Notes under the pieces: model-generated
Seen by the model: only the letters and a program-made list of their open reading frames with translations
The model's database searches: none
What the model was told of the DNA's origin: nothing
Source of the DNA: a virus
DNA length: 64,000 bases
UHGV virus genome: UHGV-1451962
Strand: one strand, 5' to 3'
Program-made: the position numbers and the translations under genes
In this document: positions 1-64,000 of the stretch, piece by piece
Layout: each line of letters opens with the position of its first letter
Numbering within the stretch: the first letter of the stretch is position 1

Positions 1-65
1 CCTTAGAAGTTATTTTTTCAATGGAAATAAAGAAGATTAAGGGGAAGGAGTTTACGAATTAAAGA

Positions 66-170
66 GATGTTTTATTAAAATATATTTTAAAATAGAGAAA
101 AAAATAATCTAAAATATAGATGTTTTATTAAAATATATTTTAAAATAGAGAAGTTTTATTAAAATAGAGA
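66..170. repeat. direct repeats, 33-bp unit x2 plus truncated third copy
   Basis: 'gatgttttattaaaatatattttaaaatagaga' at 66-98 and 119-151; partial copy 'agttttattaaaatagaga' at 152-170. Confidence 0.85.
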
Positions 171-200
171 AGTGCTCTGCGCAACACTTGTCTACCCATT

Positions 201-266
201 ATCATCTTCAATTCTCATTTATCATCTTCAATTCTCATTTATCATCTTCAATTCTCATTTATCATT
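201..266. repeat. tandem 20-bp repeat, ~3.3 copies (iteron-like)
   Basis: 'atcatcttcaattctcattt' at 201-220, 221-240, 241-260, then partial 'atcatt'. Confidence 0.9.
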
Positions 267-272
267 ATTCCC

Positions 273-300
273 CTGTAAAAGGGGTTATCCCCTTTTACAG
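273..300 (-). terminator. stem-loop at 3' end of the 295..843 gene (possible terminator)
   Basis: perfect 12-bp stem ctgtaaaagggg/ccccttttacag with 4-nt loop; no clean U-tract, so function uncertain. Confidence 0.3.
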
Positions 301-843
301 TAGAGAGTTCAAAAACTTATTAATTCTTTCTGCATCATCATCAATCTTGTTACTAAAAGCCTTAGCAACAGAGAAAAGCTTATTCACCTTATCCAATTCC
401 TTAGTCATGCTTTCAGCCAAAAGATTGATACTATCATCATCAAGACTAATCTCATCAAGCATAGGACGCATAGCAGGAGCAATCTGATAAAGACCCTCAA
501 TCAAAAGAATAATAAAATCCTCAGTAGTAATCTTACCATTACTCAAATGAACAAGAGCATTATTAATTTTTACATGCAGATTACCAAAAATGAAATCTCT
601 ATCACCTTCAACAGGAGTCTTCACCAACCAAAAACTCTTCTTCTTATTCTGCTCTGCCTTAAAAGTAGACTCCGCGGCATTGGCTCGCTCAGAGATATAC
701 TTCATAATCTCATCCATAGACTTGCCCTTGCGCAGCTCATCCATAATATAATCCTCAAACTTCATAGTAGTCTTGCAGTTACAAGAGGAGTTAAGCTCGG
801 CAGTAGAGGCGTTACAGCAATCATTAACCTTATAAGTAGACAT
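295..843 (-). CDS. hypothetical protein
   Basis: 182-aa ORF; promoter/RBS cassette immediately upstream (881-909, RBS complement of 'ttcctttcc' at ~853-861). Confidence 0.5.
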   Translation of the reverse strand: MSTYKVNDCCNASTAELNSSCNCKTTMKFEDYIMDELRKGKSMDEIMKYISERANAAESTFKAEQNKKKSFWLVKTPVEGDRDFIFGNLHVKINNALVHLSNGKITTEDFIILLIEGLYQIAPAMRPMLDEISLDDDSINLLAESMTKELDKVNKLFSVAKAFSNKIDDDAERINKFLNSLL

Positions 844-880
844 AAATTTTTAATTCCTTTCCTTTTGTTTTTCTATATAT

Positions 881-909
881 ATTATATAATAATTTTTTAA
901 TATTTTCAA
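881..909 (-). promoter_or_regulatory. sigma-A-type promoter (TTGAAA-N17-TATAAT) for the 295..843 gene
   Basis: minus-strand -35 is complement of 'tttcaa' 904-909; -10 is complement of 'attata' 881-886; 17-nt spacer. Confidence 0.5.
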
Positions 910-1016
910 TTGCGGATATAGGGGAGTAGTTATTTTGAATTTTCATTTGGAAAAAATTGGGGAATGGAACTCACAATTTCTGAAGGGAAAATTGAAAGTG
1001 AGAGAGAAAAGTTAAT

Positions 1017-1089
1017 GGAATAATAAATCGACCGAAGGTCGATTTATTATTCCTTAGTAAATAAGTCATCCGAAGGATGACTTATTTAC
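1017..1089. other. two adjacent perfect stem-loops with GAA loops
   Basis: 1017-1053: 17-bp stem ggaataataaatcgacc/ggtcgatttattattcc, loop gaa; 1057-1089: 15-bp stem gtaaataagtcatcc/ggatgacttatttac, loop gaa. Confidence 0.85.
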
Positions 1090-1124
1090 GTTATGTAAGT
1101 AGAGTGGTGAAGTAAAATAATACT

Positions 1125-1403
1125 TAAAAAATTAACCTATTTTTTCTGTATGTGGTTATATATATTGGTATACATTTTTTTGAGGTTAATTTTAAATCCA
1201 GATTTTAACGTATTATTATCAATGAGTATGAGATCTTTGCTTCTTTTTTGTACCTATGGTTGAATATAACCATATACAATTTTTTGACGCAAAAATTTTA
1301 TGTTCATTGGTAAACAGTATATTAAAGCTGATTTAAAATTAACCTCAAAAAAATGTATACCAATATATATAACCACATACAGAAAAAATAGGTTAATTTT
1401 TTA
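1125..1403. repeat. 74-bp perfect inverted repeat (arms 1125-1198 and 1330-1403) flanking a 131-bp spacer
   Basis: reverse complement of 1330-1403 equals 1125-1198 base for base (checked manually); spacer 1199-1329 is AT-rich and non-coding. Confidence 0.9.
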
Positions 1404-1495
1404 GGTTATTTTTGTTAAATCTTCCTTATCCAGAATTTATATTTTAATAGTAGAATAAAAATTCTACAAATTTTATTTTAAGGAGATTTAACAAA

Positions 1496-2128
1496 ATGAT
1501 AATTACAAGAAGAAAACTTAGTGAAAAATATTCTATATCGCATAATGTTTGGGATAGAAAACATGATGAATTAATGCTTCATCTTCAAGAATATATGGAT
1601 ATAACTGAATTCAAATCCAATAAAGGCAGATATACCTATGAAATCAAAGGCGAAATGCCTGATGTAATCCCTTCATTAAGAACTGCTCAAACTAAACAAA
1701 AGAAAAAAGATTATGAGAAGTTCACTATTACCGCTTTAGGTACTGAATTCAAACCCAATAGTAAGAGCAAAATCGCCAGAGATGCTATTGCGGATTTTGG
1801 ATATGAAAAATATAAGCATAAATCTCAACGCTTTGTGGCCGAACAATACATCAAAGAGCCATTTAATAAATATGGCATTAGCGATGGAAACCAGTATTGG
1901 TGTTTTTATTCAACCTATGAGGTTATGGATGAAACCATCGTTACTGAGTGGCGCAAAATCCTCTCTGAAGAGAAGATTGGTGAAGAAGAAGCAGCCAATG
2001 CTTTTTACCGCCAAGCGCAAGGAGAAGATATCTCTACCGAACTGCAGTTCTACAAGAACGCCATGAATAGATTTAAAGAAAAGTATAATGATATACCGGT
2101 TCTAGTTAAAAAGTGGAAGTGTAAATAA
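1496..2128 (+). CDS. hypothetical protein
   Basis: 210-aa ORF preceded by 'aaggagatttaacaaaATG'; terminator hairpin downstream at 2228-2286. Confidence 0.55.
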   Translation: MIITRRKLSEKYSISHNVWDRKHDELMLHLQEYMDITEFKSNKGRYTYEIKGEMPDVIPSLRTAQTKQKKKDYEKFTITALGTEFKPNSKSKIARDAIADFGYEKYKHKSQRFVAEQYIKEPFNKYGISDGNQYWCFYSTYEVMDETIVTEWRKILSEEKIGEEEAANAFYRQAQGEDISTELQFYKNAMNRFKEKYNDIPVLVKKWKCK

Positions 2129-2227
2129 CACTTCCACTTTCAACAAACCGAGCGGGCATATGTGTTTCTCTTTCTTTTTCCTTTTCCTTTTGTTTATATA
2201 AATATTATATAATAATTTTAATTATTA

Positions 2228-2286
2228 ATCAACTTGACTTTTATTTTTTCTTTTGTTTTTTGAAAAGTCAAGTTGATTTTTTTTTA
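2228..2286 (+). terminator. rho-independent terminator-like hairpin
   Basis: 15-bp stem atcaacttgactttt/aaaagtcaagttgat with 20-nt loop, followed by a T-run. Confidence 0.5.
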
Positions 2287-2511
2287 TACCTTAAATTTTT
2301 AAAAAGTCAAATGCGGACTTTGACTTGACAAATTAAAAAAAATTTTTTTCCGAGCGGGTGAGCCACTTTCGGGAAAAACCCCGGCCATATGAAGGGTCGC
2401 TAGAAGTCTAGAAAAATCGCCATATGCTAGTGGAAAGGGGATTTCGGGCTGTGACCACTGTCCACAGCCCGCCACTCCTTATATATAGTATACCATAAAA
2501 CCAGCCTTATG

Positions 2512-2712
2512 TCAATCGGCATTTTCACCAAAAGTAAATTTTATTTTATTACTAGGACACTTCACGCACAAATACACATCTCCATTTTCTTCTTTTTGAA
2601 TATAAAAAGTAAATAACTGGCCGGTTTCCATTCCTAGATAATCTCTTAACTTAGAAGGGATAACTAATCGACCAGTCGAGTCCAGCTTTCTGGCAAATTC
2701 AGTTTTCAACAT
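2512..2712 (-). CDS. small AbrB/SpoVT-like DNA-binding protein
   Basis: 'GRLVIPSKLRDYLGMETGQ' resembles the AbrB swapped-hairpin N-domain motif (GRVVIP..LR..LGI). Confidence 0.45.
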   Translation of the reverse strand: MLKTEFARKLDSTGRLVIPSKLRDYLGMETGQLFTFYIQKEENGDVYLCVKCPSNKIKFTFGENAD

Positions 2713-2995
2713 ATCCAGATATTTTTTTCTGATGACCTAGACGTGCGAAATTTCAACCCTAAAACGGGCCTTTCTATCTCTAAAATCTTTAAAGTAATTT
2801 ACCACTCACAAGGCATCTTAGAACAGAAATCACGCATAACACAAACTTCGCAATTATCCTACTTTAGGCAGTATTCAATAATCACCGCAAGTACCTTTAA
2901 TAATTCACAGGTCATTAGAAAAGCTCCTTTCCTTAATTTCTATATATATTATAACATAATTTTTTAGAAAAAACAAAAAAGAACTCTGAGTATTC

Positions 2996-3463
2996 TCAGA
3001 GTTCTTTAGTTTCTGTCACAAAGTATTTGGCATTGTAATCCACCAGAATTTTCTTAACTTGGCTACTCTCCATTTGTGTGGCACAATAAACATTAAAAAT
3101 TGAATATTTACCTACATTTTCAATATAATTATGCGGAATTGAGTTTAGTCTTTCGTGAAGTTGTTTTGTAAATTCACCGGGGACAGTCACCTCAATTCGC
3201 CACAATTTTTCTTTTCTTCCTTTTGCTTCCGCCCACTTAACCGCATACACGCCAACCAGATTACAGCCAAAGGTAACTAATACCTTCTGCCACAGAGGGA
3301 AATCCGCGACTGTGTAAATAAGAACTATATTATAATAACCATAGTACAGAGCAGAAATCATGCTTGCGGAAAATGGTGTACCATTAATAGTTACAATGCT
3401 TTTGATTGTCGAAAAAACCACATTGGCAATGGAGAGACCAATAAATAACAAGAGTAAAGACAA
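2996..3463 (-). CDS. hypothetical membrane protein
   Basis: 155 aa with several hydrophobic segments (LLLLFIGLSIANVVF..., ALYYGYYNIVLIYTV...). Confidence 0.45.
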   Translation of the reverse strand: MSLLLLFIGLSIANVVFSTIKSIVTINGTPFSASMISALYYGYYNIVLIYTVADFPLWQKVLVTFGCNLVGVYAVKWAEAKGRKEKLWRIEVTVPGEFTKQLHERLNSIPHNYIENVGKYSIFNVYCATQMESSQVKKILVDYNAKYFVTETKEL

Positions 3464-3652
3464 TTAAATACCCGCCTTTCTGCACATCACAAAGAACTCT
3501 TCCAGAGGAACCCAAGCCCCATCAATAGTAATCAATGGCCACCAATCTCCTTCACATTCTTTGTCATAGTCCATGAAGTAGTCATAGGCTTTCTGCAAAG
3601 AATCAAACTTCGCAAAATCGCCGTTGTAGCGGTCAGTAATTTTGATAATCAT
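3464..3652 (-). CDS. hypothetical protein
   Basis: 62-aa ORF abutting the neighbouring ORFs in the same orientation. Confidence 0.35.
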   Translation of the reverse strand: MIIKITDRYNGDFAKFDSLQKAYDYFMDYDKECEGDWWPLITIDGAWVPLEEFFVMCRKAGI

Positions 3653-4242
3653 TATTCTTCATCCTCCTTTTCCCAGCAAACAATATATTGTGAGTATTCA
3701 CCATTTGGTTTAAGAAATTGAACCTTATAGCCTGCTTCCTCAAGTATTTGAGTAATAATTTTTGTATCTTCTAGAAGATTAATAGTAGCAGCAAATTTTC
3801 CATCTTCTGCGGCACTTAGAAGATTAAACATAATTTGCCCAAGGGCTTCAGTGATTACTGTAGATCTTGCTTGTAGTGTTTTATCAAGCATCCCTTTAGC
3901 ATCCAACCAGTTCGTAGGTTTTCTAATTTCTATTTCTACCTTCCTTTCTCTATGGAAGAGGGCTTTTCGGCCCTCTTCTTCTTCCATAACTACACCAGCA
4001 AGAATTAAAGTGTTGCAGATGCACTGCCAAGCATAAAGACCCATATTTTGGGGAATGGCTTCCCAAATCTCAGGCCGCAACTTCTTCAGGCCAGTTAGAA
4101 GCATACCGCCCCAGTCGCCACCGCAAGCAACGCACTTGTCCAAAAACTGGCCAAAGGTAATGTTTAACGGCTCACAGCTATCAATAGCTTCAAGAACATC
4201 CTCACCCCAGTTCTTTGCGATGAAGTCTCTGCGTTCATTCAT
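3652..4242 (-). CDS. hypothetical protein
   Basis: 196-aa ORF; promoter/RBS cassette upstream at ~4250-4300. Confidence 0.5.
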   Translation of the reverse strand: MNERRDFIAKNWGEDVLEAIDSCEPLNITFGQFLDKCVACGGDWGGMLLTGLKKLRPEIWEAIPQNMGLYAWQCICNTLILAGVVMEEEEGRKALFHRERKVEIEIRKPTNWLDAKGMLDKTLQARSTVITEALGQIMFNLLSAAEDGKFAATINLLEDTKIITQILEEAGYKVQFLKPNGEYSQYIVCWEKEDEE

Positions 4243-4560
4243 ACTATCAACCTCTTTCCTTAATTTCTGTATTCATTATAGCATCTTTGCCCTGGTTTGT
4301 CAAGACCTTTTTTATTTTTTTTGAAATTTTTAAATCCCCTTTCCTTTTGTGATTATATAATAACATAATTTTGGGAAAATGTCAATAAGTAAAATTGTAC
4401 AAATCAAAAGCAGAAAAATTGTGGAAAATGTATATTGACACGAATTCGGGCCACATCCACCAAGCGCGGCCCGTCGAGTTTTGTTATTGCTTTACTTTTG
4501 CTTATAACAAGTATAGGGATAAAAAAAGGATAGTGGCTATTAACCACTATCCTTTAATAA

Positions 4561-4812
4561 TCAAACATCTTCAATTACGATATTTTCGCCGATCTCTGCT
4601 AAGTTTTGCAAAATATCTGACGCTTCTCCCACTTTTGCGGCATCAATGGTTTCGTATTTGCCAATATAACTATTAGCAGACATCACCTCCCAAATTTGAT
4701 TAAGAATGTCAGAGGCTTGCTCAAGACGATCAATTTCTTCTTGGGATAAGCGAACCTCGCATTGCTTTTCAATAACAATCATGTTCTCTTCCTCCTTATA
4801 GTTCGATCTCAT
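4561..4812 (-). CDS. hypothetical protein
   Basis: 83-aa acidic ORF. Confidence 0.4.
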   Translation of the reverse strand: MRSNYKEEENMIVIEKQCEVRLSQEEIDRLEQASDILNQIWEVMSANSYIGKYETIDAAKVGEASDILQNLAEIGENIVIEDV

Positions 4813-5140
4813 AGGTTTTGCGGATAGTAACCTTTACTTTCTTGGGTTTTTGTTTACAGCAAAATCTGTCATTGCGGACAAATTCGCCGATAGAAGATTC
4901 CTGCCATGCTGCACGATTCTTATCCTCATATCGCAAAGTCGAATACTTAGACAAAGGCAGATGCCAATCATAGACAAACTTAGCGGATTTCGGCATAGTA
5001 AACTTAGGTGAACGCTTATAATTTCTGGTATGCTCTTGCTGTCTCCGGGCTAAATCATTAGTAGTGCCTATTTTGAGAATGTAGTTGCCTTCTACATCAA
5101 AATAGTGACCTACATACAAATACTCTTTCTTTTGTTGCAT
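4796..5140 (-). CDS. hypothetical protein
   Basis: 114-aa ORF. Confidence 0.45.
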   Translation of the reverse strand: MQQKKEYLYVGHYFDVEGNYILKIGTTNDLARRQQEHTRNYKRSPKFTMPKSAKFVYDWHLPLSKYSTLRYEDKNRAAWQESSIGEFVRNDRFCCKQKPKKVKVTIRKTYEIEL

Positions 5141-5197
5141 TTACATCACCTTTTTCGTCAAAATTAGCTCTTTTTTAAGTGAAAAGGGCCAAAAACT

Positions 5198-5587
5198 TTA
5201 CTTTTTGGCCCTTTTCTGAACTAAAGTCAACTCAAAGGCGTTATTATCAACAGAAAAAGCAATCTGTCGCTCAGGATTTGCAATTTTTACATCACAAATC
5301 CCCAAAGATTCAAGAAAACCTGCAAGTTCCGCAATCAAATTTGCTTTAGTGGGGTTCTCTTTTCTTTCTCTTTTAATAGGGGTCTTGCGGTCATGCTTCT
5401 TAGTATGTTGCCCGGTAATAGTATACTTCTTTGCTACCTTTTGTTGTTCCTCGGTCAAATCCCATTCATGCGGGATGCCTTTATCAACCTCGCAGTCTGC
5501 CTTATAGATTTCTACTGCTTTTTCATAACTGCACTTGATGCCAGCTTGGATTCTTGCGATTGCTTCTTTTGCTTTGTCCAAAAACAT
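5198..5587 (-). CDS. hypothetical basic protein, paralog of 9346..9708
   Basis: shares spaced motifs with the 9346..9708 product (D.G...L.EEQ.KV.KK ... NPER.I ... F..TL). Confidence 0.5.
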   Translation of the reverse strand: MFLDKAKEAIARIQAGIKCSYEKAVEIYKADCEVDKGIPHEWDLTEEQQKVAKKYTITGQHTKKHDRKTPIKRERKENPTKANLIAELAGFLESLGICDVKIANPERQIAFSVDNNAFELTLVQKRAKK

Positions 5588-5611
5588 ACCTCCCCTCTAG
5601 GGAAGAGGGCC

Positions 5612-6034
5612 TTAGCCCTCTTCCTCTTCTACCACGGCCTGCGCCTTGTAGAAATGGGCAATACCCTTGTGGGTATCCTTGTAAGCAATACCCTCAGAGA
5701 CAAGAGCCTTGCACATAGGGGCGATACGCTGGGGAGTCAAATCTTCCAGTTCAGGAATGGCCTTGCGGAGCATTGCAATGGTCATACCATCTTCGGTCAA
5801 CTGCTCGGCAATCAGAGCCTTAAAATGCTCATTCTCAGTCTGGCGGGCAGTCTGCTTGCGGGAATTAGAACCCTTCTTAGCATCCAGCAGGCGAATTTCA
5901 TTGGAGAGGAAATCGGTCAGACCCTCAAAGTCAAAACCTTCGTCCTCACGGCCTTCGCACAGTTCCACCAGCTCAATCAGAGACTGGAAACGCTCACGCT
6001 TAGTAATTCTCTTGTTAGTATTTTCCATAAACAC
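5612..6034 (-). CDS. hypothetical protein, paralog of 9768..10124
   Basis: C-terminal region 'TARQTENEHFKALIAEQL...IPELEDLTPQRIAPMCKALVSEGIAYKDTHKGIAHFY' parallels 'TATQTENARLIEVIADTL...IPELNGFTPQKVGPMLKKLVETGRATRDTNKGKAYY'. Confidence 0.5.
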   Translation of the reverse strand: MFMENTNKRITKRERFQSLIELVELCEGREDEGFDFEGLTDFLSNEIRLLDAKKGSNSRKQTARQTENEHFKALIAEQLTEDGMTIAMLRKAIPELEDLTPQRIAPMCKALVSEGIAYKDTHKGIAHFYKAQAVVEEEEG

Positions 6035-6369
6035 CTATCTCGCTTTTGGTTTTTAAGAGTTTGTCCTTCTCTTGATTACATGCTTATTATAGCATGTTTC
6101 TTGGGGTTTGTCAAGAGGTTTCGCAAACTTTTCACAAGATTTACGGCTTCCAGAGCATGTTGGGCAATAACAATTACCACATGATATAAGACTTACCACT
6201 TGATGTATTTCGTTTACTTCCTATACTTTCTCACAGGTCGGCCGCCCTAGGATTTCTTGGGCTACTTCCTCCTGACATTATTTATTATATCAGATTTCAC
6301 CCAAATTGCAATAGGCAAATTGTACAAAAAGCGGGATTTTCCTCAAATAAATTTTGTGCAGTTTAACTC

Positions 6370-6398
6370 TTGACAAATTTTGTGCCGCGTGGTATAAT
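6370..6398 (+). promoter_or_regulatory. near-consensus promoter on the plus strand, opposite to the surrounding genes
   Basis: TTGACA 6370-6375, 17-nt spacer, TGgTATAAT with TATAAT at 6393-6398. Confidence 0.5.
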
Positions 6399-6404
6399 TG
6401 AAAT

Positions 6405-6513
6405 TTCGGCGCTCCACAGTCGTGGGCGCCGCGCCATTGTATCATAAAGCTGCGGTTTTGTCAATAGGCAAAATGTACAAAAAAATGAGGGAAAAATCCC
6501 TCATTTCCTTTTC
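6405..6513 (+). ncRNA. candidate small RNA / antisense transcript
   Basis: downstream of promoter 6370-6398: GC-rich hairpin 'cggcgctccacagtcgtgggcgccg', no credible ORF, then hairpin 'atgagggaaaaatccctcat' (6486-6505) followed by a T-rich stretch. Confidence 0.25.
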
Positions 6514-6777
6514 CACTTTGTCAAGATCAGCTTTCAGACTGTCAAGTTCCTGCTCTTTGTCCATAGTTTTTAATTCAAGCGCAGTCTCTAAATAACGTAA
6601 GTAATTCTGATAGTCATCGGTGCTATACTCAGAAAAAGTGAACCCTTTTCCTCTGAACTTATCTCTTACACGAGTGACACTTTTATGACATTGAACACGT
6701 TCTTCATACACAGCATAACTATCAGTTCCTTTCTTAATTTCTGTATTTATTATAGCGTCTTTGCTTTGAATCGTCAA
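6442..6777 (-). CDS. doubtful ORF (true product probably shorter)
   Basis: ORF runs through its own promoter/RBS cassette (6725-6795) and uses a TTG start; first in-frame ATG is far downstream. Confidence 0.2.
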   Translation of the reverse strand: MTIQSKDAIINTEIKKGTDSYAVYEERVQCHKSVTRVRDKFRGKGFTFSEYSTDDYQNYLRYLETALELKTMDKEQELDSLKADLDKVEKEMRDFSLIFLYILPIDKTAAL

Positions 6778-6805
6778 TAGACAAATTGCACAAAGTGGAA
6801 GATTT

Positions 6806-7339
6806 TTATAACTTCATTCCATTTGTTTGAAATGCTTTAGCTACTTTATCAAAGCAATCTTCCATTTTAAGAATTTCCTGCTTCTTACTTTCTATCTGAA
6901 AAAGAAGATTTACATAAACTTCCTGAAGGTATTCCCGATACCCACTAGCATTGAAGGCGAAAGTATCTCGATAACAAATAGTAATATCACTTCTATTATA
7001 GTGGATGCCTAATTCTTCCCCACCATTAGCCGCGATCAGAGCTTCCTTTGCCGCCACCAGCAGCTCTCTGTATTCCTTATACTTCATAAGAAGCTCGCCG
7101 GCACGGTTTGTTACATAAGGAGCAGTTTCTCTGCATCTAGGCCCATTTGTATCATAGACCGGTGCTTTACCAACCACTTTGATGATATTGTGGTTGAAGA
7201 GAGTTTCCGCCTTAGAGCGTCCCTTACCACGAGCCGCATCATATTTATCAGAGGTGAAGGGTTTATCCCCGAACAGTTTAACAACCTGAGCAGCACCTTC
7301 CAGAACGCTATTGCAATTTTTGATAGAGAACATAATCAT
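6806..7339 (-). CDS. hypothetical protein
   Basis: ORF track start at 7342 is TTG; ATG at 7339 sits 5 nt after the RBS (complement of 'cctttcct'); promoter at 7366-7394. Confidence 0.55.
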   Translation of the reverse strand: MIMFSIKNCNSVLEGAAQVVKLFGDKPFTSDKYDAARGKGRSKAETLFNHNIIKVVGKAPVYDTNGPRCRETAPYVTNRAGELLMKYKEYRELLVAAKEALIAANGGEELGIHYNRSDITICYRDTFAFNASGYREYLQEVYVNLLFQIESKKQEILKMEDCFDKVAKAFQTNGMKL

Positions 7340-7365
7340 CAATTCCTTTCCTGTTTTCTGTTGTT

Positions 7366-7394
7366 ATTATATCATGCTTTTGCTTACTTGTCAA
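7366..7394 (-). promoter_or_regulatory. sigma-A-type promoter with extended -10 (TTGACA-N17-TGaTATAAT)
   Basis: -35 is complement of 'tgtcaa' 7389-7394; -10 is complement of 'attata' 7366-7371; TG at 7373-7374. Confidence 0.6.
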
Positions 7395-7611
7395 GAGATT
7401 TTATCAAATTGCTTGTATCTGTTTCAGTAAGAATTTTTTCCATCTCTTTGACAGATAAGCTGTCTACTTTTCTCTGGAAATCTTTGAGGAGTAAATCATC
7501 CCCACAGATTTCTTCCTCAATATCTACCCACTCTTTGTAAACATGGAGTAGTAAATATTCATCAGGTTCCATCAAAGAACCGCAGACAATGTAGCCATCA
7601 TCCAAAAGCAA
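7384..7611 (-). CDS. hypothetical protein
   Basis: 75-aa ORF. Confidence 0.35.
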   Translation of the reverse strand: MLLDDGYIVCGSLMEPDEYLLLHVYKEWVDIEEEICGDDLLLKDFQRKVDSLSVKEMEKILTETDTSNLIKSLDK

Positions 7612-7986
7612 ACCAGCGTGGACAACCCCTTCAAGGTCGAGAAATAATACCTACTTTGTCATTTGCAAAACTCCCTTTTGTTTTATTTTATCAGAGCGGC
7701 GCCTACTCTGACAGCTTTCTTGTTGTTTATTACTTTGGAGCAATAGAAAAAGCTAAGAAAATCTCCGCATCACTATATGGTTTTTATTTCGTTCATGTAA
7801 AACAACAGTGCAAACAAAATTCTGTAATAATTGGGTTAGCATGGCGGCGGGTGCCTGGTAATATCTATCATTCGCTTTACTCCTTTTTATTTATTTATTT
7901 GCCACTAAAACACTTTATCACCTCCCTTGACTGTACCTGTATTATATCACAGAAGAAAAGCTTTGTCAAGCCTTTTTTGCAATTTT

Positions 7987-8385
7987 TTAATCCTTAATAA
8001 GTTCTTTGGGAATAGTCCAACCAACGGCTCGGCAATAAGCAATAACCATACCAACCGCGGGAATGAAAGTGTCATTTGTTGTGGCTGTTGCTTTTCCAGT
8101 CAGGCGATGATTATTGCTGATAACTTCGCAAACAGTAGTTCTGCCCTCAATACTGAACTTTGCAGAAGTGCCATATAACATATGAGCATTGTCCTCTAAC
8201 CACTTCTGAGCAATAGAAGCCTTGCTTTCTGCGGATTGAACATACTTACGGAGAATAATTCCATCCGAACTGGTGCAAATTTCCAGTGGGTCTCCCTCCT
8301 GAATGTGCATGTTGCGGCGGATCTCCTTGGGGATGACCACCCGGCCCAGGTCGTCGATGCGGCGCACGATACCAGTAGTTTTCAT
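7987..8385 (-). CDS. AbrB-family transition-state-regulator-like DNA-binding protein
   Basis: N-terminus 'MKTTGIVRRIDDLGRVVIPKEIRRNMHIQEGDPLEI...GIILRKY' closely matches the AbrB N-domain (MKSTGIVRKVDELGRVVIPIELRRTLGI...IILKKY). Confidence 0.75.
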   Translation of the reverse strand: MKTTGIVRRIDDLGRVVIPKEIRRNMHIQEGDPLEICTSSDGIILRKYVQSAESKASIAQKWLEDNAHMLYGTSAKFSIEGRTTVCEVISNNHRLTGKATATTNDTFIPAVGMVIAYCRAVGWTIPKELIKD

Positions 8386-8452
8386 ATTTTTTTACTTCCT
8401 TTCTTTTACTGTATTTGTATTATACCATACAGTCCGGTCTTTGTCAAGCCTT

Positions 8453-9097
8453 TTATCTATCAAAACCGCTAAAATCCAAGATGATTGGGCGGTCATTTTT
8501 GTAACCAATGTTGGATTCGTGCAGGTCATTGATTCTGTTCTCAATGACAAACTCGCAAAGAGTTTTGCAAAGTCTTTTGCCATAGATAACAAGAGCCATC
8601 TTAGCCCAAAGAGGGTCTAAGTTTCTTGCATAGCGCCCATTAGGTGCCGCTTTCTTGAAACACTTGCCCATAAGCTGCGCTTTCTGGTCACTTGCGGTTT
8701 TGACCTTAGCCTTGTACTTCTTAAAGGTTTGATAGGAACAGCCACAAACCGCAAAGTCAATTTTCTCTTGCTTGATGAAGTTAATCCCATCTATCGTGCA
8801 GAAAAGCTCGGTCTTGGGGAAGAACATGCCCAAACCTGCTTTAACAGCTTTATTGTACATGTCAACCTCTTTAAGAGCTTCGTCATCAGTAAACTCATCA
8901 GGGTCAGAGTATGTCCACTTGATAACAAAGTCGGCTTTGTGAGGGATGAGACAAATTTTGCTGGAACCATAATCTATAGCGGCTTCACTTCCAAGCTTGA
9001 TTTCTCTCATTCTGCTCTGAATTTCCCAATCGGTCATGGAAGGGTCAATCCTTAACTCTTCAAGCCAATGAAGAACAGTCTGTTCCATCTTTGTCAT
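8453..9097 (-). CDS. hypothetical protein
   Basis: strong RBS (complement of 'ctcctccc' 9103-9110) precedes ATG at 9097 (MTKMEQ...); ORF track start 9166 is probably too far upstream. Confidence 0.5.
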   Translation of the reverse strand: MTKMEQTVLHWLEELRIDPSMTDWEIQSRMREIKLGSEAAIDYGSSKICLIPHKADFVIKWTYSDPDEFTDDEALKEVDMYNKAVKAGLGMFFPKTELFCTIDGINFIKQEKIDFAVCGCSYQTFKKYKAKVKTASDQKAQLMGKCFKKAAPNGRYARNLDPLWAKMALVIYGKRLCKTLCEFVIENRINDLHESNIGYKNDRPIILDFSGFDR

Positions 9098-9123
9098 GTT
9101 ATCTCCTCCCTTACTGTGATTAT

Positions 9124-9152
9124 AGTATAACACGGCAGGTCTTATTTGTCTA
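9124..9152 (-). promoter_or_regulatory. promoter (TAGACA-N17-TGtTATACT)
   Basis: read on the minus strand from 9152 down to 9124. Confidence 0.4.
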
Positions 9153-9211
9153 TTGGCGAAATGCACAAATTCGGAATTTTTGTCTGCCTAGTTTTTATGC
9201 ACTTTTGCCCA

Positions 9212-9240
9212 TTGACAAAAGTCGGATTACCTGGTATAAT
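9212..9240 (+). promoter_or_regulatory. near-consensus promoter on the plus strand, opposite to the surrounding genes
   Basis: TTGACA 9212-9217, 17-nt spacer, TGgTATAAT with TATAAT at 9235-9240. Confidence 0.5.
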
Positions 9241-9246
9241 TGAAAT

Positions 9247-9351
9247 GCGGCAGCGCTTGACCATGCGCGGGCCGCCAAACATTTACCATTGAGAAGTATT
9301 GGGCAAAAAAGAAAACCGGCCTATAAAAATAAGCCGGTTTTGTTATTATTT
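9247..9351 (+). ncRNA. candidate small RNA
   Basis: GC-rich hairpin 'gcggcagcgcttgaccatgcgcgggccgcc', no ORF, ends at bidirectional terminator hairpin 9312-9341 (aaaaccggc/gccggtttt) plus T-run. Confidence 0.25.
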
Positions 9352-9708
9352 TCTAGGAGCGCTTAATGTAATTTTGAAACGTCTTTCATTAAAAACTATC
9401 TCAATTTCTCGCTCTGGGTTATTGATGGTAGTTTCAATTTCAAGTTGTTCAAGAGATTCCGCAATAATCTCAATCAAGCGATGTTTGTCATTGTCAACCT
9501 TGCGCTGTCGGGGAGCATTCATAGTATATTTGCCTTTCTCTTTGCCGGATAACCGCATTTTCTTTTCTACTTTCTTTTGTTCATCAGTAAGTGGGAAAAG
9601 GTCTGCACCTTTATCTATTGCTTCATCATCAGCAATAACTGCCAAAGCTTGTTTTCTATCAAGGTCTAACACCTTCTGAAGATGTTTAACCCTAGCTTCA
9701 TCTATCAT
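9346..9708 (-). CDS. hypothetical basic protein, paralog of 5198..5587
   Basis: 120-aa ORF; see paralog motifs. Confidence 0.5.
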   Translation of the reverse strand: MIDEARVKHLQKVLDLDRKQALAVIADDEAIDKGADLFPLTDEQKKVEKKMRLSGKEKGKYTMNAPRQRKVDNDKHRLIEIIAESLEQLEIETTINNPEREIEIVFNERRFKITLSAPRK

Positions 9709-9732
9709 TAAACACCATCCTTTTTGAGAAAA

Positions 9733-9757
9733 TAAAGAGGGGCATTAAGCCCCTCTT
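9733..9757 (-). terminator. intergenic hairpin between 9768..10124 and 9346..9708
   Basis: stem aaagaggggc/gcccctcttt with 5-nt loop. Confidence 0.4.
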
Positions 9758-9767
9758 TATTTAATTA

Positions 9768-10124
9768 TTACACCATAGTGTAGTATGCCTTGCCCTTGTT
9801 GGTGTCACGAGTGGCTCGGCCAGTTTCAACCAGCTTCTTGAGCATGGGGCCAACCTTCTGAGGGGTAAAACCGTTCAGCTCAGGAATGGTCTTGGTAATG
9901 TCGGAAATGGTGAAAGCTTCGCCCTTGGGCAGAGTGTCAGCAATCACTTCAATCAGACGTGCGTTCTCAGTCTGAGTTGCAGTAGGCTTACCGCTACCAC
10001 GGCTCTTATTCTCCTGCTGATGAAGCAGAATCTCAATCTTGGCACGAACATCGGCAGGAATCTCGCAGTTGTCCAGAACATACTGAAGAGCGCCCTTGTT
10101 AGTAATCTTCTTCTCGTTAGTCAT
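9768..10124 (-). CDS. hypothetical protein, paralog of 5612..6034
   Basis: 118-aa ORF; see paralog motifs. Confidence 0.5.
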   Translation of the reverse strand: MTNEKKITNKGALQYVLDNCEIPADVRAKIEILLHQQENKSRGSGKPTATQTENARLIEVIADTLPKGEAFTISDITKTIPELNGFTPQKVGPMLKKLVETGRATRDTNKGKAYYTMV

Positions 10125-10233
10125 AATATCAATTCCTTTCTGTGCGGTAGGTCGCTACCCTAATTGTTAAGGAAGTGGGGAGGGTTTTCTCTCCCTCACT
10201 TCTCTTATATTATATCATTTTCCTTTTGTTTTG

Positions 10234-10941
10234 TCAAGCGGTTTTTTGATTTTCAAAAAGTTTTTTCCGCATTTTCTTCTTTTGCCGATAGCAGTAAATC
10301 ATAATCTCCCGCTCAATCCGCACATCGTCAAGACCTTTATGTTCTTCCTGAAAAGTGGGGTCTTTGATGATGAATCTATACAGATTTTCTGCTGTTGCTG
10401 AGAGTTTACCAGTTTTGGTTAAGAAACCGTGTTGTTCACAGAACCTTTTATAGGTAGGCATCTTTAGAATAACATCTCTTGCCATTTTGAGAGTATCCCA
10501 AATATCGGTACCATAGGGGAACCAATACCGATATTTACTCTTAGTAGTCCAGCGTTGAAGTAAATTCAATGCGTTCAGGTCGAATCTTGCATTGTGGGCG
10601 ACTACCTCTGTAATACCATATTCTGCCATGTCTGCAAGCATAGCTTGTCGAATCTGGTAAGTGTTAGCTATTTGTCGGATGCCCTGTCGAATATCTTCCA
10701 GATACTGGGGAATCTTTTCCGCATAATAGGCGGATTTCATAAGCTCACTTTCATCAAAGAAAATATCTCGATTAACAAAGGATTGTTCCTTGTAGATATT
10801 CCCTCTTGTATCCATAACACACCACCCGCAATCATAGACAAGAACTGAGGTCATGTCTAATCGGCCTTTTTGGTCAGTGATGGTGTTCGCTGTCTCAGTG
10901 TCCAGAAGCAGAACGTAATGTCTGCGCTTGTCAATGCTCAT
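10234..10941 (-). CDS. DnaQ-like (DEDDh) 3'-5' exonuclease
   Basis: Exo I motif 'LLLDTETAN' and Exo III motif 'VVAHNARFDLNAL'. Confidence 0.65.
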   Translation of the reverse strand: MSIDKRRHYVLLLDTETANTITDQKGRLDMTSVLVYDCGWCVMDTRGNIYKEQSFVNRDIFFDESELMKSAYYAEKIPQYLEDIRQGIRQIANTYQIRQAMLADMAEYGITEVVAHNARFDLNALNLLQRWTTKSKYRYWFPYGTDIWDTLKMARDVILKMPTYKRFCEQHGFLTKTGKLSATAENLYRFIIKDPTFQEEHKGLDDVRIEREIMIYCYRQKKKMRKKLFENQKTA

Positions 10942-10974
10942 GTTGCATCTACCTCTTCCTTAATTTCTGTACTT

Positions 10975-11003
10975 ATTATATCAGATTTTTTCTCATTTGT
11001 CAA
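10975..11003 (-). promoter_or_regulatory. sigma-A-type promoter with extended -10 (TTGACA-N17-TGaTATAAT)
   Basis: -35 is complement of 'tgtcaa' 10998-11003; -10 is complement of 'attata' 10975-10980; RBS complement of 'cctcttcc' 10953-10960. Confidence 0.6.
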
Positions 11004-11022
11004 GAACTTTTTGGCTCCCTGC

Positions 11023-11478
11023 TTAAAGCAGGGAAGCCAAGAAATCAATGATGTCACAAGTTTCAGGATTGACAGTTTCTCCCAAATGCCAACTGTCACG
11101 AACTTTCTTATTATCATCAATAAGAATTGCCTTAGATGCTTTTCTACGAACAGCATCCGCTTTAGTGGCTCCATACTTTAGACCATGAAAGTGGTCATAG
11201 GGGAAACCCCATTTCAAGAGCCAAGCCTTTTTAGCTTCTCGCACAGCCTTTGCATACTCAGGGCTGCTTTCTTTAGAAAGCCAAGTGATGATTGCAATCT
11301 CCCAACCAGCCTGTTTTAACTTGTTAATAAGCTCGTTAAGCTTATCCACGTCCCACATGGGTTTAGCTTCCAGGTAAGGGCTTGTATCTTCCTTCCGCAG
11401 CTTAGACAGCCAACCATTAACCCCATACAGGTCAGCAATAGTGCCGTCCATATCAAAAGCCAACATTTTGTCAGTCAT
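11023..11478 (-). CDS. HAD-superfamily phosphatase / nucleotidase-like protein
   Basis: HAD motif I 'FDMDGTIAD' near the N-terminus; start taken at the MTDK ATG (an in-frame TTG at ~11487 is also possible); ORF track start 11586 runs through the promoter. Confidence 0.55.
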   Translation of the reverse strand: MTDKMLAFDMDGTIADLYGVNGWLSKLRKEDTSPYLEAKPMWDVDKLNELINKLKQAGWEIAIITWLSKESSPEYAKAVREAKKAWLLKWGFPYDHFHGLKYGATKADAVRRKASKAILIDDNKKVRDSWHLGETVNPETCDIIDFLASLL

Positions 11479-11536
11479 AAGTGTCAACTTCTTTCCTTTA
11501 TTTCTATGGTAATTATACCACGGTAAGGCCCAAATG

Positions 11537-11722
11537 TCAAGCCTTAATTTCTTCAATGTCAAGAAGAATTTCACCAGTAGAATCATCTACCAAGTAATAC
11601 ATTGTAGTAGCATACTGAGCTAACCTATGAAAGAAATCCTCTGCCAATGAAAAGGAATCAAAAGGCCCGATAATTTCTTCATCGCCAACATGATAGATAG
11701 AATAAGTCTGCTTCATATGCAA
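11537..11722 (-). CDS. hypothetical protein
   Basis: 61-aa ORF. Confidence 0.3.
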   Translation of the reverse strand: MHMKQTYSIYHVGDEEIIGPFDSFSLAEDFFHRLAQYATTMYYLVDDSTGEILLDIEEIKA

Positions 11723-11731
11723 TACCTCCTA

Positions 11732-11889
11732 TCAAAAGATATGAATGAGAGTTTCATTCCCATTCTCTTCCAGATGACACTCATAGACAGAGCCTTTCTT
11801 GCGGGTTGCGTTCCGCATTGCGATACCCTTGTTATCAAAGTGTATCTGCCAACCATTGGGGAAAACTACCAGCCAGTCACGGTATTCGG
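11732..11889 (-). CDS. hypothetical small protein
   Basis: RBS (complement of 'ggcctccttttg') precedes 'MTEYRDW...'; the longer ORF-track version (to 12124) crosses promoter sequence. Confidence 0.35.
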
Positions 11890-12049
11890 TCATACTTTTG
11901 GCCTCCTTTTGTTTTCTGTAATTATTATAACAAAAATTTTTAAGAAATTCAATAATCAATTTTGATGATGTTTTGTCGCTATACTTTTTATAAACAAATG
12001 CCATTTCGGGATGAATACTTCCGGGTAAAATCACCAAACTTTCCTCTAA

Positions 12050-12115
12050 ATTTTTGTGCAATTTGCGCATTGACAGAATTTCGGCGCACACTGGGAGGTC
12101 ATGGTCGTGTGCGCG
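12050..12115 (+). other. third copy of the GC-rich hairpin element (cf. 6405-6440, 9247-9280)
   Basis: 'gaatttcggcgcacac...gtgtgcgcgccgccgc' shares the 'aatttcggcgc...gcgcc' core with the 6400 element. Confidence 0.3.
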
Positions 12116-12185
12116 CCGCCGCAATTATTATACCATACTTTTGCTTTGTTGTCAATAGATAAATTGAACAAAAAATTTTTATTTA

Positions 12186-12203
12186 TTTTTTTTTTTTTTT
12201 TTT
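12186..12203. repeat. 18-nt homopolymer T tract
   Basis: uninterrupted run of 18 T on the plus strand. Confidence 0.9.
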
Positions 12204-12250
12204 ACTGCTAGAAGCCTAGAAGTTTCATCATATAAGCATATAGCAAAAAT

Positions 12251-12273
12251 AAAAAGGGCCGCAAGGCCCTTTT
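12251..12273. terminator. bidirectional rho-independent terminator
   Basis: 'aaaaagggccgcaaggcccttttt': GC stem gggcc/ggccc, loop gcaa, flanked by A-run and T-run. Confidence 0.6.
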
Positions 12274-12570
12274 CACTTCCAAGTTTTTTCAAGTGGATTT
12301 TTGTTTATTTTACCGGAACCTTAATGGCCCACAAGCTTTCTAAACAGTCAAGCCCTATGTAAGACTCGCTCGCTTTTTCAAAAAGCTTTTTCTCCACTTC
12401 CTCCAAAGTCATGCAGAGATATTCTTCAAAGAAGTCAGGAGAAGCGTCTTTCTGTATCCTCGCAATCATCTCTTTTATTGTTGTTGCTTTGTCATAGGCT
12501 CATTACCATACTGGTCAGAAACTATAATGACGTAAGCATCTTTCTTTATAATAATCAACTCCTTTTCTTT

Positions 12571-12903
12571 TTACCACATGTCAACGTAGTGCTGTTTGTC
12601 ATTGGGATACTTGTGCTTAACAAGCGTGGCACATTCCTCATCATCGGTCGCAAGTCTGAGTTTGCTATCCACCAGAGCCACCAGCTCAGGAGCAGCTTCC
12701 TTGTAAAGAACTTCCAGCAGTTCTTTCAGAGCGCCTTTACCATAATAGCGGTAGTCCTCAGCAGTAATCTTCCAGACCATGATTTTCTCAGGGTCATAAC
12801 CGCAGTTGGGATAGTAGAGAGTCAAGTCTCCATCGTGAAGCACATAAGCGCTTTCATAGTAGGTTGCGGTGTACTGACTGTCGAATAGTTCCTTGTTAGT
12901 CAT
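12571..12903 (-). CDS. hypothetical protein
   Basis: 110-aa ORF with promoter/RBS cassette upstream. Confidence 0.55.
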   Translation of the reverse strand: MTNKELFDSQYTATYYESAYVLHDGDLTLYYPNCGYDPEKIMVWKITAEDYRYYGKGALKELLEVLYKEAAPELVALVDSKLRLATDDEECATLVKHKYPNDKQHYVDMW

Positions 12904-12934
12904 CTTTTGTTTCCCCTTTTTTTATCTTGATTAT

Positions 12935-12963
12935 ATAATACCATAATTTTGAGAAAACGTCAA
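12935..12963 (-). promoter_or_regulatory. promoter (TTGACG-N17-TATTAT)
   Basis: almost identical to the promoter upstream of 3652..4242 ('ttttcYcaaaattatgKtattatataatca'). Confidence 0.5.
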
Positions 12964-13054
12964 TAAGTAAAAATGCACAAATTAAGAATAAAAATTTGTA
13001 CAATACAAACAAAAGAAAAAGGAAGGCCGCAAAACCTTCCTTTTTCACTGCTGT

Positions 13055-13420
13055 TTAGAACAAATCTTGAAGCTGTTGAATAGCTTCATCAATATTGCAC
13101 CAGTTACCAGTGTGTTCATTGAGCACCAAGAGGGCTTCTTCTCCCGGAGTAAGAGAAGGAATTTTACAGTTGAAGCTAATGAAATAGCGCTTGAGCAATT
13201 CAACGGCTTCTTTATTACCATCGCACAAGATAGCAATAATAGGTGCAGGATTAGCTTTAAGGTTGAGCTTGACTTCGCCGAGCTTATCATACAGCTTGAA
13301 GCTATCCTCGCAACGCTTCGCCATTTCTTCCATCTCATGCAAGTTGCAGCTGTCATAGTCCTCAAAAACCTCACCGCAATACTCACAGAAGTAGACTGTC
13401 TTTTTCAACATAAAAATCAT
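13055..13420 (-). CDS. hypothetical Cys-containing (zinc-binding-like) protein
   Basis: 'CEYCGEVFEDYDSCNLHE' near the N-terminus. Confidence 0.45.
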   Translation of the reverse strand: MIFMLKKTVYFCEYCGEVFEDYDSCNLHEMEEMAKRCEDSFKLYDKLGEVKLNLKANPAPIIAILCDGNKEAVELLKRYFISFNCKIPSLTPGEEALLVLNEHTGNWCNIDEAIQQLQDLF

Positions 13421-13477
13421 CCTTTCTTTTATTATGGTCTTATTATACCACAGACTAAGCTTCTTGTCAAGACTTTT

Positions 13478-13650
13478 TTACAAACATTCAACCACTTCCC
13501 AAATCTGCTGATACTCTTCATAAGAGTTGGCGAAATCATTCTTACTGGCTTCATCGCGGCCCTCTTCTTTAATCCATTCCTTCCACTTGTCAAGGATCGC
13601 CTTGTTAGCTTTGTCCATCTTAACACCAATGATCTTCTTGATGTTCTTCA
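13478..13650 (-). CDS. hypothetical small protein
   Basis: RBS (complement of 'cccctttcctttt') precedes ATG of 'MKNIKKIIG...'; ORF track start 13726 overlaps the promoter. Confidence 0.4.
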
Positions 13651-13893
13651 TTTGTTTTATCCCCTTTCCTTTTGTAATTATATAATAACACACTTGCCGC
13701 AATAGGTCAATAGGCATACTGCACAATTCGGGATCCCAATTCTCTCTCTAAATTTAGCTATTTTGACTATTGATTTTGAGCAGACTTTGTGGTATACTGA
13801 TTCGGAAAGTTGCCTTGTAAAACGAAGACATTCGTTTATAACAAGTATGTTAAACAAAAGGAAAGAGATAAGCTAAGCTTACCTCTTCTCCTA

Positions 13894-14109
13894 TCATACT
13901 ACTTCATACTCATCATACTTCTTAGCCAAGACTAATACTTCCTGATATATCTTCTTTGGTATAATGTAAGCCCTCCAACGCAGGTCGCCATTAGGTTTGA
14001 AAGAAGTCTTTCTCCAACCAAAGAAGCATCTCCATAGAAAGCTTTTGCCCTCACAATACATTTCAATAAAATCTATCATACATTCATTGTCTATCCAGTA
14101 TTTTTTCAT
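13894..14109 (-). CDS. hypothetical protein
   Basis: 71-aa ORF. Confidence 0.35.
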   Translation of the reverse strand: MKKYWIDNECMIDFIEMYCEGKSFLWRCFFGWRKTSFKPNGDLRWRAYIIPKKIYQEVLVLAKKYDEYEVV

Positions 14110-14309
14110 ACTTCTCCAACCTCTCTTTTATTTTTAACCTTACAAAGTTCAATCTTGATTGCCTGACCATCAGGAAAGACTAAGCACTTGCGCAAACCAG
14201 AAGGAAAGCGAAACCATTGAACTTTAGCCCACTGCCAACTTTCTCCCTGGTAGTTGTTTCGCCATGTCTTAACAGGTGAGCAAGCATAGAACTCAAAAGT
14301 CTTTTTCAT
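14106..14309 (-). CDS. hypothetical protein
   Basis: 67-aa ORF overlapping the next gene start by 4 nt (coupled arrangement). Confidence 0.35.
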   Translation of the reverse strand: MKKTFEFYACSPVKTWRNNYQGESWQWAKVQWFRFPSGLRKCLVFPDGQAIKIELCKVKNKREVGEV

Positions 14310-14415
14310 TTGATCTTTCCTCCTTTTACTATCTATAGTATACCATACCTTAACCAGAATGTCAATACCTTTTTCATTTATTTATTTATAAAATAAAAAA
14401 GAAAAATGGTTCTGC

Positions 14416-14763
14416 TCATTTAAGAGCAGAACCATTCCAGAAGCCAAGAATCATGTCATCATAGACAAAACCTGGTGTAGCATTGTCATCAATAGCAATG
14501 AGAACGTCCTCACCTTTCACAAGGCCATCATCATCAATGGCGTACAGGTTGCCATCACGCATGTCTTTCAATGTCACACATCCATCATCATGAGTTGCAG
14601 TAACAGTAGCGCGAACCAGACGAACAGTATTCATACCATAGTGGATGCTGTTTGTTGCACAGTATCTGGCATTTTCAGCAGGAGTGCTAAGAGCGCAAGC
14701 AGAAGTAGTGAGAGCAGAGATAACGATTGCCAGAACAGCGATGATAGAGAAGAACTTTTTCAT
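14416..14763 (-). CDS. secreted protein / possible lipoprotein
   Basis: N-terminal signal peptide 'MKKFFSIIAVLAIVISALTTSACA' with a lipobox-like L-T-T-S-A-C. Confidence 0.5.
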   Translation of the reverse strand: MKKFFSIIAVLAIVISALTTSACALSTPAENARYCATNSIHYGMNTVRLVRATVTATHDDGCVTLKDMRDGNLYAIDDDGLVKGEDVLIAIDDNATPGFVYDDMILGFWNGSALK

Positions 14764-15104
14764 AGGTCATTGACCCCTTTCCTTAATTTCTGTATTTATT
14801 ATACCATCAAGACAGCCTTTTGTCTATTGACACATTGAACAAAAGAAAAAGAAATTAAAAGTTCTTCTTTGTGCATTTTGCTGAAGAATAATTTTGTTTA
14901 ATTCGCCTATTGACAAGACCATTTTTCTTTTGATTAATGAATAGTTGTTTACAGAAGATACTGTTTGATGGGGCCTTTGTGGGGTTAATGGATATTTACC
15001 AATGAAAGATAGTTTAATGGTTTGGCGTACTCCGGGGTAGTTTTCGGGAAAAAAATTATATTTGTTATTAAAAACCATTTGGCCTGGACACTTCTCTCTC
15101 TAAG

Positions 15105-15240
15105 TCAATTTTAAATTTAAAAAACGAATTTTTCTAAATCAATTTCAAATTTAAAAAACGACTTTCCATAAACTATTTTCAAATTTAAAAAACGAATTTT
15201 TCTAAATCAATTTTAAATTTAAAAAACGAATTTTTTAAAA
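15105..15240. repeat. 4 tandem copies of a ~34-bp repeat
   Basis: 'tcaattttaaatttaaaaaacgaatttttctaaa' at 15105-15138, 15139-15172 (variant), 15173-15206, 15207-15240. Confidence 0.85.
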
Positions 15241-15533
15241 TATATTTTTTTAGAATCAATATAATTATGAAATTTTTTATATTCTTCATAATTTTGAAAA
15301 ATATATATAGTTTTTGTTTTATAATTATAAATAAAATATTCTTTAAAAATAATATTTTTTAATGCTTTCGCCTCAATTTTATAATTACATTTGAATTCTT
15401 TTACTAATTTATTATATTTATATTTAGTAAATAATCCATTTACTAAATATTTATCTGTTTCAATTACTAAATAACTAAGTATAAGAGTTATCACAGAAAT
15501 AAATAATATTAGTACCACAAACTCCAAATACAT
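15219..15533 (-). CDS. hypothetical membrane protein
   Basis: N-terminal hydrophobic helix 'LEFVVLILFISVITLILSYLVI'. Confidence 0.4.
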   Translation of the reverse strand: MYLEFVVLILFISVITLILSYLVIETDKYLVNGLFTKYKYNKLVKEFKCNYKIEAKALKNIIFKEYFIYNYKTKTIYIFQNYEEYKKFHNYIDSKKIYFKKFVF

Positions 15534-15868
15534 TCCTTCAAAACATCAAATAAATCATTTTTTGCCGCATCTCTTTTAGCAAAATTTTCATATTCCCAAG
15601 TGTCAAGAATAATTTTACAATCTTCAATCATTCTAAAAATACACTCTTTTTCATTCAGCTTTTCGCCATTAATATTATATTTATGCTCTGTTAAATCAAT
15701 ATTAACATTAGCCTCATCATAATAGGCTTGTAAATGTTCATAAAGCCAAGCAATTAAAGAAGTATCCAAATTAAAACAATCTCTTTGGTCTAATCCCGCA
15801 TAAGTTTTTTCCGCATAAGGAAAAGGAATTTCTTTAAGATTTTTAAAATATTTATTATCCCTCATCAA
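15509..15868 (-). CDS. hypothetical protein
   Basis: 119-aa ORF. Confidence 0.4.
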   Translation of the reverse strand: MMRDNKYFKNLKEIPFPYAEKTYAGLDQRDCFNLDTSLIAWLYEHLQAYYDEANVNIDLTEHKYNINGEKLNEKECIFRMIEDCKIILDTWEYENFAKRDAAKNDLFDVLKECIWSLWY

Positions 15869-16535
15869 AACTCCCCTTTTCTATCCAAATTACATTATCT
15901 CTTTTACAAAAACAATCATTTACTTTAAAACGAATGTCTCCAGGATAAATATGACAATATCCATTGGGCCTTTTTTCTATTGCAATCGTATAATTTTTTC
16001 CTAAAAATTTTTCTATTTCTGAAATATTATTACCATCATATAAAATAGTTTCAACTACAAAAATATCTTTTCCTTCCTGAATAATATTTAAAATAACTTC
16101 TTCTAATTTTACATTTTTATTAATAGCAATAATATTTTCTTTATTTGTTGTTTCTTCAATATCTCTAATCCAATTTTCCGCAATCAAAGAAACAAAAGAA
16201 TCAGAATTAACGCCGTTTTCCCTTCTGCGGATTCTATCTAAATAAAAATCTTTGCCAAAACTTTCCAAATTGGGGTACACAACATAGTAGTTAATTCCTG
16301 CGGCTTTAAGGGCATCCCGCGCTTCTTTATGCGAACTTGTTAAAACAACACTATTTTCATTGTCTATTGATTTAATATAGTTTGCGGGAAAATCTGGGTT
16401 GCGACCTTTGGAGTGGTCATTTTTATCAATCCATGAAAAATTTGAACTATCTGAATCATAAATTTTTATATTTGAATAAATCCAATTTTGAACTGTAAAA
16501 GTTTTTCCTATTCCTGGAAAACCACATATTACCAT
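15855..16535 (-). CDS. P-loop NTPase / kinase-like protein
   Basis: Walker A 'GFPGIGKTF' at the N-terminus. Confidence 0.55.
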   Translation of the reverse strand: MVICGFPGIGKTFTVQNWIYSNIKIYDSDSSNFSWIDKNDHSKGRNPDFPANYIKSIDNENSVVLTSSHKEARDALKAAGINYYVVYPNLESFGKDFYLDRIRRRENGVNSDSFVSLIAENWIRDIEETTNKENIIAINKNVKLEEVILNIIQEGKDIFVVETILYDGNNISEIEKFLGKNYTIAIEKRPNGYCHIYPGDIRFKVNDCFCKRDNVIWIEKGSFDEG

Positions 16536-16537
16536 TT

Positions 16538-16924
16538 TTAATCCCTCAATATAACAGGTGTTAATCCTGTTTTACTTTTTGTTTTATTACTATAATAACC
16601 TTTTCTCATTAAATCAATTTTTTCATCAATAATATTTCTATCCTTCAAACAAAGAATTCCAGCTAATCTATCATTATTACTATATTCATGTGAAGATACT
16701 ACAACCTTTTTAGGTGCAGAAGATACTTTTCCTTGCGATGATAAAATTAAACTTTCTTGCAGAATACTATCACTTGACCCTAATTTAGGATTATAAGGGG
16801 TAGTATTAAATTTAATTTTATTATTGTTAGTCTGATTTAATACAATCATTTTAATCAATTCATCTCTAGCTTCATCAGATAAATTATATTTATTTGCAAA
16901 GTTTAATATATCAGTAATTGTCAT
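16538..16924 (-). CDS. hypothetical protein
   Basis: 128-aa ORF. Confidence 0.4.
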   Translation of the reverse strand: MTITDILNFANKYNLSDEARDELIKMIVLNQTNNNKIKFNTTPYNPKLGSSDSILQESLILSSQGKVSSAPKKVVVSSHEYSNNDRLAGILCLKDRNIIDEKIDLMRKGYYSNKTKSKTGLTPVILRD

Positions 16925-17141
16925 ATCAATAATCTTCCTTTAGAATCATAAATAAATTTATTATGCTTCTCAATTCTTTCATTAATTAATCTTAATTTTT
17001 CTTGCTGAATATTTTTATTGGTTTGTTCATTTATTTTTCTACTATTTCTCCCCACTCTTTAATATTATTAATTTTTCCACTACAATATAAATTCATAGTA
17101 TTAAAACACATTTTTCTAAATAAACACCAATTTTTTCTACT

Positions 17142-17714
17142 TCAGCCATAACAAAAGTACGTGGTAGACTTCCACCAACCTGTGTCAACTTTACTCACCT
17201 CATAAGTTCCTTTTCCTTGGCGAAATTGCGCTTGATAAATTACATTTTTGGGGCAATTAACTCTACCTTCAAGCGCCAATCTAGCATTATCATAACATCT
17301 TTGTGAAATTTGCGGTCTTGCAGTTACGTACCATGCGGCATACTGCCGAGGCTGCATAACAACAGCCTTAACAGTACTGGGGAATCTGGAATCTGCAACT
17401 CTATTCAAAACTACTTGCGCCACTAATTGCTGATGGCGATCCGGGCAATTACCAGCTTCATAATGAATAACAGTAGCAAGAATCCGCAAATCTTCATCGG
17501 AATAAGTTTTAGTGTTATATACTTCCCACCAAACTTCTTTAGCTCTTGTTATAATAGGGTCGCTTTCCGGCAAACCCATAGAACGTGCAGTTTCTGCGAT
17601 ATTATGCGCCTTATCTAATTGCGCTGCTTTTTCAGCAGTAGTGAAACTGCACATAGTTAAAATACAAAAAATACTTGCGGCGATGAGGCCGCATTGTCGA
17701 AACTTTCTTTTCAT
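17142..17714 (-). CDS. SleB/CwlJ-like cell-wall hydrolase (candidate endolysin)
   Basis: signal-peptide-like N-terminus plus 'VIHYEAGNCPDRHQQLVAQVVLNRVADSRFPSTVKAVVMQPRQYAAW', typical of Hydrolase_2 / SleB. Confidence 0.6.
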   Translation of the reverse strand: MKRKFRQCGLIAASIFCILTMCSFTTAEKAAQLDKAHNIAETARSMGLPESDPIITRAKEVWWEVYNTKTYSDEDLRILATVIHYEAGNCPDRHQQLVAQVVLNRVADSRFPSTVKAVVMQPRQYAAWYVTARPQISQRCYDNARLALEGRVNCPKNVIYQAQFRQGKGTYEVSKVDTGWWKSTTYFCYG

Positions 17715-17727
17715 TTATTTCTCTCCT

Positions 17728-18327
17728 TTAATTTTTGTAATAGCCGTTAGCTAAACCTAACTCAATGGCTTTATCCGCAGGAATATACCATTCAGCTTTT
17801 CTGTTAATATAATCATCTAATGTCTCTTGCTCAATAGCAGAAGTAGAAGTAATTTCTTTACAAATAATTTTTTGTAATCTTAGTGTTTCATCTAATTCCT
17901 GTTTAATGCCCGCAGTTTTATCCCAAATCCACGAAGCAATATCATGGAACATTAAAGTTGAATGTTCACCTACATATCTCTTATGACCTGCAAGATAAAT
18001 CCAAAAACCCATACTCATACTAGAACCAATAGAAATAGTATACACCGGGGTTTTACTCTGTTTAATGACATCTACTAAACTAAGTCCATCATAAACACTA
18101 CCACCAAAACAGTTAATAAAGAGTTTAATAGGTTCTCTTTTCCAATCTTTATAATCTTCTTCTTTGCAATCGTCATCATAATTAATTTTCATAATTGTCT
18201 CAATAATATTTTTAACTGATTCTGCTTTAATATCTTCGCTTAGAAAAATATTGCGGTAGGTTGGAATAGGTTTACTCATAATCTTCAAAATCCTCCTCAT
18301 TCTCTTCTTCAAAAGAAGAACTTTCAA
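17728..18327 (-). CDS. ClpP-family serine protease (possible prohead protease)
   Basis: 'FINCFGGSVYDGLSLVDVIK...PVYTISIGSSMSMGFWIYLAG...LMFHD' resembles ClpP/S14 motifs. Confidence 0.5.
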   Translation of the reverse strand: MKVLLLKKRMRRILKIMSKPIPTYRNIFLSEDIKAESVKNIIETIMKINYDDDCKEEDYKDWKREPIKLFINCFGGSVYDGLSLVDVIKQSKTPVYTISIGSSMSMGFWIYLAGHKRYVGEHSTLMFHDIASWIWDKTAGIKQELDETLRLQKIICKEITSTSAIEQETLDDYINRKAEWYIPADKAIELGLANGYYKN

Positions 18328-18697
18328 TTTCTTCTGGATAAAAATAATTTATAGAATTATCTGGATAAATAACTAAAACCATTAAAGGTTTTCCTATTAC
18401 ATTAATTAATTGATTAGGTTTGTGGAATTCTACGTCATTCGCTTGCCGCATATGAACAGCAAAAGGCTCGAATGAAGTAATTTTAGATAAATCCCAATAG
18501 TCAATTACTTTATTTCTTTGATCTTTTGTTTTTCTATAAATAATTTCTACTATATCAATTCCATAATAAAATTGCGTTCCTTGCGGAAAATCTTCTCTGA
18601 CAAAACCCTGATAAGTCATTGTTAATTCTCCTTTTGTTAAAAAGTTATTTTCTTTAATCTTTAAAATTATTATAACATTATTTTTCTGTTTTGTCAA
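18272..18697 (-). CDS. hypothetical acidic protein
   Basis: 141-aa ORF with acidic C-terminus. Confidence 0.4.
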   Translation of the reverse strand: MTKQKNNVIIILKIKENNFLTKGELTMTYQGFVREDFPQGTQFYYGIDIVEIIYRKTKDQRNKVIDYWDLSKITSFEPFAVHMRQANDVEFHKPNQLINVIGKPLMVLVIYPDNSINYFYPEEIESSSFEEENEEDFEDYE

Positions 18698-18782
18698 AAA
18701 TAATTACTTTTAATAAAACTCGCCAAAGGCGAGTTTTATTAAAAATTTTTTTTCATTTTTAATTAATATATCTAAAAATTTT

Positions 18783-18812
18783 TTGACTTTTGTAGTTGCG
18801 ATGTAGTATAAT
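18783..18812 (+). promoter_or_regulatory. promoter for the plus-strand module (TTGACT-N18-TATAAT)
   Basis: TTGACT 18783-18788, TATAAT 18807-18812, RBS 'aaaggagatg' before ATG 18847. Confidence 0.5.
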
Positions 18813-18846
18813 AATAGTATAAGATAAAGGAGATGATTATTGTAAT

Positions 18847-19893
18847 ATGATTAAATTAGATTATACATTAGAATCTCCTGAAGAGCGTAAAGAATTAGTT
18901 GAAAAAATAATCGCAGAAAACCCTGATCTAAATTCTTCTTATTTAGAAGTGCTTGCGGATTATCTAATTCTTTGTATGGAAAAACAAGAGAAAAAAGAAA
19001 AGAAAATTTTAACAGAAAATCGTTTAACTACAGTTAATAAACGTGAAACTTCTTTTGAGGGTCTTGTCAGCCAGTTAGAAAATGGCGAAGACGGCATTTA
19101 TAATTTAATTTCTGAAAATAAAAATACAATTTTTCAACCTAAAATTTCAATTACTAAAAAAGATTTAGAAAATATACCTTATTTGCAGCAATTAAGAAAT
19201 ACAATTAATGATTGGGATGCCGTCCTTAAACGCACTTCAGGTAGAGATGCGTATATTATGAAAAAGGCTTTAATAGATATGCGGAAAGATCAATATATAA
19301 TAAAGCAAGCATATCAACGTCCAATTATTTTTAATAAATTAACTCGTTCATTGAGTGGTTTTATTAAACTAGAGGATAATTCTACTATTGATGAAGATGG
19401 AGAAGTACATATTAGTGGAGTTTCATTAATGAACCCTGAAATATGTTCTGCAATTTTATGTAACTATTCACGATTAAAGCAAGATAGTTATGATAATTTT
19501 GAAGGAGATACTTGGTATTTAATTCAATCTTTTGATGAAATTAGTGAGTTAGCTTTAGCTAATTTTCCCCTATATGAAAGATTAGTTGAATATAAAATTG
19601 ATGGAAAGCAGAATATTGAAATTCAACAATTATTACAAACAGAATTTGGTATTAAACATAGTTTAGAATATATTTCTAGTTTATGGCGGAATAAAATTCC
19701 TAAGCTAATAGCGCAAGCCGCCAAAGAAGATTTTATTTTTTGGCAATATAAACTTTTAAATAAACCTTTGAAAAAATGTTCAAAGTGTGGTCAACTTAAA
19801 CCAGCTCATAATGATTTCTTTTCAAAAAATAAAACAAGTAAAGATGGTTGGTACAGTATATGTAAATGTTGTAGAAACAAGAAAAGAGGTTAA
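18847..19893 (+). CDS. hypothetical protein with C-terminal Cys cluster
   Basis: 348 aa; 'CSKCGQLKP...CKCCRNK' at the C-terminus; first gene of the plus-strand block. Confidence 0.5.
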   Translation: MIKLDYTLESPEERKELVEKIIAENPDLNSSYLEVLADYLILCMEKQEKKEKKILTENRLTTVNKRETSFEGLVSQLENGEDGIYNLISENKNTIFQPKISITKKDLENIPYLQQLRNTINDWDAVLKRTSGRDAYIMKKALIDMRKDQYIIKQAYQRPIIFNKLTRSLSGFIKLEDNSTIDEDGEVHISGVSLMNPEICSAILCNYSRLKQDSYDNFEGDTWYLIQSFDEISELALANFPLYERLVEYKIDGKQNIEIQQLLQTEFGIKHSLEYISSLWRNKIPKLIAQAAKEDFIFWQYKLLNKPLKKCSKCGQLKPAHNDFFSKNKTSKDGWYSICKCCRNKKRG

Positions 19894-19897
19894 AATT

Positions 19898-21091
19898 ATG
19901 GCAGGAGAAACAGCTTATTGTGAAAAATGTGGTCGCACTATGTCAGTTAATCAATTTTATTTGTCTAAAAATCTTGAAAAATATCCTAATGGTGGTGTGA
20001 TGAGACAGTGCAAAAAATGTCTCACCATGCACGTAGATAACTGGGATCCAGAAACTTTCAAGTGGATTTTACAAGAAATTGATGTACCATACATTGAAGA
20101 TGAGTGGAATAAAGTATTAGAAAAATATAGTGCAGACCCCAAAAAACTTACAGGTACTACTATTCTTGGGCGCTATCTTTCTAAAATGAAGTTAAAGCAA
20201 TGGAAAAATTATCATTGGAAAGATACAGAAAAACTCCAAGAAGAAAATCGGCAAGAAAAAATTAAAATAATGCAAGCTGCGGGTTTATCAGGAGAAGAGA
20301 TTGAAAAAGAACTTAAAGTAGATCATCGACCAGATAAACCGGATCTTACACGAATTTTAGATTCTAAAGGTACTGACGTTTCTTCTTCTGATTTTCCTGA
20401 AGAAGAAGATGACTTTTCTGATAAACTTACTGAGGAAGATAAAACTTATTTGCGATTAAAATGGGGTAGAGGTTATCAACCAGAAGAATGGATTAAAATG
20501 GAACAGTTGTATGAAGATATGATGGCTTCTTATGATATTCAAAGTGCTGGTCATAAAGATACTCTTATTATGATTTGCAAAGCATCTTTGAAAGCTAATC
20601 AACTTATTGATGTTAATGATGTTGAAGGATTTCAAAAAATATCTAAAGTATATGATTCACTTATGAAGAGTGGTCGTTTTACTGCTGCTCAGAATAAAGA
20701 AGCAGATGGAGAATTTATTGATTCAATCGGTGAGTTAGTTAGTATTTGTGAAAAAGATGGTTTTATTCCTAAGTATTATGTAGATCAGCCAAAAGATAAA
20801 GTTGATAGAACATTAGAAGATATTCAAAATTATACAAGACGTTTAGTTTTGGAAGAAACTAATTTGGGTAATATGATTGAAGCTTCTATGAAAGAAATTC
20901 AAAGAGATAAAGAAAGAGAAGCATTAGCAAATACAGATGAAGTAGATTCAGAAGAAACTTTTGAAAAACAATTATTCAAAGATGAAGCTGAACCTATTAA
21001 AGATGAAGATTATTTAGAATTTAAGAAAATGGAACAAAAACAGCAAGAAGAGGATGATGCTTTCTATGCTTCTCTTGAGAGAGGAGAATGA
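19898..21091 (+). CDS. hypothetical zinc-ribbon protein (terminase small subunit not excluded)
   Basis: RBS 'aagaaaagaggt' then ATG 19898 (MAGETAYCEKCG...); CxxC...CxxC; acidic C-terminal half; lies just upstream of the terminase gene. Confidence 0.45.
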   Translation: MAGETAYCEKCGRTMSVNQFYLSKNLEKYPNGGVMRQCKKCLTMHVDNWDPETFKWILQEIDVPYIEDEWNKVLEKYSADPKKLTGTTILGRYLSKMKLKQWKNYHWKDTEKLQEENRQEKIKIMQAAGLSGEEIEKELKVDHRPDKPDLTRILDSKGTDVSSSDFPEEEDDFSDKLTEEDKTYLRLKWGRGYQPEEWIKMEQLYEDMMASYDIQSAGHKDTLIMICKASLKANQLIDVNDVEGFQKISKVYDSLMKSGRFTAAQNKEADGEFIDSIGELVSICEKDGFIPKYYVDQPKDKVDRTLEDIQNYTRRLVLEETNLGNMIEASMKEIQRDKEREALANTDEVDSEETFEKQLFKDEAEPIKDEDYLEFKKMEQKQQEEDDAFYASLERGE

Positions 21092-21720
21092 TAATGGCAT
21101 TACAACAATTATTAGAATTATCTAATAATAGAAAGAAAATAGGTATTTCAGAAGAGAGAATAAGAGCTATCTTGCCTGTTGCTCGTCAATATGTTTCTTT
21201 TTGGCGAGAATATCCAGATTTATTTGTGGATTTTTTACAGGATGGAGGAGATAGTTCTCGTAAAAAACAGCTAGAATTTTACTACTATCAGCGTGTCTTC
21301 CTTAGGGCTGCGATGCGCTACAAATATGTATACATGACCTTTCCTCGAGCGTACAGTAAATCTTTCCTTTCAATTTTGGTTTTGATGTGTCGTTGTGTAC
21401 TTTATCCTGGTGCAAAATTGTTTGTTACTTCTGGCGGTAAAGAGCAGGCAGCTACAATTGTGAAAGAAAAGGTAGAAGAAATATGTAAACTTGTACCAGC
21501 CTTTAAAAAAGAAATTGATTGGGGAAGAGGACAAACTCAAATTAGTAAAGATTATTGTATATATAAATTTAAAAGTGGTAGTTATTTTGATATTGTAGCA
21601 GCTAAAGAAAGTTCACGTGGTAAACGTAGACATGGTGGACTAGTTGAGGAATGCGTTGGTGTAGATGGAACTATATTAAATGAAGTGATAATCCCTAGTT
21701 CGTGGGGCCTTATAGCGTGA
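21088..21720 (+). CDS. terL: terminase large subunit, N-terminal (ATPase) portion; 3' end is an exon/intron junction, not a true stop
   Basis: 210-aa ORF with deviant Walker-A-like 'PRAYSKS'; partner ORF 23961..24971 carries the nuclease-domain motifs; RBS 'gagaggagaa' precedes ATG 21088 and 21094. Confidence 0.5.
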   Translation: MIMALQQLLELSNNRKKIGISEERIRAILPVARQYVSFWREYPDLFVDFLQDGGDSSRKKQLEFYYYQRVFLRAAMRYKYVYMTFPRAYSKSFLSILVLMCRCVLYPGAKLFVTSGGKEQAATIVKEKVEEICKLVPAFKKEIDWGRGQTQISKDYCIYKFKSGSYFDIVAAKESSRGKRRHGGLVEECVGVDGTILNEVIIPSSWGLIA

Positions 21721-21997
21721 GCTATAAGTGAAAATGACGTGAACCTAAGAAAAAAGGGTGTGAGATTTTTATCTTGCTAACGGTAAAGAGTCAAGAATAC
21801 CGTGCTAAGCCTAGAAATAGGAAAGTGTAGAGACTAGAACTGATGAGTGTAAGTTCGTAGAATGGAGTTTATCACCATTCGAAGCGCGTCACAACTAATT
21901 TTTTTGGACAAAAGTATATATATAGCATTTTATTTAAAAATAAATTATACATAGAAGGAATTATTCCTAAAATGAATATAAAAGGAGTTTAGATAAA

Positions 21998-22717
21998 ATG
22001 TGGAAAAAAATCATTTTAAATAATACAATTACTGATTATAGCGTATCAACAGAAGGAGAAGTAAAAAAAGATACTACAAATTACTTTTTATCTCAAAGTA
22101 TACAACAAGATTATAAATTTGTTTCTTTATTAATAAATGGACAAGTGAAAAGAATGCGAGTACATAGATTAGTAGCTATGACTTTTATTCCAAATCCAGA
22201 AAATAAACCTTATGTAAATCATATTAATGGAGATAAAGGAGATAATAATGTTGAAAATCTTGAATGGGTGACGCCTTCTGAAAATACTATTCATGCAGTA
22301 AAAACTGGTTTAATGTCAAATGGAAGAAAAAGACCTGTTATTCAATATAATTTAAATGGAGAAAAAATGGCTACTTTTGAAAGTGCTTCTGAAGCTGCTA
22401 GGCAAACAGGTGGTTCTCAAAGTAAAATTACTATGTGTTGTAGAAGGCAAAGAGAAAGTGCTAATGATTATCAATGGAGATATTATGATGATTTACAAGA
22501 CGTCCAAAAAATTGAAAAAAAATTTATAACTGGAAAAAAAGTTGCACAGTGTGATGAAGAAGGAAATATATTAAATATATATCCTAGTTATAAAAAAGCT
22601 GCTGAAGCAGTTAATGGAACTTCATCTGCAATTAGTCGTGTGTGTAGTGGAACGAATGTTAGACATAAAGGTTATAAATGGAAATTAGTTGAAGAGATAG
22701 TCCAAGAAAATATATAA
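21998..22717 (+). CDS. HNH homing endonuclease
   Basis: '[24 protein letters not shown]' HNH motif; 239 aa; embedded between the terL pieces. Confidence 0.75.
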
Positions 22718-22886
22718 ATATTTTTTGACAATGAACGTTTCACGTAGATGCATGGATGGTTCTGTCCACCCTGAAGAGTCCTTAAACAAGTCACAAATAT
22801 ACGTTAATTTTTTGGTCAAAAAAGTTACAAGAGTATAAGCTAATTTTCATTATAAATAGATGATATTAATGAAAAGAGGTTTAATT

Positions 22887-23669
22887 ATGTATTTTATTTA
22901 TAAAATTGAAAATTTAAAAAATCATAAAAAGTATATAGGTTTAACAAATAATATTGCTAGATGCAGAGCGAGACATTTTACTGATTTAAAAGGTGGATAT
23001 CACGATAATAAATTTTTACAAAAAGAATTTATTAGAGATGGAATTGAGAATTTTTCATTTGAGATTGTTTATTCTGGAGATATTTCTTATGAAGAGATAA
23101 GTGAAAAAGAAAGATATTATATAAAGGAATATGATTCATATTTTAATGGATATAATCAAAATGAAGGTGGTAATTTTGGCCCTTCAAATGGTGGAAGTCA
23201 TTTAACTAAATCTGATATTTTTAATATATTAGCGGCTTTAGAGTTTATGTCTAGGCCAGGACAAATTTTAGCTAATATGTATGATATTTCTAGAACTACT
23301 GTTAGTAGAATTAAACAAGGCGTTAATCATATTGAATTTAAAAATGAATATGATAATTTACCTTTAAATCAGCGCAAAGAAATTTATAGAATTTTTTGTG
23401 AAAGTTCTAATTTTTATGAAAATAAAGTAAATTCTACAATTATAAAGAGTAAACGTAAATTGAATGAAAAACAAGTTCATTTAATTCTTTTAAATGAAGA
23501 ATTAGGAAGAATTAGACCTATTACTGATTTAACTTATAAATTTAAACTTAATAGTGATAATACTATTTATACTATTTTAAGAAAAAAAAGTTATAAAGAT
23601 TATATATATAGTTACTCTAAATTAACTCAAGAACAAAAAAATGAATTAGCGTCGGCATTAAGAAATTAA
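22887..23669 (+). CDS. GIY-YIG homing endonuclease
   Basis: N-terminal 'MYFIYKIENLKNHKKYIGLTNNIARCRARH' GIY-YIG motif; RBS 'aaaagaggt' precedes ATG 22887 (ORF track start 22860). Confidence 0.75.
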   Translation: MYFIYKIENLKNHKKYIGLTNNIARCRARHFTDLKGGYHDNKFLQKEFIRDGIENFSFEIVYSGDISYEEISEKERYYIKEYDSYFNGYNQNEGGNFGPSNGGSHLTKSDIFNILAALEFMSRPGQILANMYDISRTTVSRIKQGVNHIEFKNEYDNLPLNQRKEIYRIFCESSNFYENKVNSTIIKSKRKLNEKQVHLILLNEELGRIRPITDLTYKFKLNSDNTIYTILRKKSYKDYIYSYSKLTQEQKNELASALRN

Positions 23670-23960
23670 TGTTTGTAATCTTTTGAATTGCGGGGAAGCC
23701 TGAGATGGTAATCCGCAGCTAAGCCTTTTAAAAAAGGAAAGTTCAACGACTAGTTCTTAGGAACGTAGAGAATAAGCGTTTGATTCTCGAAGCGGAAGAC
23801 CCCTAACGTAAAGCCGAGGGTGAAGAGATAGTCTATTCTGCATAGAATATGAATATGTAGCAGTTCATTAAAGAACGTATATAATGTAGCGAATTATATA
23901 GAATAAATAAGAACAACAGCCGGTTGGAAGAATACATTTCCATACGAAAAACTTATTACT

Positions 23961-24971
23961 TTGTTAGTACGTATGGTAGTTGATCCAGGGCAAAGTATTG
24001 TTATGGGTGGTTCTTGGCGTATACCTGTGTTAGTCGGATTATTAGATTCTGATTTCTTAATTAATTTAAAGCGTGACCCCACTTTTAATGAAGCTTCTTT
24101 TGGCCGAGAGTACGAGTCGATCTGGAGTGGAACTGTCGAAGATGCTTTCTTTAATAGTGAAGTTTTTGATAGAAATAGAAAAATTCAAAAGCCAGAATAT
24201 GAATATTCTGGAAGATCGTCTGCTTCTTCTTATTATGTAGTTTCTGTGGACGTTGGACGTAAAGGTTGCGATACAGTTGCCAGCATTTTAAAGGTTATCC
24301 CGCAACCACAAGGCCCATCTATTAAATCATTAGTTAATATAGTAACTATGGAAGATGAACATTTTGAAAATCAAGCTATTATGTTGAAAAAATTATATTA
24401 TAAATATAAAGCAAAACGCTTGGTGATAGATGCGAATGGCTTAGGCATTGGACTTATTGATTATATGATAAAAGTTCAAGAAGATGATAAAACAGGTGAA
24501 TATTATCCACCTTTTGGTGTTTATAATGATGAAGAAAATTATTATAAAAAATTTAGAACTGATGATACAGAAGATGAAGCAATGTATTTGATTAAAGCAA
24601 ATGCTACAATTAACACTGAAGCTCATGCTAATCTGCAAACACAATTAAATGCTGGTAAAGTAAAATTTTTACTTGATGAACGTGAAGCAATGATGAAATT
24701 AATGGAAACTAAATTGGGCCAAGGTATGACTCCACAAGAAAGGTCAAAATATGTTATTCCATTTAGTCTAACTTCTATACTTAAAGAAGAGTTAACTAAC
24801 CTTCGAGAAGAAAACGAAGGTGTTAATATTATTCTCAAACAAGTAAATAGAAAAATTAAAAAAGATAAAGTATCTTCTTTAGAATATGGTTTATACTACA
24901 TTAAACAAGAGGAAGATAATAGACGTAAACGCAAACATTTTAAGGTAGCAGATTTGATGTTTATGAACTAA
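23961..24971 (+). CDS. terL: terminase large subunit, C-terminal (nuclease) portion; 5' boundary approximate
   Basis: RNaseH-like nuclease motifs 'YVVSVDVGRKGCDT' and 'LVIDANGLGIGLIDYM'; no ATG start or RBS. Confidence 0.55.
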   Translation: MLVRMVVDPGQSIVMGGSWRIPVLVGLLDSDFLINLKRDPTFNEASFGREYESIWSGTVEDAFFNSEVFDRNRKIQKPEYEYSGRSSASSYYVVSVDVGRKGCDTVASILKVIPQPQGPSIKSLVNIVTMEDEHFENQAIMLKKLYYKYKAKRLVIDANGLGIGLIDYMIKVQEDDKTGEYYPPFGVYNDEENYYKKFRTDDTEDEAMYLIKANATINTEAHANLQTQLNAGKVKFLLDEREAMMKLMETKLGQGMTPQERSKYVIPFSLTSILKEELTNLREENEGVNIILKQVNRKIKKDKVSSLEYGLYYIKQEEDNRRKRKHFKVADLMFMN

Positions 24972-25014
24972 GAGTAAAAACTCTTAGTTCATAAATTTAA
25001 AAGGTGGTGAAATA

Positions 25015-25371
25015 ATGAGGGCTTCAAGAGCAGAAATTAAAATTGAAGAAATTTTAAGAAATAATAATCTTAATTTTAAAGAAGAATACGAGTTTCCTGG
25101 TTTAGCAAGTTCAAATGGAAGACCTCTTAGATTTGATTTTGCTGTTTTTGATGATGATGATAATTTAGATTTTTTAATTGAATATCAAGGAAAACAGCAT
25201 TACATGCCAGTTAGTAAATTTGGTGGTAGTAGAGGATTACATCAACAGAATTATAATGATAAGCAAAAGCGTAGATTTTGTGCATTAAAAAATATAAATT
25301 TGATAGAAATTCCCTATACCGAAGAAAATTTAATCAGTTATGATTATATTATGAAAAAAGCTGGATATTAA
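25015..25371 (+). CDS. small putative endonuclease (PD-(D/E)xK-like) or free-standing homing-endonuclease-like protein
   Basis: 118 aa, 'RFDFAVFDDDDNLDFLIEYQGKQHY'; sits between terL and portal, a common homing-endonuclease site; weak call. Confidence 0.3.
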   Translation: MRASRAEIKIEEILRNNNLNFKEEYEFPGLASSNGRPLRFDFAVFDDDDNLDFLIEYQGKQHYMPVSKFGGSRGLHQQNYNDKQKRRFCALKNINLIEIPYTEENLISYDYIMKKAGY

Positions 25372-25390
25372 TAGGAGGTGAATTATTTAA

Positions 25391-27013
25391 ATGCGAGATA
25401 GACAAGTAGAAATTAAAAATAAAGGTTTTAATATGCTACACGGAAATCCTATTACTAAATCAGAATATGAAGCTCAATTTGGAAAAGATAGCGTACCAGA
25501 AGATTTTTCAAAAATTCGAGTAGGCTTAAAAACTTTAGATGATGCGGTAATGAATTTAGGTATTTATAGAAAAGTAAACCGCAATTATGGCGATAAGGCT
25601 TTTATTCTTAATGCTATTGATAAACATGATTACGAAACTTTAAGAGAAGTTTCTAAATACTTTTATGAGGCTAGTGGTATTTATCAAAGAATGTGTAAAT
25701 ATTTAGCTCTATTGTATAAATATGATTGGTTTGTTACTACTTCTTTTGTTAATAATAATCGGGCTAAAGAATCAAAAAAAGTATTAAATGATTTTATGAA
25801 AGCTTTGGATTATTTAGATAATTCTGATATTAAACGTCTTTTTGGAAATATTGCATTAGAAGTAATTAAATGTGGTTCTTACTATGGTTATATTTTAGAA
25901 TTTAGTGATAAATTTAGTATACAACAGTTACCCGCAAAGTATTGCCGCAGTAGATTTAATAGAGGTATTGATCCTGTTGTTGAATTGCATATGAGTTTTT
26001 TTAATGTTTATTTTACTGATCCGCAATATAGAATAAAAGTTTTAAAAATGTTTCCTAAAGAAATTCAAAAAGCTTATGTAGATTATGAAGAAAATAGACT
26101 TAAAGGTGACTATCCTGGAGATTCAATGGGTTGGGCAATGTTAGACCCAGATTGTACTGTAAAATTTAATTTAGGCGATAATGATTTTCCTATGTTGGTA
26201 GGAGCAATTCCTTCAATTATAGATTTAGATCAGGCGCAAGAATTAGATAGAAAAAAAACTATGCAGCAATTATTAAAAATTGTTATTCAAAAATTACCAT
26301 TAGATAAAAATGGTGATTTAATTTTTGACGTTGATGAAGCAAAAGATATACATAATAATGCGGTTGCGATGCTTCGTCGGGCAGTGGGAGTGGATGTTCT
26401 TACTACTTTTGCTGATATTGATGTTGCAGATATGCAAGATTCTAATAGTACAACTAAAACTGATGATTTAGAAAAAGTTGAACGTACTGTTTATAATAAT
26501 TTGGGTGTTTCTCAAAATCTATTTAATACAGATGGTAATTTATCTTTGGAAAAATCAATAGCCAATGATGAAGCAGTAATGAGAGATTTGATTTATCAAT
26601 ATCAAAATCTTTTAAATAGAATTGTTAAAAAGTTTAATAAAAATTCTTATAATTTTAAAGTTTGCATTTTAGAGACAACTATTTATAATTATAAAGATTT
26701 ATCCAAAATGTATAAAGAACAAACTCAAATTGGTTATTCAAAAATGTTACCGCAAATTGCTTTGGGACATTCTCAATCAAGTATTTTAGCTTCTATTCAG
26801 TTTGAGAATGATATATTGAAACTTTCTGATATTATGATTCCTCCTATGATGAGTTCTACTATGAGTAGTAAAAACCTTAATAATAATAAAGATAATAATA
26901 ATAATGCTCAGGCTAAAATACAACAACAGCAAGAAACTGGAGCTGGCAGACCTGAAAAAGCAGATGAACAGAAAAGTGATAAAACAATAGCTAATAGAGC
27001 AGCTATGAATTAA
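25391..27013 (+). CDS. portal protein (by position and size)
   Basis: 540 aa, immediately downstream of terminase, strong RBS 'aggaggtg'. Confidence 0.5.
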   Translation: MRDRQVEIKNKGFNMLHGNPITKSEYEAQFGKDSVPEDFSKIRVGLKTLDDAVMNLGIYRKVNRNYGDKAFILNAIDKHDYETLREVSKYFYEASGIYQRMCKYLALLYKYDWFVTTSFVNNNRAKESKKVLNDFMKALDYLDNSDIKRLFGNIALEVIKCGSYYGYILEFSDKFSIQQLPAKYCRSRFNRGIDPVVELHMSFFNVYFTDPQYRIKVLKMFPKEIQKAYVDYEENRLKGDYPGDSMGWAMLDPDCTVKFNLGDNDFPMLVGAIPSIIDLDQAQELDRKKTMQQLLKIVIQKLPLDKNGDLIFDVDEAKDIHNNAVAMLRRAVGVDVLTTFADIDVADMQDSNSTTKTDDLEKVERTVYNNLGVSQNLFNTDGNLSLEKSIANDEAVMRDLIYQYQNLLNRIVKKFNKNSYNFKVCILETTIYNYKDLSKMYKEQTQIGYSKMLPQIALGHSQSSILASIQFENDILKLSDIMIPPMMSSTMSSKNLNNNKDNNNNAQAKIQQQQETGAGRPEKADEQKSDKTIANRAAMN

Positions 27014-27027
27014 GGAGGAAAAATAAT

Positions 27028-28326
27028 ATGTATACAAGTATACCAATAGAAAATTCAGTCGAACTTATTAATATTCGAGAAGATAATCCTAATGTTTCTT
27101 ATTGTCAAATAAAAGTGTTATATGTGGGCGATAACCGCAATCATACTAGCATATCTAAAGAAGTAGCTTGGAAAATGGGTAGTAAATTACCTGGTTCGCC
27201 CATTGTTGGATATTATAATTTTGATTCTCAGGATTTTGAAGAGCATAATCGAGATATTCAAATTAATGATAATGGTACTTTTGCTTTAATTGATATGACT
27301 AAGCCTTATGGTTATATTGACTCACAAGCTAAGGTTTGGTTTCAAAAATTTCAAGATGCTGATGGAGTAATTAGAGAATATTTAATGACTGAAGGACAAA
27401 TTTGGACAGGTATTTATCCAGAAAGTCAAAGAATTATAGAGAAAGGTAATAATCAATCTATGGAATTAGGAAAAGTTCAAGGTTCTTGGACAGGAAGTAA
27501 CAATTCTAATGAGAGATTCTTTATTATCAATGAAGCGGTAATTGATAAACTCTGTATTTTAGGCGAAAATTTTGAACCTTGTTTTGAAGGTGCTCAAATA
27601 ATGTCAGAGTTTGCTTTAGGTCAAATTACGCAATTACGACAAAATATATATACATTACTTGATAATATAAAAGGAGGTCTGGCAAATCAAATGGCTGAGA
27701 ACAAGAATTTAAATAATGAGCCTGAGAATCAGATTGTTGAACCTGATAACTCTTATGCTAAAAATAAAGAGAACGAAGAGCCTGAGAAGAACCAGGATCA
27801 GAATAAAACTACTAATGAACCTGATGATTCTAAGAAAAATCAAAAGTCTGAGGACAATTCTGAGCAAGAAAATAAGGATGAAAATGAGGATAAGAAGAAG
27901 AAGGAATATAACTTATCTGAAATTACAGAATATGTTGAGCTAAAAGCTAAATATGATAATCTTGCTACAGATTTTGCAGTTTTAAAGAAAACAAATGAAG
28001 ATTTAACTGCTGAAATTGAGCCTTTAAGAGATTTTAAGCTTAAAGCTGACAGAAAGAGTAAGGAAGATATTATTAGTAAATTCTTTATGCTTTCTGACGA
28101 AGATAAGAAGGATGTTTCTGAAAATATTGATAAATATAGTTTAGAAGATATTGAATCTAAGTTATCTGTTATTGCTTTCCGCAAGAAAGTTAATTTTGAT
28201 TTAGATCCTGACAATGCTTCTAAAAAAGATGATTCTGCTCCTACTAGCTTTAATTTAAATAATATTGCTAAGCAGGAAGATACTAATGCTTTACCTGATT
28301 GGGTGAAAGCTGTAAAAGGAATGTAA
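27028..28326 (+). CDS. scaffold-like / prohead assembly protein
   Basis: 432 aa; globular N-terminal ~200 aa followed by a highly charged low-complexity region (EPENQ..., KKKKEY...). Confidence 0.4.
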   Translation: MYTSIPIENSVELINIREDNPNVSYCQIKVLYVGDNRNHTSISKEVAWKMGSKLPGSPIVGYYNFDSQDFEEHNRDIQINDNGTFALIDMTKPYGYIDSQAKVWFQKFQDADGVIREYLMTEGQIWTGIYPESQRIIEKGNNQSMELGKVQGSWTGSNNSNERFFIINEAVIDKLCILGENFEPCFEGAQIMSEFALGQITQLRQNIYTLLDNIKGGLANQMAENKNLNNEPENQIVEPDNSYAKNKENEEPEKNQDQNKTTNEPDDSKKNQKSEDNSEQENKDENEDKKKKEYNLSEITEYVELKAKYDNLATDFAVLKKTNEDLTAEIEPLRDFKLKADRKSKEDIISKFFMLSDEDKKDVSENIDKYSLEDIESKLSVIAFRKKVNFDLDPDNASKKDDSAPTSFNLNNIAKQEDTNALPDWVKAVKGM

Positions 28327-28343
28327 TAAGGAGGATATAACAA

Positions 28344-29006
28344 ATGGCAATTAAAAGATTAAGCGGTGCTCAGTTTGTTAAGCGTGGTTATAGCCAGGTT
28401 GAGCCTAACCATTTATCTGCTCAGCGCACTGGTCAGATTTACGCGCAGCTTCCCGCTAAGAGAGATATTGAAGTTTTGGAAAATGGCCAGTTTGTGAAGT
28501 ATGACTATGTGAATAAAGAAGTTAATTTCACTGGTAAGGGCGAATGGATGATGGTCTTTAATGAAGTTAAGACTTACAGAGACCGTGAGACTTATGAAGA
28601 TTTTGCTATGATTAAGCAGAATTATAATGCTCGTGTTTATAGTCCTGTTGGTCAGAGTAATTCTGATTTAAAACATGTGATGGATTATAGTAAGGCTGCT
28701 TTCCGTGAGGGTTCCAGCGAGGGCTTTACTTGGGATATTCCTAAGTTAAGTTATCCTCAGAATATGGCTGATGGCACTACTATGGTTCCTCGTGTTATCA
28801 AGACTAATATCGGCGATATTTATACTACCAATGGTGTTGATGAAACTAGCCTACAAGAGGGCGATGAATTAGCTCCTAACGAGAAGGGCTTTTTGGATAA
28901 GGCTTCTGCTGCTTCTGCCGGTGCTGGCGATATGAAGTGGATTGTTGTTAAGGTTTATACTTTAGCCGATAATCAGCCCGCAGTTAAATTACAGCGTATT
29001 GCTTGA
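28344..29006 (+). CDS. head protein (decoration or minor capsid candidate)
   Basis: 220 aa, strong RBS, between scaffold-like and capsid-like genes. Confidence 0.35.
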   Translation: MAIKRLSGAQFVKRGYSQVEPNHLSAQRTGQIYAQLPAKRDIEVLENGQFVKYDYVNKEVNFTGKGEWMMVFNEVKTYRDRETYEDFAMIKQNYNARVYSPVGQSNSDLKHVMDYSKAAFREGSSEGFTWDIPKLSYPQNMADGTTMVPRVIKTNIGDIYTTNGVDETSLQEGDELAPNEKGFLDKASAASAGAGDMKWIVVKVYTLADNQPAVKLQRIA

Positions 29007-29024
29007 TGAAAGGAGAAAGTGTAA

Positions 29025-30062
29025 ATGTTACAGAAGAATGATCTTTTAGCTTTAATGAAGGCTGTTGCTAAGAGTGAGCCTTCAAAGACTTATAGTTTTC
29101 AAAAAGTTTCTATGACTTATGAAGAAATGAATAATACTTTGCGTGATGAGCTAAATGCTCTTGCTGGTACTTATTCTTTATATCGTGAAAATAAGAATTT
29201 AATTTTCTCTTTATTAGAAGAGACTATGAATGAAGTTCTTCCTGTTCGTGTTTTAGAGCGCTATGGTCAATTTGCTGAGTCTAAGACTTTTAAACAGGGT
29301 GATCGTCCTGTCTTTACTCGTAAGATGGGTACCATGAGAGCTAAGCAGTTTGTTACTCGTGTTGGTCTGGCTGCCGTGTATGAAGTCTTTAAGCTTGGCC
29401 AAGAGAGCTTTGAAGTTCAGACAAGTGCTATCGGCGGAGCTGCTCAGATCGGTTTTGAGGAATTTTTGGATGGTCGTGCTGATTTTGCAGAGCTAACTAA
29501 TATTATTATGGAAGGCATGGATGAGCTGATTTATCGTGAGATTGCCGCGGCTTTAATGGCTTCTATTTCTCAGCTGCCTCAAGCCAATACCGTTCAGACT
29601 AATGGTTTTAATGAGGTTGGTATGGATCATTTGATTCAGACTGCTTCTGCTTATGGTAAGCCTACTATTTATTGCACTTATGAGTTCGCTGTTAAAATGA
29701 TTCCTGCTACTGGTTGGGTTTCTGATAATATGCGTGATGAAATGTGGAGCCAGGGTTATCTTGGTAATTACAAGGGTTGCCAGGTTATTGTTCTTCCTCA
29801 GTCTTTTGAGGATGAAACCAATAGCCGTAAGGTCATTGATCCTGGTTATGCTTGGGTGATTCCCGCAGGTGCAGATAGTCGTCCTGTCAAGATTGCTTTT
29901 GAGGGTGCTACTCATGTTCGTGAGCGCGAGAATGAAGATTGGTCTCGTGATATCCAGGTTTATCGTAAGGTTGGCGTGGGTGTTATGTTGACTAATAATA
30001 TTTGCTCTTATGTTGATACTACTCTTGCTGGTAAACTTGATAATAAGGTTGATCTATCTTGA
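29025..30062 (+). CDS. major capsid protein candidate
   Basis: 345 aa (typical HK97-fold size), strong RBS, followed by terminator hairpin at ~30095-30133. Confidence 0.45.
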   Translation: MLQKNDLLALMKAVAKSEPSKTYSFQKVSMTYEEMNNTLRDELNALAGTYSLYRENKNLIFSLLEETMNEVLPVRVLERYGQFAESKTFKQGDRPVFTRKMGTMRAKQFVTRVGLAAVYEVFKLGQESFEVQTSAIGGAAQIGFEEFLDGRADFAELTNIIMEGMDELIYREIAAALMASISQLPQANTVQTNGFNEVGMDHLIQTASAYGKPTIYCTYEFAVKMIPATGWVSDNMRDEMWSQGYLGNYKGCQVIVLPQSFEDETNSRKVIDPGYAWVIPAGADSRPVKIAFEGATHVRERENEDWSRDIQVYRKVGVGVMLTNNICSYVDTTLAGKLDNKVDLS

Positions 30063-30094
30063 TTATTTCTGAAAAATAAGATATAATAATAATA

Positions 30095-30133
30095 GGGGGG
30101 AAGGGGATTTTCCCTTCTTCCCTTTATTTTTTT
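30095..30133 (+). terminator. rho-independent terminator after the capsid gene
   Basis: 'ggggaaggggattttcccttcttccc' hairpin followed by 'tttatttttttg'. Confidence 0.5.
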
Positions 30134-30153
30134 GAGAAAAAGGAGAATTTATA

Positions 30154-30711
30154 ATGGAAAATTTTAATAAAGATACTATTTTACAGGTGACTAATCGTAG
30201 TAATGGTATTGTGATTTATTCTGTTCCAGATATGCATGTAAGCAGAGAGTTTAACCGCAAAGAAACTAAAAAAATTCCCTATGGTGAGCTTCTTGCTTTA
30301 GCACAGCAACCTGGAGGTAGAGAATTAATTTATAATTATTTATTTGTTCAAAATGCAGAAGCTTTAGAAAGTGCTTTAAATATTAAAGAACAACCTGAAT
30401 ATTGGTTAAAGGAAAGCGATATTCCTAAGTGGATTAACTCTTGCTCTCTTAATGAGTTCAAGGATGCTCTTGATTTTGCTCCTGAAGGAATCCTTAGTTT
30501 AATCAAGAAGTACGCAGTTGAGGTTCCTCTTAATGCCGCGGATAAAAGAGAAGCTTTAAAAGAACAGTTAAAATTTGATGTTGACAAAGCGATTATTAAT
30601 GCTTCTGTTGAAACAGAAGATGGAAAAACTGTCGCTCCTGGTCAGCAGATAGAGACAACTAAGCGTCGCTCTAATCCTACTTATAAAAAGATTGTAAAGA
30701 AAGACGAGTAA
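30154..30711 (+). CDS. hypothetical head/connector protein
   Basis: 185 aa, strong RBS. Confidence 0.4.
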   Translation: MENFNKDTILQVTNRSNGIVIYSVPDMHVSREFNRKETKKIPYGELLALAQQPGGRELIYNYLFVQNAEALESALNIKEQPEYWLKESDIPKWINSCSLNEFKDALDFAPEGILSLIKKYAVEVPLNAADKREALKEQLKFDVDKAIINASVETEDGKTVAPGQQIETTKRRSNPTYKKIVKKDE

Positions 30712-30731
30712 ATATAAAGGAGGACATTATT

Positions 30732-31226
30732 ATGTCAGATTATCCTATCATTGGGCCAAATACTACTTTTAAAGAAATTTATGATAGATTTTTTGGCAAA
30801 ATTACTGATGATATGTATGTGGAATGGACGAAAGAGGATACTGAAAAAGATGTAAAAAATATTTTAATTGACGCTATTCCTGGTTTTGAATTTCCACGTT
30901 TTCCTTTATATGATTACAATGAAGATTCTTATAATTGTCATTTAACTAGCGAGGAAATAAATATCCTTGCTATTTTAATGTATAATACTTGGCTTCAAAG
31001 ACAAGTAGCTTCTATTGAAAATACTAGGCAAAAATTTTCAGGTTCTGATTTTAAAATGACCAGTCAAGCTAATCATTTAGATAAACTTATCAAACTTAAA
31101 CAAGAAGGCGAAAGACAAGATCGCCACATGCAACGTTTATATAAACGTAGAAAAATTATTGATTCTAAGGGGTCAATTAAATCTAATTGGTCTACTCTTG
31201 CGGAGATAAGTACCTTTAATGATTAA
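30732..31226 (+). CDS. hypothetical head-tail connector protein
   Basis: 164 aa, strong RBS 'aaaggagga'. Confidence 0.4.
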   Translation: MSDYPIIGPNTTFKEIYDRFFGKITDDMYVEWTKEDTEKDVKNILIDAIPGFEFPRFPLYDYNEDSYNCHLTSEEINILAILMYNTWLQRQVASIENTRQKFSGSDFKMTSQANHLDKLIKLKQEGERQDRHMQRLYKRRKIIDSKGSIKSNWSTLAEISTFND

Positions 31227-31524
31227 TAAATATAATTTTGAGTTTGATAAAAAAGTGATTAAAGCAGACACTCACAGATTGGTTAATCAATTATGGAAAT
31301 TAATTCCAATGAGAGAAAATAATGAACCTTGGGATACACATTTATCAGTAATGATAGAAGAAATTAGTGGATTAAATGAAATATATCAAAATCAAATTGA
31401 TTTTTTAGTTTTATTATCTAAACTTGAAGGATTAAAATCTGAAGTTTGTGATGATTTTATGATATATAGAAAAACAGTTTTTCGTTGTATAGATTTATTA
31501 GTGAGGTTAATGCCTTATGAATAA
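31219..31524 (+). CDS. hypothetical protein
   Basis: 101 aa, overlapping coupled start. Confidence 0.35.
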   Translation: MINKYNFEFDKKVIKADTHRLVNQLWKLIPMRENNEPWDTHLSVMIEEISGLNEIYQNQIDFLVLLSKLEGLKSEVCDDFMIYRKTVFRCIDLLVRLMPYE

Positions 31525-32482
31525 TTTAAAATTAATGCACAAACGTCTTGAGTATTTTGGTGGGTTAAAACAAGAAGATAGAATGATAAATGATAAGTAT
31601 AGAGCTTTCTTAAAAAGTTTATTATATTCTTATCAAGGTTGTAATGTAGAATTAGTTCAAAGATATACAGATTGCTTTGAACTAGAAGAGATTCAACCGC
31701 AATATAGAGCTTTGATTAATCCTGATAAATTAAAACAAGACTATGATGATAAAGTTCTTTCTATTGATTATAAATATAATTATGATTTAGGAGATATTTT
31801 TAAGTGGGTTGGCACTGATACTAATTGGATTATTTATTTAAGAGCCTTAACAGAGGATGCTTATTTTAGAGGTGAAATTAGGCTTTGTCGCCATAAAATA
31901 AAATTTAAGGATGAAAAAGGAAATATTTGTTCTACTTGGGCGGCGATCAGAGGCCCTGTAGAAACACAAATTGAGTCTATCCAAAAAGGACAAGTTCGAA
32001 TTGATAAACCAAATTTAAGTTTAAATATTTTATTACCTAAAAATGAACAAACTTTATTTGCTTTTGATAGATATTCAGAATTTTTATTTGCTGGAAAATG
32101 CTGGCAAGTACAAGCCCCAGATTCGATTTCAATGAAGAATATTATTGAAGTTAATGCCGAAGAATATTATATTAATAAGGAAACAGATGATAAAATAGAA
32201 GAAATTAAAAATGGTTTAGTTATAGAGCCTGTTGATCCTTCTCCTGATACAACTATAAAGGGAGAAACTTTTATTAAGCCTAATATTGCTGAAATATATG
32301 AAGCCCCAGATGTGGGAGGAAAATGGAAAGTTGTTGAAAATTATCCAGTTTGTTTAATTCCTATTGATGATTTGCGGGTTAAAGTGATTTGGCAAAAATC
32401 GGTTAGTGGACAATTTACTTTAGAATGGTATAAAGACCATATTGTAGAAACAAAAACAATAGTGGTAGAATCATTATTCTAA
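31517..32482 (+). CDS. hypothetical structural protein
   Basis: 321 aa, coupled start. Confidence 0.4.
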   Translation: MNNLKLMHKRLEYFGGLKQEDRMINDKYRAFLKSLLYSYQGCNVELVQRYTDCFELEEIQPQYRALINPDKLKQDYDDKVLSIDYKYNYDLGDIFKWVGTDTNWIIYLRALTEDAYFRGEIRLCRHKIKFKDEKGNICSTWAAIRGPVETQIESIQKGQVRIDKPNLSLNILLPKNEQTLFAFDRYSEFLFAGKCWQVQAPDSISMKNIIEVNAEEYYINKETDDKIEEIKNGLVIEPVDPSPDTTIKGETFIKPNIAEIYEAPDVGGKWKVVENYPVCLIPIDDLRVKVIWQKSVSGQFTLEWYKDHIVETKTIVVESLF

Positions 32483-32501
32483 AGTTAAAGGAGAAAAAGG
32501 A

Positions 32502-33038
32502 ATGAAAAAAAATTTATATGAATTTCCAAAGTCTAGTTTTTTGGGTATGGCCAAAGATACAGCTTTGATTATAAATAAAATTTTAACCAATAAAAATATT
32601 TTAAAATTAATTTATTATACTTCTAAAGATTGGAAAGATAAACCTGATTTAAATAGTCAACAAATAAAAGAATTATTTGAAAATAAACAAATATCTAATA
32701 TACCTAAGATTACTGTTTTTCCAGATAAAGCTACTTATCTGAGAATTAGTTATGATGATTTTGTTCCGAATGATACTAATCCTTATTATAGAAATCATAT
32801 GATAGATATTAAAATTATTTGCCATTATGATTCATGGGATTTAGGAGATTTTGAGTTAAGACCTTATCGCATAGCTGGGGAGTTAGATTCTATTTTAGAT
32901 GGACAACATTTAACTGGAATTGGAGAATTACAGTTTCTTAGTGCAGAACAAATTCTCATAGATAATGAATTTGCAGGAATTAATTTAAGATATTGGGCCG
33001 TTAGAGGTAATGAAGATAAGGTTAATCCTTTGAATTAA
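32502..33038 (+). CDS. hypothetical structural protein
   Basis: 178 aa, RBS 'aaaggagaaaaagg'. Confidence 0.4.
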   Translation: MKKNLYEFPKSSFLGMAKDTALIINKILTNKNILKLIYYTSKDWKDKPDLNSQQIKELFENKQISNIPKITVFPDKATYLRISYDDFVPNDTNPYYRNHMIDIKIICHYDSWDLGDFELRPYRIAGELDSILDGQHLTGIGELQFLSAEQILIDNEFAGINLRYWAVRGNEDKVNPLN

Positions 33039-33039
33039 T

Positions 33040-33774
33040 ATGGATATTAAATTAGCATTAATGGCAGGTGTAGATATTCCTATACCTGAGTTACAAGCAA
33101 TTATTCATCAACCGCAATTAAAAGAAATTGCGAGGATGGGTGAACAAAATTTTTTTATGGCAATTCATTATTTATGTTTAAATAAAGAAGCTTTGTTAGA
33201 GGACGAAAGTCTTTTACAGAGTTTAACAAATTTTCAAGTATTGATGAAAGTTATTGAACAATCAGAAGATGCTGAGAAGAAAATAGCTTTAATAACTTTA
33301 CTTTCTCTTTTGTTTCCAGGATTTAAACCAATAATTACTCCAAAGAGCATTATTCTTAATAATTTGCAAACAAAACAAAGCATTTTGATAGATGATAATA
33401 ATTATGTTTTTTTACAAGAAATATTAAAACAAATGTTTTGTATAAGTAGTATTTTTCAGGGAGATAATGTTGTTTATAATCCTGCGAATGAAGCTGCAAA
33501 AAAAATTGCCGATAAATTAATGAAAGGCAGAAAAAGAGTTGCAGAATTAAAGGGAAAAAATCAAGAAAGCGTGTTAAGCAGATATGTTTCTATTTTAACG
33601 ATAGGGATTTCCTCTATGTCTTTAGAAAATTGTCTGGCTTTAACAATATATCAACTATTTGATTTAGTTGAAAGATATAATCTGTTTATTGAATGGGATT
33701 TAAATTTGCGGGTTAAACTTGCAGGTGGAGACCCCAAGCAAGATGCGGAAAATTGGATGAAAAACATTCATTAA
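33040..33774 (+). CDS. hypothetical structural protein
   Basis: 244 aa. Confidence 0.4.
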   Translation: MDIKLALMAGVDIPIPELQAIIHQPQLKEIARMGEQNFFMAIHYLCLNKEALLEDESLLQSLTNFQVLMKVIEQSEDAEKKIALITLLSLLFPGFKPIITPKSIILNNLQTKQSILIDDNNYVFLQEILKQMFCISSIFQGDNVVYNPANEAAKKIADKLMKGRKRVAELKGKNQESVLSRYVSILTIGISSMSLENCLALTIYQLFDLVERYNLFIEWDLNLRVKLAGGDPKQDAENWMKNIH

Positions 33775-33795
33775 TTTATAAGGAGGAAATTAAAC

Positions 33796-34737
33796 ATGAG
33801 ATTTGGTGTACGCGAAATCTGTGATGTTGTGTTGCGTGCTAAAGCAAGACAAACTCTAGGTACTCGTACTTTTTATAAGAATGAGCCTGTTCTTTATTTT
33901 GATACTTTAAAGACTTCTAGCCTAGAAGGTCAAGCTACCACAGTTTATGCTCAAGGCGGACGTGGTAACTCTAGATTAATTGCCTGGGAAGGCGAGAAGA
34001 CTCTTACATTTACAATGGAAGATGCACTGCTTTCTCCTGAAAGTTTTGCAATTCTTTCCGGTGCTGGTTTGATGGATGCTTCTGCGGAAGCCCCTATTTA
34101 TGTTCATACTACTTCTCAAGTGCAGGTTGATGCTCAAGGCAAGTTTACTGTGGATGGTAAAATTTGTTGGAATGGCGGTCGTGCACAAGAAGGAAATAAA
34201 GAAGGAACAAATTATGACTACCATAAAGAAGCAGATGTTTTCTGCATGGCTCTTGATGATGCTGGAGAGGTTAAAGTCGAGCCTTGTGTTCCTGCTTCCA
34301 TGACTTATGATGATACTAAGAAGAAAACTACTATTGTTTGTTATGCTGATGCTGAAGGTGTTGAGAAATTAGCTGAAGGTTCTGTTGTTCTTGTTGATTA
34401 TTATGTTAAGAAGATCGGCAATGCTAAGATGATTGAGATTACTCCTGATGAATTTGCTGGTAGTTATTACCTAGAAGGTTCTACTTTATTCCGTAGAGAG
34501 TCCGATGGTGTTGACATGCCTGCTGAGTTCATCATTCCTAATGGTAAGATTCAGTCTAACTTTACTTTCTCTATGGCAAGTTCTGGCGATCCTTCTACCT
34601 TTACCTTTACTATGGATGCTTTCCCTGGATATACTAAGTTTGATCCTACTAAAAAGGTTCTTGCTGCTATTCAGGTAATTGAAGATAGCACTGGTGAAGA
34701 TACCGCTTACCGCGAGAATTGTAAGGCGACTTTTTAA
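33796..34737 (+). CDS. major tail protein candidate (possibly C-terminally extended by frameshift)
   Basis: 313 aa, strong RBS 'aaggagga'; stop codon lies in a 'tttttaa' context followed by a start-less in-frame(-1) ORF. Confidence 0.4.
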   Translation: MRFGVREICDVVLRAKARQTLGTRTFYKNEPVLYFDTLKTSSLEGQATTVYAQGGRGNSRLIAWEGEKTLTFTMEDALLSPESFAILSGAGLMDASAEAPIYVHTTSQVQVDAQGKFTVDGKICWNGGRAQEGNKEGTNYDYHKEADVFCMALDDAGEVKVEPCVPASMTYDDTKKKTTIVCYADAEGVEKLAEGSVVLVDYYVKKIGNAKMIEITPDEFAGSYYLEGSTLFRRESDGVDMPAEFIIPNGKIQSNFTFSMASSGDPSTFTFTMDAFPGYTKFDPTKKVLAAIQVIEDSTGEDTAYRENCKATF

Positions 34738-35126
34738 TTACCCCAAATAGTAACGTTAAAATTAGTCAGCTAGGGAATACCTATTCTTTAGTTGGCACTG
34801 TAGATAAAACTGATATTCCCGTAGAATATCAAGGGCTATTTGGGGATATAGCAACAGAAGATACTTTAAATAAGTATGTGCTTGTTAGATTAAATAATAT
34901 TATTCCTAAAAATGGTGCTACTATTATTCAAAAGAATGAAGCTTTAAAATATTATTATAATAAAGGTGATGTTAATATCACTGAAGTTGGTGGCATTTAT
35001 ACCAAGACTAAGGAATATGATGGAACTGATTCTGATTATGCTTTGTTAATTAAGATTGGTTCTACTGCGGAAGTTACTATTAATGATACTAAATATATTA
35101 TTGATGGTTCTAAATTAACTAATTAA
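34725..35126 (+). CDS. start-less ORF in the -1 frame: candidate frameshift extension of 33796..34737
   Basis: -1 frame is open from 34725 to 35126 with no ATG or RBS; the ORF-track version (34878) needs a GTG start without RBS. Confidence 0.35.
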   Translation, partial: GDFLITPNSNVKISQLGNTYSLVGTVDKTDIPVEYQGLFGDIATEDTLNKYVLVRLNNIIPKNGATIIQKNEALKYYYNKGDVNITEVGGIYTKTKEYDGTDSDYALLIKIGSTAEVTINDTKYIIDGSKLTN

Positions 35127-35131
35127 TAAAA

Positions 35132-35169
35132 ATAGGGAAGAGTTTTACTCTTCCCTATTTTTTGTTTTA
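35132..35169 (+). terminator. rho-independent terminator
   Basis: stem atagggaagag/ctcttccctat, loop tttt, then 'ttttttgtttt'. Confidence 0.55.
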
Positions 35170-35179
35170 AGGAGAAAAT

Positions 35180-36586
35180 ATGAGTAGTGATTTTGTTTTT
35201 GAATATGATGGAACTAGTTATCCTAATATTCATAGTAAACCTGAACATTATATAGGAGGAACTTTAATTCCTTATGCTCAAACAACAAATAAAATGGCAG
35301 CTATCAAAACAAGATACTTAAATATGATGAAAGCGCAACTCGCCAGCCAACAAACAGATGCTAAAAAGAAAGCTTTTATAGAAGGTATGGAATTAGCAAA
35401 ATTTGAAAAAATGGAAAAACAAATAGAAAATAAAATTGTTGAAGAATATAATAAAGCTGCGAGCAAATTAGGAGGAAATATTGGTGGATATAATATGGGA
35501 GTTGATGGATATGTTGCAGCTTTAAAATCAGGAGATAAAGATGGAGCAATAAAATCATTAGCTCAAATAATAGCTGTTTTTCACCAAAATAAAGATGCTG
35601 TTGCTTTATATGAAATGTTAAAAGATAATCCTCAACAAATTTATTCTGATATTTCTATAAACGAATTAATTAATGTTCAAGCTTTTATGAAAGTTATTGA
35701 AGCTGCTATGAATGGAGAAAATTATCGGAATACTCTAAATTCAATTTTAACTAAACCTTCAGAAGCTTTAGCAGCTTTAATAGGAACATATGCTGAAGCA
35801 AAAAGTGATACAGAAGTAAAAGATTTATTACTTGGTACTCAATCACAAAATATTAGAGTAAGTTTTAGTGGAGAATTTAAAGAAATTCAATCTAAATCCG
35901 CGGATATTAGTTTAGGAAATTCATATTTTTCTTATAATATGGGTGGTTCACAAGGCAGTCAAGGTATTGAGCTTTATGACACTTTTGATGTAGAAACTTT
36001 TGCTACTGTAAAGACTTATAGAACCGCGGGAGGTTTGTCTTTAACAAGTTATTCTGGAAAAAATTCTTTCTTAATTCCAGCTTTACATCAATTGTATGGT
36101 GGTGGAAACTCAATTGATTATCAAATATATAATACTTTAGCTTTTAGTGCAGGGCAAGAATCAGGAGCATTGGATACTAACTTTAGAATTATTCGGCAGG
36201 ATTTAATTGCTAAATTTGCGGAAAACTTTTTAATTGGTTTTAATACGGCTGAAGCACAAAGAGTATTAGTATATAATTTTAGAGCATATCCAGTATTAAC
36301 TATATTAGCTGATATAGTTAATGATGCTAAAAATGCGGTTAGAGAAGGAAATTTATATGGTTCTTTAAGTAGTGGTGATTTATTTAGTATTTCTTTGACT
36401 AAAAGTGCTGTTGATAATAGTTGGGTTGGTCAAAAAGATATAACAAATAAAGCAAATAAAGCTGTTCGTGTAAAAAGAGCTTATAATCAAATTAATAGTA
36501 TTGCAATGCAAGGTCATATTAGTGGTAGATATGTTAGTTCTAATTTAAGAAAATATTTAACAGCGGCGAATGGAATACCTATTTAA
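35180..36586 (+). CDS. hypothetical tail protein
   Basis: 468 aa, RBS 'aaggagaaaat'. Confidence 0.4.
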   Translation: MSSDFVFEYDGTSYPNIHSKPEHYIGGTLIPYAQTTNKMAAIKTRYLNMMKAQLASQQTDAKKKAFIEGMELAKFEKMEKQIENKIVEEYNKAASKLGGNIGGYNMGVDGYVAALKSGDKDGAIKSLAQIIAVFHQNKDAVALYEMLKDNPQQIYSDISINELINVQAFMKVIEAAMNGENYRNTLNSILTKPSEALAALIGTYAEAKSDTEVKDLLLGTQSQNIRVSFSGEFKEIQSKSADISLGNSYFSYNMGGSQGSQGIELYDTFDVETFATVKTYRTAGGLSLTSYSGKNSFLIPALHQLYGGGNSIDYQIYNTLAFSAGQESGALDTNFRIIRQDLIAKFAENFLIGFNTAEAQRVLVYNFRAYPVLTILADIVNDAKNAVREGNLYGSLSSGDLFSISLTKSAVDNSWVGQKDITNKANKAVRVKRAYNQINSIAMQGHISGRYVSSNLRKYLTAANGIPI

Positions 36587-36650
36587 AATTTGCTTTTTTG
36601 TTAAATAAGTAGTATAATAAAAATAGAAATGATAAAAAGGAGATTTAAAA

Positions 36651-37199
36651 ATGTCTAAAGTTACTTTTAGTAAAATAAATATGAAAATGAAGATGAAAGA
36701 TGAATATGCGACTATTTATCTTAATCCAGAACTTGATGAGGAATTTAAAGTAGAAGTGCGTCAATATTTACCAATTGAGCAAAAGGCAGCTTTAATTACT
36801 TTTATTGCAGAAAACGCGATTGATGAAAAGACTGGTTGCTTTAGTGAAATTAGAATTGAGACTTATTTTGCTCTTGCTATTGCTAAGTATTATGCAGGAA
36901 TTGCTTTTACTGACAAGCAAATTGAAAATGCTGCTAAAATTTATGATGTATTAGAGAGTAATGGAGTTTTTACTAGAATTATGAGTGCTATTCCTGAATC
37001 TGAGTTTAACTTTTTAACTAATGCCGTTAGTAAAACTATTGCCGATATTGCAAGATTTAATAATTCTTTTGCCGGAATGTTGAATATGATCTCTGATAAT
37101 GCGGGCGGCATGGATGAACAGTTTACTGAAATTTTAGAGAAGATTAAGAATGGTGAAGGTTTAGAGACTCTTTCTGAAATTAAGAATATTGTTGGCTAA
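36651..37199 (+). CDS. tail assembly chaperone candidate
   Basis: 182-aa acidic protein directly upstream of the tape-measure gene. Confidence 0.35.
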   Translation: MSKVTFSKINMKMKMKDEYATIYLNPELDEEFKVEVRQYLPIEQKAALITFIAENAIDEKTGCFSEIRIETYFALAIAKYYAGIAFTDKQIENAAKIYDVLESNGVFTRIMSAIPESEFNFLTNAVSKTIADIARFNNSFAGMLNMISDNAGGMDEQFTEILEKIKNGEGLETLSEIKNIVG

Positions 37200-37250
37200 A
37201 TTAAGATAATATATTTCTAATAAATATTAAAATTTTATAGAGAATTTTTT

Positions 37251-37286
37251 AAAGCTCTGAGAAATTTCTCAGAGCTTTAATTTTTT
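37251..37286 (+). terminator. perfect 28-nt palindrome plus T-run
   Basis: 'aaagctctgagaaatttctcagagcttt' followed by 'aatttttt'. Confidence 0.5.
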
Positions 37287-37316
37287 ATATGCACAAAGAG
37301 TGAAAGGAGATTAATT

Positions 37317-40300
37317 ATGGCTAAAAGACTTAATTATGAAGTAGGCTTTACTGGCGATACTTCACAATTAAAAGCGTCTTTAAATGATGCTGTAAAAGCT
37401 TTACAAAAATTAGGTACTTCTTCAACTACTCAAATGACTCAGGGTATGCGGGAAGCATCTAAATCTGCATTAGAATTAGCTAATAATTTAAAAACTGCTA
37501 CTAATCAAGAAACAGGAAAATTAGATTTAGTAACTTTTAATAGAAATTTAGCTAATAGTAAGATGACCATTAGTGATTATGCTAAGCAATTATCTCAATT
37601 AGGCCCTACTGGTCAGCAAGCTTTTATGAAAGTTGCGCAAGCAGTTACTTCTGCGGAATTACCAATGAGACGTACTAATAAAGTATTGGATGAATTGTGG
37701 ACAACAATGAAAAATACTGCTCGTTGGCAATTAACCTCAAGTGCGTTGCATGGATTTATGGGAGCTTTAAATACTTGTGTTGGATATTCTAAAGCTTTAG
37801 ATAAATCTTTAAATTCTATCAGAATTGTTACTGAACAATCAGCTGAACAAATGGCTGATTTTGCAGTTCAAGCTAATAGTGCTGCAAAAAATTTAAGTAC
37901 AACAACAACAGATTATACGGATGCAGCATTGATATATTATCAACAAGGTTTAAATGACAAAGAAGTTCTTGATAGAACTGATATTACTATTAAAATGGCC
38001 AATGCCGCAAATGAAAGTGCTCAAGTAGTTTCTGACCAATTAACTGCGGTTTGGAATAACTTTTATGATGGTTCACAATCATTAGAGCATTATGCTGATG
38101 CGATGGTGGCGTTAGGTGCTGCTACTGCTTCTAGTTCAGATGAAATTGCTGGCGGCTTAGAGAAGTTTGCATCAATCGCAGACATGATTGGGTTAAGCTT
38201 TGATTATGCTGCTTCTGCTTTAGCAACAATTACTGCTACAACTCGTCAAAGCGAAGATGTTGTTGGTACTGCTTTGAAAACTATTTTTGCTCGTATTCAA
38301 GGTTTGAATTTAGGAGAGACCCTTGAAGATGGCACTGATTTAAATAAATATTCAGAAGCTTTGAGCAAAGTTGGTGTTTCAATTAAAGATTCTAATGGCG
38401 ATTTGCGTAATATGGATGCTATCTTAGATGATATAGGCGCAAAATGGGGTACTTTAACAAAAGACCAACAAGTAGCATTAGCGCAAACAGTAGCCGGCGT
38501 TCGTCAATACAACCAGTTAGTTTCTTTAATGGATAATTGGGATTTCTTTGAAGATAATTTAAAGATTGCCCAAAATTCTGAAGGTGAATTAAATAAGCAG
38601 GCTGATATTTATGCAGAATCTTGGGAGGCCGCGAGAAAAAGAGTTAAAGCTGCGGCAGAAGATATTTATGATAGCATTTTGAATCCTGAGAGCATTGTTG
38701 CTATTGATGATGTTTTAACTCCATTTTTAAGTGGAATAGCGCAAGTTGTTAATGCTTTAGGTGGATTAAAAGGTATTGCTTTAGTTGTTGGTTCTGTCCT
38801 TACTTCTGTTTATAGTGGTAAATTGGTAAATGGTTTACAAAATTTTGCTACTAATATTCAGATTATGACTGGACTTCAAGGAAAATTAACAAGAAGCTTA
38901 CAAGAACAAACCGTAACTGAAGCAGAAAATCTTGATATTATAATTGGTGGTAATCGTGCTTTAGAAACTGAAATTTCTTTGATGCGAGAAAAAGTTCAGT
39001 TACAAGGTATGATTAATAAATATACCAAGAATTATGACCAAAGTCAAATGTTACAAGTCAATCAGCGAGTAGGCGTTATTGATGCTTTGCGTCAACAAAT
39101 TATGGCTTCTGCTCAAAAACAAACTGCTTTGTTGGGTGAAGCTGAAGAATTTAAAACAACTATATTGTTAGATATAGAGCCAAAACCTGGTTGGGAAGAA
39201 AGATTTAGACAGAAAATTTTACAATTTAATACTAATATGGTTAATGGGCCATTAAAAAATCTTAATTCTGTCTTTTTATTTGATGAAAAAGATGATATAA
39301 CAAGAACTACTGAAAAAGTTACAGCAAGTATGCAAAAGTTAGCTTCTCAAGCTAGTTCTATAGAAGCAGTAAGACGAGCTTATAGCAATTTAAATATAGA
39401 TCAAAAAGAAAGTGCCGTTGTTTTACAAGAATTAATTCAAAAGACTGGTTTATGGAAAGCAGAAATGCAAAATTGGTCTACTCCTAAATTACAAGAATTT
39501 TTGAATAACTTAGGTACTCAATCAATAGAAGCTTCTAAAGGGATGCAACTTTTAAAACAAGCTTTAATGGAATTAAGTTATTCTCCTGAAGCTATTGATC
39601 AATTTATTAATTCGATAAGAAGATTAGCCGCTGAAGAACATAGTGCCGCAGAATATACAAGATTAATTAATGAAGAAATAAAAAAATTTACGAACAGTTT
39701 GCAAACTGGTAGTATTCAAAGTGAATCGGGTTGGGCAAAAACTGTTGTAAGCATGTCTAATCATCTTATGAATTTCGGAATGACTCTTTCCGCAGTTAGT
39801 AATATGGGTAAAGTTTTCAAAGAATCTATGGAAGGAAATATTACTGCGGGAGAAGCTTTCATTCAAATTATGACTAATTTGGGTATGATTTTGATGAGTG
39901 GCAGTAGCCTTTTCATGGCTTTGTCAAAATCAATGGGTGCTCTTGTTTCAGTTTATACTGGTGTAAATACTTCAGTAGCAGCTCTTACTTTTGTTACAAA
40001 ATTAAATACTGCGGCTGAAGAAGGAAATATAGCTGCAAAAATAGCTAATGTTGCAATTACAAAATTGCTTACTGTTTCAGAAGGTAGTTTAGCTGCTGCT
40101 ATGGGTATAACTATTGGCGTTTTAGCTCTTTTTGCGGCTGGAATTGTGTTTGCTGTAAAAATAATTGATGGTTTAATTGTAACTCAAAAAGAAGCCAGTC
40201 AAGCTATTGCGGATGCTACTCAAAATTATACTGATCAAAAGAGCAAATTAGATGAGTTAAATAGTTCTTTAGAGCAAACTAGACAAAAGATAGAAGAATT

Positions 40301-43300
40301 AGAATCTAAAGATTCTTTATCTCTTGTTGAACAAGATGAGCTAGCTAATTTAAAACAGCAAGAAGCTTCTTTAGAGAGACAAGCTGATCTAAGAGAGCGT
40401 ATAGTTAAAGCTAAACAAGCAGAAATGGCTTATGCTATTGCAGATAATTTTGACAAAAAATATGACAAGACTTATAAGGTAGAGCCAAAAGGTAGAACTG
40501 GTGCTGACACTTCTAATTTTAAAACACAAGAAGATTTAGATAAATGGTATAATAGTTTAAATTCTGACCAACAGGCAAAAGCATTAGACCAATATCAGAA
40601 TTGGACGCAACAGATAGCAGAAGCTACTGCTCAAATGACTTCTGAAGTAGGAGAAGATTTAGCTGAATTAGAACAAGACTATGCTAATTATTTAGGTGCT
40701 GTTGATTCTGGAGCAATTGTGGCCGATCCGTCTAAGATTGCAGATATGCAGGATAAATTAGCAGAATTAAGAAAATTAATATATCCTACTGATAATCAGT
40801 ATTATGAAATGGTTATCCGTCCGGTATTAGATGATGAATCTTTTGATGAAGTAAGAGATAAGATTTTTAGAGCTTTATCTTCTGGAGATATTAAAGGTGC
40901 TGGATTAGCCTTAACAGATGAAATGCGTTCTGCCATTGAAGCTGCTGGAATTTCTGTTGATGATTTATTTAATCAAATTGCAGAAAGAATGTCTCAGGCC
41001 AGAGAGACCATTAAATCTGAAATGGGCGGTACCGAAGAGCAATTAAATAAATTAACTGCCGAAGATTGGGATATTATTCTTACCTTGGATTTAGAAAACA
41101 TTGGTTCTTTTAGAGAATTAATGAAAGCTATTGAAAATGCTAAAAATACAGACCTTAAAGTTAAAGTAGATACTTCTGAGTTAGATGCAGCAAAAGATAA
41201 AATAGAAAGTTTAAATACTAATGAAGAGCCATTGGAAAAAGCCTTGATGTCTTATAAAGAACAAGGTTATCTTACTATGGATCAGACTTATGAATTAATT
41301 AAAGCTAACGAAGAATATGCTCAATATATTAAAAAAGTTGGAGATGAGTATGTTTTAACTACTCAATCTTTAACTGACTTTACTGAAATGGAAAAAGCTG
41401 AGAAATTGGCTTTAGACCAAGCTATTGAAGCTATGCAAAACAAAGGTAAAGTTGATAGAGATTATGCTCAGCAGTATGTTGATCTTTATAGTAGTTTAAT
41501 TGAAAGTAGTAAAAATTGGTCTGACCAAGAACGTGCAGATAGCGGAGAAAATTTTGATAAAAATACTGAAGCACTTAGAAGACAAGCTCAAGCGTTCCAA
41601 GAAGGAAAGATTAGCGCAAGTGAATATTTTGATGCAATAAATCAAAGAGTTAGTGAAACTGGGGATAATTTTGCAAAATTAAGTGATGGTATAGATGGTC
41701 TTAAAGAATCTGATTATGCAAAAACTATGATTTCCTCTACTACTGCTTTGGCTGATGGTTTTAAAGATTTAATCAGTGAAGTTGAAGCTGGCGGTACTAA
41801 TATGCAAGAGTATTATGCTGGTGCAGTTAAAGGTACTAAAGCTTTAATGAATATCACTGCTAAATCTAATAAATATATCACCAAAACAGCAGATGGTTAT
41901 AAAGTTGTTACTGATAATATTGATGATGCAACTAAAGCTACACAAGACTACAAAGATGCTCAGAAAAAAGTTCAAAATTTAAATACTTGGGAAAAACAAG
42001 TTGATCAAGCTGAAGGATTTAAAAAAGCAATAGATGATATTACTTCTTATTATGATTATTTAAAAAATTATTTAAATGATAATAATTGGCTTGAGTTACC
42101 TGATAATTTTGATACAACAACAACCAAATTTAAAAATATGTGCGATACTATGGCTGCTGATATTTGGTCTTTAAAAGATACAAATGCTGAAGCTTTTAGT
42201 GCGATTATGGCTCACATGGAAACTGAAAATGCTGGTTTTGATTCTAGTTTAATTACTTCTCAAAGTCAATTAGCTAGTGCTATGCAAGGAAATGCAACAA
42301 TAGCTTCTTCTGCTATTAATGGTCTAGCTGCTCAAAGTCAGATTAGTATTGGTACTTTATGTCAAATTGGTGGACAGTTATTACAATCTTTGGCAAGTGC
42401 TATTAGCAGTTTTAGTTATACTATTCAGGCGACTGGTGTTGTTGATAATCCTGGTGGTATTGGTTTAGGCGGAGGATTAGTCGATAAAATTGGTGCTTTA
42501 CTTACAACAGGAGGGAAAATTCCTTTTGAATGGGATATGCCTTCTGCCCATATTGATTTAACAGGTTCTGGTTCTGGTGGTTCACCTATGTTTAGCACTA
42601 CTGGTTCTGCAAGAGCGCAAAAAGTTAATGGCTCTGGTAAATCAAATTATATTCGTTCAAAAGACACTGGTGCTGCTAGCAAAGGTGAGTCATCAGGACT
42701 TTTAGAAAATATTTCTAAATTTGGTACTGCATTAGAAGAATATGGTAAACAATCTGTATTGTCTCAAGGTTTAAAAGCATTTGCCCCTTCAGGAGGAGGA
42801 ACTGGTGGTAGAACTCTTAACCCTAGTGGTATTTCTACTGATAACAATCGTCCTTCTGGTGGAGGAGGAGGAAAAGGCAAAGGTGGTAAAGGAAAAGGCG
42901 GAGGTGGTAAAGGAAAGGGAGGAAAAGGAAAAGGCGGAGGTGGTGGCTCCGGCTCAGATGATTCTCCTGAAATCGAAGATGAAGAAATTTTTGATGATAG
43001 ATACCACGATATTAATAATAGACTAGAAGAACAAAGTCAGCTACTAGATAAGATTGATACTGCTAAAGATAGAGCTTTTGGTGTTAAGAAATTAGAAAAA
43101 TATAAAGAAAAAATTGAAGCAATTAATAAAGAACAAGAATTATATAAAGAAAAATTAAAAAAGACTGAGGAATATTTAAAAGAAGATTTAACTGATTTAC
43201 AAAAGAACTTTTCTGGTGTTAAATTAAATATAGACTCTGATAGTAAAGCTTTATTAAATTATGAAGATTTAGAAAAATGGGCAATAGAAGAATATAATAA

Positions 43301-45932
43301 AGTAGTAAGAAAATATAATGCTTTAGGTTCTAAGACCGCGCAGGAATCTTTTAAAGATACTCTTGATGCTGCAAAGAAAACACTTGATTTAAGAAAAGAA
43401 ATTCTAGAGCAGTATGAAAATGATCAAAAGCAAAGAGTTGAACTTTTAGAAAATATTGCTGAAGAGGCTAGAAAGAAATTTAATGAAAAATTAAGTAGTA
43501 TTAATGCTGTTATAGAAGTTAAATTAAAGATTAAAGATTTTAAAGATACTAATAGAGAAATAGGTAAAAATGTTGTTGAAGCTTTTGGCGATGCTGTTAA
43601 TTGGGGCAAAAAACCTGGACAAATTGATTTCTTTGGTATGCAAGATAACTTAGCTAAAGCTAAAGACTTAGAAGAACATATGAATCAAATATTTAATCTT
43701 ATGTCTGAGTCTGAAGATAGTGCTGATTTTGAAAGTGTTATAGATTCTTTAGAAGATTTACATGGTAATATTGCTGATACTGTTTCTGATTTAAAAGATT
43801 GGTTAGAAAATCTTAGAGAGTATTTAACTGATGTTATTGATGCAGCAGCTGACAGATTTGCACAATTTACTGATCAATTAGACCATAATGGTACTGTATT
43901 AGATTCAGTAAAAGAATTATTAGATTTACAAGGAATAACTTATAAAACTGGTAAGAATTTTGAACTTTTACAGAAAACTATTCAAGGAAGATTGGAAACA
44001 GCTACTTCTACTGCCAAATTACAAAAGCAATGGATGGAAAAAGCTGCGGAACAATTAGCGGAAGCAGAAAAAGCTTTGGCAGGAGTTACTGAAGAAGATG
44101 CAGCTTATGATACTCTTAAAAATAATCGTGATGCTTTATTAAAACAATTTAATGAATCTCAAGAAGCTATGTTAGATGCAGCTAAAGAAGCTATGGAAAC
44201 GGCAAGAGAGTATTATACTAATGCTATTGAGAAAGCTGCTTATGATTTTGAGCAAGCTATTAGTGGCGGAATGGGTTTAGAATTATTGCAGCAAAAATAT
44301 GATAATTTAATTAGTAAAGAAGAAAGATATTTAGATAAAGTTAATGAAACATATGAAGTAAGTAAATGGAATAGACAACTTCAAAAAGCAATAGATGAAG
44401 AAACTAATGAAGCTTCTAAGAATAGATTAAAAACATTACAAAAAGAAATTGAAGTAAGACGTGAAGGTAATAAATTATCTAAATATGATTTGGATATTTT
44501 AGAAGCAAAATATCAAATGACTCTTGCTCAAAATGCTTTGGATGAAGCTCAAAATGCTAAAAATTCAGTGCGGTTAGTCCGCAATGAATCCGGCAACTGG
44601 GATTATCAATTTACAGCTGATCAGTCTAAAATTGATGAAGCTACACAAAAGTATGAAGATGCGGCAAATAACTATTACAATATAGCAAAAGACCAAGTTA
44701 AAAATATGATGGATGAAATTCTGCGATTAAAACAAGATACTTTAGACCAAATTAAAGATGTTTATGAAGATGAAAGTTTAACTGAGGAAGAACGTGGAGA
44801 AAAGATTGCAGAAATTCGTAGAAATGCAAATGATAAAATCCTTTATATTCAGCAAGAATATCAAGTATCTTTAGAAGATATGACAGATGCAGGTGGAGAG
44901 ATAATTACAGAATATGGAAATACTTATAATGATGTAATGAAAATTATGGAAATGGGTACTTCTGACTTTACTGCATATTTTGAAACTGCTCTTGATGAAA
45001 TGGAAAATGCTGCTGATAATTACAATAGCACTATGGAAGAAGTCACTGGGACTACTGGTTCAAATGTAGATGCTTTAAAACAAATTATTGATGATACTAC
45101 CAAATCTACTCAAGATTTAACTACTGCGGGTACTCAAGCCGCAGATGCTGTTTGGAAGAAAATTGAAGAAGTTCGCCAAGCTTCAGAGCAATGGTCTAAT
45201 TATGCAGCGTGTGTACGTCAAGCATTAGATACTTTGTATGAAATGTCTAACTTTGTAACTACTAGAACAGTTGCCGCTTCTGTTGGTGATATGAAAGGGT
45301 ATAATTCTAATATTGACTATTCTTCTGTTATGAATGATTATTTAAGCCAAGGTGGACAAGTTGGAGATGAAATATTTAAGAGTTTAGAATATCAAAGATA
45401 TTTGAAAATTCTTGGAGAAAATTTTGAACAAGGTAAACAGTATATTTATTCTAATGAAGATTATTATAATAAGCAAAATGATCCAGAGTTTCAGAAATGG
45501 CTAAAAGATAATGGCGGAACTGGCAAATATGAGGATTTTGTTAAGAGTCATACAATAGGTTACGCAACAGGAGGCTATACTGGTTCTTTTGATAATGAAG
45601 ATGGTAAATTAGCATTTTTACATGAGAAAGAATTAGTTTTAAATCAAGAGGATACTGAAAATATTCTTTCTGCGGTTTCCGCGGTTAGAACATTAGGGCC
45701 TAATTTGTTTAAACAAATAGAAAGAATTTTGGATAATAATATAATGGCAGGGCAAAATTTATTAAATGCTCGTATGGCTAGTTCTACTACTGTTTCTAGT
45801 GATGGGCAAATAGTTGAACAGATAGTGCATATTCAAGCTGATTTCCCTGGTGTATCCAGTGCAGCAGAAATCGAAGCAGCTCTTAATAATATTGTTAATG
45901 ATGCGGCTCAATATGCTAGTATTAGAAAATAA
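37317..45932 (+). CDS. tail tape-measure protein candidate (2871 aa)
   Basis: very long, largely alpha-helical/coiled-coil-looking sequence with hydrophobic segments and a Gly/Lys-rich repeat; positioned after chaperone-like gene and before large tail proteins. Confidence 0.55.
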   Translation: MAKRLNYEVGFTGDTSQLKASLNDAVKALQKLGTSSTTQMTQGMREASKSALELANNLKTATNQETGKLDLVTFNRNLANSKMTISDYAKQLSQLGPTGQQAFMKVAQAVTSAELPMRRTNKVLDELWTTMKNTARWQLTSSALHGFMGALNTCVGYSKALDKSLNSIRIVTEQSAEQMADFAVQANSAAKNLSTTTTDYTDAALIYYQQGLNDKEVLDRTDITIKMANAANESAQVVSDQLTAVWNNFYDGSQSLEHYADAMVALGAATASSSDEIAGGLEKFASIADMIGLSFDYAASALATITATTRQSEDVVGTALKTIFARIQGLNLGETLEDGTDLNKYSEALSKVGVSIKDSNGDLRNMDAILDDIGAKWGTLTKDQQVALAQTVAGVRQYNQLVSLMDNWDFFEDNLKIAQNSEGELNKQADIYAESWEAARKRVKAAAEDIYDSILNPESIVAIDDVLTPFLSGIAQVVNALGGLKGIALVVGSVLTSVYSGKLVNGLQNFATNIQIMTGLQGKLTRSLQEQTVTEAENLDIIIGGNRALETEISLMREKVQLQGMINKYTKNYDQSQMLQVNQRVGVIDALRQQIMASAQKQTALLGEAEEFKTTILLDIEPKPGWEERFRQKILQFNTNMVNGPLKNLNSVFLFDEKDDITRTTEKVTASMQKLASQASSIEAVRRAYSNLNIDQKESAVVLQELIQKTGLWKAEMQNWSTPKLQEFLNNLGTQSIEASKGMQLLKQALMELSYSPEAIDQFINSIRRLAAEEHSAAEYTRLINEEIKKFTNSLQTGSIQSESGWAKTVVSMSNHLMNFGMTLSAVSNMGKVFKESMEGNITAGEAFIQIMTNLGMILMSGSSLFMALSKSMGALVSVYTGVNTSVAALTFVTKLNTAAEEGNIAAKIANVAITKLLTVSEGSLAAAMGITIGVLALFAAGIVFAVKIIDGLIVTQKEASQAIADATQNYTDQKSKLDELNSSLEQTRQKIEELESKDSLSLVEQDELANLKQQEASLERQADLRERIVKAKQAEMAYAIADNFDKKYDKTYKVEPKGRTGADTSNFKTQEDLDKWYNSLNSDQQAKALDQYQNWTQQIAEATAQMTSEVGEDLAELEQDYANYLGAVDSGAIVADPSKIADMQDKLAELRKLIYPTDNQYYEMVIRPVLDDESFDEVRDKIFRALSSGDIKGAGLALTDEMRSAIEAAGISVDDLFNQIAERMSQARETIKSEMGGTEEQLNKLTAEDWDIILTLDLENIGSFRELMKAIENAKNTDLKVKVDTSELDAAKDKIESLNTNEEPLEKALMSYKEQGYLTMDQTYELIKANEEYAQYIKKVGDEYVLTTQSLTDFTEMEKAEKLALDQAIEAMQNKGKVDRDYAQQYVDLYSSLIESSKNWSDQERADSGENFDKNTEALRRQAQAFQEGKISASEYFDAINQRVSETGDNFAKLSDGIDGLKESDYAKTMISSTTALADGFKDLISEVEAGGTNMQEYYAGAVKGTKALMNITAKSNKYITKTADGYKVVTDNIDDATKATQDYKDAQKKVQNLNTWEKQVDQAEGFKKAIDDITSYYDYLKNYLNDNNWLELPDNFDTTTTKFKNMCDTMAADIWSLKDTNAEAFSAIMAHMETENAGFDSSLITSQSQLASAMQGNATIASSAINGLAAQSQISIGTLCQIGGQLLQSLASAISSFSYTIQATGVVDNPGGIGLGGGLVDKIGALLTTGGKIPFEWDMPSAHIDLTGSGSGGSPMFSTTGSARAQKVNGSGKSNYIRSKDTGAASKGESSGLLENISKFGTALEEYGKQSVLSQGLKAFAPSGGGTGGRTLNPSGISTDNNRPSGGGGGKGKGGKGKGGGGKGKGGKGKGGGGGSGSDDSPEIEDEEIFDDRYHDINNRLEEQSQLLDKIDTAKDRAFGVKKLEKYKEKIEAINKEQELYKEKLKKTEEYLKEDLTDLQKNFSGVKLNIDSDSKALLNYEDLEKWAIEEYNKVVRKYNALGSKTAQESFKDTLDAAKKTLDLRKEILEQYENDQKQRVELLENIAEEARKKFNEKLSSINAVIEVKLKIKDFKDTNREIGKNVVEAFGDAVNWGKKPGQIDFFGMQDNLAKAKDLEEHMNQIFNLMSESEDSADFESVIDSLEDLHGNIADTVSDLKDWLENLREYLTDVIDAAADRFAQFTDQLDHNGTVLDSVKELLDLQGITYKTGKNFELLQKTIQGRLETATSTAKLQKQWMEKAAEQLAEAEKALAGVTEEDAAYDTLKNNRDALLKQFNESQEAMLDAAKEAMETAREYYTNAIEKAAYDFEQAISGGMGLELLQQKYDNLISKEERYLDKVNETYEVSKWNRQLQKAIDEETNEASKNRLKTLQKEIEVRREGNKLSKYDLDILEAKYQMTLAQNALDEAQNAKNSVRLVRNESGNWDYQFTADQSKIDEATQKYEDAANNYYNIAKDQVKNMMDEILRLKQDTLDQIKDVYEDESLTEEERGEKIAEIRRNANDKILYIQQEYQVSLEDMTDAGGEIITEYGNTYNDVMKIMEMGTSDFTAYFETALDEMENAADNYNSTMEEVTGTTGSNVDALKQIIDDTTKSTQDLTTAGTQAADAVWKKIEEVRQASEQWSNYAACVRQALDTLYEMSNFVTTRTVAASVGDMKGYNSNIDYSSVMNDYLSQGGQVGDEIFKSLEYQRYLKILGENFEQGKQYIYSNEDYYNKQNDPEFQKWLKDNGGTGKYEDFVKSHTIGYATGGYTGSFDNEDGKLAFLHEKELVLNQEDTENILSAVSAVRTLGPNLFKQIERILDNNIMAGQNLLNARMASSTTVSSDGQIVEQIVHIQADFPGVSSAAEIEAALNNIVNDAAQYASIRK

Positions 45933-45936
45933 TTTA

Positions 45937-45968
45937 AAGGGGAGAATTTTTCTCCCCTTTATTTTTTT
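45937..45968 (+). terminator. rho-independent terminator
   Basis: stem aaggggaga/tctcccctt, loop atttt, then 'tatttttttg'. Confidence 0.55.
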
Positions 45969-45986
45969 GAGAGAAAGGAGTTTATA

Positions 45987-48900
45987 ATGAATAATATATC
46001 AGAGCAAATTCTTCAAGCAGCTGATATTTTAGCGCAAAAAAGATTATCCGAATTAAAATATGATATAACAGTTCAAGGCACTGTTGAGTCTTTAGTTAAT
46101 TTAAATACTGGTGAATATAAAGTTAAATATAATGGTAATATATTTTCTGCTTTTAGTAATGATTTAAAAACTACTTATAGAATTGGAGATAATATTTATA
46201 TAAAAATTCCAGAAGGAGATTTTTCTAATAAAAAATTAATTGAAAATAAAGTTACTGATAAGTCTTTAACTGAAAATAATTTAAATGAGCTAGAAAATTC
46301 TGTTTCTCCTGTTGGGCCTACTTTTGATGTTTTTTATAATTATGACAAAATAAAAGAATATGGGGTAGTTGCAGGAGCACCCAAAGATGATAAATTGTCT
46401 ATTACAGAGATTTTCAACAGAGAAACTGTAAGTAATTTTTCCGATATTCCTTTTTTACAATATGCTAATAAATATGAATATATTAAAATTCAGGCCGATT
46501 TTTTAACACTCTTTAGTGATATTCATTCTGAGGGAAATTATGGCTTAGAATTGGCATTTTCATCTAATGGAGAAGATGTTTTTTATAGACTTGATGTTTC
46601 AAATTTTAATGGTAGTCCTTATTCTTTTAATACTTATAGCACGCAATCAGTTACTGTAAAAATACAAACAAAATTTTTAACTGGTTTAAAAAGTATTAAG
46701 TTATTTGAAGAAGGATTTCAATACGATAAATATTTATCTAATGGTGAATATATTTATTTAGATAAAGCAACAGGCAAAGAATTAATACATGATAATGAAA
46801 CCAATGAATATTATTATTTAAATGATAATAATGAAAAAATAATTGTAAATCAAGAGAATAGAATAGAAAAAATAAATGATAAATCACCGAATATTTTTGT
46901 TAAAAATATTCAAGTACAGTATGTAGAAGTAAAAAATTTAATAGACAATCTATATTATTTAAGAATTAAAACACCTAATGGTCAAATGTTTACAGACCAA
47001 ATAGATGAAATTACTTTACAAGGACAATTAATTTACAATGGCAATTCAGTTTTAACAGAAAAGAATAGTACCTGTTATTGGTATGAAAGAGATTATTCTG
47101 TGATGATAGGTGATGAGGCCTATGATAAAAATGTTGGTTTTGGATGGCGACCAATTTCCGCAAATTTTGATACTCTTGTTTTAAAAGATGAAGATGTGGT
47201 ATATAAAAAAGTATTAAAATTAATGGTAGTTTATTCTGATAATGTTGTAATGTCTGAAGAGATAGTTATTAGTAATTATAATACTGATTATAATTGTTGG
47301 CTAGAGCAATTAACTGTTGGAGATACTATTGATTTACATATTAAAAATAATAGAGATGAAGATGAATTAGTCGGTGATTGGTATTTATCTTTACCTGATG
47401 GAAGTTATCAAGAGGTACCTAATGGTAAACAAAAATCTGAAATAGAAGTTAAGCAATATCTTTTATATTCTGCTGTAACTTTTTATTGTAGTATTTATGA
47501 TAAAGATAGAAAAAATATTATTGCCACTGAAGAATATACAATCACTAATACTGAATCACAAGAAGATTTAAGTATAAAGTATATTGGAGAAGATTCTTTT
47601 AGATATGATTCTAATGGTGATATTACTATTGAGGATTCTGAAAAAGAACGTACTATTGAATGTCAATTTGCCTGGAAAGATGGAGTCGGCACTTCTTATG
47701 ATATGACATGGTATAGTCCAGATGGGAGTTTATTAACAACAGGTGAAAGAGTTAATCCTGTTGATTCAATGATAGAAAATCTCTGGGTTGACAAATATAA
47801 TATTTTGCATTATACTATTAAACAGAAGTATAAAATAAATTTTAACAATAATACTATTCAAATTAAAGTTACTACTTTAGACCAAAAGGAATATATTTTT
47901 AATAAAGAAATTCTTTTTGTTAAAGATGGTGATCAAGGTACTAATGGTACTACTTATATCGCAGCTATTCGTCCTTGTGATGATAATGGTATTAAATTAA
48001 GTGGTTTACAGCCTTTGGTTTTTAATCCTTTAACCAAAGAGCTTTTAGATGAACAAGAAAGGATTAGAAATGATAATACTCTTTCTAATGAAGAAAAAAT
48101 AAAACAAATTTTAGAAGTTAGAAAAAGAGGATGGAATACTTTAAAGTTAAGAGTGTATGTTTATAAAGATGGAGAATTAATCAATAATTTAAATGGTAAT
48201 AAATATACTATTAAATATGAATGGTCTGGGACAAATATAAAATTACCTGAAGCAGAAACTGATGATGAATATATTAGCATTTCCGGCAATAGTGATCCAG
48301 TTATAAACTTTTATTCTACTTCTGATAAATATGAATTTTATATAAAAATTAAAATAACTGTTAGAGAAAAAGCAGGAGATTCTACTGTTTATCTTTATTC
48401 TATTTATCCTATTGATGTTGCAGTTAATGGTTTTGAATATAATAGAGTTGACATAAATGAAATTCCTTCTTATATTAAATATAATTCTTCTGGTTTAAAT
48501 CCTTCTTTTTATAGTAATGCTTTAAAATATACTTTTGATGAAATAGATCAAACTAAATTAGTAGAATCATTAAATAAAGATATTTTAGTAATTGAAGATA
48601 AACAACAAAAGGAATCTGAAATTATAGATAGATATTTAGTACCTTCTTCTAATTTTATTTTTGAAAGAGATTCAGATAAAAATAATAGTAGTATTGGTAT
48701 TTTAAAATGCCCCGACCCGCAATATAATACTAGATATTTATTACACTCTATTGTTATGTATCTTGATACATATGGCAATGAAGCTATTAATGGCTGGGAT
48801 GGAACACAGTTAGATATAGATAACAAAGGCCAATATGTTTTTGCCCCGCAGGTTGGTGCAGGTACTAAAAATGAACAAAATCAATTTACCGGCGTTGTTA

Positions 48901-50306
48901 TGGGTAAAGATAGCGGGCAGAAAAAAATTGGTTTATATGGTTATCAAAATGGTATTACTACTTTTGGTTTAATGCAAGATGGTTCTGCATTTTTTGGTGC
49001 TTCTACTAGCGGAAGAATTAATATTGATGGAACAAAAGCAAATATTTATGGCGGTTTAACAGAAAATGGCGCAAATAGTATGAAATTAACTTTATCTGAT
49101 ATGCGGATGACTGGTAGTACAAAAGCTATTAATATTAATGATTCAAAAGGTGAATCTGCTTTTTATGTAACTTATAATGGTTATATGTATGCTAATAATG
49201 TTAAAATAAAAGGTAATGTTGAAGCAACCACTTTAACAGCAACTAAAAGCGGCAAGATAGCTGATTTTACTATTGATTCAACTGGATTAAGAGGAGGTTC
49301 AATTACTTGTAGAAATTTAGTTGCTAACACTGATGGAGAAATTGCTGGTTGGAAAATTACTGGGCAAAGTTTAAAAAGTCCTAACGCTTCAGTAAATCAG
49401 CCTTCTGAGGCGGGAGGAGTGCCAACTTGGACAGGCACTACTTTAAATAGTAGTGGACAAATTTATACTCAGAAATTATATGCAAGTGGTGGAGATATTG
49501 GTGGCTGGCAGATTAATTCTACTAATTTATACGGAAGTGCTGAAGGAAAATTTCAAAGTATTACTTATGATGATGAAGGTAATATGAGTGTATCTGAAAT
49601 AACAGGTATTAAATTTACTGAATTACAAAAAGGCGGCCAGATTAAAACCAATACAGTACAAATTTTTAGTGATCCACAAGCTGAAGGACAAATAGGGAAT
49701 TATATTGGATATATGGGTCTTGTCTACGGAAGCACTACCAGTAAAGATACTACATATAACATAGGTATATATAGTCTTACTGGTGCTCGTCTTGAAGCTA
49801 AAGGAGATATAGCAATAGCCGCAGGAAAAGGTAGTATTTGGATGCATGGTAATATAATGGCGAGAAAAGGTTTTTATTGTGGAAATAGTTCTAATATTGA
49901 TAATTTAGATAAAAAATTTCTTGTTGAAAATAGAATTATTAGACTGGGTGCAGAGACAGATGCTGACCAATTGTATATTAGAAGTTCTTGGTTAGTTTTA
50001 AAAGATGATGGAATGTCTATTAAAAAGCCTACAACAATTACAAAAGATGTAACAATTTCTGCTAATCAAAAATTAAGTTTGTCTGGAAATGGTTATATTT
50101 CAACTCCAACTATACAGACTGATAAAATTCAACCAGTGGGTAAAGAGACTGGTACAATAACAGTGAGTGGAACTATGAGCGGTAGTTTTAAGGGTAGTCT
50201 TTCTACATCAAGTGGTTATTATTATAATAGTAGTGGAGCTTACACAAAACTTTTAGCAGGTAGTATAATAGATGATAGTATTAAAGTTTTTGCTAAATTT
50301 TCGTGA
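45987..50306 (+). CDS. large tail/baseplate protein (1439 aa)
   Basis: follows the tape-measure gene; beta-rich repeats such as 'GWKITGQSLKSP' and 'GWQINSTNLYGS'. Confidence 0.45.
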   Translation: MNNISEQILQAADILAQKRLSELKYDITVQGTVESLVNLNTGEYKVKYNGNIFSAFSNDLKTTYRIGDNIYIKIPEGDFSNKKLIENKVTDKSLTENNLNELENSVSPVGPTFDVFYNYDKIKEYGVVAGAPKDDKLSITEIFNRETVSNFSDIPFLQYANKYEYIKIQADFLTLFSDIHSEGNYGLELAFSSNGEDVFYRLDVSNFNGSPYSFNTYSTQSVTVKIQTKFLTGLKSIKLFEEGFQYDKYLSNGEYIYLDKATGKELIHDNETNEYYYLNDNNEKIIVNQENRIEKINDKSPNIFVKNIQVQYVEVKNLIDNLYYLRIKTPNGQMFTDQIDEITLQGQLIYNGNSVLTEKNSTCYWYERDYSVMIGDEAYDKNVGFGWRPISANFDTLVLKDEDVVYKKVLKLMVVYSDNVVMSEEIVISNYNTDYNCWLEQLTVGDTIDLHIKNNRDEDELVGDWYLSLPDGSYQEVPNGKQKSEIEVKQYLLYSAVTFYCSIYDKDRKNIIATEEYTITNTESQEDLSIKYIGEDSFRYDSNGDITIEDSEKERTIECQFAWKDGVGTSYDMTWYSPDGSLLTTGERVNPVDSMIENLWVDKYNILHYTIKQKYKINFNNNTIQIKVTTLDQKEYIFNKEILFVKDGDQGTNGTTYIAAIRPCDDNGIKLSGLQPLVFNPLTKELLDEQERIRNDNTLSNEEKIKQILEVRKRGWNTLKLRVYVYKDGELINNLNGNKYTIKYEWSGTNIKLPEAETDDEYISISGNSDPVINFYSTSDKYEFYIKIKITVREKAGDSTVYLYSIYPIDVAVNGFEYNRVDINEIPSYIKYNSSGLNPSFYSNALKYTFDEIDQTKLVESLNKDILVIEDKQQKESEIIDRYLVPSSNFIFERDSDKNNSSIGILKCPDPQYNTRYLLHSIVMYLDTYGNEAINGWDGTQLDIDNKGQYVFAPQVGAGTKNEQNQFTGVVMGKDSGQKKIGLYGYQNGITTFGLMQDGSAFFGASTSGRINIDGTKANIYGGLTENGANSMKLTLSDMRMTGSTKAININDSKGESAFYVTYNGYMYANNVKIKGNVEATTLTATKSGKIADFTIDSTGLRGGSITCRNLVANTDGEIAGWKITGQSLKSPNASVNQPSEAGGVPTWTGTTLNSSGQIYTQKLYASGGDIGGWQINSTNLYGSAEGKFQSITYDDEGNMSVSEITGIKFTELQKGGQIKTNTVQIFSDPQAEGQIGNYIGYMGLVYGSTTSKDTTYNIGIYSLTGARLEAKGDIAIAAGKGSIWMHGNIMARKGFYCGNSSNIDNLDKKFLVENRIIRLGAETDADQLYIRSSWLVLKDDGMSIKKPTTITKDVTISANQKLSLSGNGYISTPTIQTDKIQPVGKETGTITVSGTMSGSFKGSLSTSSGYYYNSSGAYTKLLAGSIIDDSIKVFAKFS

Positions 50307-50324
50307 GAAAAAGGAGATAATAAA

Positions 50325-50684
50325 ATGACATTATTAAATGATGAAATTTATGGTTTATATGAAGCATTATATGAATTAAAAGAAAAAAATGAAATTTCTT
50401 TACCAGTTACTTTAGCTTATCAATTAGTTAGAAATATGCAAAAGTTAGAACCTTTGTATATGGCTATTGAAGAAGCTAGAAGAAATTTATTTAAAGTTTA
50501 TGTAGATGAAAATGATATTATACCAACTAATAAAATGAATGAAGTAAATCAAAAGCTTAGAGAATTAGGAATGATAAAAGAAGAGCTTGATTTATATATG
50601 GTTAGATTAAAGGATATATCATATATTAATTTACCTATTGATATTGTAAGAAAATTAATGCCAATTATTAAAGAGGACGATTAA
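50325..50684 (+). CDS. hypothetical protein
   Basis: 119 aa, RBS 'aaaaggagataat'; palindromic terminator 50671-50703 overlaps the stop. Confidence 0.4.
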   Translation: MTLLNDEIYGLYEALYELKEKNEISLPVTLAYQLVRNMQKLEPLYMAIEEARRNLFKVYVDENDIIPTNKMNEVNQKLRELGMIKEELDLYMVRLKDISYINLPIDIVRKLMPIIKEDD

Positions 50685-50779
50685 TCGTCCTCTTTTTCTT
50701 TTTATTGGACAAGGATAGTTCATATTTTAAATTAAAAAATTAAAATAAATAGATAAATGAGATAAAGGAGTGTGATTTT

Positions 50780-53506
50780 TTGGCAACTGGTATTTTTCCT
50801 CCATTGATAAATAGTTCGCAGCCTGCTTTTACTTATGATGTTTCTGACTATATTATTTATTTTACATTACCTGATTTGATGTCTTTAAGTAGTATAAAAC
50901 ATATTCAAATTAGATTAGTAAAACAAACTAATAACAGAACAATAGTAAATACTTCTATTTATCCAGATGGAATTATTTATAAATCGAAAGATGAAATTGG
51001 TCAAAAAGGCTCACAATATACTATTTCTATAAATTTACAAGATTTAGAATCTGGGTGGAGTGCTGGAGAATTATATAAGGTACAATTACGTTTTGGAATA
51101 AATACACTTTATAATTCAATATCAGATTTTGCTAATTGGAAAAAACAGCAAATAGAAAAAAGTGCATTTTCTGAATGGTCAACAGTTATGGCAATAAAGG
51201 CTATTAATGAACCAGTAATTGAAATAAAAAATGCTACTTCTGTGAAAGAAAGCGTTCAATCAGCAAAAAATCTTGAAACTTCTTTAACGCCACTGATTAT
51301 AGGAGCTTGCAATTTTGTTACAAGTAATAGAGAATCAGTAGATAAATATAAATTTATTTTATATAATTCACATGGTAATAAAATTGAAGATAGTGGTTGG
51401 TTACAACATAATGCTTCCGCAGATAATACAGATTCACATCGTTTTTCTACTGTTTTAGAAAATGGACAAGATTATAGTGTTATTTATCAAATTGTTTCAA
51501 TAAATGGCTATGAAATTAGTTCTGCACGATATAATTTTCAGGTAAGAGAGACATATTTAAGTCAATTAGTTGGAGTAACCCTTAATGTTGATGATTCAGA
51601 TATTTCATGTATAGAAAATGCTTGTTTAAAGATATATATAAATTCTGATTCTCCTTTAAGTGGTAACTATGTATTAATTAGAACTTCTGAAAAAAGTAAT
51701 TATACAATATGGGAAGATTTAAGTTATTTCTTATATTCTAACCATACTTTTGTTAATGAATTAATTTATACTGATTATACTATTGAAAATGGCATTAAAT
51801 ATAAATATGCTTTTCAACAAGAAAATAGTGCAAGATTGCGGACTTCTCCTTTATTTGAAATTGATAAGCCTGCCAGAGGAATTAATTTTGAACATAGTTA
51901 TTTATATAAAGATGGAGTTCAATTAAAATTAGAATATAACTTTGAGTTATCTAGTTTTAAACATAGTGTCTTAGAGTCAAAGAGTGATACATTGGGTTCT
52001 AAATATCCTACTATTTTCCGCAATGGTCATGCTTATTATGCAGAATTTCCTGTTTCAGGATTAATTTCTTTTCACATGGATGATGATAATACTTTTTTTG
52101 AACTTAAAAGAGATGGGTATTATTATAAAAATAAGTTGATTATTCCTTTTGATAATATTGAAGATACAAAAATAGATACTAATCTAACACATAGTAATAT
52201 TTTTATTGAAAAAATTTTTAGAGATAAAGTAGAAGAATTTTTAAATGATGGAAGTAGTAAATTATATAAATCTGCGACAGAAGGAAATATTATTATAAAT
52301 TTAATGAATATTTCTTTAAGTCCTGAAAAAACATTAAGTAGAATGATTTACAAATTTTCTGCTACTGCTTATGAAGTTGCGGATTTTAATTTAAGTAATT
52401 TAAATAATTTAAATATTATTGATATAGGTAATTTTGAAGAATTTTCTGCTGAAGAAACTGTAGATTTATTTGGTCAATTAAGTGGAATGTATATTGGCAC
52501 TTTAAGTTTAAATAATAACTTAAATACTGATAGACCCACAAGTATTATAAATAACAATACTAAAGAAAATCTTTTAGAAAAAATAAAAGAACAAGTTGAA
52601 TATAATGTTGGCGGTGGTTATAGATATAAATTTAATAATTTAACTTCAATTTGGGTAGAACAATATCCTGTATTAACTTTTGAAGCTGAATTAAGAGAAT
52701 TAAATGCGGAACGCGCAGATTTGGCGCATCAAGGATTATCAACAAAAGAAGTTGATGAAAAAATCGCTGAATATAATAAGTTAATTAATTTTATAACTAC
52801 TGAACAAACTTATCCTTTAATTACATTAGTTATTAATGGTAAAGATTTTTCTTTAGGCAAGAATAAAGTTTTTGTTTTACAAGATGTTTTTGATAATTTA
52901 TCTAATATCTATTTAAAATACAGTGGCCCTATTATTATAAATTATACTTGTAAAGTTACACAAGTGGAAGATATTTCTAAAACAGTTCAAGCTATTGAAA
53001 CTTCTTTAGTATGGGGTCAATTAGCTGGAATTTTTACTTCTACTGATAAAACTTTATTGAGTTATAACTTTAGATATAATGATATAAAGCAATATCAAAT
53101 TCCTGATATAAATGGGGATTATGATAATATTAATTTTGATTTATTTAAATCTGAGAATATTTTTGATATTGTTAAAGAAAAAAGTAGATTCCAAATAGAA
53201 GAAATTTATGATATAGAAAATGGTTTTTCTAATTATGATAAAGATACTGATACTTGGGATAATGGAACTATTTTTTATAATTTTACTGATATATTATCTA
53301 TGGAAATTGAAGCAGACCAAGGTAGTGTATTATTACTTGATAATAATGATGGTTCAACTACTCAAATTACGATTGGTACAACTGAAAAATATGTTTTGAA
53401 CCCTTCTGATACTTTAATAAAAGGTATTCGCTTTGAAAAACCTACTTATGCAATTATAAATTATAAATGTGCTACAATGCAAACTACTAAAAATGTTGGT
53501 GGATAA
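50780..53506 (+). CDS. large tail protein (908 aa)
   Basis: TTG start 9 nt after RBS 'aaaggag'. Confidence 0.4.
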   Translation: MATGIFPPLINSSQPAFTYDVSDYIIYFTLPDLMSLSSIKHIQIRLVKQTNNRTIVNTSIYPDGIIYKSKDEIGQKGSQYTISINLQDLESGWSAGELYKVQLRFGINTLYNSISDFANWKKQQIEKSAFSEWSTVMAIKAINEPVIEIKNATSVKESVQSAKNLETSLTPLIIGACNFVTSNRESVDKYKFILYNSHGNKIEDSGWLQHNASADNTDSHRFSTVLENGQDYSVIYQIVSINGYEISSARYNFQVRETYLSQLVGVTLNVDDSDISCIENACLKIYINSDSPLSGNYVLIRTSEKSNYTIWEDLSYFLYSNHTFVNELIYTDYTIENGIKYKYAFQQENSARLRTSPLFEIDKPARGINFEHSYLYKDGVQLKLEYNFELSSFKHSVLESKSDTLGSKYPTIFRNGHAYYAEFPVSGLISFHMDDDNTFFELKRDGYYYKNKLIIPFDNIEDTKIDTNLTHSNIFIEKIFRDKVEEFLNDGSSKLYKSATEGNIIINLMNISLSPEKTLSRMIYKFSATAYEVADFNLSNLNNLNIIDIGNFEEFSAEETVDLFGQLSGMYIGTLSLNNNLNTDRPTSIINNNTKENLLEKIKEQVEYNVGGGYRYKFNNLTSIWVEQYPVLTFEAELRELNAERADLAHQGLSTKEVDEKIAEYNKLINFITTEQTYPLITLVINGKDFSLGKNKVFVLQDVFDNLSNIYLKYSGPIIINYTCKVTQVEDISKTVQAIETSLVWGQLAGIFTSTDKTLLSYNFRYNDIKQYQIPDINGDYDNINFDLFKSENIFDIVKEKSRFQIEEIYDIENGFSNYDKDTDTWDNGTIFYNFTDILSMEIEADQGSVLLLDNNDGSTTQITIGTTEKYVLNPSDTLIKGIRFEKPTYAIINYKCATMQTTKNVGG

Positions 53507-53520
53507 AGAGGAGGAAGAAT

Positions 53521-55416
53521 ATGTTTGAATATCTTAAAGACTATGATTTTTTAAACAAGTTAGATAAATTGCGAGTTCGCGTTCAATATGCGAAACTTAT
53601 TCTTCTTTCTTTTGATGAAAAACCTATTAAAGAAATTCAAGGTAATATTACTGCCGGTTCATTGTCAATTAATGGTTCTTCCGCAATTAGAAGAACTATT
53701 AGCTTAACTATGTTAGCTAATTTAAATAATAATGATTTAACAAATTTAGATAATGATATTTCTTTAAATAAAAAAATTAAAATTTTAATTGGATATAATA
53801 ATCCTTTAAGAGAATATCAAAAATATGGAGAAATTATTTGGTTTCCTTGCGGGGTTTTTTTGGTTTCTACTGCTAGTATTACTAGAGCAACTGGTGGTTG
53901 GACTATCAGTATTTCTGGTAAAGATAAAATGGTAATGTTAGATGGCAGTGTAGGTGGAATGCTACCTGCTTCTGTTACTTTCCATGAATCATATGTGTAT
54001 AATAAGGATAAAACAGAAGCAGTAGTTAATTATCCTACTATTTACCAAATTATTCAAGAAACAGTTAATCATTGGGGAGAAGAGCCAATAAATAATATTT
54101 TTATTACAGATTTAGAGGAAACCGCAAAACTTTTAGTAAAATATATTGGAGAGCAACCTATATATCTAAGTAATAATTATTCTAGTTTAAGTTATACTCC
54201 TGGAGATACTTATCCTTATATGTTTATAAATGGGCAAGATATTGGATATAAAGAAACAGATTTTACTTATCCTGGAGAATTGATTTTAAAAGCTGGCGAT
54301 AGTGTAGTTACTTTATTAAATAAGATTTGCGATACTTTAGGTAATTTTGAATTTTTTTATGATATAGATGGACGTTTTATTTTTCAAGAAAAGAAAAATT
54401 ATTTAAATACTGGAAGTCCGCTATTAGATTTAAATATTGAAGATTATGTACAGAATTATTCAAATACAAAATATGCTTATAGTTTAACTGATTTAGATAA
54501 TATTACTTCTCTTGCTATTGCTCCAAAATATGATGAAATTAAAAATGATTTTATTGTATGGGGAAAAAGAAAAACAACAGATGGTGCAGAAATAGATATT
54601 CGTTATCATTTAGCTATTGATGCTAAACCAATTCTTAATTATTGTTTACAATATATGTGGGCTATTTATGAAAATGAAGTTTTATTAAGATACGAATTTA
54701 CTTATATAAATAATCCTCCTGTTAATGGTAAATTAATAGCTAGTCCTTGTAAAGAATGGCGAGAAGAATTATATAGACAAGCTTTAATTGCTTCCTTAAA
54801 TAATTTAACAAATAGTAATTATGATATGGAACTATTAGCTGAATGGCGTAATTTATATGACCCTGAAAATGCAGATTGGAAAGTAACAGATAATTGGAAT
54901 CCAAAAGTTTATTCTGACCCTAGAAATTTAAATTATTGGCTAGATTTTATAGATACTGGTACAGCAATTGGTAAATACTCAGTCAATATGATTGGACGTC
55001 GCACAAAAGTTATTAATAGTTCTGAAGTAACTTGTATATATAATACAGAAGTTCCTGATGTTATTTTTATGACCCAAGAACAATGGGAAAATGTAGAAAA
55101 AAGAAAATATTATGATTCTATTGGTCAAAAATATTTTAGAATTACTGATAATTATAAATCTATTTTTGCTAGTAGTTCTACTGGTTCTAGTGCTTTTGAT
55201 CAAATTCGAGAATTATTATATCAAAATTTAAGTTATAATACTCAAGTCACTATACAAGGAGTACCCAAGTATTATTTAGAACCAAATAATATTATTTATA
55301 TAGAAGATATGGAAAGTAATATTATAGGAAATTATGCGATTTCTCAAATTACTTTACCTTTAACTTATTCAGGCACAATGTCAATTACAGCTACAGAAGT
55401 GCTAACTAGAGTATAA
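53521..55416 (+). CDS. tail/baseplate protein (631 aa)
   Basis: strong RBS 'agaggaggaag'. Confidence 0.4.
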   Translation: MFEYLKDYDFLNKLDKLRVRVQYAKLILLSFDEKPIKEIQGNITAGSLSINGSSAIRRTISLTMLANLNNNDLTNLDNDISLNKKIKILIGYNNPLREYQKYGEIIWFPCGVFLVSTASITRATGGWTISISGKDKMVMLDGSVGGMLPASVTFHESYVYNKDKTEAVVNYPTIYQIIQETVNHWGEEPINNIFITDLEETAKLLVKYIGEQPIYLSNNYSSLSYTPGDTYPYMFINGQDIGYKETDFTYPGELILKAGDSVVTLLNKICDTLGNFEFFYDIDGRFIFQEKKNYLNTGSPLLDLNIEDYVQNYSNTKYAYSLTDLDNITSLAIAPKYDEIKNDFIVWGKRKTTDGAEIDIRYHLAIDAKPILNYCLQYMWAIYENEVLLRYEFTYINNPPVNGKLIASPCKEWREELYRQALIASLNNLTNSNYDMELLAEWRNLYDPENADWKVTDNWNPKVYSDPRNLNYWLDFIDTGTAIGKYSVNMIGRRTKVINSSEVTCIYNTEVPDVIFMTQEQWENVEKRKYYDSIGQKYFRITDNYKSIFASSSTGSSAFDQIRELLYQNLSYNTQVTIQGVPKYYLEPNNIIYIEDMESNIIGNYAISQITLPLTYSGTMSITATEVLTRV

Positions 55417-55431
55417 GGAGGAATAAATTAA

Positions 55432-56040
55432 ATGGCGAATGTTGGTCAGATAATTTATAATTTAGAAGATTATAATTCTAGTGGCGGATATATTTCTACA
55501 GCTAATGGCAATACTACTCAAACTATTACTTCTGCTACTGATCCAGATTATGAAACTAATAAAATAGATATTTTTACTCGTAATCTAGTAGAAATTTATG
55601 CAAGTAAACAATTTTCTAAAGTAGGAATACAGGCTCCTCCTGGTACTAAATTAGTAATGAATACTAATAAAAATATTATGATAGGCCGCACAGGAGTTTA
55701 TGAGTTGGATGAAGATATTGCTATTACTGGATTATATTTTCTTCGCCCTAAAAATTACATATTAGATACTGAAACAACAGAAAAAAATCTTTCAGATGGT
55801 AAGAAAAAATTAGAAGCTGCGGAAACAGCTCGAAAAGTTTCTATGGCAGAGCTTGAAAAAAAATATCCTGAACATAATAATGCTTATTGGGCTGAATATA
55901 ATCAGATTCAGGCTGTGTATGATGAAGCTTACCGAGTGGCATTAGCGCAATATAATACTGGTATTAATGGTGTGTATAAACTTGACGCAGAAAATCCATA
56001 TAAAGATTTATATAATGTAATTATAGATTTTATTTATTAA
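55432..56040 (+). CDS. hypothetical tail protein
   Basis: 202 aa, RBS 'aaggaggaat'. Confidence 0.4.
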   Translation: MANVGQIIYNLEDYNSSGGYISTANGNTTQTITSATDPDYETNKIDIFTRNLVEIYASKQFSKVGIQAPPGTKLVMNTNKNIMIGRTGVYELDEDIAITGLYFLRPKNYILDTETTEKNLSDGKKKLEAAETARKVSMAELEKKYPEHNNAYWAEYNQIQAVYDEAYRVALAQYNTGINGVYKLDAENPYKDLYNVIIDFIY

Positions 56041-56053
56041 GGAGGTGCTATAA

Positions 56054-58243
56054 TTGTTTAGTTTTTATGGTGGACAGCAAGGAAAAAACTTTGAGATAAA
56101 ACAAATATTTAAAAATAAAGTTGCTATGGTAGCCGATTTAGACAAAAGATGGCAATCTCCTATTGGAGTTGGAGAAATTGTAATGATTTCTTATGGCCTA
56201 CCTGGTGGAACTCCTGAACAACGAGCAATTTATGATGCTAATAAAAATGTAGATACCGCAAAATATAAAAGAGCTTATAACTCTACTCTTTGGCAAAAAA
56301 TTTTTACTGAAGAAGAACATGCGGGAGAAGAACCAATTAGAGGGATAGAAATTTTATATTTGTCAGACAAAAATTATGGTCTTGGTTATAAATTAATTAC
56401 TTCTTTAACTGGTGAAACTCCTAGAATTAAAATTATTTTGCCATCTACTGTTCTTAATGCAGACCAAGAACCAACAGTAGATGTAGATAATAACGATACA
56501 GATTTCCCTTCGGTTTTATTCAGTTTGCCACAAAGTCAAGTAATGGTTATGGCAGATTTAATTACCAAAAAACCTGGCGAAACTGTTATTCCTACATTAA
56601 ATTATAATGAAGATGATATTAATCATCCTATTATTACTTTTACTTTACCAGAGATGTGGGAATTTGAAATTGGAAATATTGAATATATTTCTGCGGATTC
56701 TGAGCCAAGGGCAACGATTACTTTGGACGAAGATAAACAAACAAAAAAATTGAATATGTGGTTGCCTAAAGGTTATGATTTTGCTCCTATTGATTTTAGC
56801 ACTTTAGAACCAGGTCAAACACCTGAATGTTCTTTGACCTATGATAATGACCACATAGTAACAATTCATTTAAAGATTCCACGCTCACAAAAATTCCGCA
56901 CTGATGTTATTACTAATCATTTAGCTCCTGCGGAATTACCAACAGTTGAAATCTCTGCTGATCCCGATAATCCGCAGTTTACTTTTAATTTGCCAGAATC
57001 AGCAGAATTTTTTTATGGAGATTTATTAGGACAATCAAAAGATATAACTTATTCTTTAGGTACTATTGTTCCTAACGCGAAGGTAGGAGATTATTATATA
57101 AATAAAGATACTGGTTTTATTTATTATATTAGTCAGATTACTGAAACTTCTACTACTTTTGTTTATTGTGCTTGTTTGGCTGGTAAAACTCCTGAAGTAC
57201 AAACTGATATAAAAGATCCGTTTACTGAATCAGGAGAAAGAGTAGACGTTAGTGTTGAGTCTAGTTATAAAGACCCTATTGAAAAAACTGGCCCTATTCA
57301 TAAATTTATTTTTCCAACAATTCCAAATATTACTTCTACTTATGAAGATGTTGGTTCCGCGGATCAAGGAACAGTAGAAAAAAGTATTGTTGGTACTGAT
57401 ACTATTAATTTTAAATTTATACTACCTAGCGGCGCACGTTGGTTTGTCGGCGATGAAGTGAATGATAATAAATTAAATACTGTTATTGAAGGCGCTCAAA
57501 ATGGAGACTATTACCTTTATTCTGTTGATGATATGACAGATGATTTTAGAGGTAATATATATTTATTTAATGGTACAGCTTGGACTAAAACCGATAAAAA
57601 CATAGAAGGCCCAGTTGGTAAAGCTCTTAATATTAAAAATTCATATACTTTCACTGAAGCAGATGGTGTTGATACACTTGAAAATATTGGAAATAAATTA
57701 AAAGCTTATTATCCTAATGGTATAAGTTCAGATGAAATTTTACAAGTGACTTATTCTTCTGTTGAAAATGGTGATACTGCATATTGGTATTATTATACAA
57801 ATAATACTTGGGGAAGAGCGCAATTAACTGGTGGTGTAGCCAGCTTATTACAAGATAAGTATGATATAGATAATAGCACTAATAAAACATATACAGCTAA
57901 TTATATTAATAATTTAATTGTTAATGAAATTTTAGCCGCGGATTTAGAGCGAAAAACCTATACCGCAAAAGCTATTAATGAGAAAAATGAAGCATTACAA
58001 ACAAAAATAAATGAAGTTGCAGCTTTAATCAGTGATGAACCTGCTGATAAAACAAAAGGTACTTACACTGCTAAAGTAATAGATAATTTAATTACTACTG
58101 TCGGCAATAGAATTAATTCCAATCCAGTAGATAAAGATAAAGAAACATATAATGCTAAAACTTTGGATACAAAAATAGAAGAAATTATTACCCAAATTAA
58201 TAGTATTAATACATGGGGTAGAATTTCAGATTTATTAAACTAA
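56054..58243 (+). CDS. tail fibre-like protein (729 aa)
   Basis: C-terminal repeats 'TYTANYINNL / TYTAKAINEK / TYTAKVIDNL / TYNAKTLDTK'; TTG start after RBS 'aaggaggtg'. Confidence 0.45.
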   Translation: MFSFYGGQQGKNFEIKQIFKNKVAMVADLDKRWQSPIGVGEIVMISYGLPGGTPEQRAIYDANKNVDTAKYKRAYNSTLWQKIFTEEEHAGEEPIRGIEILYLSDKNYGLGYKLITSLTGETPRIKIILPSTVLNADQEPTVDVDNNDTDFPSVLFSLPQSQVMVMADLITKKPGETVIPTLNYNEDDINHPIITFTLPEMWEFEIGNIEYISADSEPRATITLDEDKQTKKLNMWLPKGYDFAPIDFSTLEPGQTPECSLTYDNDHIVTIHLKIPRSQKFRTDVITNHLAPAELPTVEISADPDNPQFTFNLPESAEFFYGDLLGQSKDITYSLGTIVPNAKVGDYYINKDTGFIYYISQITETSTTFVYCACLAGKTPEVQTDIKDPFTESGERVDVSVESSYKDPIEKTGPIHKFIFPTIPNITSTYEDVGSADQGTVEKSIVGTDTINFKFILPSGARWFVGDEVNDNKLNTVIEGAQNGDYYLYSVDDMTDDFRGNIYLFNGTAWTKTDKNIEGPVGKALNIKNSYTFTEADGVDTLENIGNKLKAYYPNGISSDEILQVTYSSVENGDTAYWYYYTNNTWGRAQLTGGVASLLQDKYDIDNSTNKTYTANYINNLIVNEILAADLERKTYTAKAINEKNEALQTKINEVAALISDEPADKTKGTYTAKVIDNLITTVGNRINSNPVDKDKETYNAKTLDTKIEEIITQINSINTWGRISDLLN

Positions 58244-58262
58244 AGAATAAGATATTCTTTTC

Positions 58263-58297
58263 TAAGGGGAAGATTTTATTCTTCCCCTTATGTTTTA
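58263..58297 (+). terminator. rho-independent terminator
   Basis: stem taaggggaaga/tcttcccctta, then 'tgttttat'. Confidence 0.5.
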
Positions 58298-58313
58298 TAT
58301 AAGGAGGAAAATT

Positions 58314-58916
58314 ATGGCTTTATTTAAAGTTTTTTATGGAACAGAAGCTGAGATGAATCAAGTCGCAGTAAAAGAGTCTTATGCTTATATCCTAGAAGAG
58401 AATGATTGTATGTATGTCGATTTTAATAATGCTAGACATAAATTAAATGCGGGATATGCAGAAAAACTTCGGAAATTTAATGCGGCTGGAGCAGTTGAAA
58501 TAGAAATTGATCCAGAAGAATTGGTTTTAAATTCTGATATTATTGATATAGAACATGGTGGCACTGGTGGCAAAACTGCGGCTGAAGCAAGAACTAATTT
58601 AGATGTTTATAGTAAAACAGAAGTAAGCGATAATATTAAAACTGCTACTGATAAGGTCACTTCTAAGGCTTATCCTGCTACATTGTCCGTAGGAGCTTGG
58701 ACATTAGATGGAGAAGTTTATAAAATGTCTTATTTAATTGAAACTTTGAAGTGTGGTGCTGATGGTACGGTTCCGCCAATTATTACTTACACCAACAATT
58801 TAGAAGAATATTCTAAAATTGAAAAGGCTACTGCTACTCCTGGTTTTGGAGTTACTTTCGAGATAAAAGAAAAACCTACTGATAGTATAGGTATTATTAT
58901 TGTAGATAATTGTTAA
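58314..58916 (+). CDS. hypothetical protein (last plus-strand gene)
   Basis: RBS 'aaggaggaaaatt' precedes ATG 58314 (MALFKVF...); ORF track start 58290 is upstream of the RBS. Confidence 0.45.
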   Translation: MALFKVFYGTEAEMNQVAVKESYAYILEENDCMYVDFNNARHKLNAGYAEKLRKFNAAGAVEIEIDPEELVLNSDIIDIEHGGTGGKTAAEARTNLDVYSKTEVSDNIKTATDKVTSKAYPATLSVGAWTLDGEVYKMSYLIETLKCGADGTVPPIITYTNNLEEYSKIEKATATPGFGVTFEIKEKPTDSIGIIIVDNC

Positions 58917-58927
58917 TAAAAATAAAA

Positions 58928-58965
58928 TGGGTAAGAGCTAAATGCTCTTACCCATTTTTTTGTTT
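58928..58965. terminator. bidirectional terminator between convergent genes
   Basis: stem tgggtaagagc/gctcttaccca, loop taaat, T-run on plus strand and A/T-run on minus. Confidence 0.55.
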
Positions 58966-59402
58966 TATATAATATGATAATAAGGTTTTTCTTCATCAAA
59001 GATTTTCCATCTAAGAAAATCATCTAAAATAATTCCTATTAGACCTAGAATAAACCAAAGACAACTAAAAGATAAACATATTTGTCCTTTATAATTAAAA
59101 GGTAAATGTGAATAATCCCAAATATTAAGTTGTAATTGAATGTTTAAAATATATCCAAATAAAAATTCTAAACTTGTTATAATTGCGGTTCCAATTAATC
59201 CTTGAGCCAATAAAGACCAATTCCAAGGAATATTTTCATTTAAGCTACCTAAAATTAAAAAAGATAAACCGCCTAAGATAAACATTGACCAATGAGTATT
59301 TCCTGAATGTATATATGTTTTGTAAACAAATTCAATTAACCAGTAAATACTTCCGCCAATCAAAAATAATATAGAATTTCTAAAAAAAGAATTAATTTTC
59401 AT
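58965..59402 (-). CDS. multi-pass membrane protein (holin-like or other)
   Basis: 145 aa with about 4 hydrophobic helices. Confidence 0.4.
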   Translation of the reverse strand: MKINSFFRNSILFLIGGSIYWLIEFVYKTYIHSGNTHWSMFILGGLSFLILGSLNENIPWNWSLLAQGLIGTAIITSLEFLFGYILNIQLQLNIWDYSHLPFNYKGQICLSFSCLWFILGLIGIILDDFLRWKIFDEEKPYYHII

Positions 59403-60051
59403 ATTTTAATTCTATGGCTTTAATTTCCTTATAATTTTTAGCAGTATAAATTTGTGTTTTATATTGTTGCATTTTTTTATAATAAGGATAAACAAAATCA
59501 GAAATAGCTAAAGCTAAAGCAGTCAAATTTTCAACTGTCCAAGATGTACATTCTTCTTGGCGAGCATGCCATTCTAATCTAGGATTCTCTGCTCCAGCCT
59601 GAACTGCCATAGAATATTGATTCATATTTAGGCTAATTTCTGATTGATCTTCTTCTGTAACTCCATATTGCTTTCCATCAATCCAAGTCAAAGGATTATT
59701 AATGAGGAAATTAGCGAAAGCTTTTTTATTTTCTTCTTGTTTCATTTTTTGATATTCTTCTAAAGAATAGTAATATGTTAATTCATTTTTTTCATTATCA
59801 TATTTATAAAAATTAGGTTCATAATCTTCTGGAATATTACCATCAAAAGATAAGATTCTTACTGCATCAATAGAACCTGTCATATCTGAATTAGCCAAAA
59901 TGAAATGGCTATTGCAATCTGAGCCTATTACTCCTGTAGCTTCACCTTCCGAGCAAGCAATGACAATACTTGGGTTGGATTGTAATTTGATGTAGCGGAT
60001 TTCCGCAAGGATATCGACTACTATATTTTCTCTATTGATTAATAAATACAT
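59392..60051 (-). CDS. hypothetical protein downstream of the DGR reverse transcriptase
   Basis: 219-aa ORF whose start overlaps the RT stop. Confidence 0.4.
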   Translation of the reverse strand: MYLLINRENIVVDILAEIRYIKLQSNPSIVIACSEGEATGVIGSDCNSHFILANSDMTGSIDAVRILSFDGNIPEDYEPNFYKYDNEKNELTYYYSLEEYQKMKQEENKKAFANFLINNPLTWIDGKQYGVTEEDQSEISLNMNQYSMAVQAGAENPRLEWHARQEECTSWTVENLTALALAISDFVYPYYKKMQQYKTQIYTAKNYKEIKAIELKYEN

Positions 60052-61307
60052 TATAATATTTCAACTCCTTTAAATAATGAATGGAAATAATTATCAAGAT
60101 TTTGTATAATATAAAAAGTAGTACCTTTATTTATATGTTCTCTAAAACCTCGATATGATTCTTGAATTTCTATATCAGTTATTTTACCTTGTAGCCAAAG
60201 TTGGTGCATTTTTCTCATTTTTCTATATTGTCGCTTTATTTTCTTTTTAAATGGAGTTTGAATAATTTTATTCGTATTAGTTAAATAAAAATCCCATTTT
60301 AAATATTTAAATGGATTATGTTTATCCGAACGTCTTTTATGAGGATAATTATTTTTATCTAGTTTTATTGGACTAATTTTAATTATTTTAGTTTTTCTTT
60401 TGTTACATTTTAAATGTATTTTATTTAATTCATTTTCAATTTTATTAAGACATTCTTTTAAATAATCTTTGTCATTATGCAAAATATAAATATCGTCCAT
60501 ATAACGTCCATAATATTTTAAATGCAAATGCTCTTTTGCATAATGGTCAATTCCATTTAATGCCAATAAAGCTAATAATTGAGATGCTTGACTACCTAAA
60601 CCTAAACTTTTATGATTAAATTCATAATAAGTACAATTTTTATAAAATTGTTTAGGATAAATTATCTTATATTTTTGTTTTTTGATGATATAGTATTGTT
60701 TATTAGGAATAGGAACTGTATCTTTTGTGACTGAAAAACAAAAGGTATCAATAATATAATCAATTAATTTAAATACTCGTTTTTCTTTAATATAATGTTT
60801 TGCCATTTGCTTTAAAGAATTATGGTCTATTGAATCAAAAAATTTTTGAATATCAATTCTTAAACCATAAAAAGATTTTCCTAAACCATATGTTCTGTGC
60901 GCTGCTTGTAAATGTTTACGCACTTCTAGCAAAGCAAAATCAATTCCTTTTCCTTTTAATGTAGCACAATTATCATAAATAAATTTTGGAGTTAGTTCTG
61001 GAATAAGAACTTGCGAACATAATGTATTTTGTGCCAATCTGTCATAAATATGGCACGCTCTTATATCTCTGGGTTTGCCCCGCTCAATTATACTAAAACT
61101 GTTAAAAACTAATTGTTCATAACTGTCATTTTCTAATTGTTCTTTAAGCGTTAAGATGTTATTTAATCTATTTTCTTCAAAATTAACTGTACTATCTTTC
61201 CATCTTACGTTTCGGCAAATAGAATAAGAAGAATCATAAAAAGCGTCAAAATTACAAAAACGCTGGAAAAGATTTTCTTCTATAAAAAATTCTCCTTTTT
61301 TTATCAT
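60051..61307 (-). CDS. DGR reverse transcriptase
   Basis: RT motif 5 'YGRYMDD' and 'LGLGSQ' (SQ motif typical of DGR RTs); sits next to TR/VR repeats showing adenine-specific mismatches. Confidence 0.85.
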   Translation of the reverse strand: MIKKGEFFIEENLFQRFCNFDAFYDSSYSICRNVRWKDSTVNFEENRLNNILTLKEQLENDSYEQLVFNSFSIIERGKPRDIRACHIYDRLAQNTLCSQVLIPELTPKFIYDNCATLKGKGIDFALLEVRKHLQAAHRTYGLGKSFYGLRIDIQKFFDSIDHNSLKQMAKHYIKEKRVFKLIDYIIDTFCFSVTKDTVPIPNKQYYIIKKQKYKIIYPKQFYKNCTYYEFNHKSLGLGSQASQLLALLALNGIDHYAKEHLHLKYYGRYMDDIYILHNDKDYLKECLNKIENELNKIHLKCNKRKTKIIKISPIKLDKNNYPHKRRSDKHNPFKYLKWDFYLTNTNKIIQTPFKKKIKRQYRKMRKMHQLWLQGKITDIEIQESYRGFREHINKGTTFYIIQNLDNYFHSLFKGVEIL

Positions 61308-61584
61308 GCGGTGCTAGATTGTGTGCTCTGACACGCACATCCGCAATCTTAATTAATTATCTGTATAGATAAAAGGTTAAATTCTCCTTAAATGAAAGCT
61401 ATCTATTATAATCTAAGTCTTTTATTTAATATTTCCTCTCCTTCTTGGTTTTAAAACCAATGCGTCCAGAAAATACCAAAATAGATGAGTTATAACATAG
61501 GTTATAATTTTCTGGGGTAACACTTAGTCGTCTCAGTCGATGTCGCCTGCGGCTCCATCACCAGAGACAGTTAGAGTTCTCATC

Positions 61585-61693
61585 TAATCGGGCGCGAGGT
61601 AATTGTTGTTGTTGTAGTTGGTATTGTTCGCATTACCATCAGAGTTGACATTGCACACATTGTTCGTGTTGTTCGAGTTGTAGTAGCGAGACC
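61585..61693 (-). repeat. DGR template repeat (TR)
   Basis: aligns to 62383-62491 at constant offset 798; in coding (minus) sense it reads GSRYYNSNNTNNVCNVNSDGNANNTNYNNNNYLAP, with 17 AAC/AAT codons. Confidence 0.85.
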
Positions 61694-61726
61694 CGCGATA
61701 TTTTAGAATTTAACCAAATAAAAAAA

Positions 61727-62191
61727 TTATTTGTATCGCTGAGAATAAATTAGATTATCTCTATTTATTCTATCAAGAAGATTTTGTTTTAATTTGTAAG
61801 TAAGTTTAGCAACATATTTGAAAGATTTATTTTTCTTTTTATTATTTAACCCATATTCATAAATACATAAATCTAATTGCCTTAAAATTGAATCACAATA
61901 TCTTATTGATTTATTAAAGTAATCTGCTCTTTCAACTAAAGTTTTTTTATTTTTTAGATTGATTAAACTAGCAGAGAAAGCATATCCATGTGCGTTTTTG
62001 GCACATTTTAAAATATCTGCACCAAAAGCTGAATAATAGTATGGATTACCAAGAATACCTGGTTTAATATGAGAACCATCATCTAATTCTTGATATGGAC
62101 GAACTAAAATTAATACTTGATGGACTAACTTTCTTGCATCATTTAAATAATCATTTTTAGATTGATGCCTATCTTTTTTTCTTACTGACAA
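61727..62191 (-). CDS. avd: DGR accessory protein (Avd-like) candidate
   Basis: 154-aa basic protein between target gene and TR (canonical avd position); TTG start preceded by strong RBS 'aaaggagg'; assignment by position, not motif. Confidence 0.45.
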   Translation of the reverse strand: MSVRKKDRHQSKNDYLNDARKLVHQVLILVRPYQELDDGSHIKPGILGNPYYYSAFGADILKCAKNAHGYAFSASLINLKNKKTLVERADYFNKSIRYCDSILRQLDLCIYEYGLNNKKKNKSFKYVAKLTYKLKQNLLDRINRDNLIYSQRYK

Positions 62192-62315
62192 ATTAAAAAC
62201 CTCCTTTAAATAACGTACAAGAAATATTATACCAGAAAATTTTTAAAAAGTCAAAGAAAAAAAATTTTTAGAAAAAATTTTTTTCCCAGAAAAGGTGAAA
62301 GCATTTTTATACTAT

Positions 62316-62341
62316 GGCATTGGCCCTTTTGGGCCAATGCC
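62316..62341 (-). other. perfect hairpin 41 bp downstream of VR
   Basis: 11-bp stem ggcattggccc/gggccaatgcc, 4-nt loop. Confidence 0.7.
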
Positions 62342-62369
62342 AATATAACCTTACTGTATAACTTTACAG

Positions 62370-63998
62370 TTATCCAATAACGAAAGCGGGCGCGAGGTAA
62401 CGGTAGTTGGCGTAGTAGGTAAAGTCCGCACCACCATCAGAGTCGACACGGCACACATAGCCCGTGTAGTCCGAGTAGTAGTTGCGAGACCGCTCCCAAT
62501 ACCATTTGGAATCTCCTGAACTGTTACCATTAGCATCTTGAATGTTTTTTATACGGGAGCTGTCACTTGTGTAATAATCATAAGCAGCATTATATCCTTT
62601 AGTACATTCTGCATTGGAAACAGTAGAATTAGCAGTGCTGATTGGAGAATAACTATCTAATCCCATTTCTCTCTCAGAAGGAATCCAAACAGTTTCGTTA
62701 TTATAACTAACATTAGCACTTCTATTATCATCCCAATTATCGCAAGTACCTTTAGATACTGTTTTTATAGATGCTTTAGCAGCACAAGCATTATAAAAAT
62801 TTTGACAATAACTTCTAGCATTAGAACCAATCCATTGTGCGCTATTATCACCAAAAGTAGTCATATTCGGCAAGAGATAAACACTATGAAAAGCTAAAGT
62901 TTTATCTCCATCTTTGTCATAGCCAATACAACGCATTGTAACAGCATTTGCTCCTAAAACATTAGTAGATAAATTCATCTTTTTAGTTTTACCAACTAAA
63001 GCTTGACGTTCTGAAGCAGAAGAATTGTTAAGCCAAGACTTTAAGCCAGCCCACCAAGAAGCATCTCCCGCAGCACTCTCATTTCCCCAAGTCCAATATG
63101 TAGCAGTAGCAGTAATTTTTTTATTCGCGGGAGTTGTATAATTGGTACTGGCTGCTATTGATACAGTAATAGTAGCAGTTCCCGCGGTTGTACCATTGCC
63201 TTTAATGGTAATTGTTTTACCGCTTACTGTTGCTGAAGCCACATTAGAATTAGTAGAAGTTACAGAAATTGTACCAGTAGAATTAGTGGTCACAGTAACT
63301 TTTACACCAGTAGAATAATTAGATGCGTCAATAGAAACAGTAGAAGTGCTTAGACTTAATGTTCCTGTTGCTTTTTGAATAGACCAATCAACATTTTTCG
63401 CGGTTGTTGTCTTATCAGGCCATCTGTAATTATTTTTAGGAGTAAAAGTAGCTGTATATTTTCCTGCATTAATTCCCGATGTAGTTCCTCCAATAGTCAT
63501 GTAACTTGTATTATAATTTGACCAATTTGGACTTTGCGAATTGGCGTTATAAGTTAAAGTTCCAGTTTGAGAAGGAATAGGAACTGTTTTTCTTTCTACT
63601 GTTACAGAAAAAGTAGTAGTTTTAGTAATACTATTTTCTGTATAAGAAACAGTAATTGTTTGAGTACCAACTGTATTTAAAACAGAAGGTGAAGTTGTCC
63701 AACCAGAAACAGTAGCGGTTTTACCATCAGAATAAGTGGCAGTAACAGACATTCCGGCAGATTCAAATGTCTCGCCATATTCATAAATTGTCTTAGTTGG
63801 TTTTGTGCTTGTGATGCTGGTTAGTGCATGGATAACAGTAACTGCTTGCTCGGCGGTACAAGTAACTCCTCCTTCAGAGTAAGTAATAGTAACTTTAGTT
63901 ACTCCATCAGTTAAAGGAGAAGGTGTTACAGTATATCCAGTTACCGCAGTAGAAGAAACAACAATATTATCAATGGCATAATTGGCAGTTATAACCAT
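62370..63998 (-). CDS. DGR target (variable) protein with Ig-like repeats; N-terminus probably beyond the window
   Basis: Big_2-like segments (e.g. 'GTISVTSTNSNVASATVSGKTITIKGNGTTAGTATITVSIAAS'); C-terminal 40 residues encoded by VR; stop TAA is complement of 62370-62372. Confidence 0.8.
   Translation of the reverse strand: MVITANYAIDNIVVSSTAVTGYTVTPSPLTDGVTKVTITYSEGGVTCTAEQAVTVIHALTSITSTKPTKTIYEYGETFESAGMSVTATYSDGKTATVSGWTTSPSVLNTVGTQTITVSYTENSITKTTTFSVTVERKTVPIPSQTGTLTYNANSQSPNWSNYNTSYMTIGGTTSGINAGKYTATFTPKNNYRWPDKTTTAKNVDWSIQKATGTLSLSTSTVSIDASNYSTGVKVTVTTNSTGTISVTSTNSNVASATVSGKTITIKGNGTTAGTATITVSIAASTNYTTPANKKITATATYWTWGNESAAGDASWWAGLKSWLNNSSASERQALVGKTKKMNLSTNVLGANAVTMRCIGYDKDGDKTLAFHSVYLLPNMTTFGDNSAQWIGSNARSYCQNFYNACAAKASIKTVSKGTCDNWDDNRSANVSYNNETVWIPSEREMGLDSYSPISTANSTVSNAECTKGYNAAYDYYTSDSSRIKNIQDANGNSSGDSKWYWERSRNYYSDYTGYVCRVDSDGGADFTYYANYRYLAPAFVIG
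62383..62491 (-). repeat. DGR variable repeat (VR) at the 3' end of the target gene
   Basis: 109-bp match to TR with 23 mismatches, 22 at TR adenines (coding sense); encodes '...SRNYYSDYTGYVCRVDSDGGADFTYYANYRYLAP' followed by 'AFVIG' and the stop. Confidence 0.85.
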
Positions 63999-64000
63999 TC

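Follow-up and report, generated by a model that had tools for sequence, protein, structure and literature searches.

The gene that runs into the edge of the 64,000-nucleotide stretch of DNA analysed here (the window) is the target of an adjacent DGR, and its product is probably a receptor-binding protein of modular build that is attached to the virion as a fibre or 'tentacle'; that DGR re-randomises its lectin head, by which the phage would keep or shift host binding. In the mechanism that we propose, an N-terminal tag would dock the target to a tail component, and a glycine linker followed by four Ig modules would hold out the lectin head. The DGR, with its Avd-like protein, the RNA of its template repeat (TR) and its reverse transcriptase (RT), copies the TR into cDNA with errors at adenines, and this cDNA replaces the last ~35 codons of the target gene, steps that are evident both from the sequence and from natural populations. 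In the lectin head, up to 22 codons of the C-terminal strands and their loops are re-randomised, with the scaffold residues kept fixed, and the ~135-kb gut phage would thereby keep or shift its binding to variable ligands on the host surface.

The window belongs to a phage, as indicated by a portal gene (25391-27013), a gene for a 2871-aa tape-measure protein (37317-45932) and tail/baseplate-like genes that extend to position 58916. Its nearest annotated relative is phAss-1, whose portal protein is 38% identical and occupies the same map position; phAss-1 is a gut phage that recodes TAG (PMC10607447). Other relatives of the portal protein come from Lachnospiraceae, Clostridia and Bacillota MAGs, and the host is probably a member of the Clostridia. 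A megablast search of positions 59000-64000 against the INPHARED phages gave no match. Past position 64000 the phage genes continue, including those for a resolvase, a dUTPase and NrdD/NrdG; a location of the target at a phage-host junction was rejected, as phage genes lie on both sides of it. With regard to the genetic code, TAG is not the stop codon of any of the window's 40 long ORFs, no tRNA gene was found in the window, and in-frame TAG codons are present in a related phage, L010. We rejected TAG recoding in the window: code 15 lengthens no long gene meaningfully, and table 11 is therefore adequate for the target.

Table 1. Features of the DGR unit and its immediate surroundings, in the order of the minus strand (positions refer to the window, aa to residues of the window ORF).
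Feature	Position	Strand	Details
DGR target gene	62370..63998	(-)	Window holds codons 46-587 and the stop of a 587-aa protein
Stalk, four beta-sandwich (Ig-like) modules	63096..63998	(-)	Pfam, AF2 model, phrog_37900
Stalk module 1	aa 1-57, partial		Weak Big_3, 18.7 bits
Stalk module 2	aa 59-137		Big_3, 42 bits
Stalk module 3	aa 138-211		Weak He_PIG/MpPF1-like; no significant family
Stalk module 4	aa 212-301		No family
C-terminal DUF6273 / C-type-lectin-like domain	62373..63095	(-)	aa 302-542
Variable region (VR)	62387..62491	(-)	105 nt; codons 503-537 of 542 in window ORF
Hairpin 3' of VR	62315..62342	(-)	Perfect 12 bp, 4-nt loop, z = -5.0, no T-run after
Near-consensus sigma-70-type promoter (predicted)	62226..62254	(-)	TTGACT, 17 nt, TG-TATAAT; 11/12 matches
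Avd-like accessory ORF	61727..62191	(-)	154 aa, pI 9.8; assigned by position, size and charge
Template repeat (TR)	61589..61693	(-)	37 adenines; 15 AAY codons and 7 single-A codons
TR-to-RT spacer	61308..61588	(-)	Presumed part of DGR RNA; no Rfam match
DGR reverse transcriptase (RT)	60051..61307	(-)	418 aa; RVT_1, phrog_1423 E 3e-75; LGSQASQ and YMDD
DUF4376 protein	59392..60051	(-)	Co-oriented with RT; weak similarity to PHROG 'tail fiber protein' families
Small membrane protein (PF06541)	58965..59402	(-)	Last gene of minus-strand unit
Bidirectional terminator-like hairpin	58924..58958		Between plus-strand tail module and minus-strand DGR unit

The DGR cassette appears complete. Reading along the minus strand, it consists of the target, a hairpin, a predicted promoter, the Avd-like gene, the TR and the RT (Table 1). 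The initial annotation had placed the target on the strand of the DGR and a few kilobases past the plus-strand tail genes; indeed, the RT and the Avd-like ORF are co-oriented with it, and a distance of 3.45 kb separates its 3' end from the last tail gene. The LGSQASQ sequence of the RT corresponds to the DGR-type [ILV]GxxxSQ motif, and the scores of the protein against the NCBIfam group II intron and Drt models were far under the cut-offs. The 154-aa ORF sits between the target and the TR, the canonical place of Avd; since it had no Pfam, NCBIfam, PHROG or PDB sequence match, we call it Avd-like by position only. Downstream of the RT, the DUF4376 protein has a clearer homologue that follows the fibre gene in L010. 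The Rfam search over 58900-64000 returned nothing relevant.

Several short elements of the cassette may have regulatory roles. The 12-bp hairpin lies 45 nt 3' of the VR and may act as a DGR target-site cruciform, as a terminator or as both. Five assemblies have AAAA in its loop and four have TTTT, a difference equivalent to inverting the perfect palindrome. By consensus match, the predicted promoter upstream of the Avd-like gene was the best site of the region. Additionally, an A-tract (61296-61302) directly after the ATGAT of the RT differs in length between samples. The tract has 7 nt in the window and in samples L001 and L004, with the annotated ATG in frame, and 5 nt (L002, L006 and L008) or 8 nt (L003, L005 and L007) in the others, with the ATG out of frame. 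RT expression may be either phase-variable or slippage-dependent, or it may proceed from a non-ATG start (ATA) located 8 nt after an AAGGAG sequence.

The TR and the VR are homologous over 105 nt, and their coding-strand alignment contains 21 mismatches, all at codon positions 1 or 2, of which 20 fall on TR adenines and the remaining one is a T>A change. The repeat tool reports a direct repeat of 108 nt (61586-61693 / 62384-62491), in which 3 nt are a chance match past the true end; with this adjustment, the earlier description of the VR as the last ~36 codons holds, and the VR ends 4 codons before the stop of the target. When every A of the TR was replaced by N, the resulting pattern matched only the TR and the VR in the 64-kb window, with 0 matches in 100 shuffles. 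Thus, this A-masked pattern revealed no second VR in the window; searched against IMG/VR, it gave no match. No stop codon can be reached by A mutation in the TR, the theoretical number of protein variants is ~7e21, and about 15-16 codons differ from the TR in the copy of the VR present in the window. The 3' 14 nt of the VR, TTACCTCGCGCCCG, are GC-rich and invariant in all samples, as would be expected of an element like the IMH (initiation of mutagenic homing).

The DGR is active in nature, as adenine-specific changes in natural phage populations show. For seven further gut metagenomes with the same ~135-kb phage, we compared each VR with its own TR and found that 135 of 259 A sites differ (52%) versus 4 of 476 non-A sites (0.8%). 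The TR is nearly invariant across these samples; the variants are those of L005, with substitutions, and L002, which is 6 nt shorter. Both variants are mirrored in the VRs of the same samples; therefore, the transfer from TR to VR is continuing. Based on 15 members of the 90%-identity protein cluster, the mean entropy was 2.07 bits for codons at which the VR of the window departs from the TR and 0.14 bits for all others, and Tyr, Asp, Ser, Asn and Gly were the dominant residues at the variable sites. A second look-up for further copies of the phage yielded 3 contigs only.

These population data lead us to exclude a dead DGR, that is, a TR/VR pair that would be a relic or a chance repeat left by a system that no longer works. 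Such a reading could appeal to the annotated ATG of the RT, which is out of frame in 6 of the 9 assemblies as a result of the A-tract length, and to the single T>A mismatch in the VR of the window. Nevertheless, the VRs differ massively between samples, at A-templated sites only, and track the sample-specific TR variants; together with a conserved TR, an otherwise intact RT and an expected number of chance matches of 0, this makes a relic extremely improbable.

The target ORF comprises 542 codons and is interrupted by the window edge, beyond which lie its first 45 codons, including the MPVKCILTEQGGKGGG tag. Extension of the contig, which the initial annotation had proposed after correctly placing the N-terminus outside the window, was achieved with 120-140-kb contigs from many human-gut metagenomes that encode the Avd-like protein residue for residue. 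On these contigs the full-length target has 587 aa (585 in one variant), and the missing part is short (45 residues). Translation starts at a TTG codon located nine nt after an AAGGAGG Shine-Dalgarno sequence. The protein begins with MPVKCILTEQGGKGGG and reads MPVKCILTEQGGKGGGSS ahead of the first Ig module; no signal peptide or membrane anchor was found in it. Its overall layout is an N-terminal tag of ~10 residues (MPVKCILTEQ), a Gly-rich linker, four Ig-like modules and a DUF6273 head. The target ORF matches phrog_37900, a family of unknown function, and has no PHROG functional label; a tail-fibre motif is absent from the target protein itself.

AF2 modelled the 542 aa with a pLDDT of 95; the first ~300 residues contain beta structure only, in the form of four sandwich-like modules, and the C-terminal domain follows. 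The several Ig repeats described earlier upstream of the C-terminal region are thus present as four beta-sandwich modules. Their Big_2 label did not stand, since Pfam gives Big_3 or no family for them, and Big_2 (PF02368) had no match in the separate modules even at E <= 10.

The isolated 241-aa C-terminal domain matches Pfam DUF6273 (PF19789) with 35.4 bits (cut-off of 23.5), a match that is missing from the report of the whole-ORF Pfam scan; PF19789 is also present in most homologues. In the AF2 model, the head has a C-type-lectin-like fold inside this larger 241-aa domain, which is the fold that the initial annotation had suggested looking for by structure prediction; Foldseek backs the DUF6273 match only, with CTLDs not supported. 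The label 'Trp/Tyr-rich' given to this region is fair, because its 241 aa include 10 Trp and 19 Tyr. On the model, the variable codons map to the loop and short helix that follow strand 199-204, to strands 213-217, 223-227 and 231-233, and to the joining loops, ahead of the last strand; there they alternate with the invariant scaffold residues W, R, S, VC, V, G, A, Y and LAPAF. Judging from the topology, the VR segment would correspond to the canonical ligand-binding side of a CTLD.

The immediate upstream neighbour of the target is a divergent gene of 581-625 aa, whose product starts with MAVQCVLVGKGKDD (MAVQCVLVGKGK) and has an N-terminal tag in common with the target. This protein carries the motif FSGGTMTGLLNVLTP..ATTKKYVDDAL (GGTMTG..ATTKKYVD). 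The equivalent motif in the homologue P0012 matches PHROG 'tail fiber protein' families (E 4e-7 and 1e-5). The motif and the weak PHROG matches suggest that the neighbour is tail-fibre-like. Its C-terminal two-thirds are mosaic between samples. Its N-terminal region has no relatives in INPHARED and a single match in a large protein database, P0180, which is a fibre-resolvase deletion fusion. L005 lacks the fibre-resolvase block, and P0180 has lost part of it. A segment flipped by the resolvase and switching the fibre C-termini was considered and rejected, as no flanking inverted repeats were found.

Using the strict pattern [MLV]x1-4 C[IV][IL]x1-3[QK] at an ORF start, we detected the tag only at the starts of the target and neighbour genes in all the loci examined; a looser form had one internal, non-start match in the window. 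The tag also heads DUF6273 proteins with unrelated stalks (P0009, P0010, P0022, P0029, P0070 and P0078), in versions such as MSLKCILQGQ, MSVPCILSGQ, MPDCIILGQ and MVKCILADK, among others. As a tentative extension, which we regard as possible rather than probable, the tag M-x-x-K-C-I-L-x-x-Q plus a Gly-rich or flexible linker may constitute a portable dock for unrelated receptor-binding proteins at one virion site, occupied here by a mosaic fibre and a DGR-diversified Ig-lectin 'tentacle' encoded back-to-back. A subsidiary part of this proposal is that the A-tract at the RT start might throttle the DGR output, which would work by phase variation, transcriptional slippage or a forced weak non-ATG start. 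If such a docking tag exists, a single attachment point would serve two distinct mechanisms of tropism evolution.

The shared tag, the fusions of DUF6273 to fibres and the location of homologues in tail modules make a virion receptor-binding protein the best reading of the target. In P0012, DUF6273 is joined to a segment that matches tail-fibre PHROGs (E 4e-7). The related 135.7-kb phage L010 has the same layout, and its divergent fibre bears DUF6273 between the fibre motif and the fibre C-terminal domain. FP_Taranis gp68, annotated as 'DGR target', is 32% identical to our target over 75% of the query, a stretch that covers modules 3 and 4 and the lectin head; its gene follows the baseplate J and I and tail-fibre genes in the same orientation as the tail module. 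When the full model was compared with BFVD, the best matches were to 'tail collar fiber protein' entries and to DUF6273 proteins from gut phage MAGs. Proteins of ~450-470 aa that combine Big_3 and DUF6273 are very common (>300 clusters); in ~40-kb phages, such a protein has no RT nearby and is encoded just upstream of the endolysin and holin genes. The DUF6273 lectin head thus appears as a shuffled module, carried on Ig stalks, on coiled or fibre stalks, or inside classical fibres. The initial annotation had left the choice between an accessory virion-surface or receptor-binding protein, encoded away from the main tail operon, and a non-structural protein. Our results favour the former; the supposed isolation does not persist, since a tail-fibre-like gene adjoins the target back-to-back. 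That the cassette converges on the tail operon reflects a local rearrangement and does not set the target apart from the adsorption genes.

A less likely explanation is that the target is an adhesin that decorates the capsid or virion surface (Hoc-like, 'tentaclin-like'), with a head that binds mucin or gut/bacterial glycans and serves niche retention rather than infection. The architecture of Ig repeats plus lectin resembles that of Hoc-like and tentaclin DGR targets (PMC10743442; 10.1101/2024.10.15.618418; 10.64898/2026.05.08.723808), for which a role as Hoc-like decoration or mucus adhesin has been proposed in the case of tentaclins and the Hoc-like proteins of Mushuvirus (PMC10743442; 10.64898/2026.05.08.723808). 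Hoc and Ig-bearing head and tail proteins are likewise among the BFVD matches, and the long flexible Gly linker and the predicted monomer-like Ig stalk would fit such a role. In contrast, the N-terminal tag is common to a protein with a tail-fibre motif, related DUF6273 heads occur within tail modules or as fusions with tail-fibre segments, and the domain order is the reverse of that of tentaclins, whose defining C-terminal anchor Ig is absent here.

We consider a non-structural role improbable, in which the target would be set free at lysis or work inside the infected cell and would be diversified by happenstance. Transcription opposite to the tail operon could be read in this way, and one DUF6273 Hoc-like protein has been reported in a bacterial secretome (10.64898/2026.05.08.723808). 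Nevertheless, the target has neither a signal peptide nor a membrane anchor, its tag is common to the fibre-like neighbour, genes of the adsorption apparatus flank it, and homologues of it occur as fusions with fibre modules.

As a basic finding, C-lec DGR targets with Ig repeats are already known from the literature, and DUF6273 C-lec DGR targets of gut phages have been published (PMC10743442; 10.1101/2024.10.15.618418; PMC11792537). Like the targets of FP_Taranis (gp68), Pioen, Roos and nd4/nd12 (tgt2), the protein described here has a C-terminal DUF6273 with the VR at the very C-terminus (PMC11792537, PMC10743442, 10.1101/2024.10.15.618418), and the cassette order of target, accessory gene, TR and RT is the same as in those gut Bacillota phages. 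It differs from them in the phage, which is ~135 kb long and distantly related to phAss-1; in the stalk, where a short tag and Gly linker are followed by two Big_3 modules in place of a gp105-like fibre domain (the N-terminus of the Pioen target is A511 gp105-like tail-fibre; PMC11792537); and in the cassette, which converges on the tail operon and lies back-to-back with a second fibre gene.

With Mtd of Bordetella phage BPP-1 and TvpA of Treponema, the target has no detectable sequence similarity; the kinship is functional, as a CLec-fold DGR variable protein. Its 241-aa domain is about twice the size of a CTLD and belongs to Pfam DUF6273, not to the Mtd or FGE-like families, and an Ig stalk takes the place of the beta-prism and sandwich of Mtd. 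Tentaclins (Baykov et al. 2023, PMC10743442) are likewise phage DGR targets in which a C-lec domain is combined with an Ig chain, and they have been proposed as flexible adhesins. Their C-lec and VR are N-terminal, and the anchoring Ig with a consensus motif is C-terminal (PMC10743442), whereas our target has its lectin and VR at the C-terminus and would be anchored by a short N-terminal peptide. We rejected membership of the tentaclins because of this reversed domain order. For other gut phages, DGR targets that combine Ig domains with a lectin have been interpreted as Hoc-like decoration or as mucus-binding proteins, and one of them was reported in the bacterial secretome (10.64898/2026.05.08.723808). 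Outside phages, the IgA protease of Thomasclavelia ramosa, a bacterial surface protease without DGR diversification, has an N-terminal DUF6273 (PDB 9qa6, PMC12402451) that the enzyme does not need for cleaving IgA and for which no ligand is known (PMC12402451).

In the literature that we compared, we found no published description of the shared N-terminal tag or of a mosaic fibre paired with a DGR target, nor of the A-tract variation of the RT, the flip of the hairpin loop, the lack of TAG-ending ORFs or the fibre-resolvase deletions. The cassette adds a well-documented, naturally active DGR in a prevalent lineage of ~135-kb human-gut phages related to the TAG-recoding phAss-1 group, and the shared N-terminal tag points to a testable mechanism of virion docking. 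For host-range prediction and gut-phage engineering, the target gene and the neighbouring fibre would mark the adsorption determinants of these phages.

The diversity-generating retroelement (DGR) locus was compared with L001-L008, eight gut-metagenome contigs carrying the same phage, and with L010, the locus of a related phage. The only non-adenine mismatch between the template repeat (TR) and variable repeat (VR) of the window is located at position 62483 on the minus strand, where T in the TR is replaced by A in the VR, changing a Tyr codon to Asn. This mismatch is also present in L001 and absent from the other samples; it probably arose either by ordinary point mutation or through a rare non-adenine misincorporation.

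Downstream of the VR we localized a perfect hairpin (see table), whose loop reads AAAA in five assemblies and TTTT in four (window and L001-L008), that is, a flip-flop inversion. This loop flip suggests that a hairpin or cruciform forms in vivo. The hairpin is not a typical intrinsic terminator because it lacks a T-run, and no equivalent was found at the matching position of L010.

Features of the window and of the related contigs
Feature	Location	Strand	Remarks
Tape-measure-like ORF	37317-45932		2871 aa
Homopolymer A-tract directly 3′ of the reverse transcriptase (RT) start	61296-61307	minus	ATGAT-A(n)-GGAG; same site in L001-L008
Palindromic hairpin	62315-62342		perfect, 12 bp, 4-nt loop; about 45 nt downstream of the VR in L001-L008
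Fibre, small-ORF and serine-recombinase block	L001 4835-7767		adjoins the DGR target
Divergent neighbour gene of the DGR target	L001 6022-7767	minus	581-625 aa; just past window position 64000
Imperfect palindrome	L001 7885-7962		37 nt; within the 290 nt that separate the target gene from the divergent fibre gene
VR-like stretch in the divergent fibre of L010	L010 10718-10825	plus	match to TR

In L010, the divergent fibre bears its own DUF6273 domain and, within it, a stretch inverted in orientation relative to the TR. Aligned with the TR, it shows mismatches at 28 A and 10 non-A positions and a single gap. This VR-like stretch is a second VR, either degenerate or formerly targeted.

The A-tract at the RT start varies in length. 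In L001, L004 and the window it comprises 7 nt and the ATG is in frame, while the ATG is out of frame with 5 nt (L002, L006 and L008) or 8 nt (L003, L005 and L007). For the assemblies with an out-of-frame ATG, gene callers reported RTs of 328-371 aa. The RT could be phase-variable or slippage-controlled; alternatively, its true start is a non-ATG codon, ATA, located 8 nt past an AAGGAG Shine-Dalgarno sequence, in which case the A-tract length would be neutral.

Among 40 long ORFs of the window, 32 end in TAA, eight in TGA and none in TAG. L010 (5585-11239) carries in-frame TAG codons in the fibre and in the RT (TAG TAG TAG near its start), and in phAss-1, the nearest annotated relative, TAG is recoded to Gln. 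Together, these observations suggest a lineage that tends towards TAG reassignment; nevertheless, translation with code 15 lengthened no window gene. The window contains no tRNA genes.

The tail module includes unusually large genes. Tape-measure PHROGs match only the first ~500 residues of the 2871-aa ORF. Two sparsely annotated or unannotated ORFs, of 1439 and 908 aa, come next.

The fibre, small-ORF and serine-recombinase block is missing from L005 (7278-8059), and in the database protein P0180 it has collapsed so that 118 aa of the fibre N-terminus are joined in frame to the C-terminus of the resolvase; these two rearrangements mark the block as an unstable accessory hotspot. A search for flanking inverted repeats that would point to an invertible fibre segment found none. 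The intergenic palindrome may be an operator serving both divergent promoters. Additionally, the divergent neighbour shares the N-terminal tag of the DGR target and has a GGTMTG..ATTKKYVD fibre motif, with sequence mosaicism between samples across the C-terminal two-thirds. This would give the phage a second adsorption protein, diversified by recombination.
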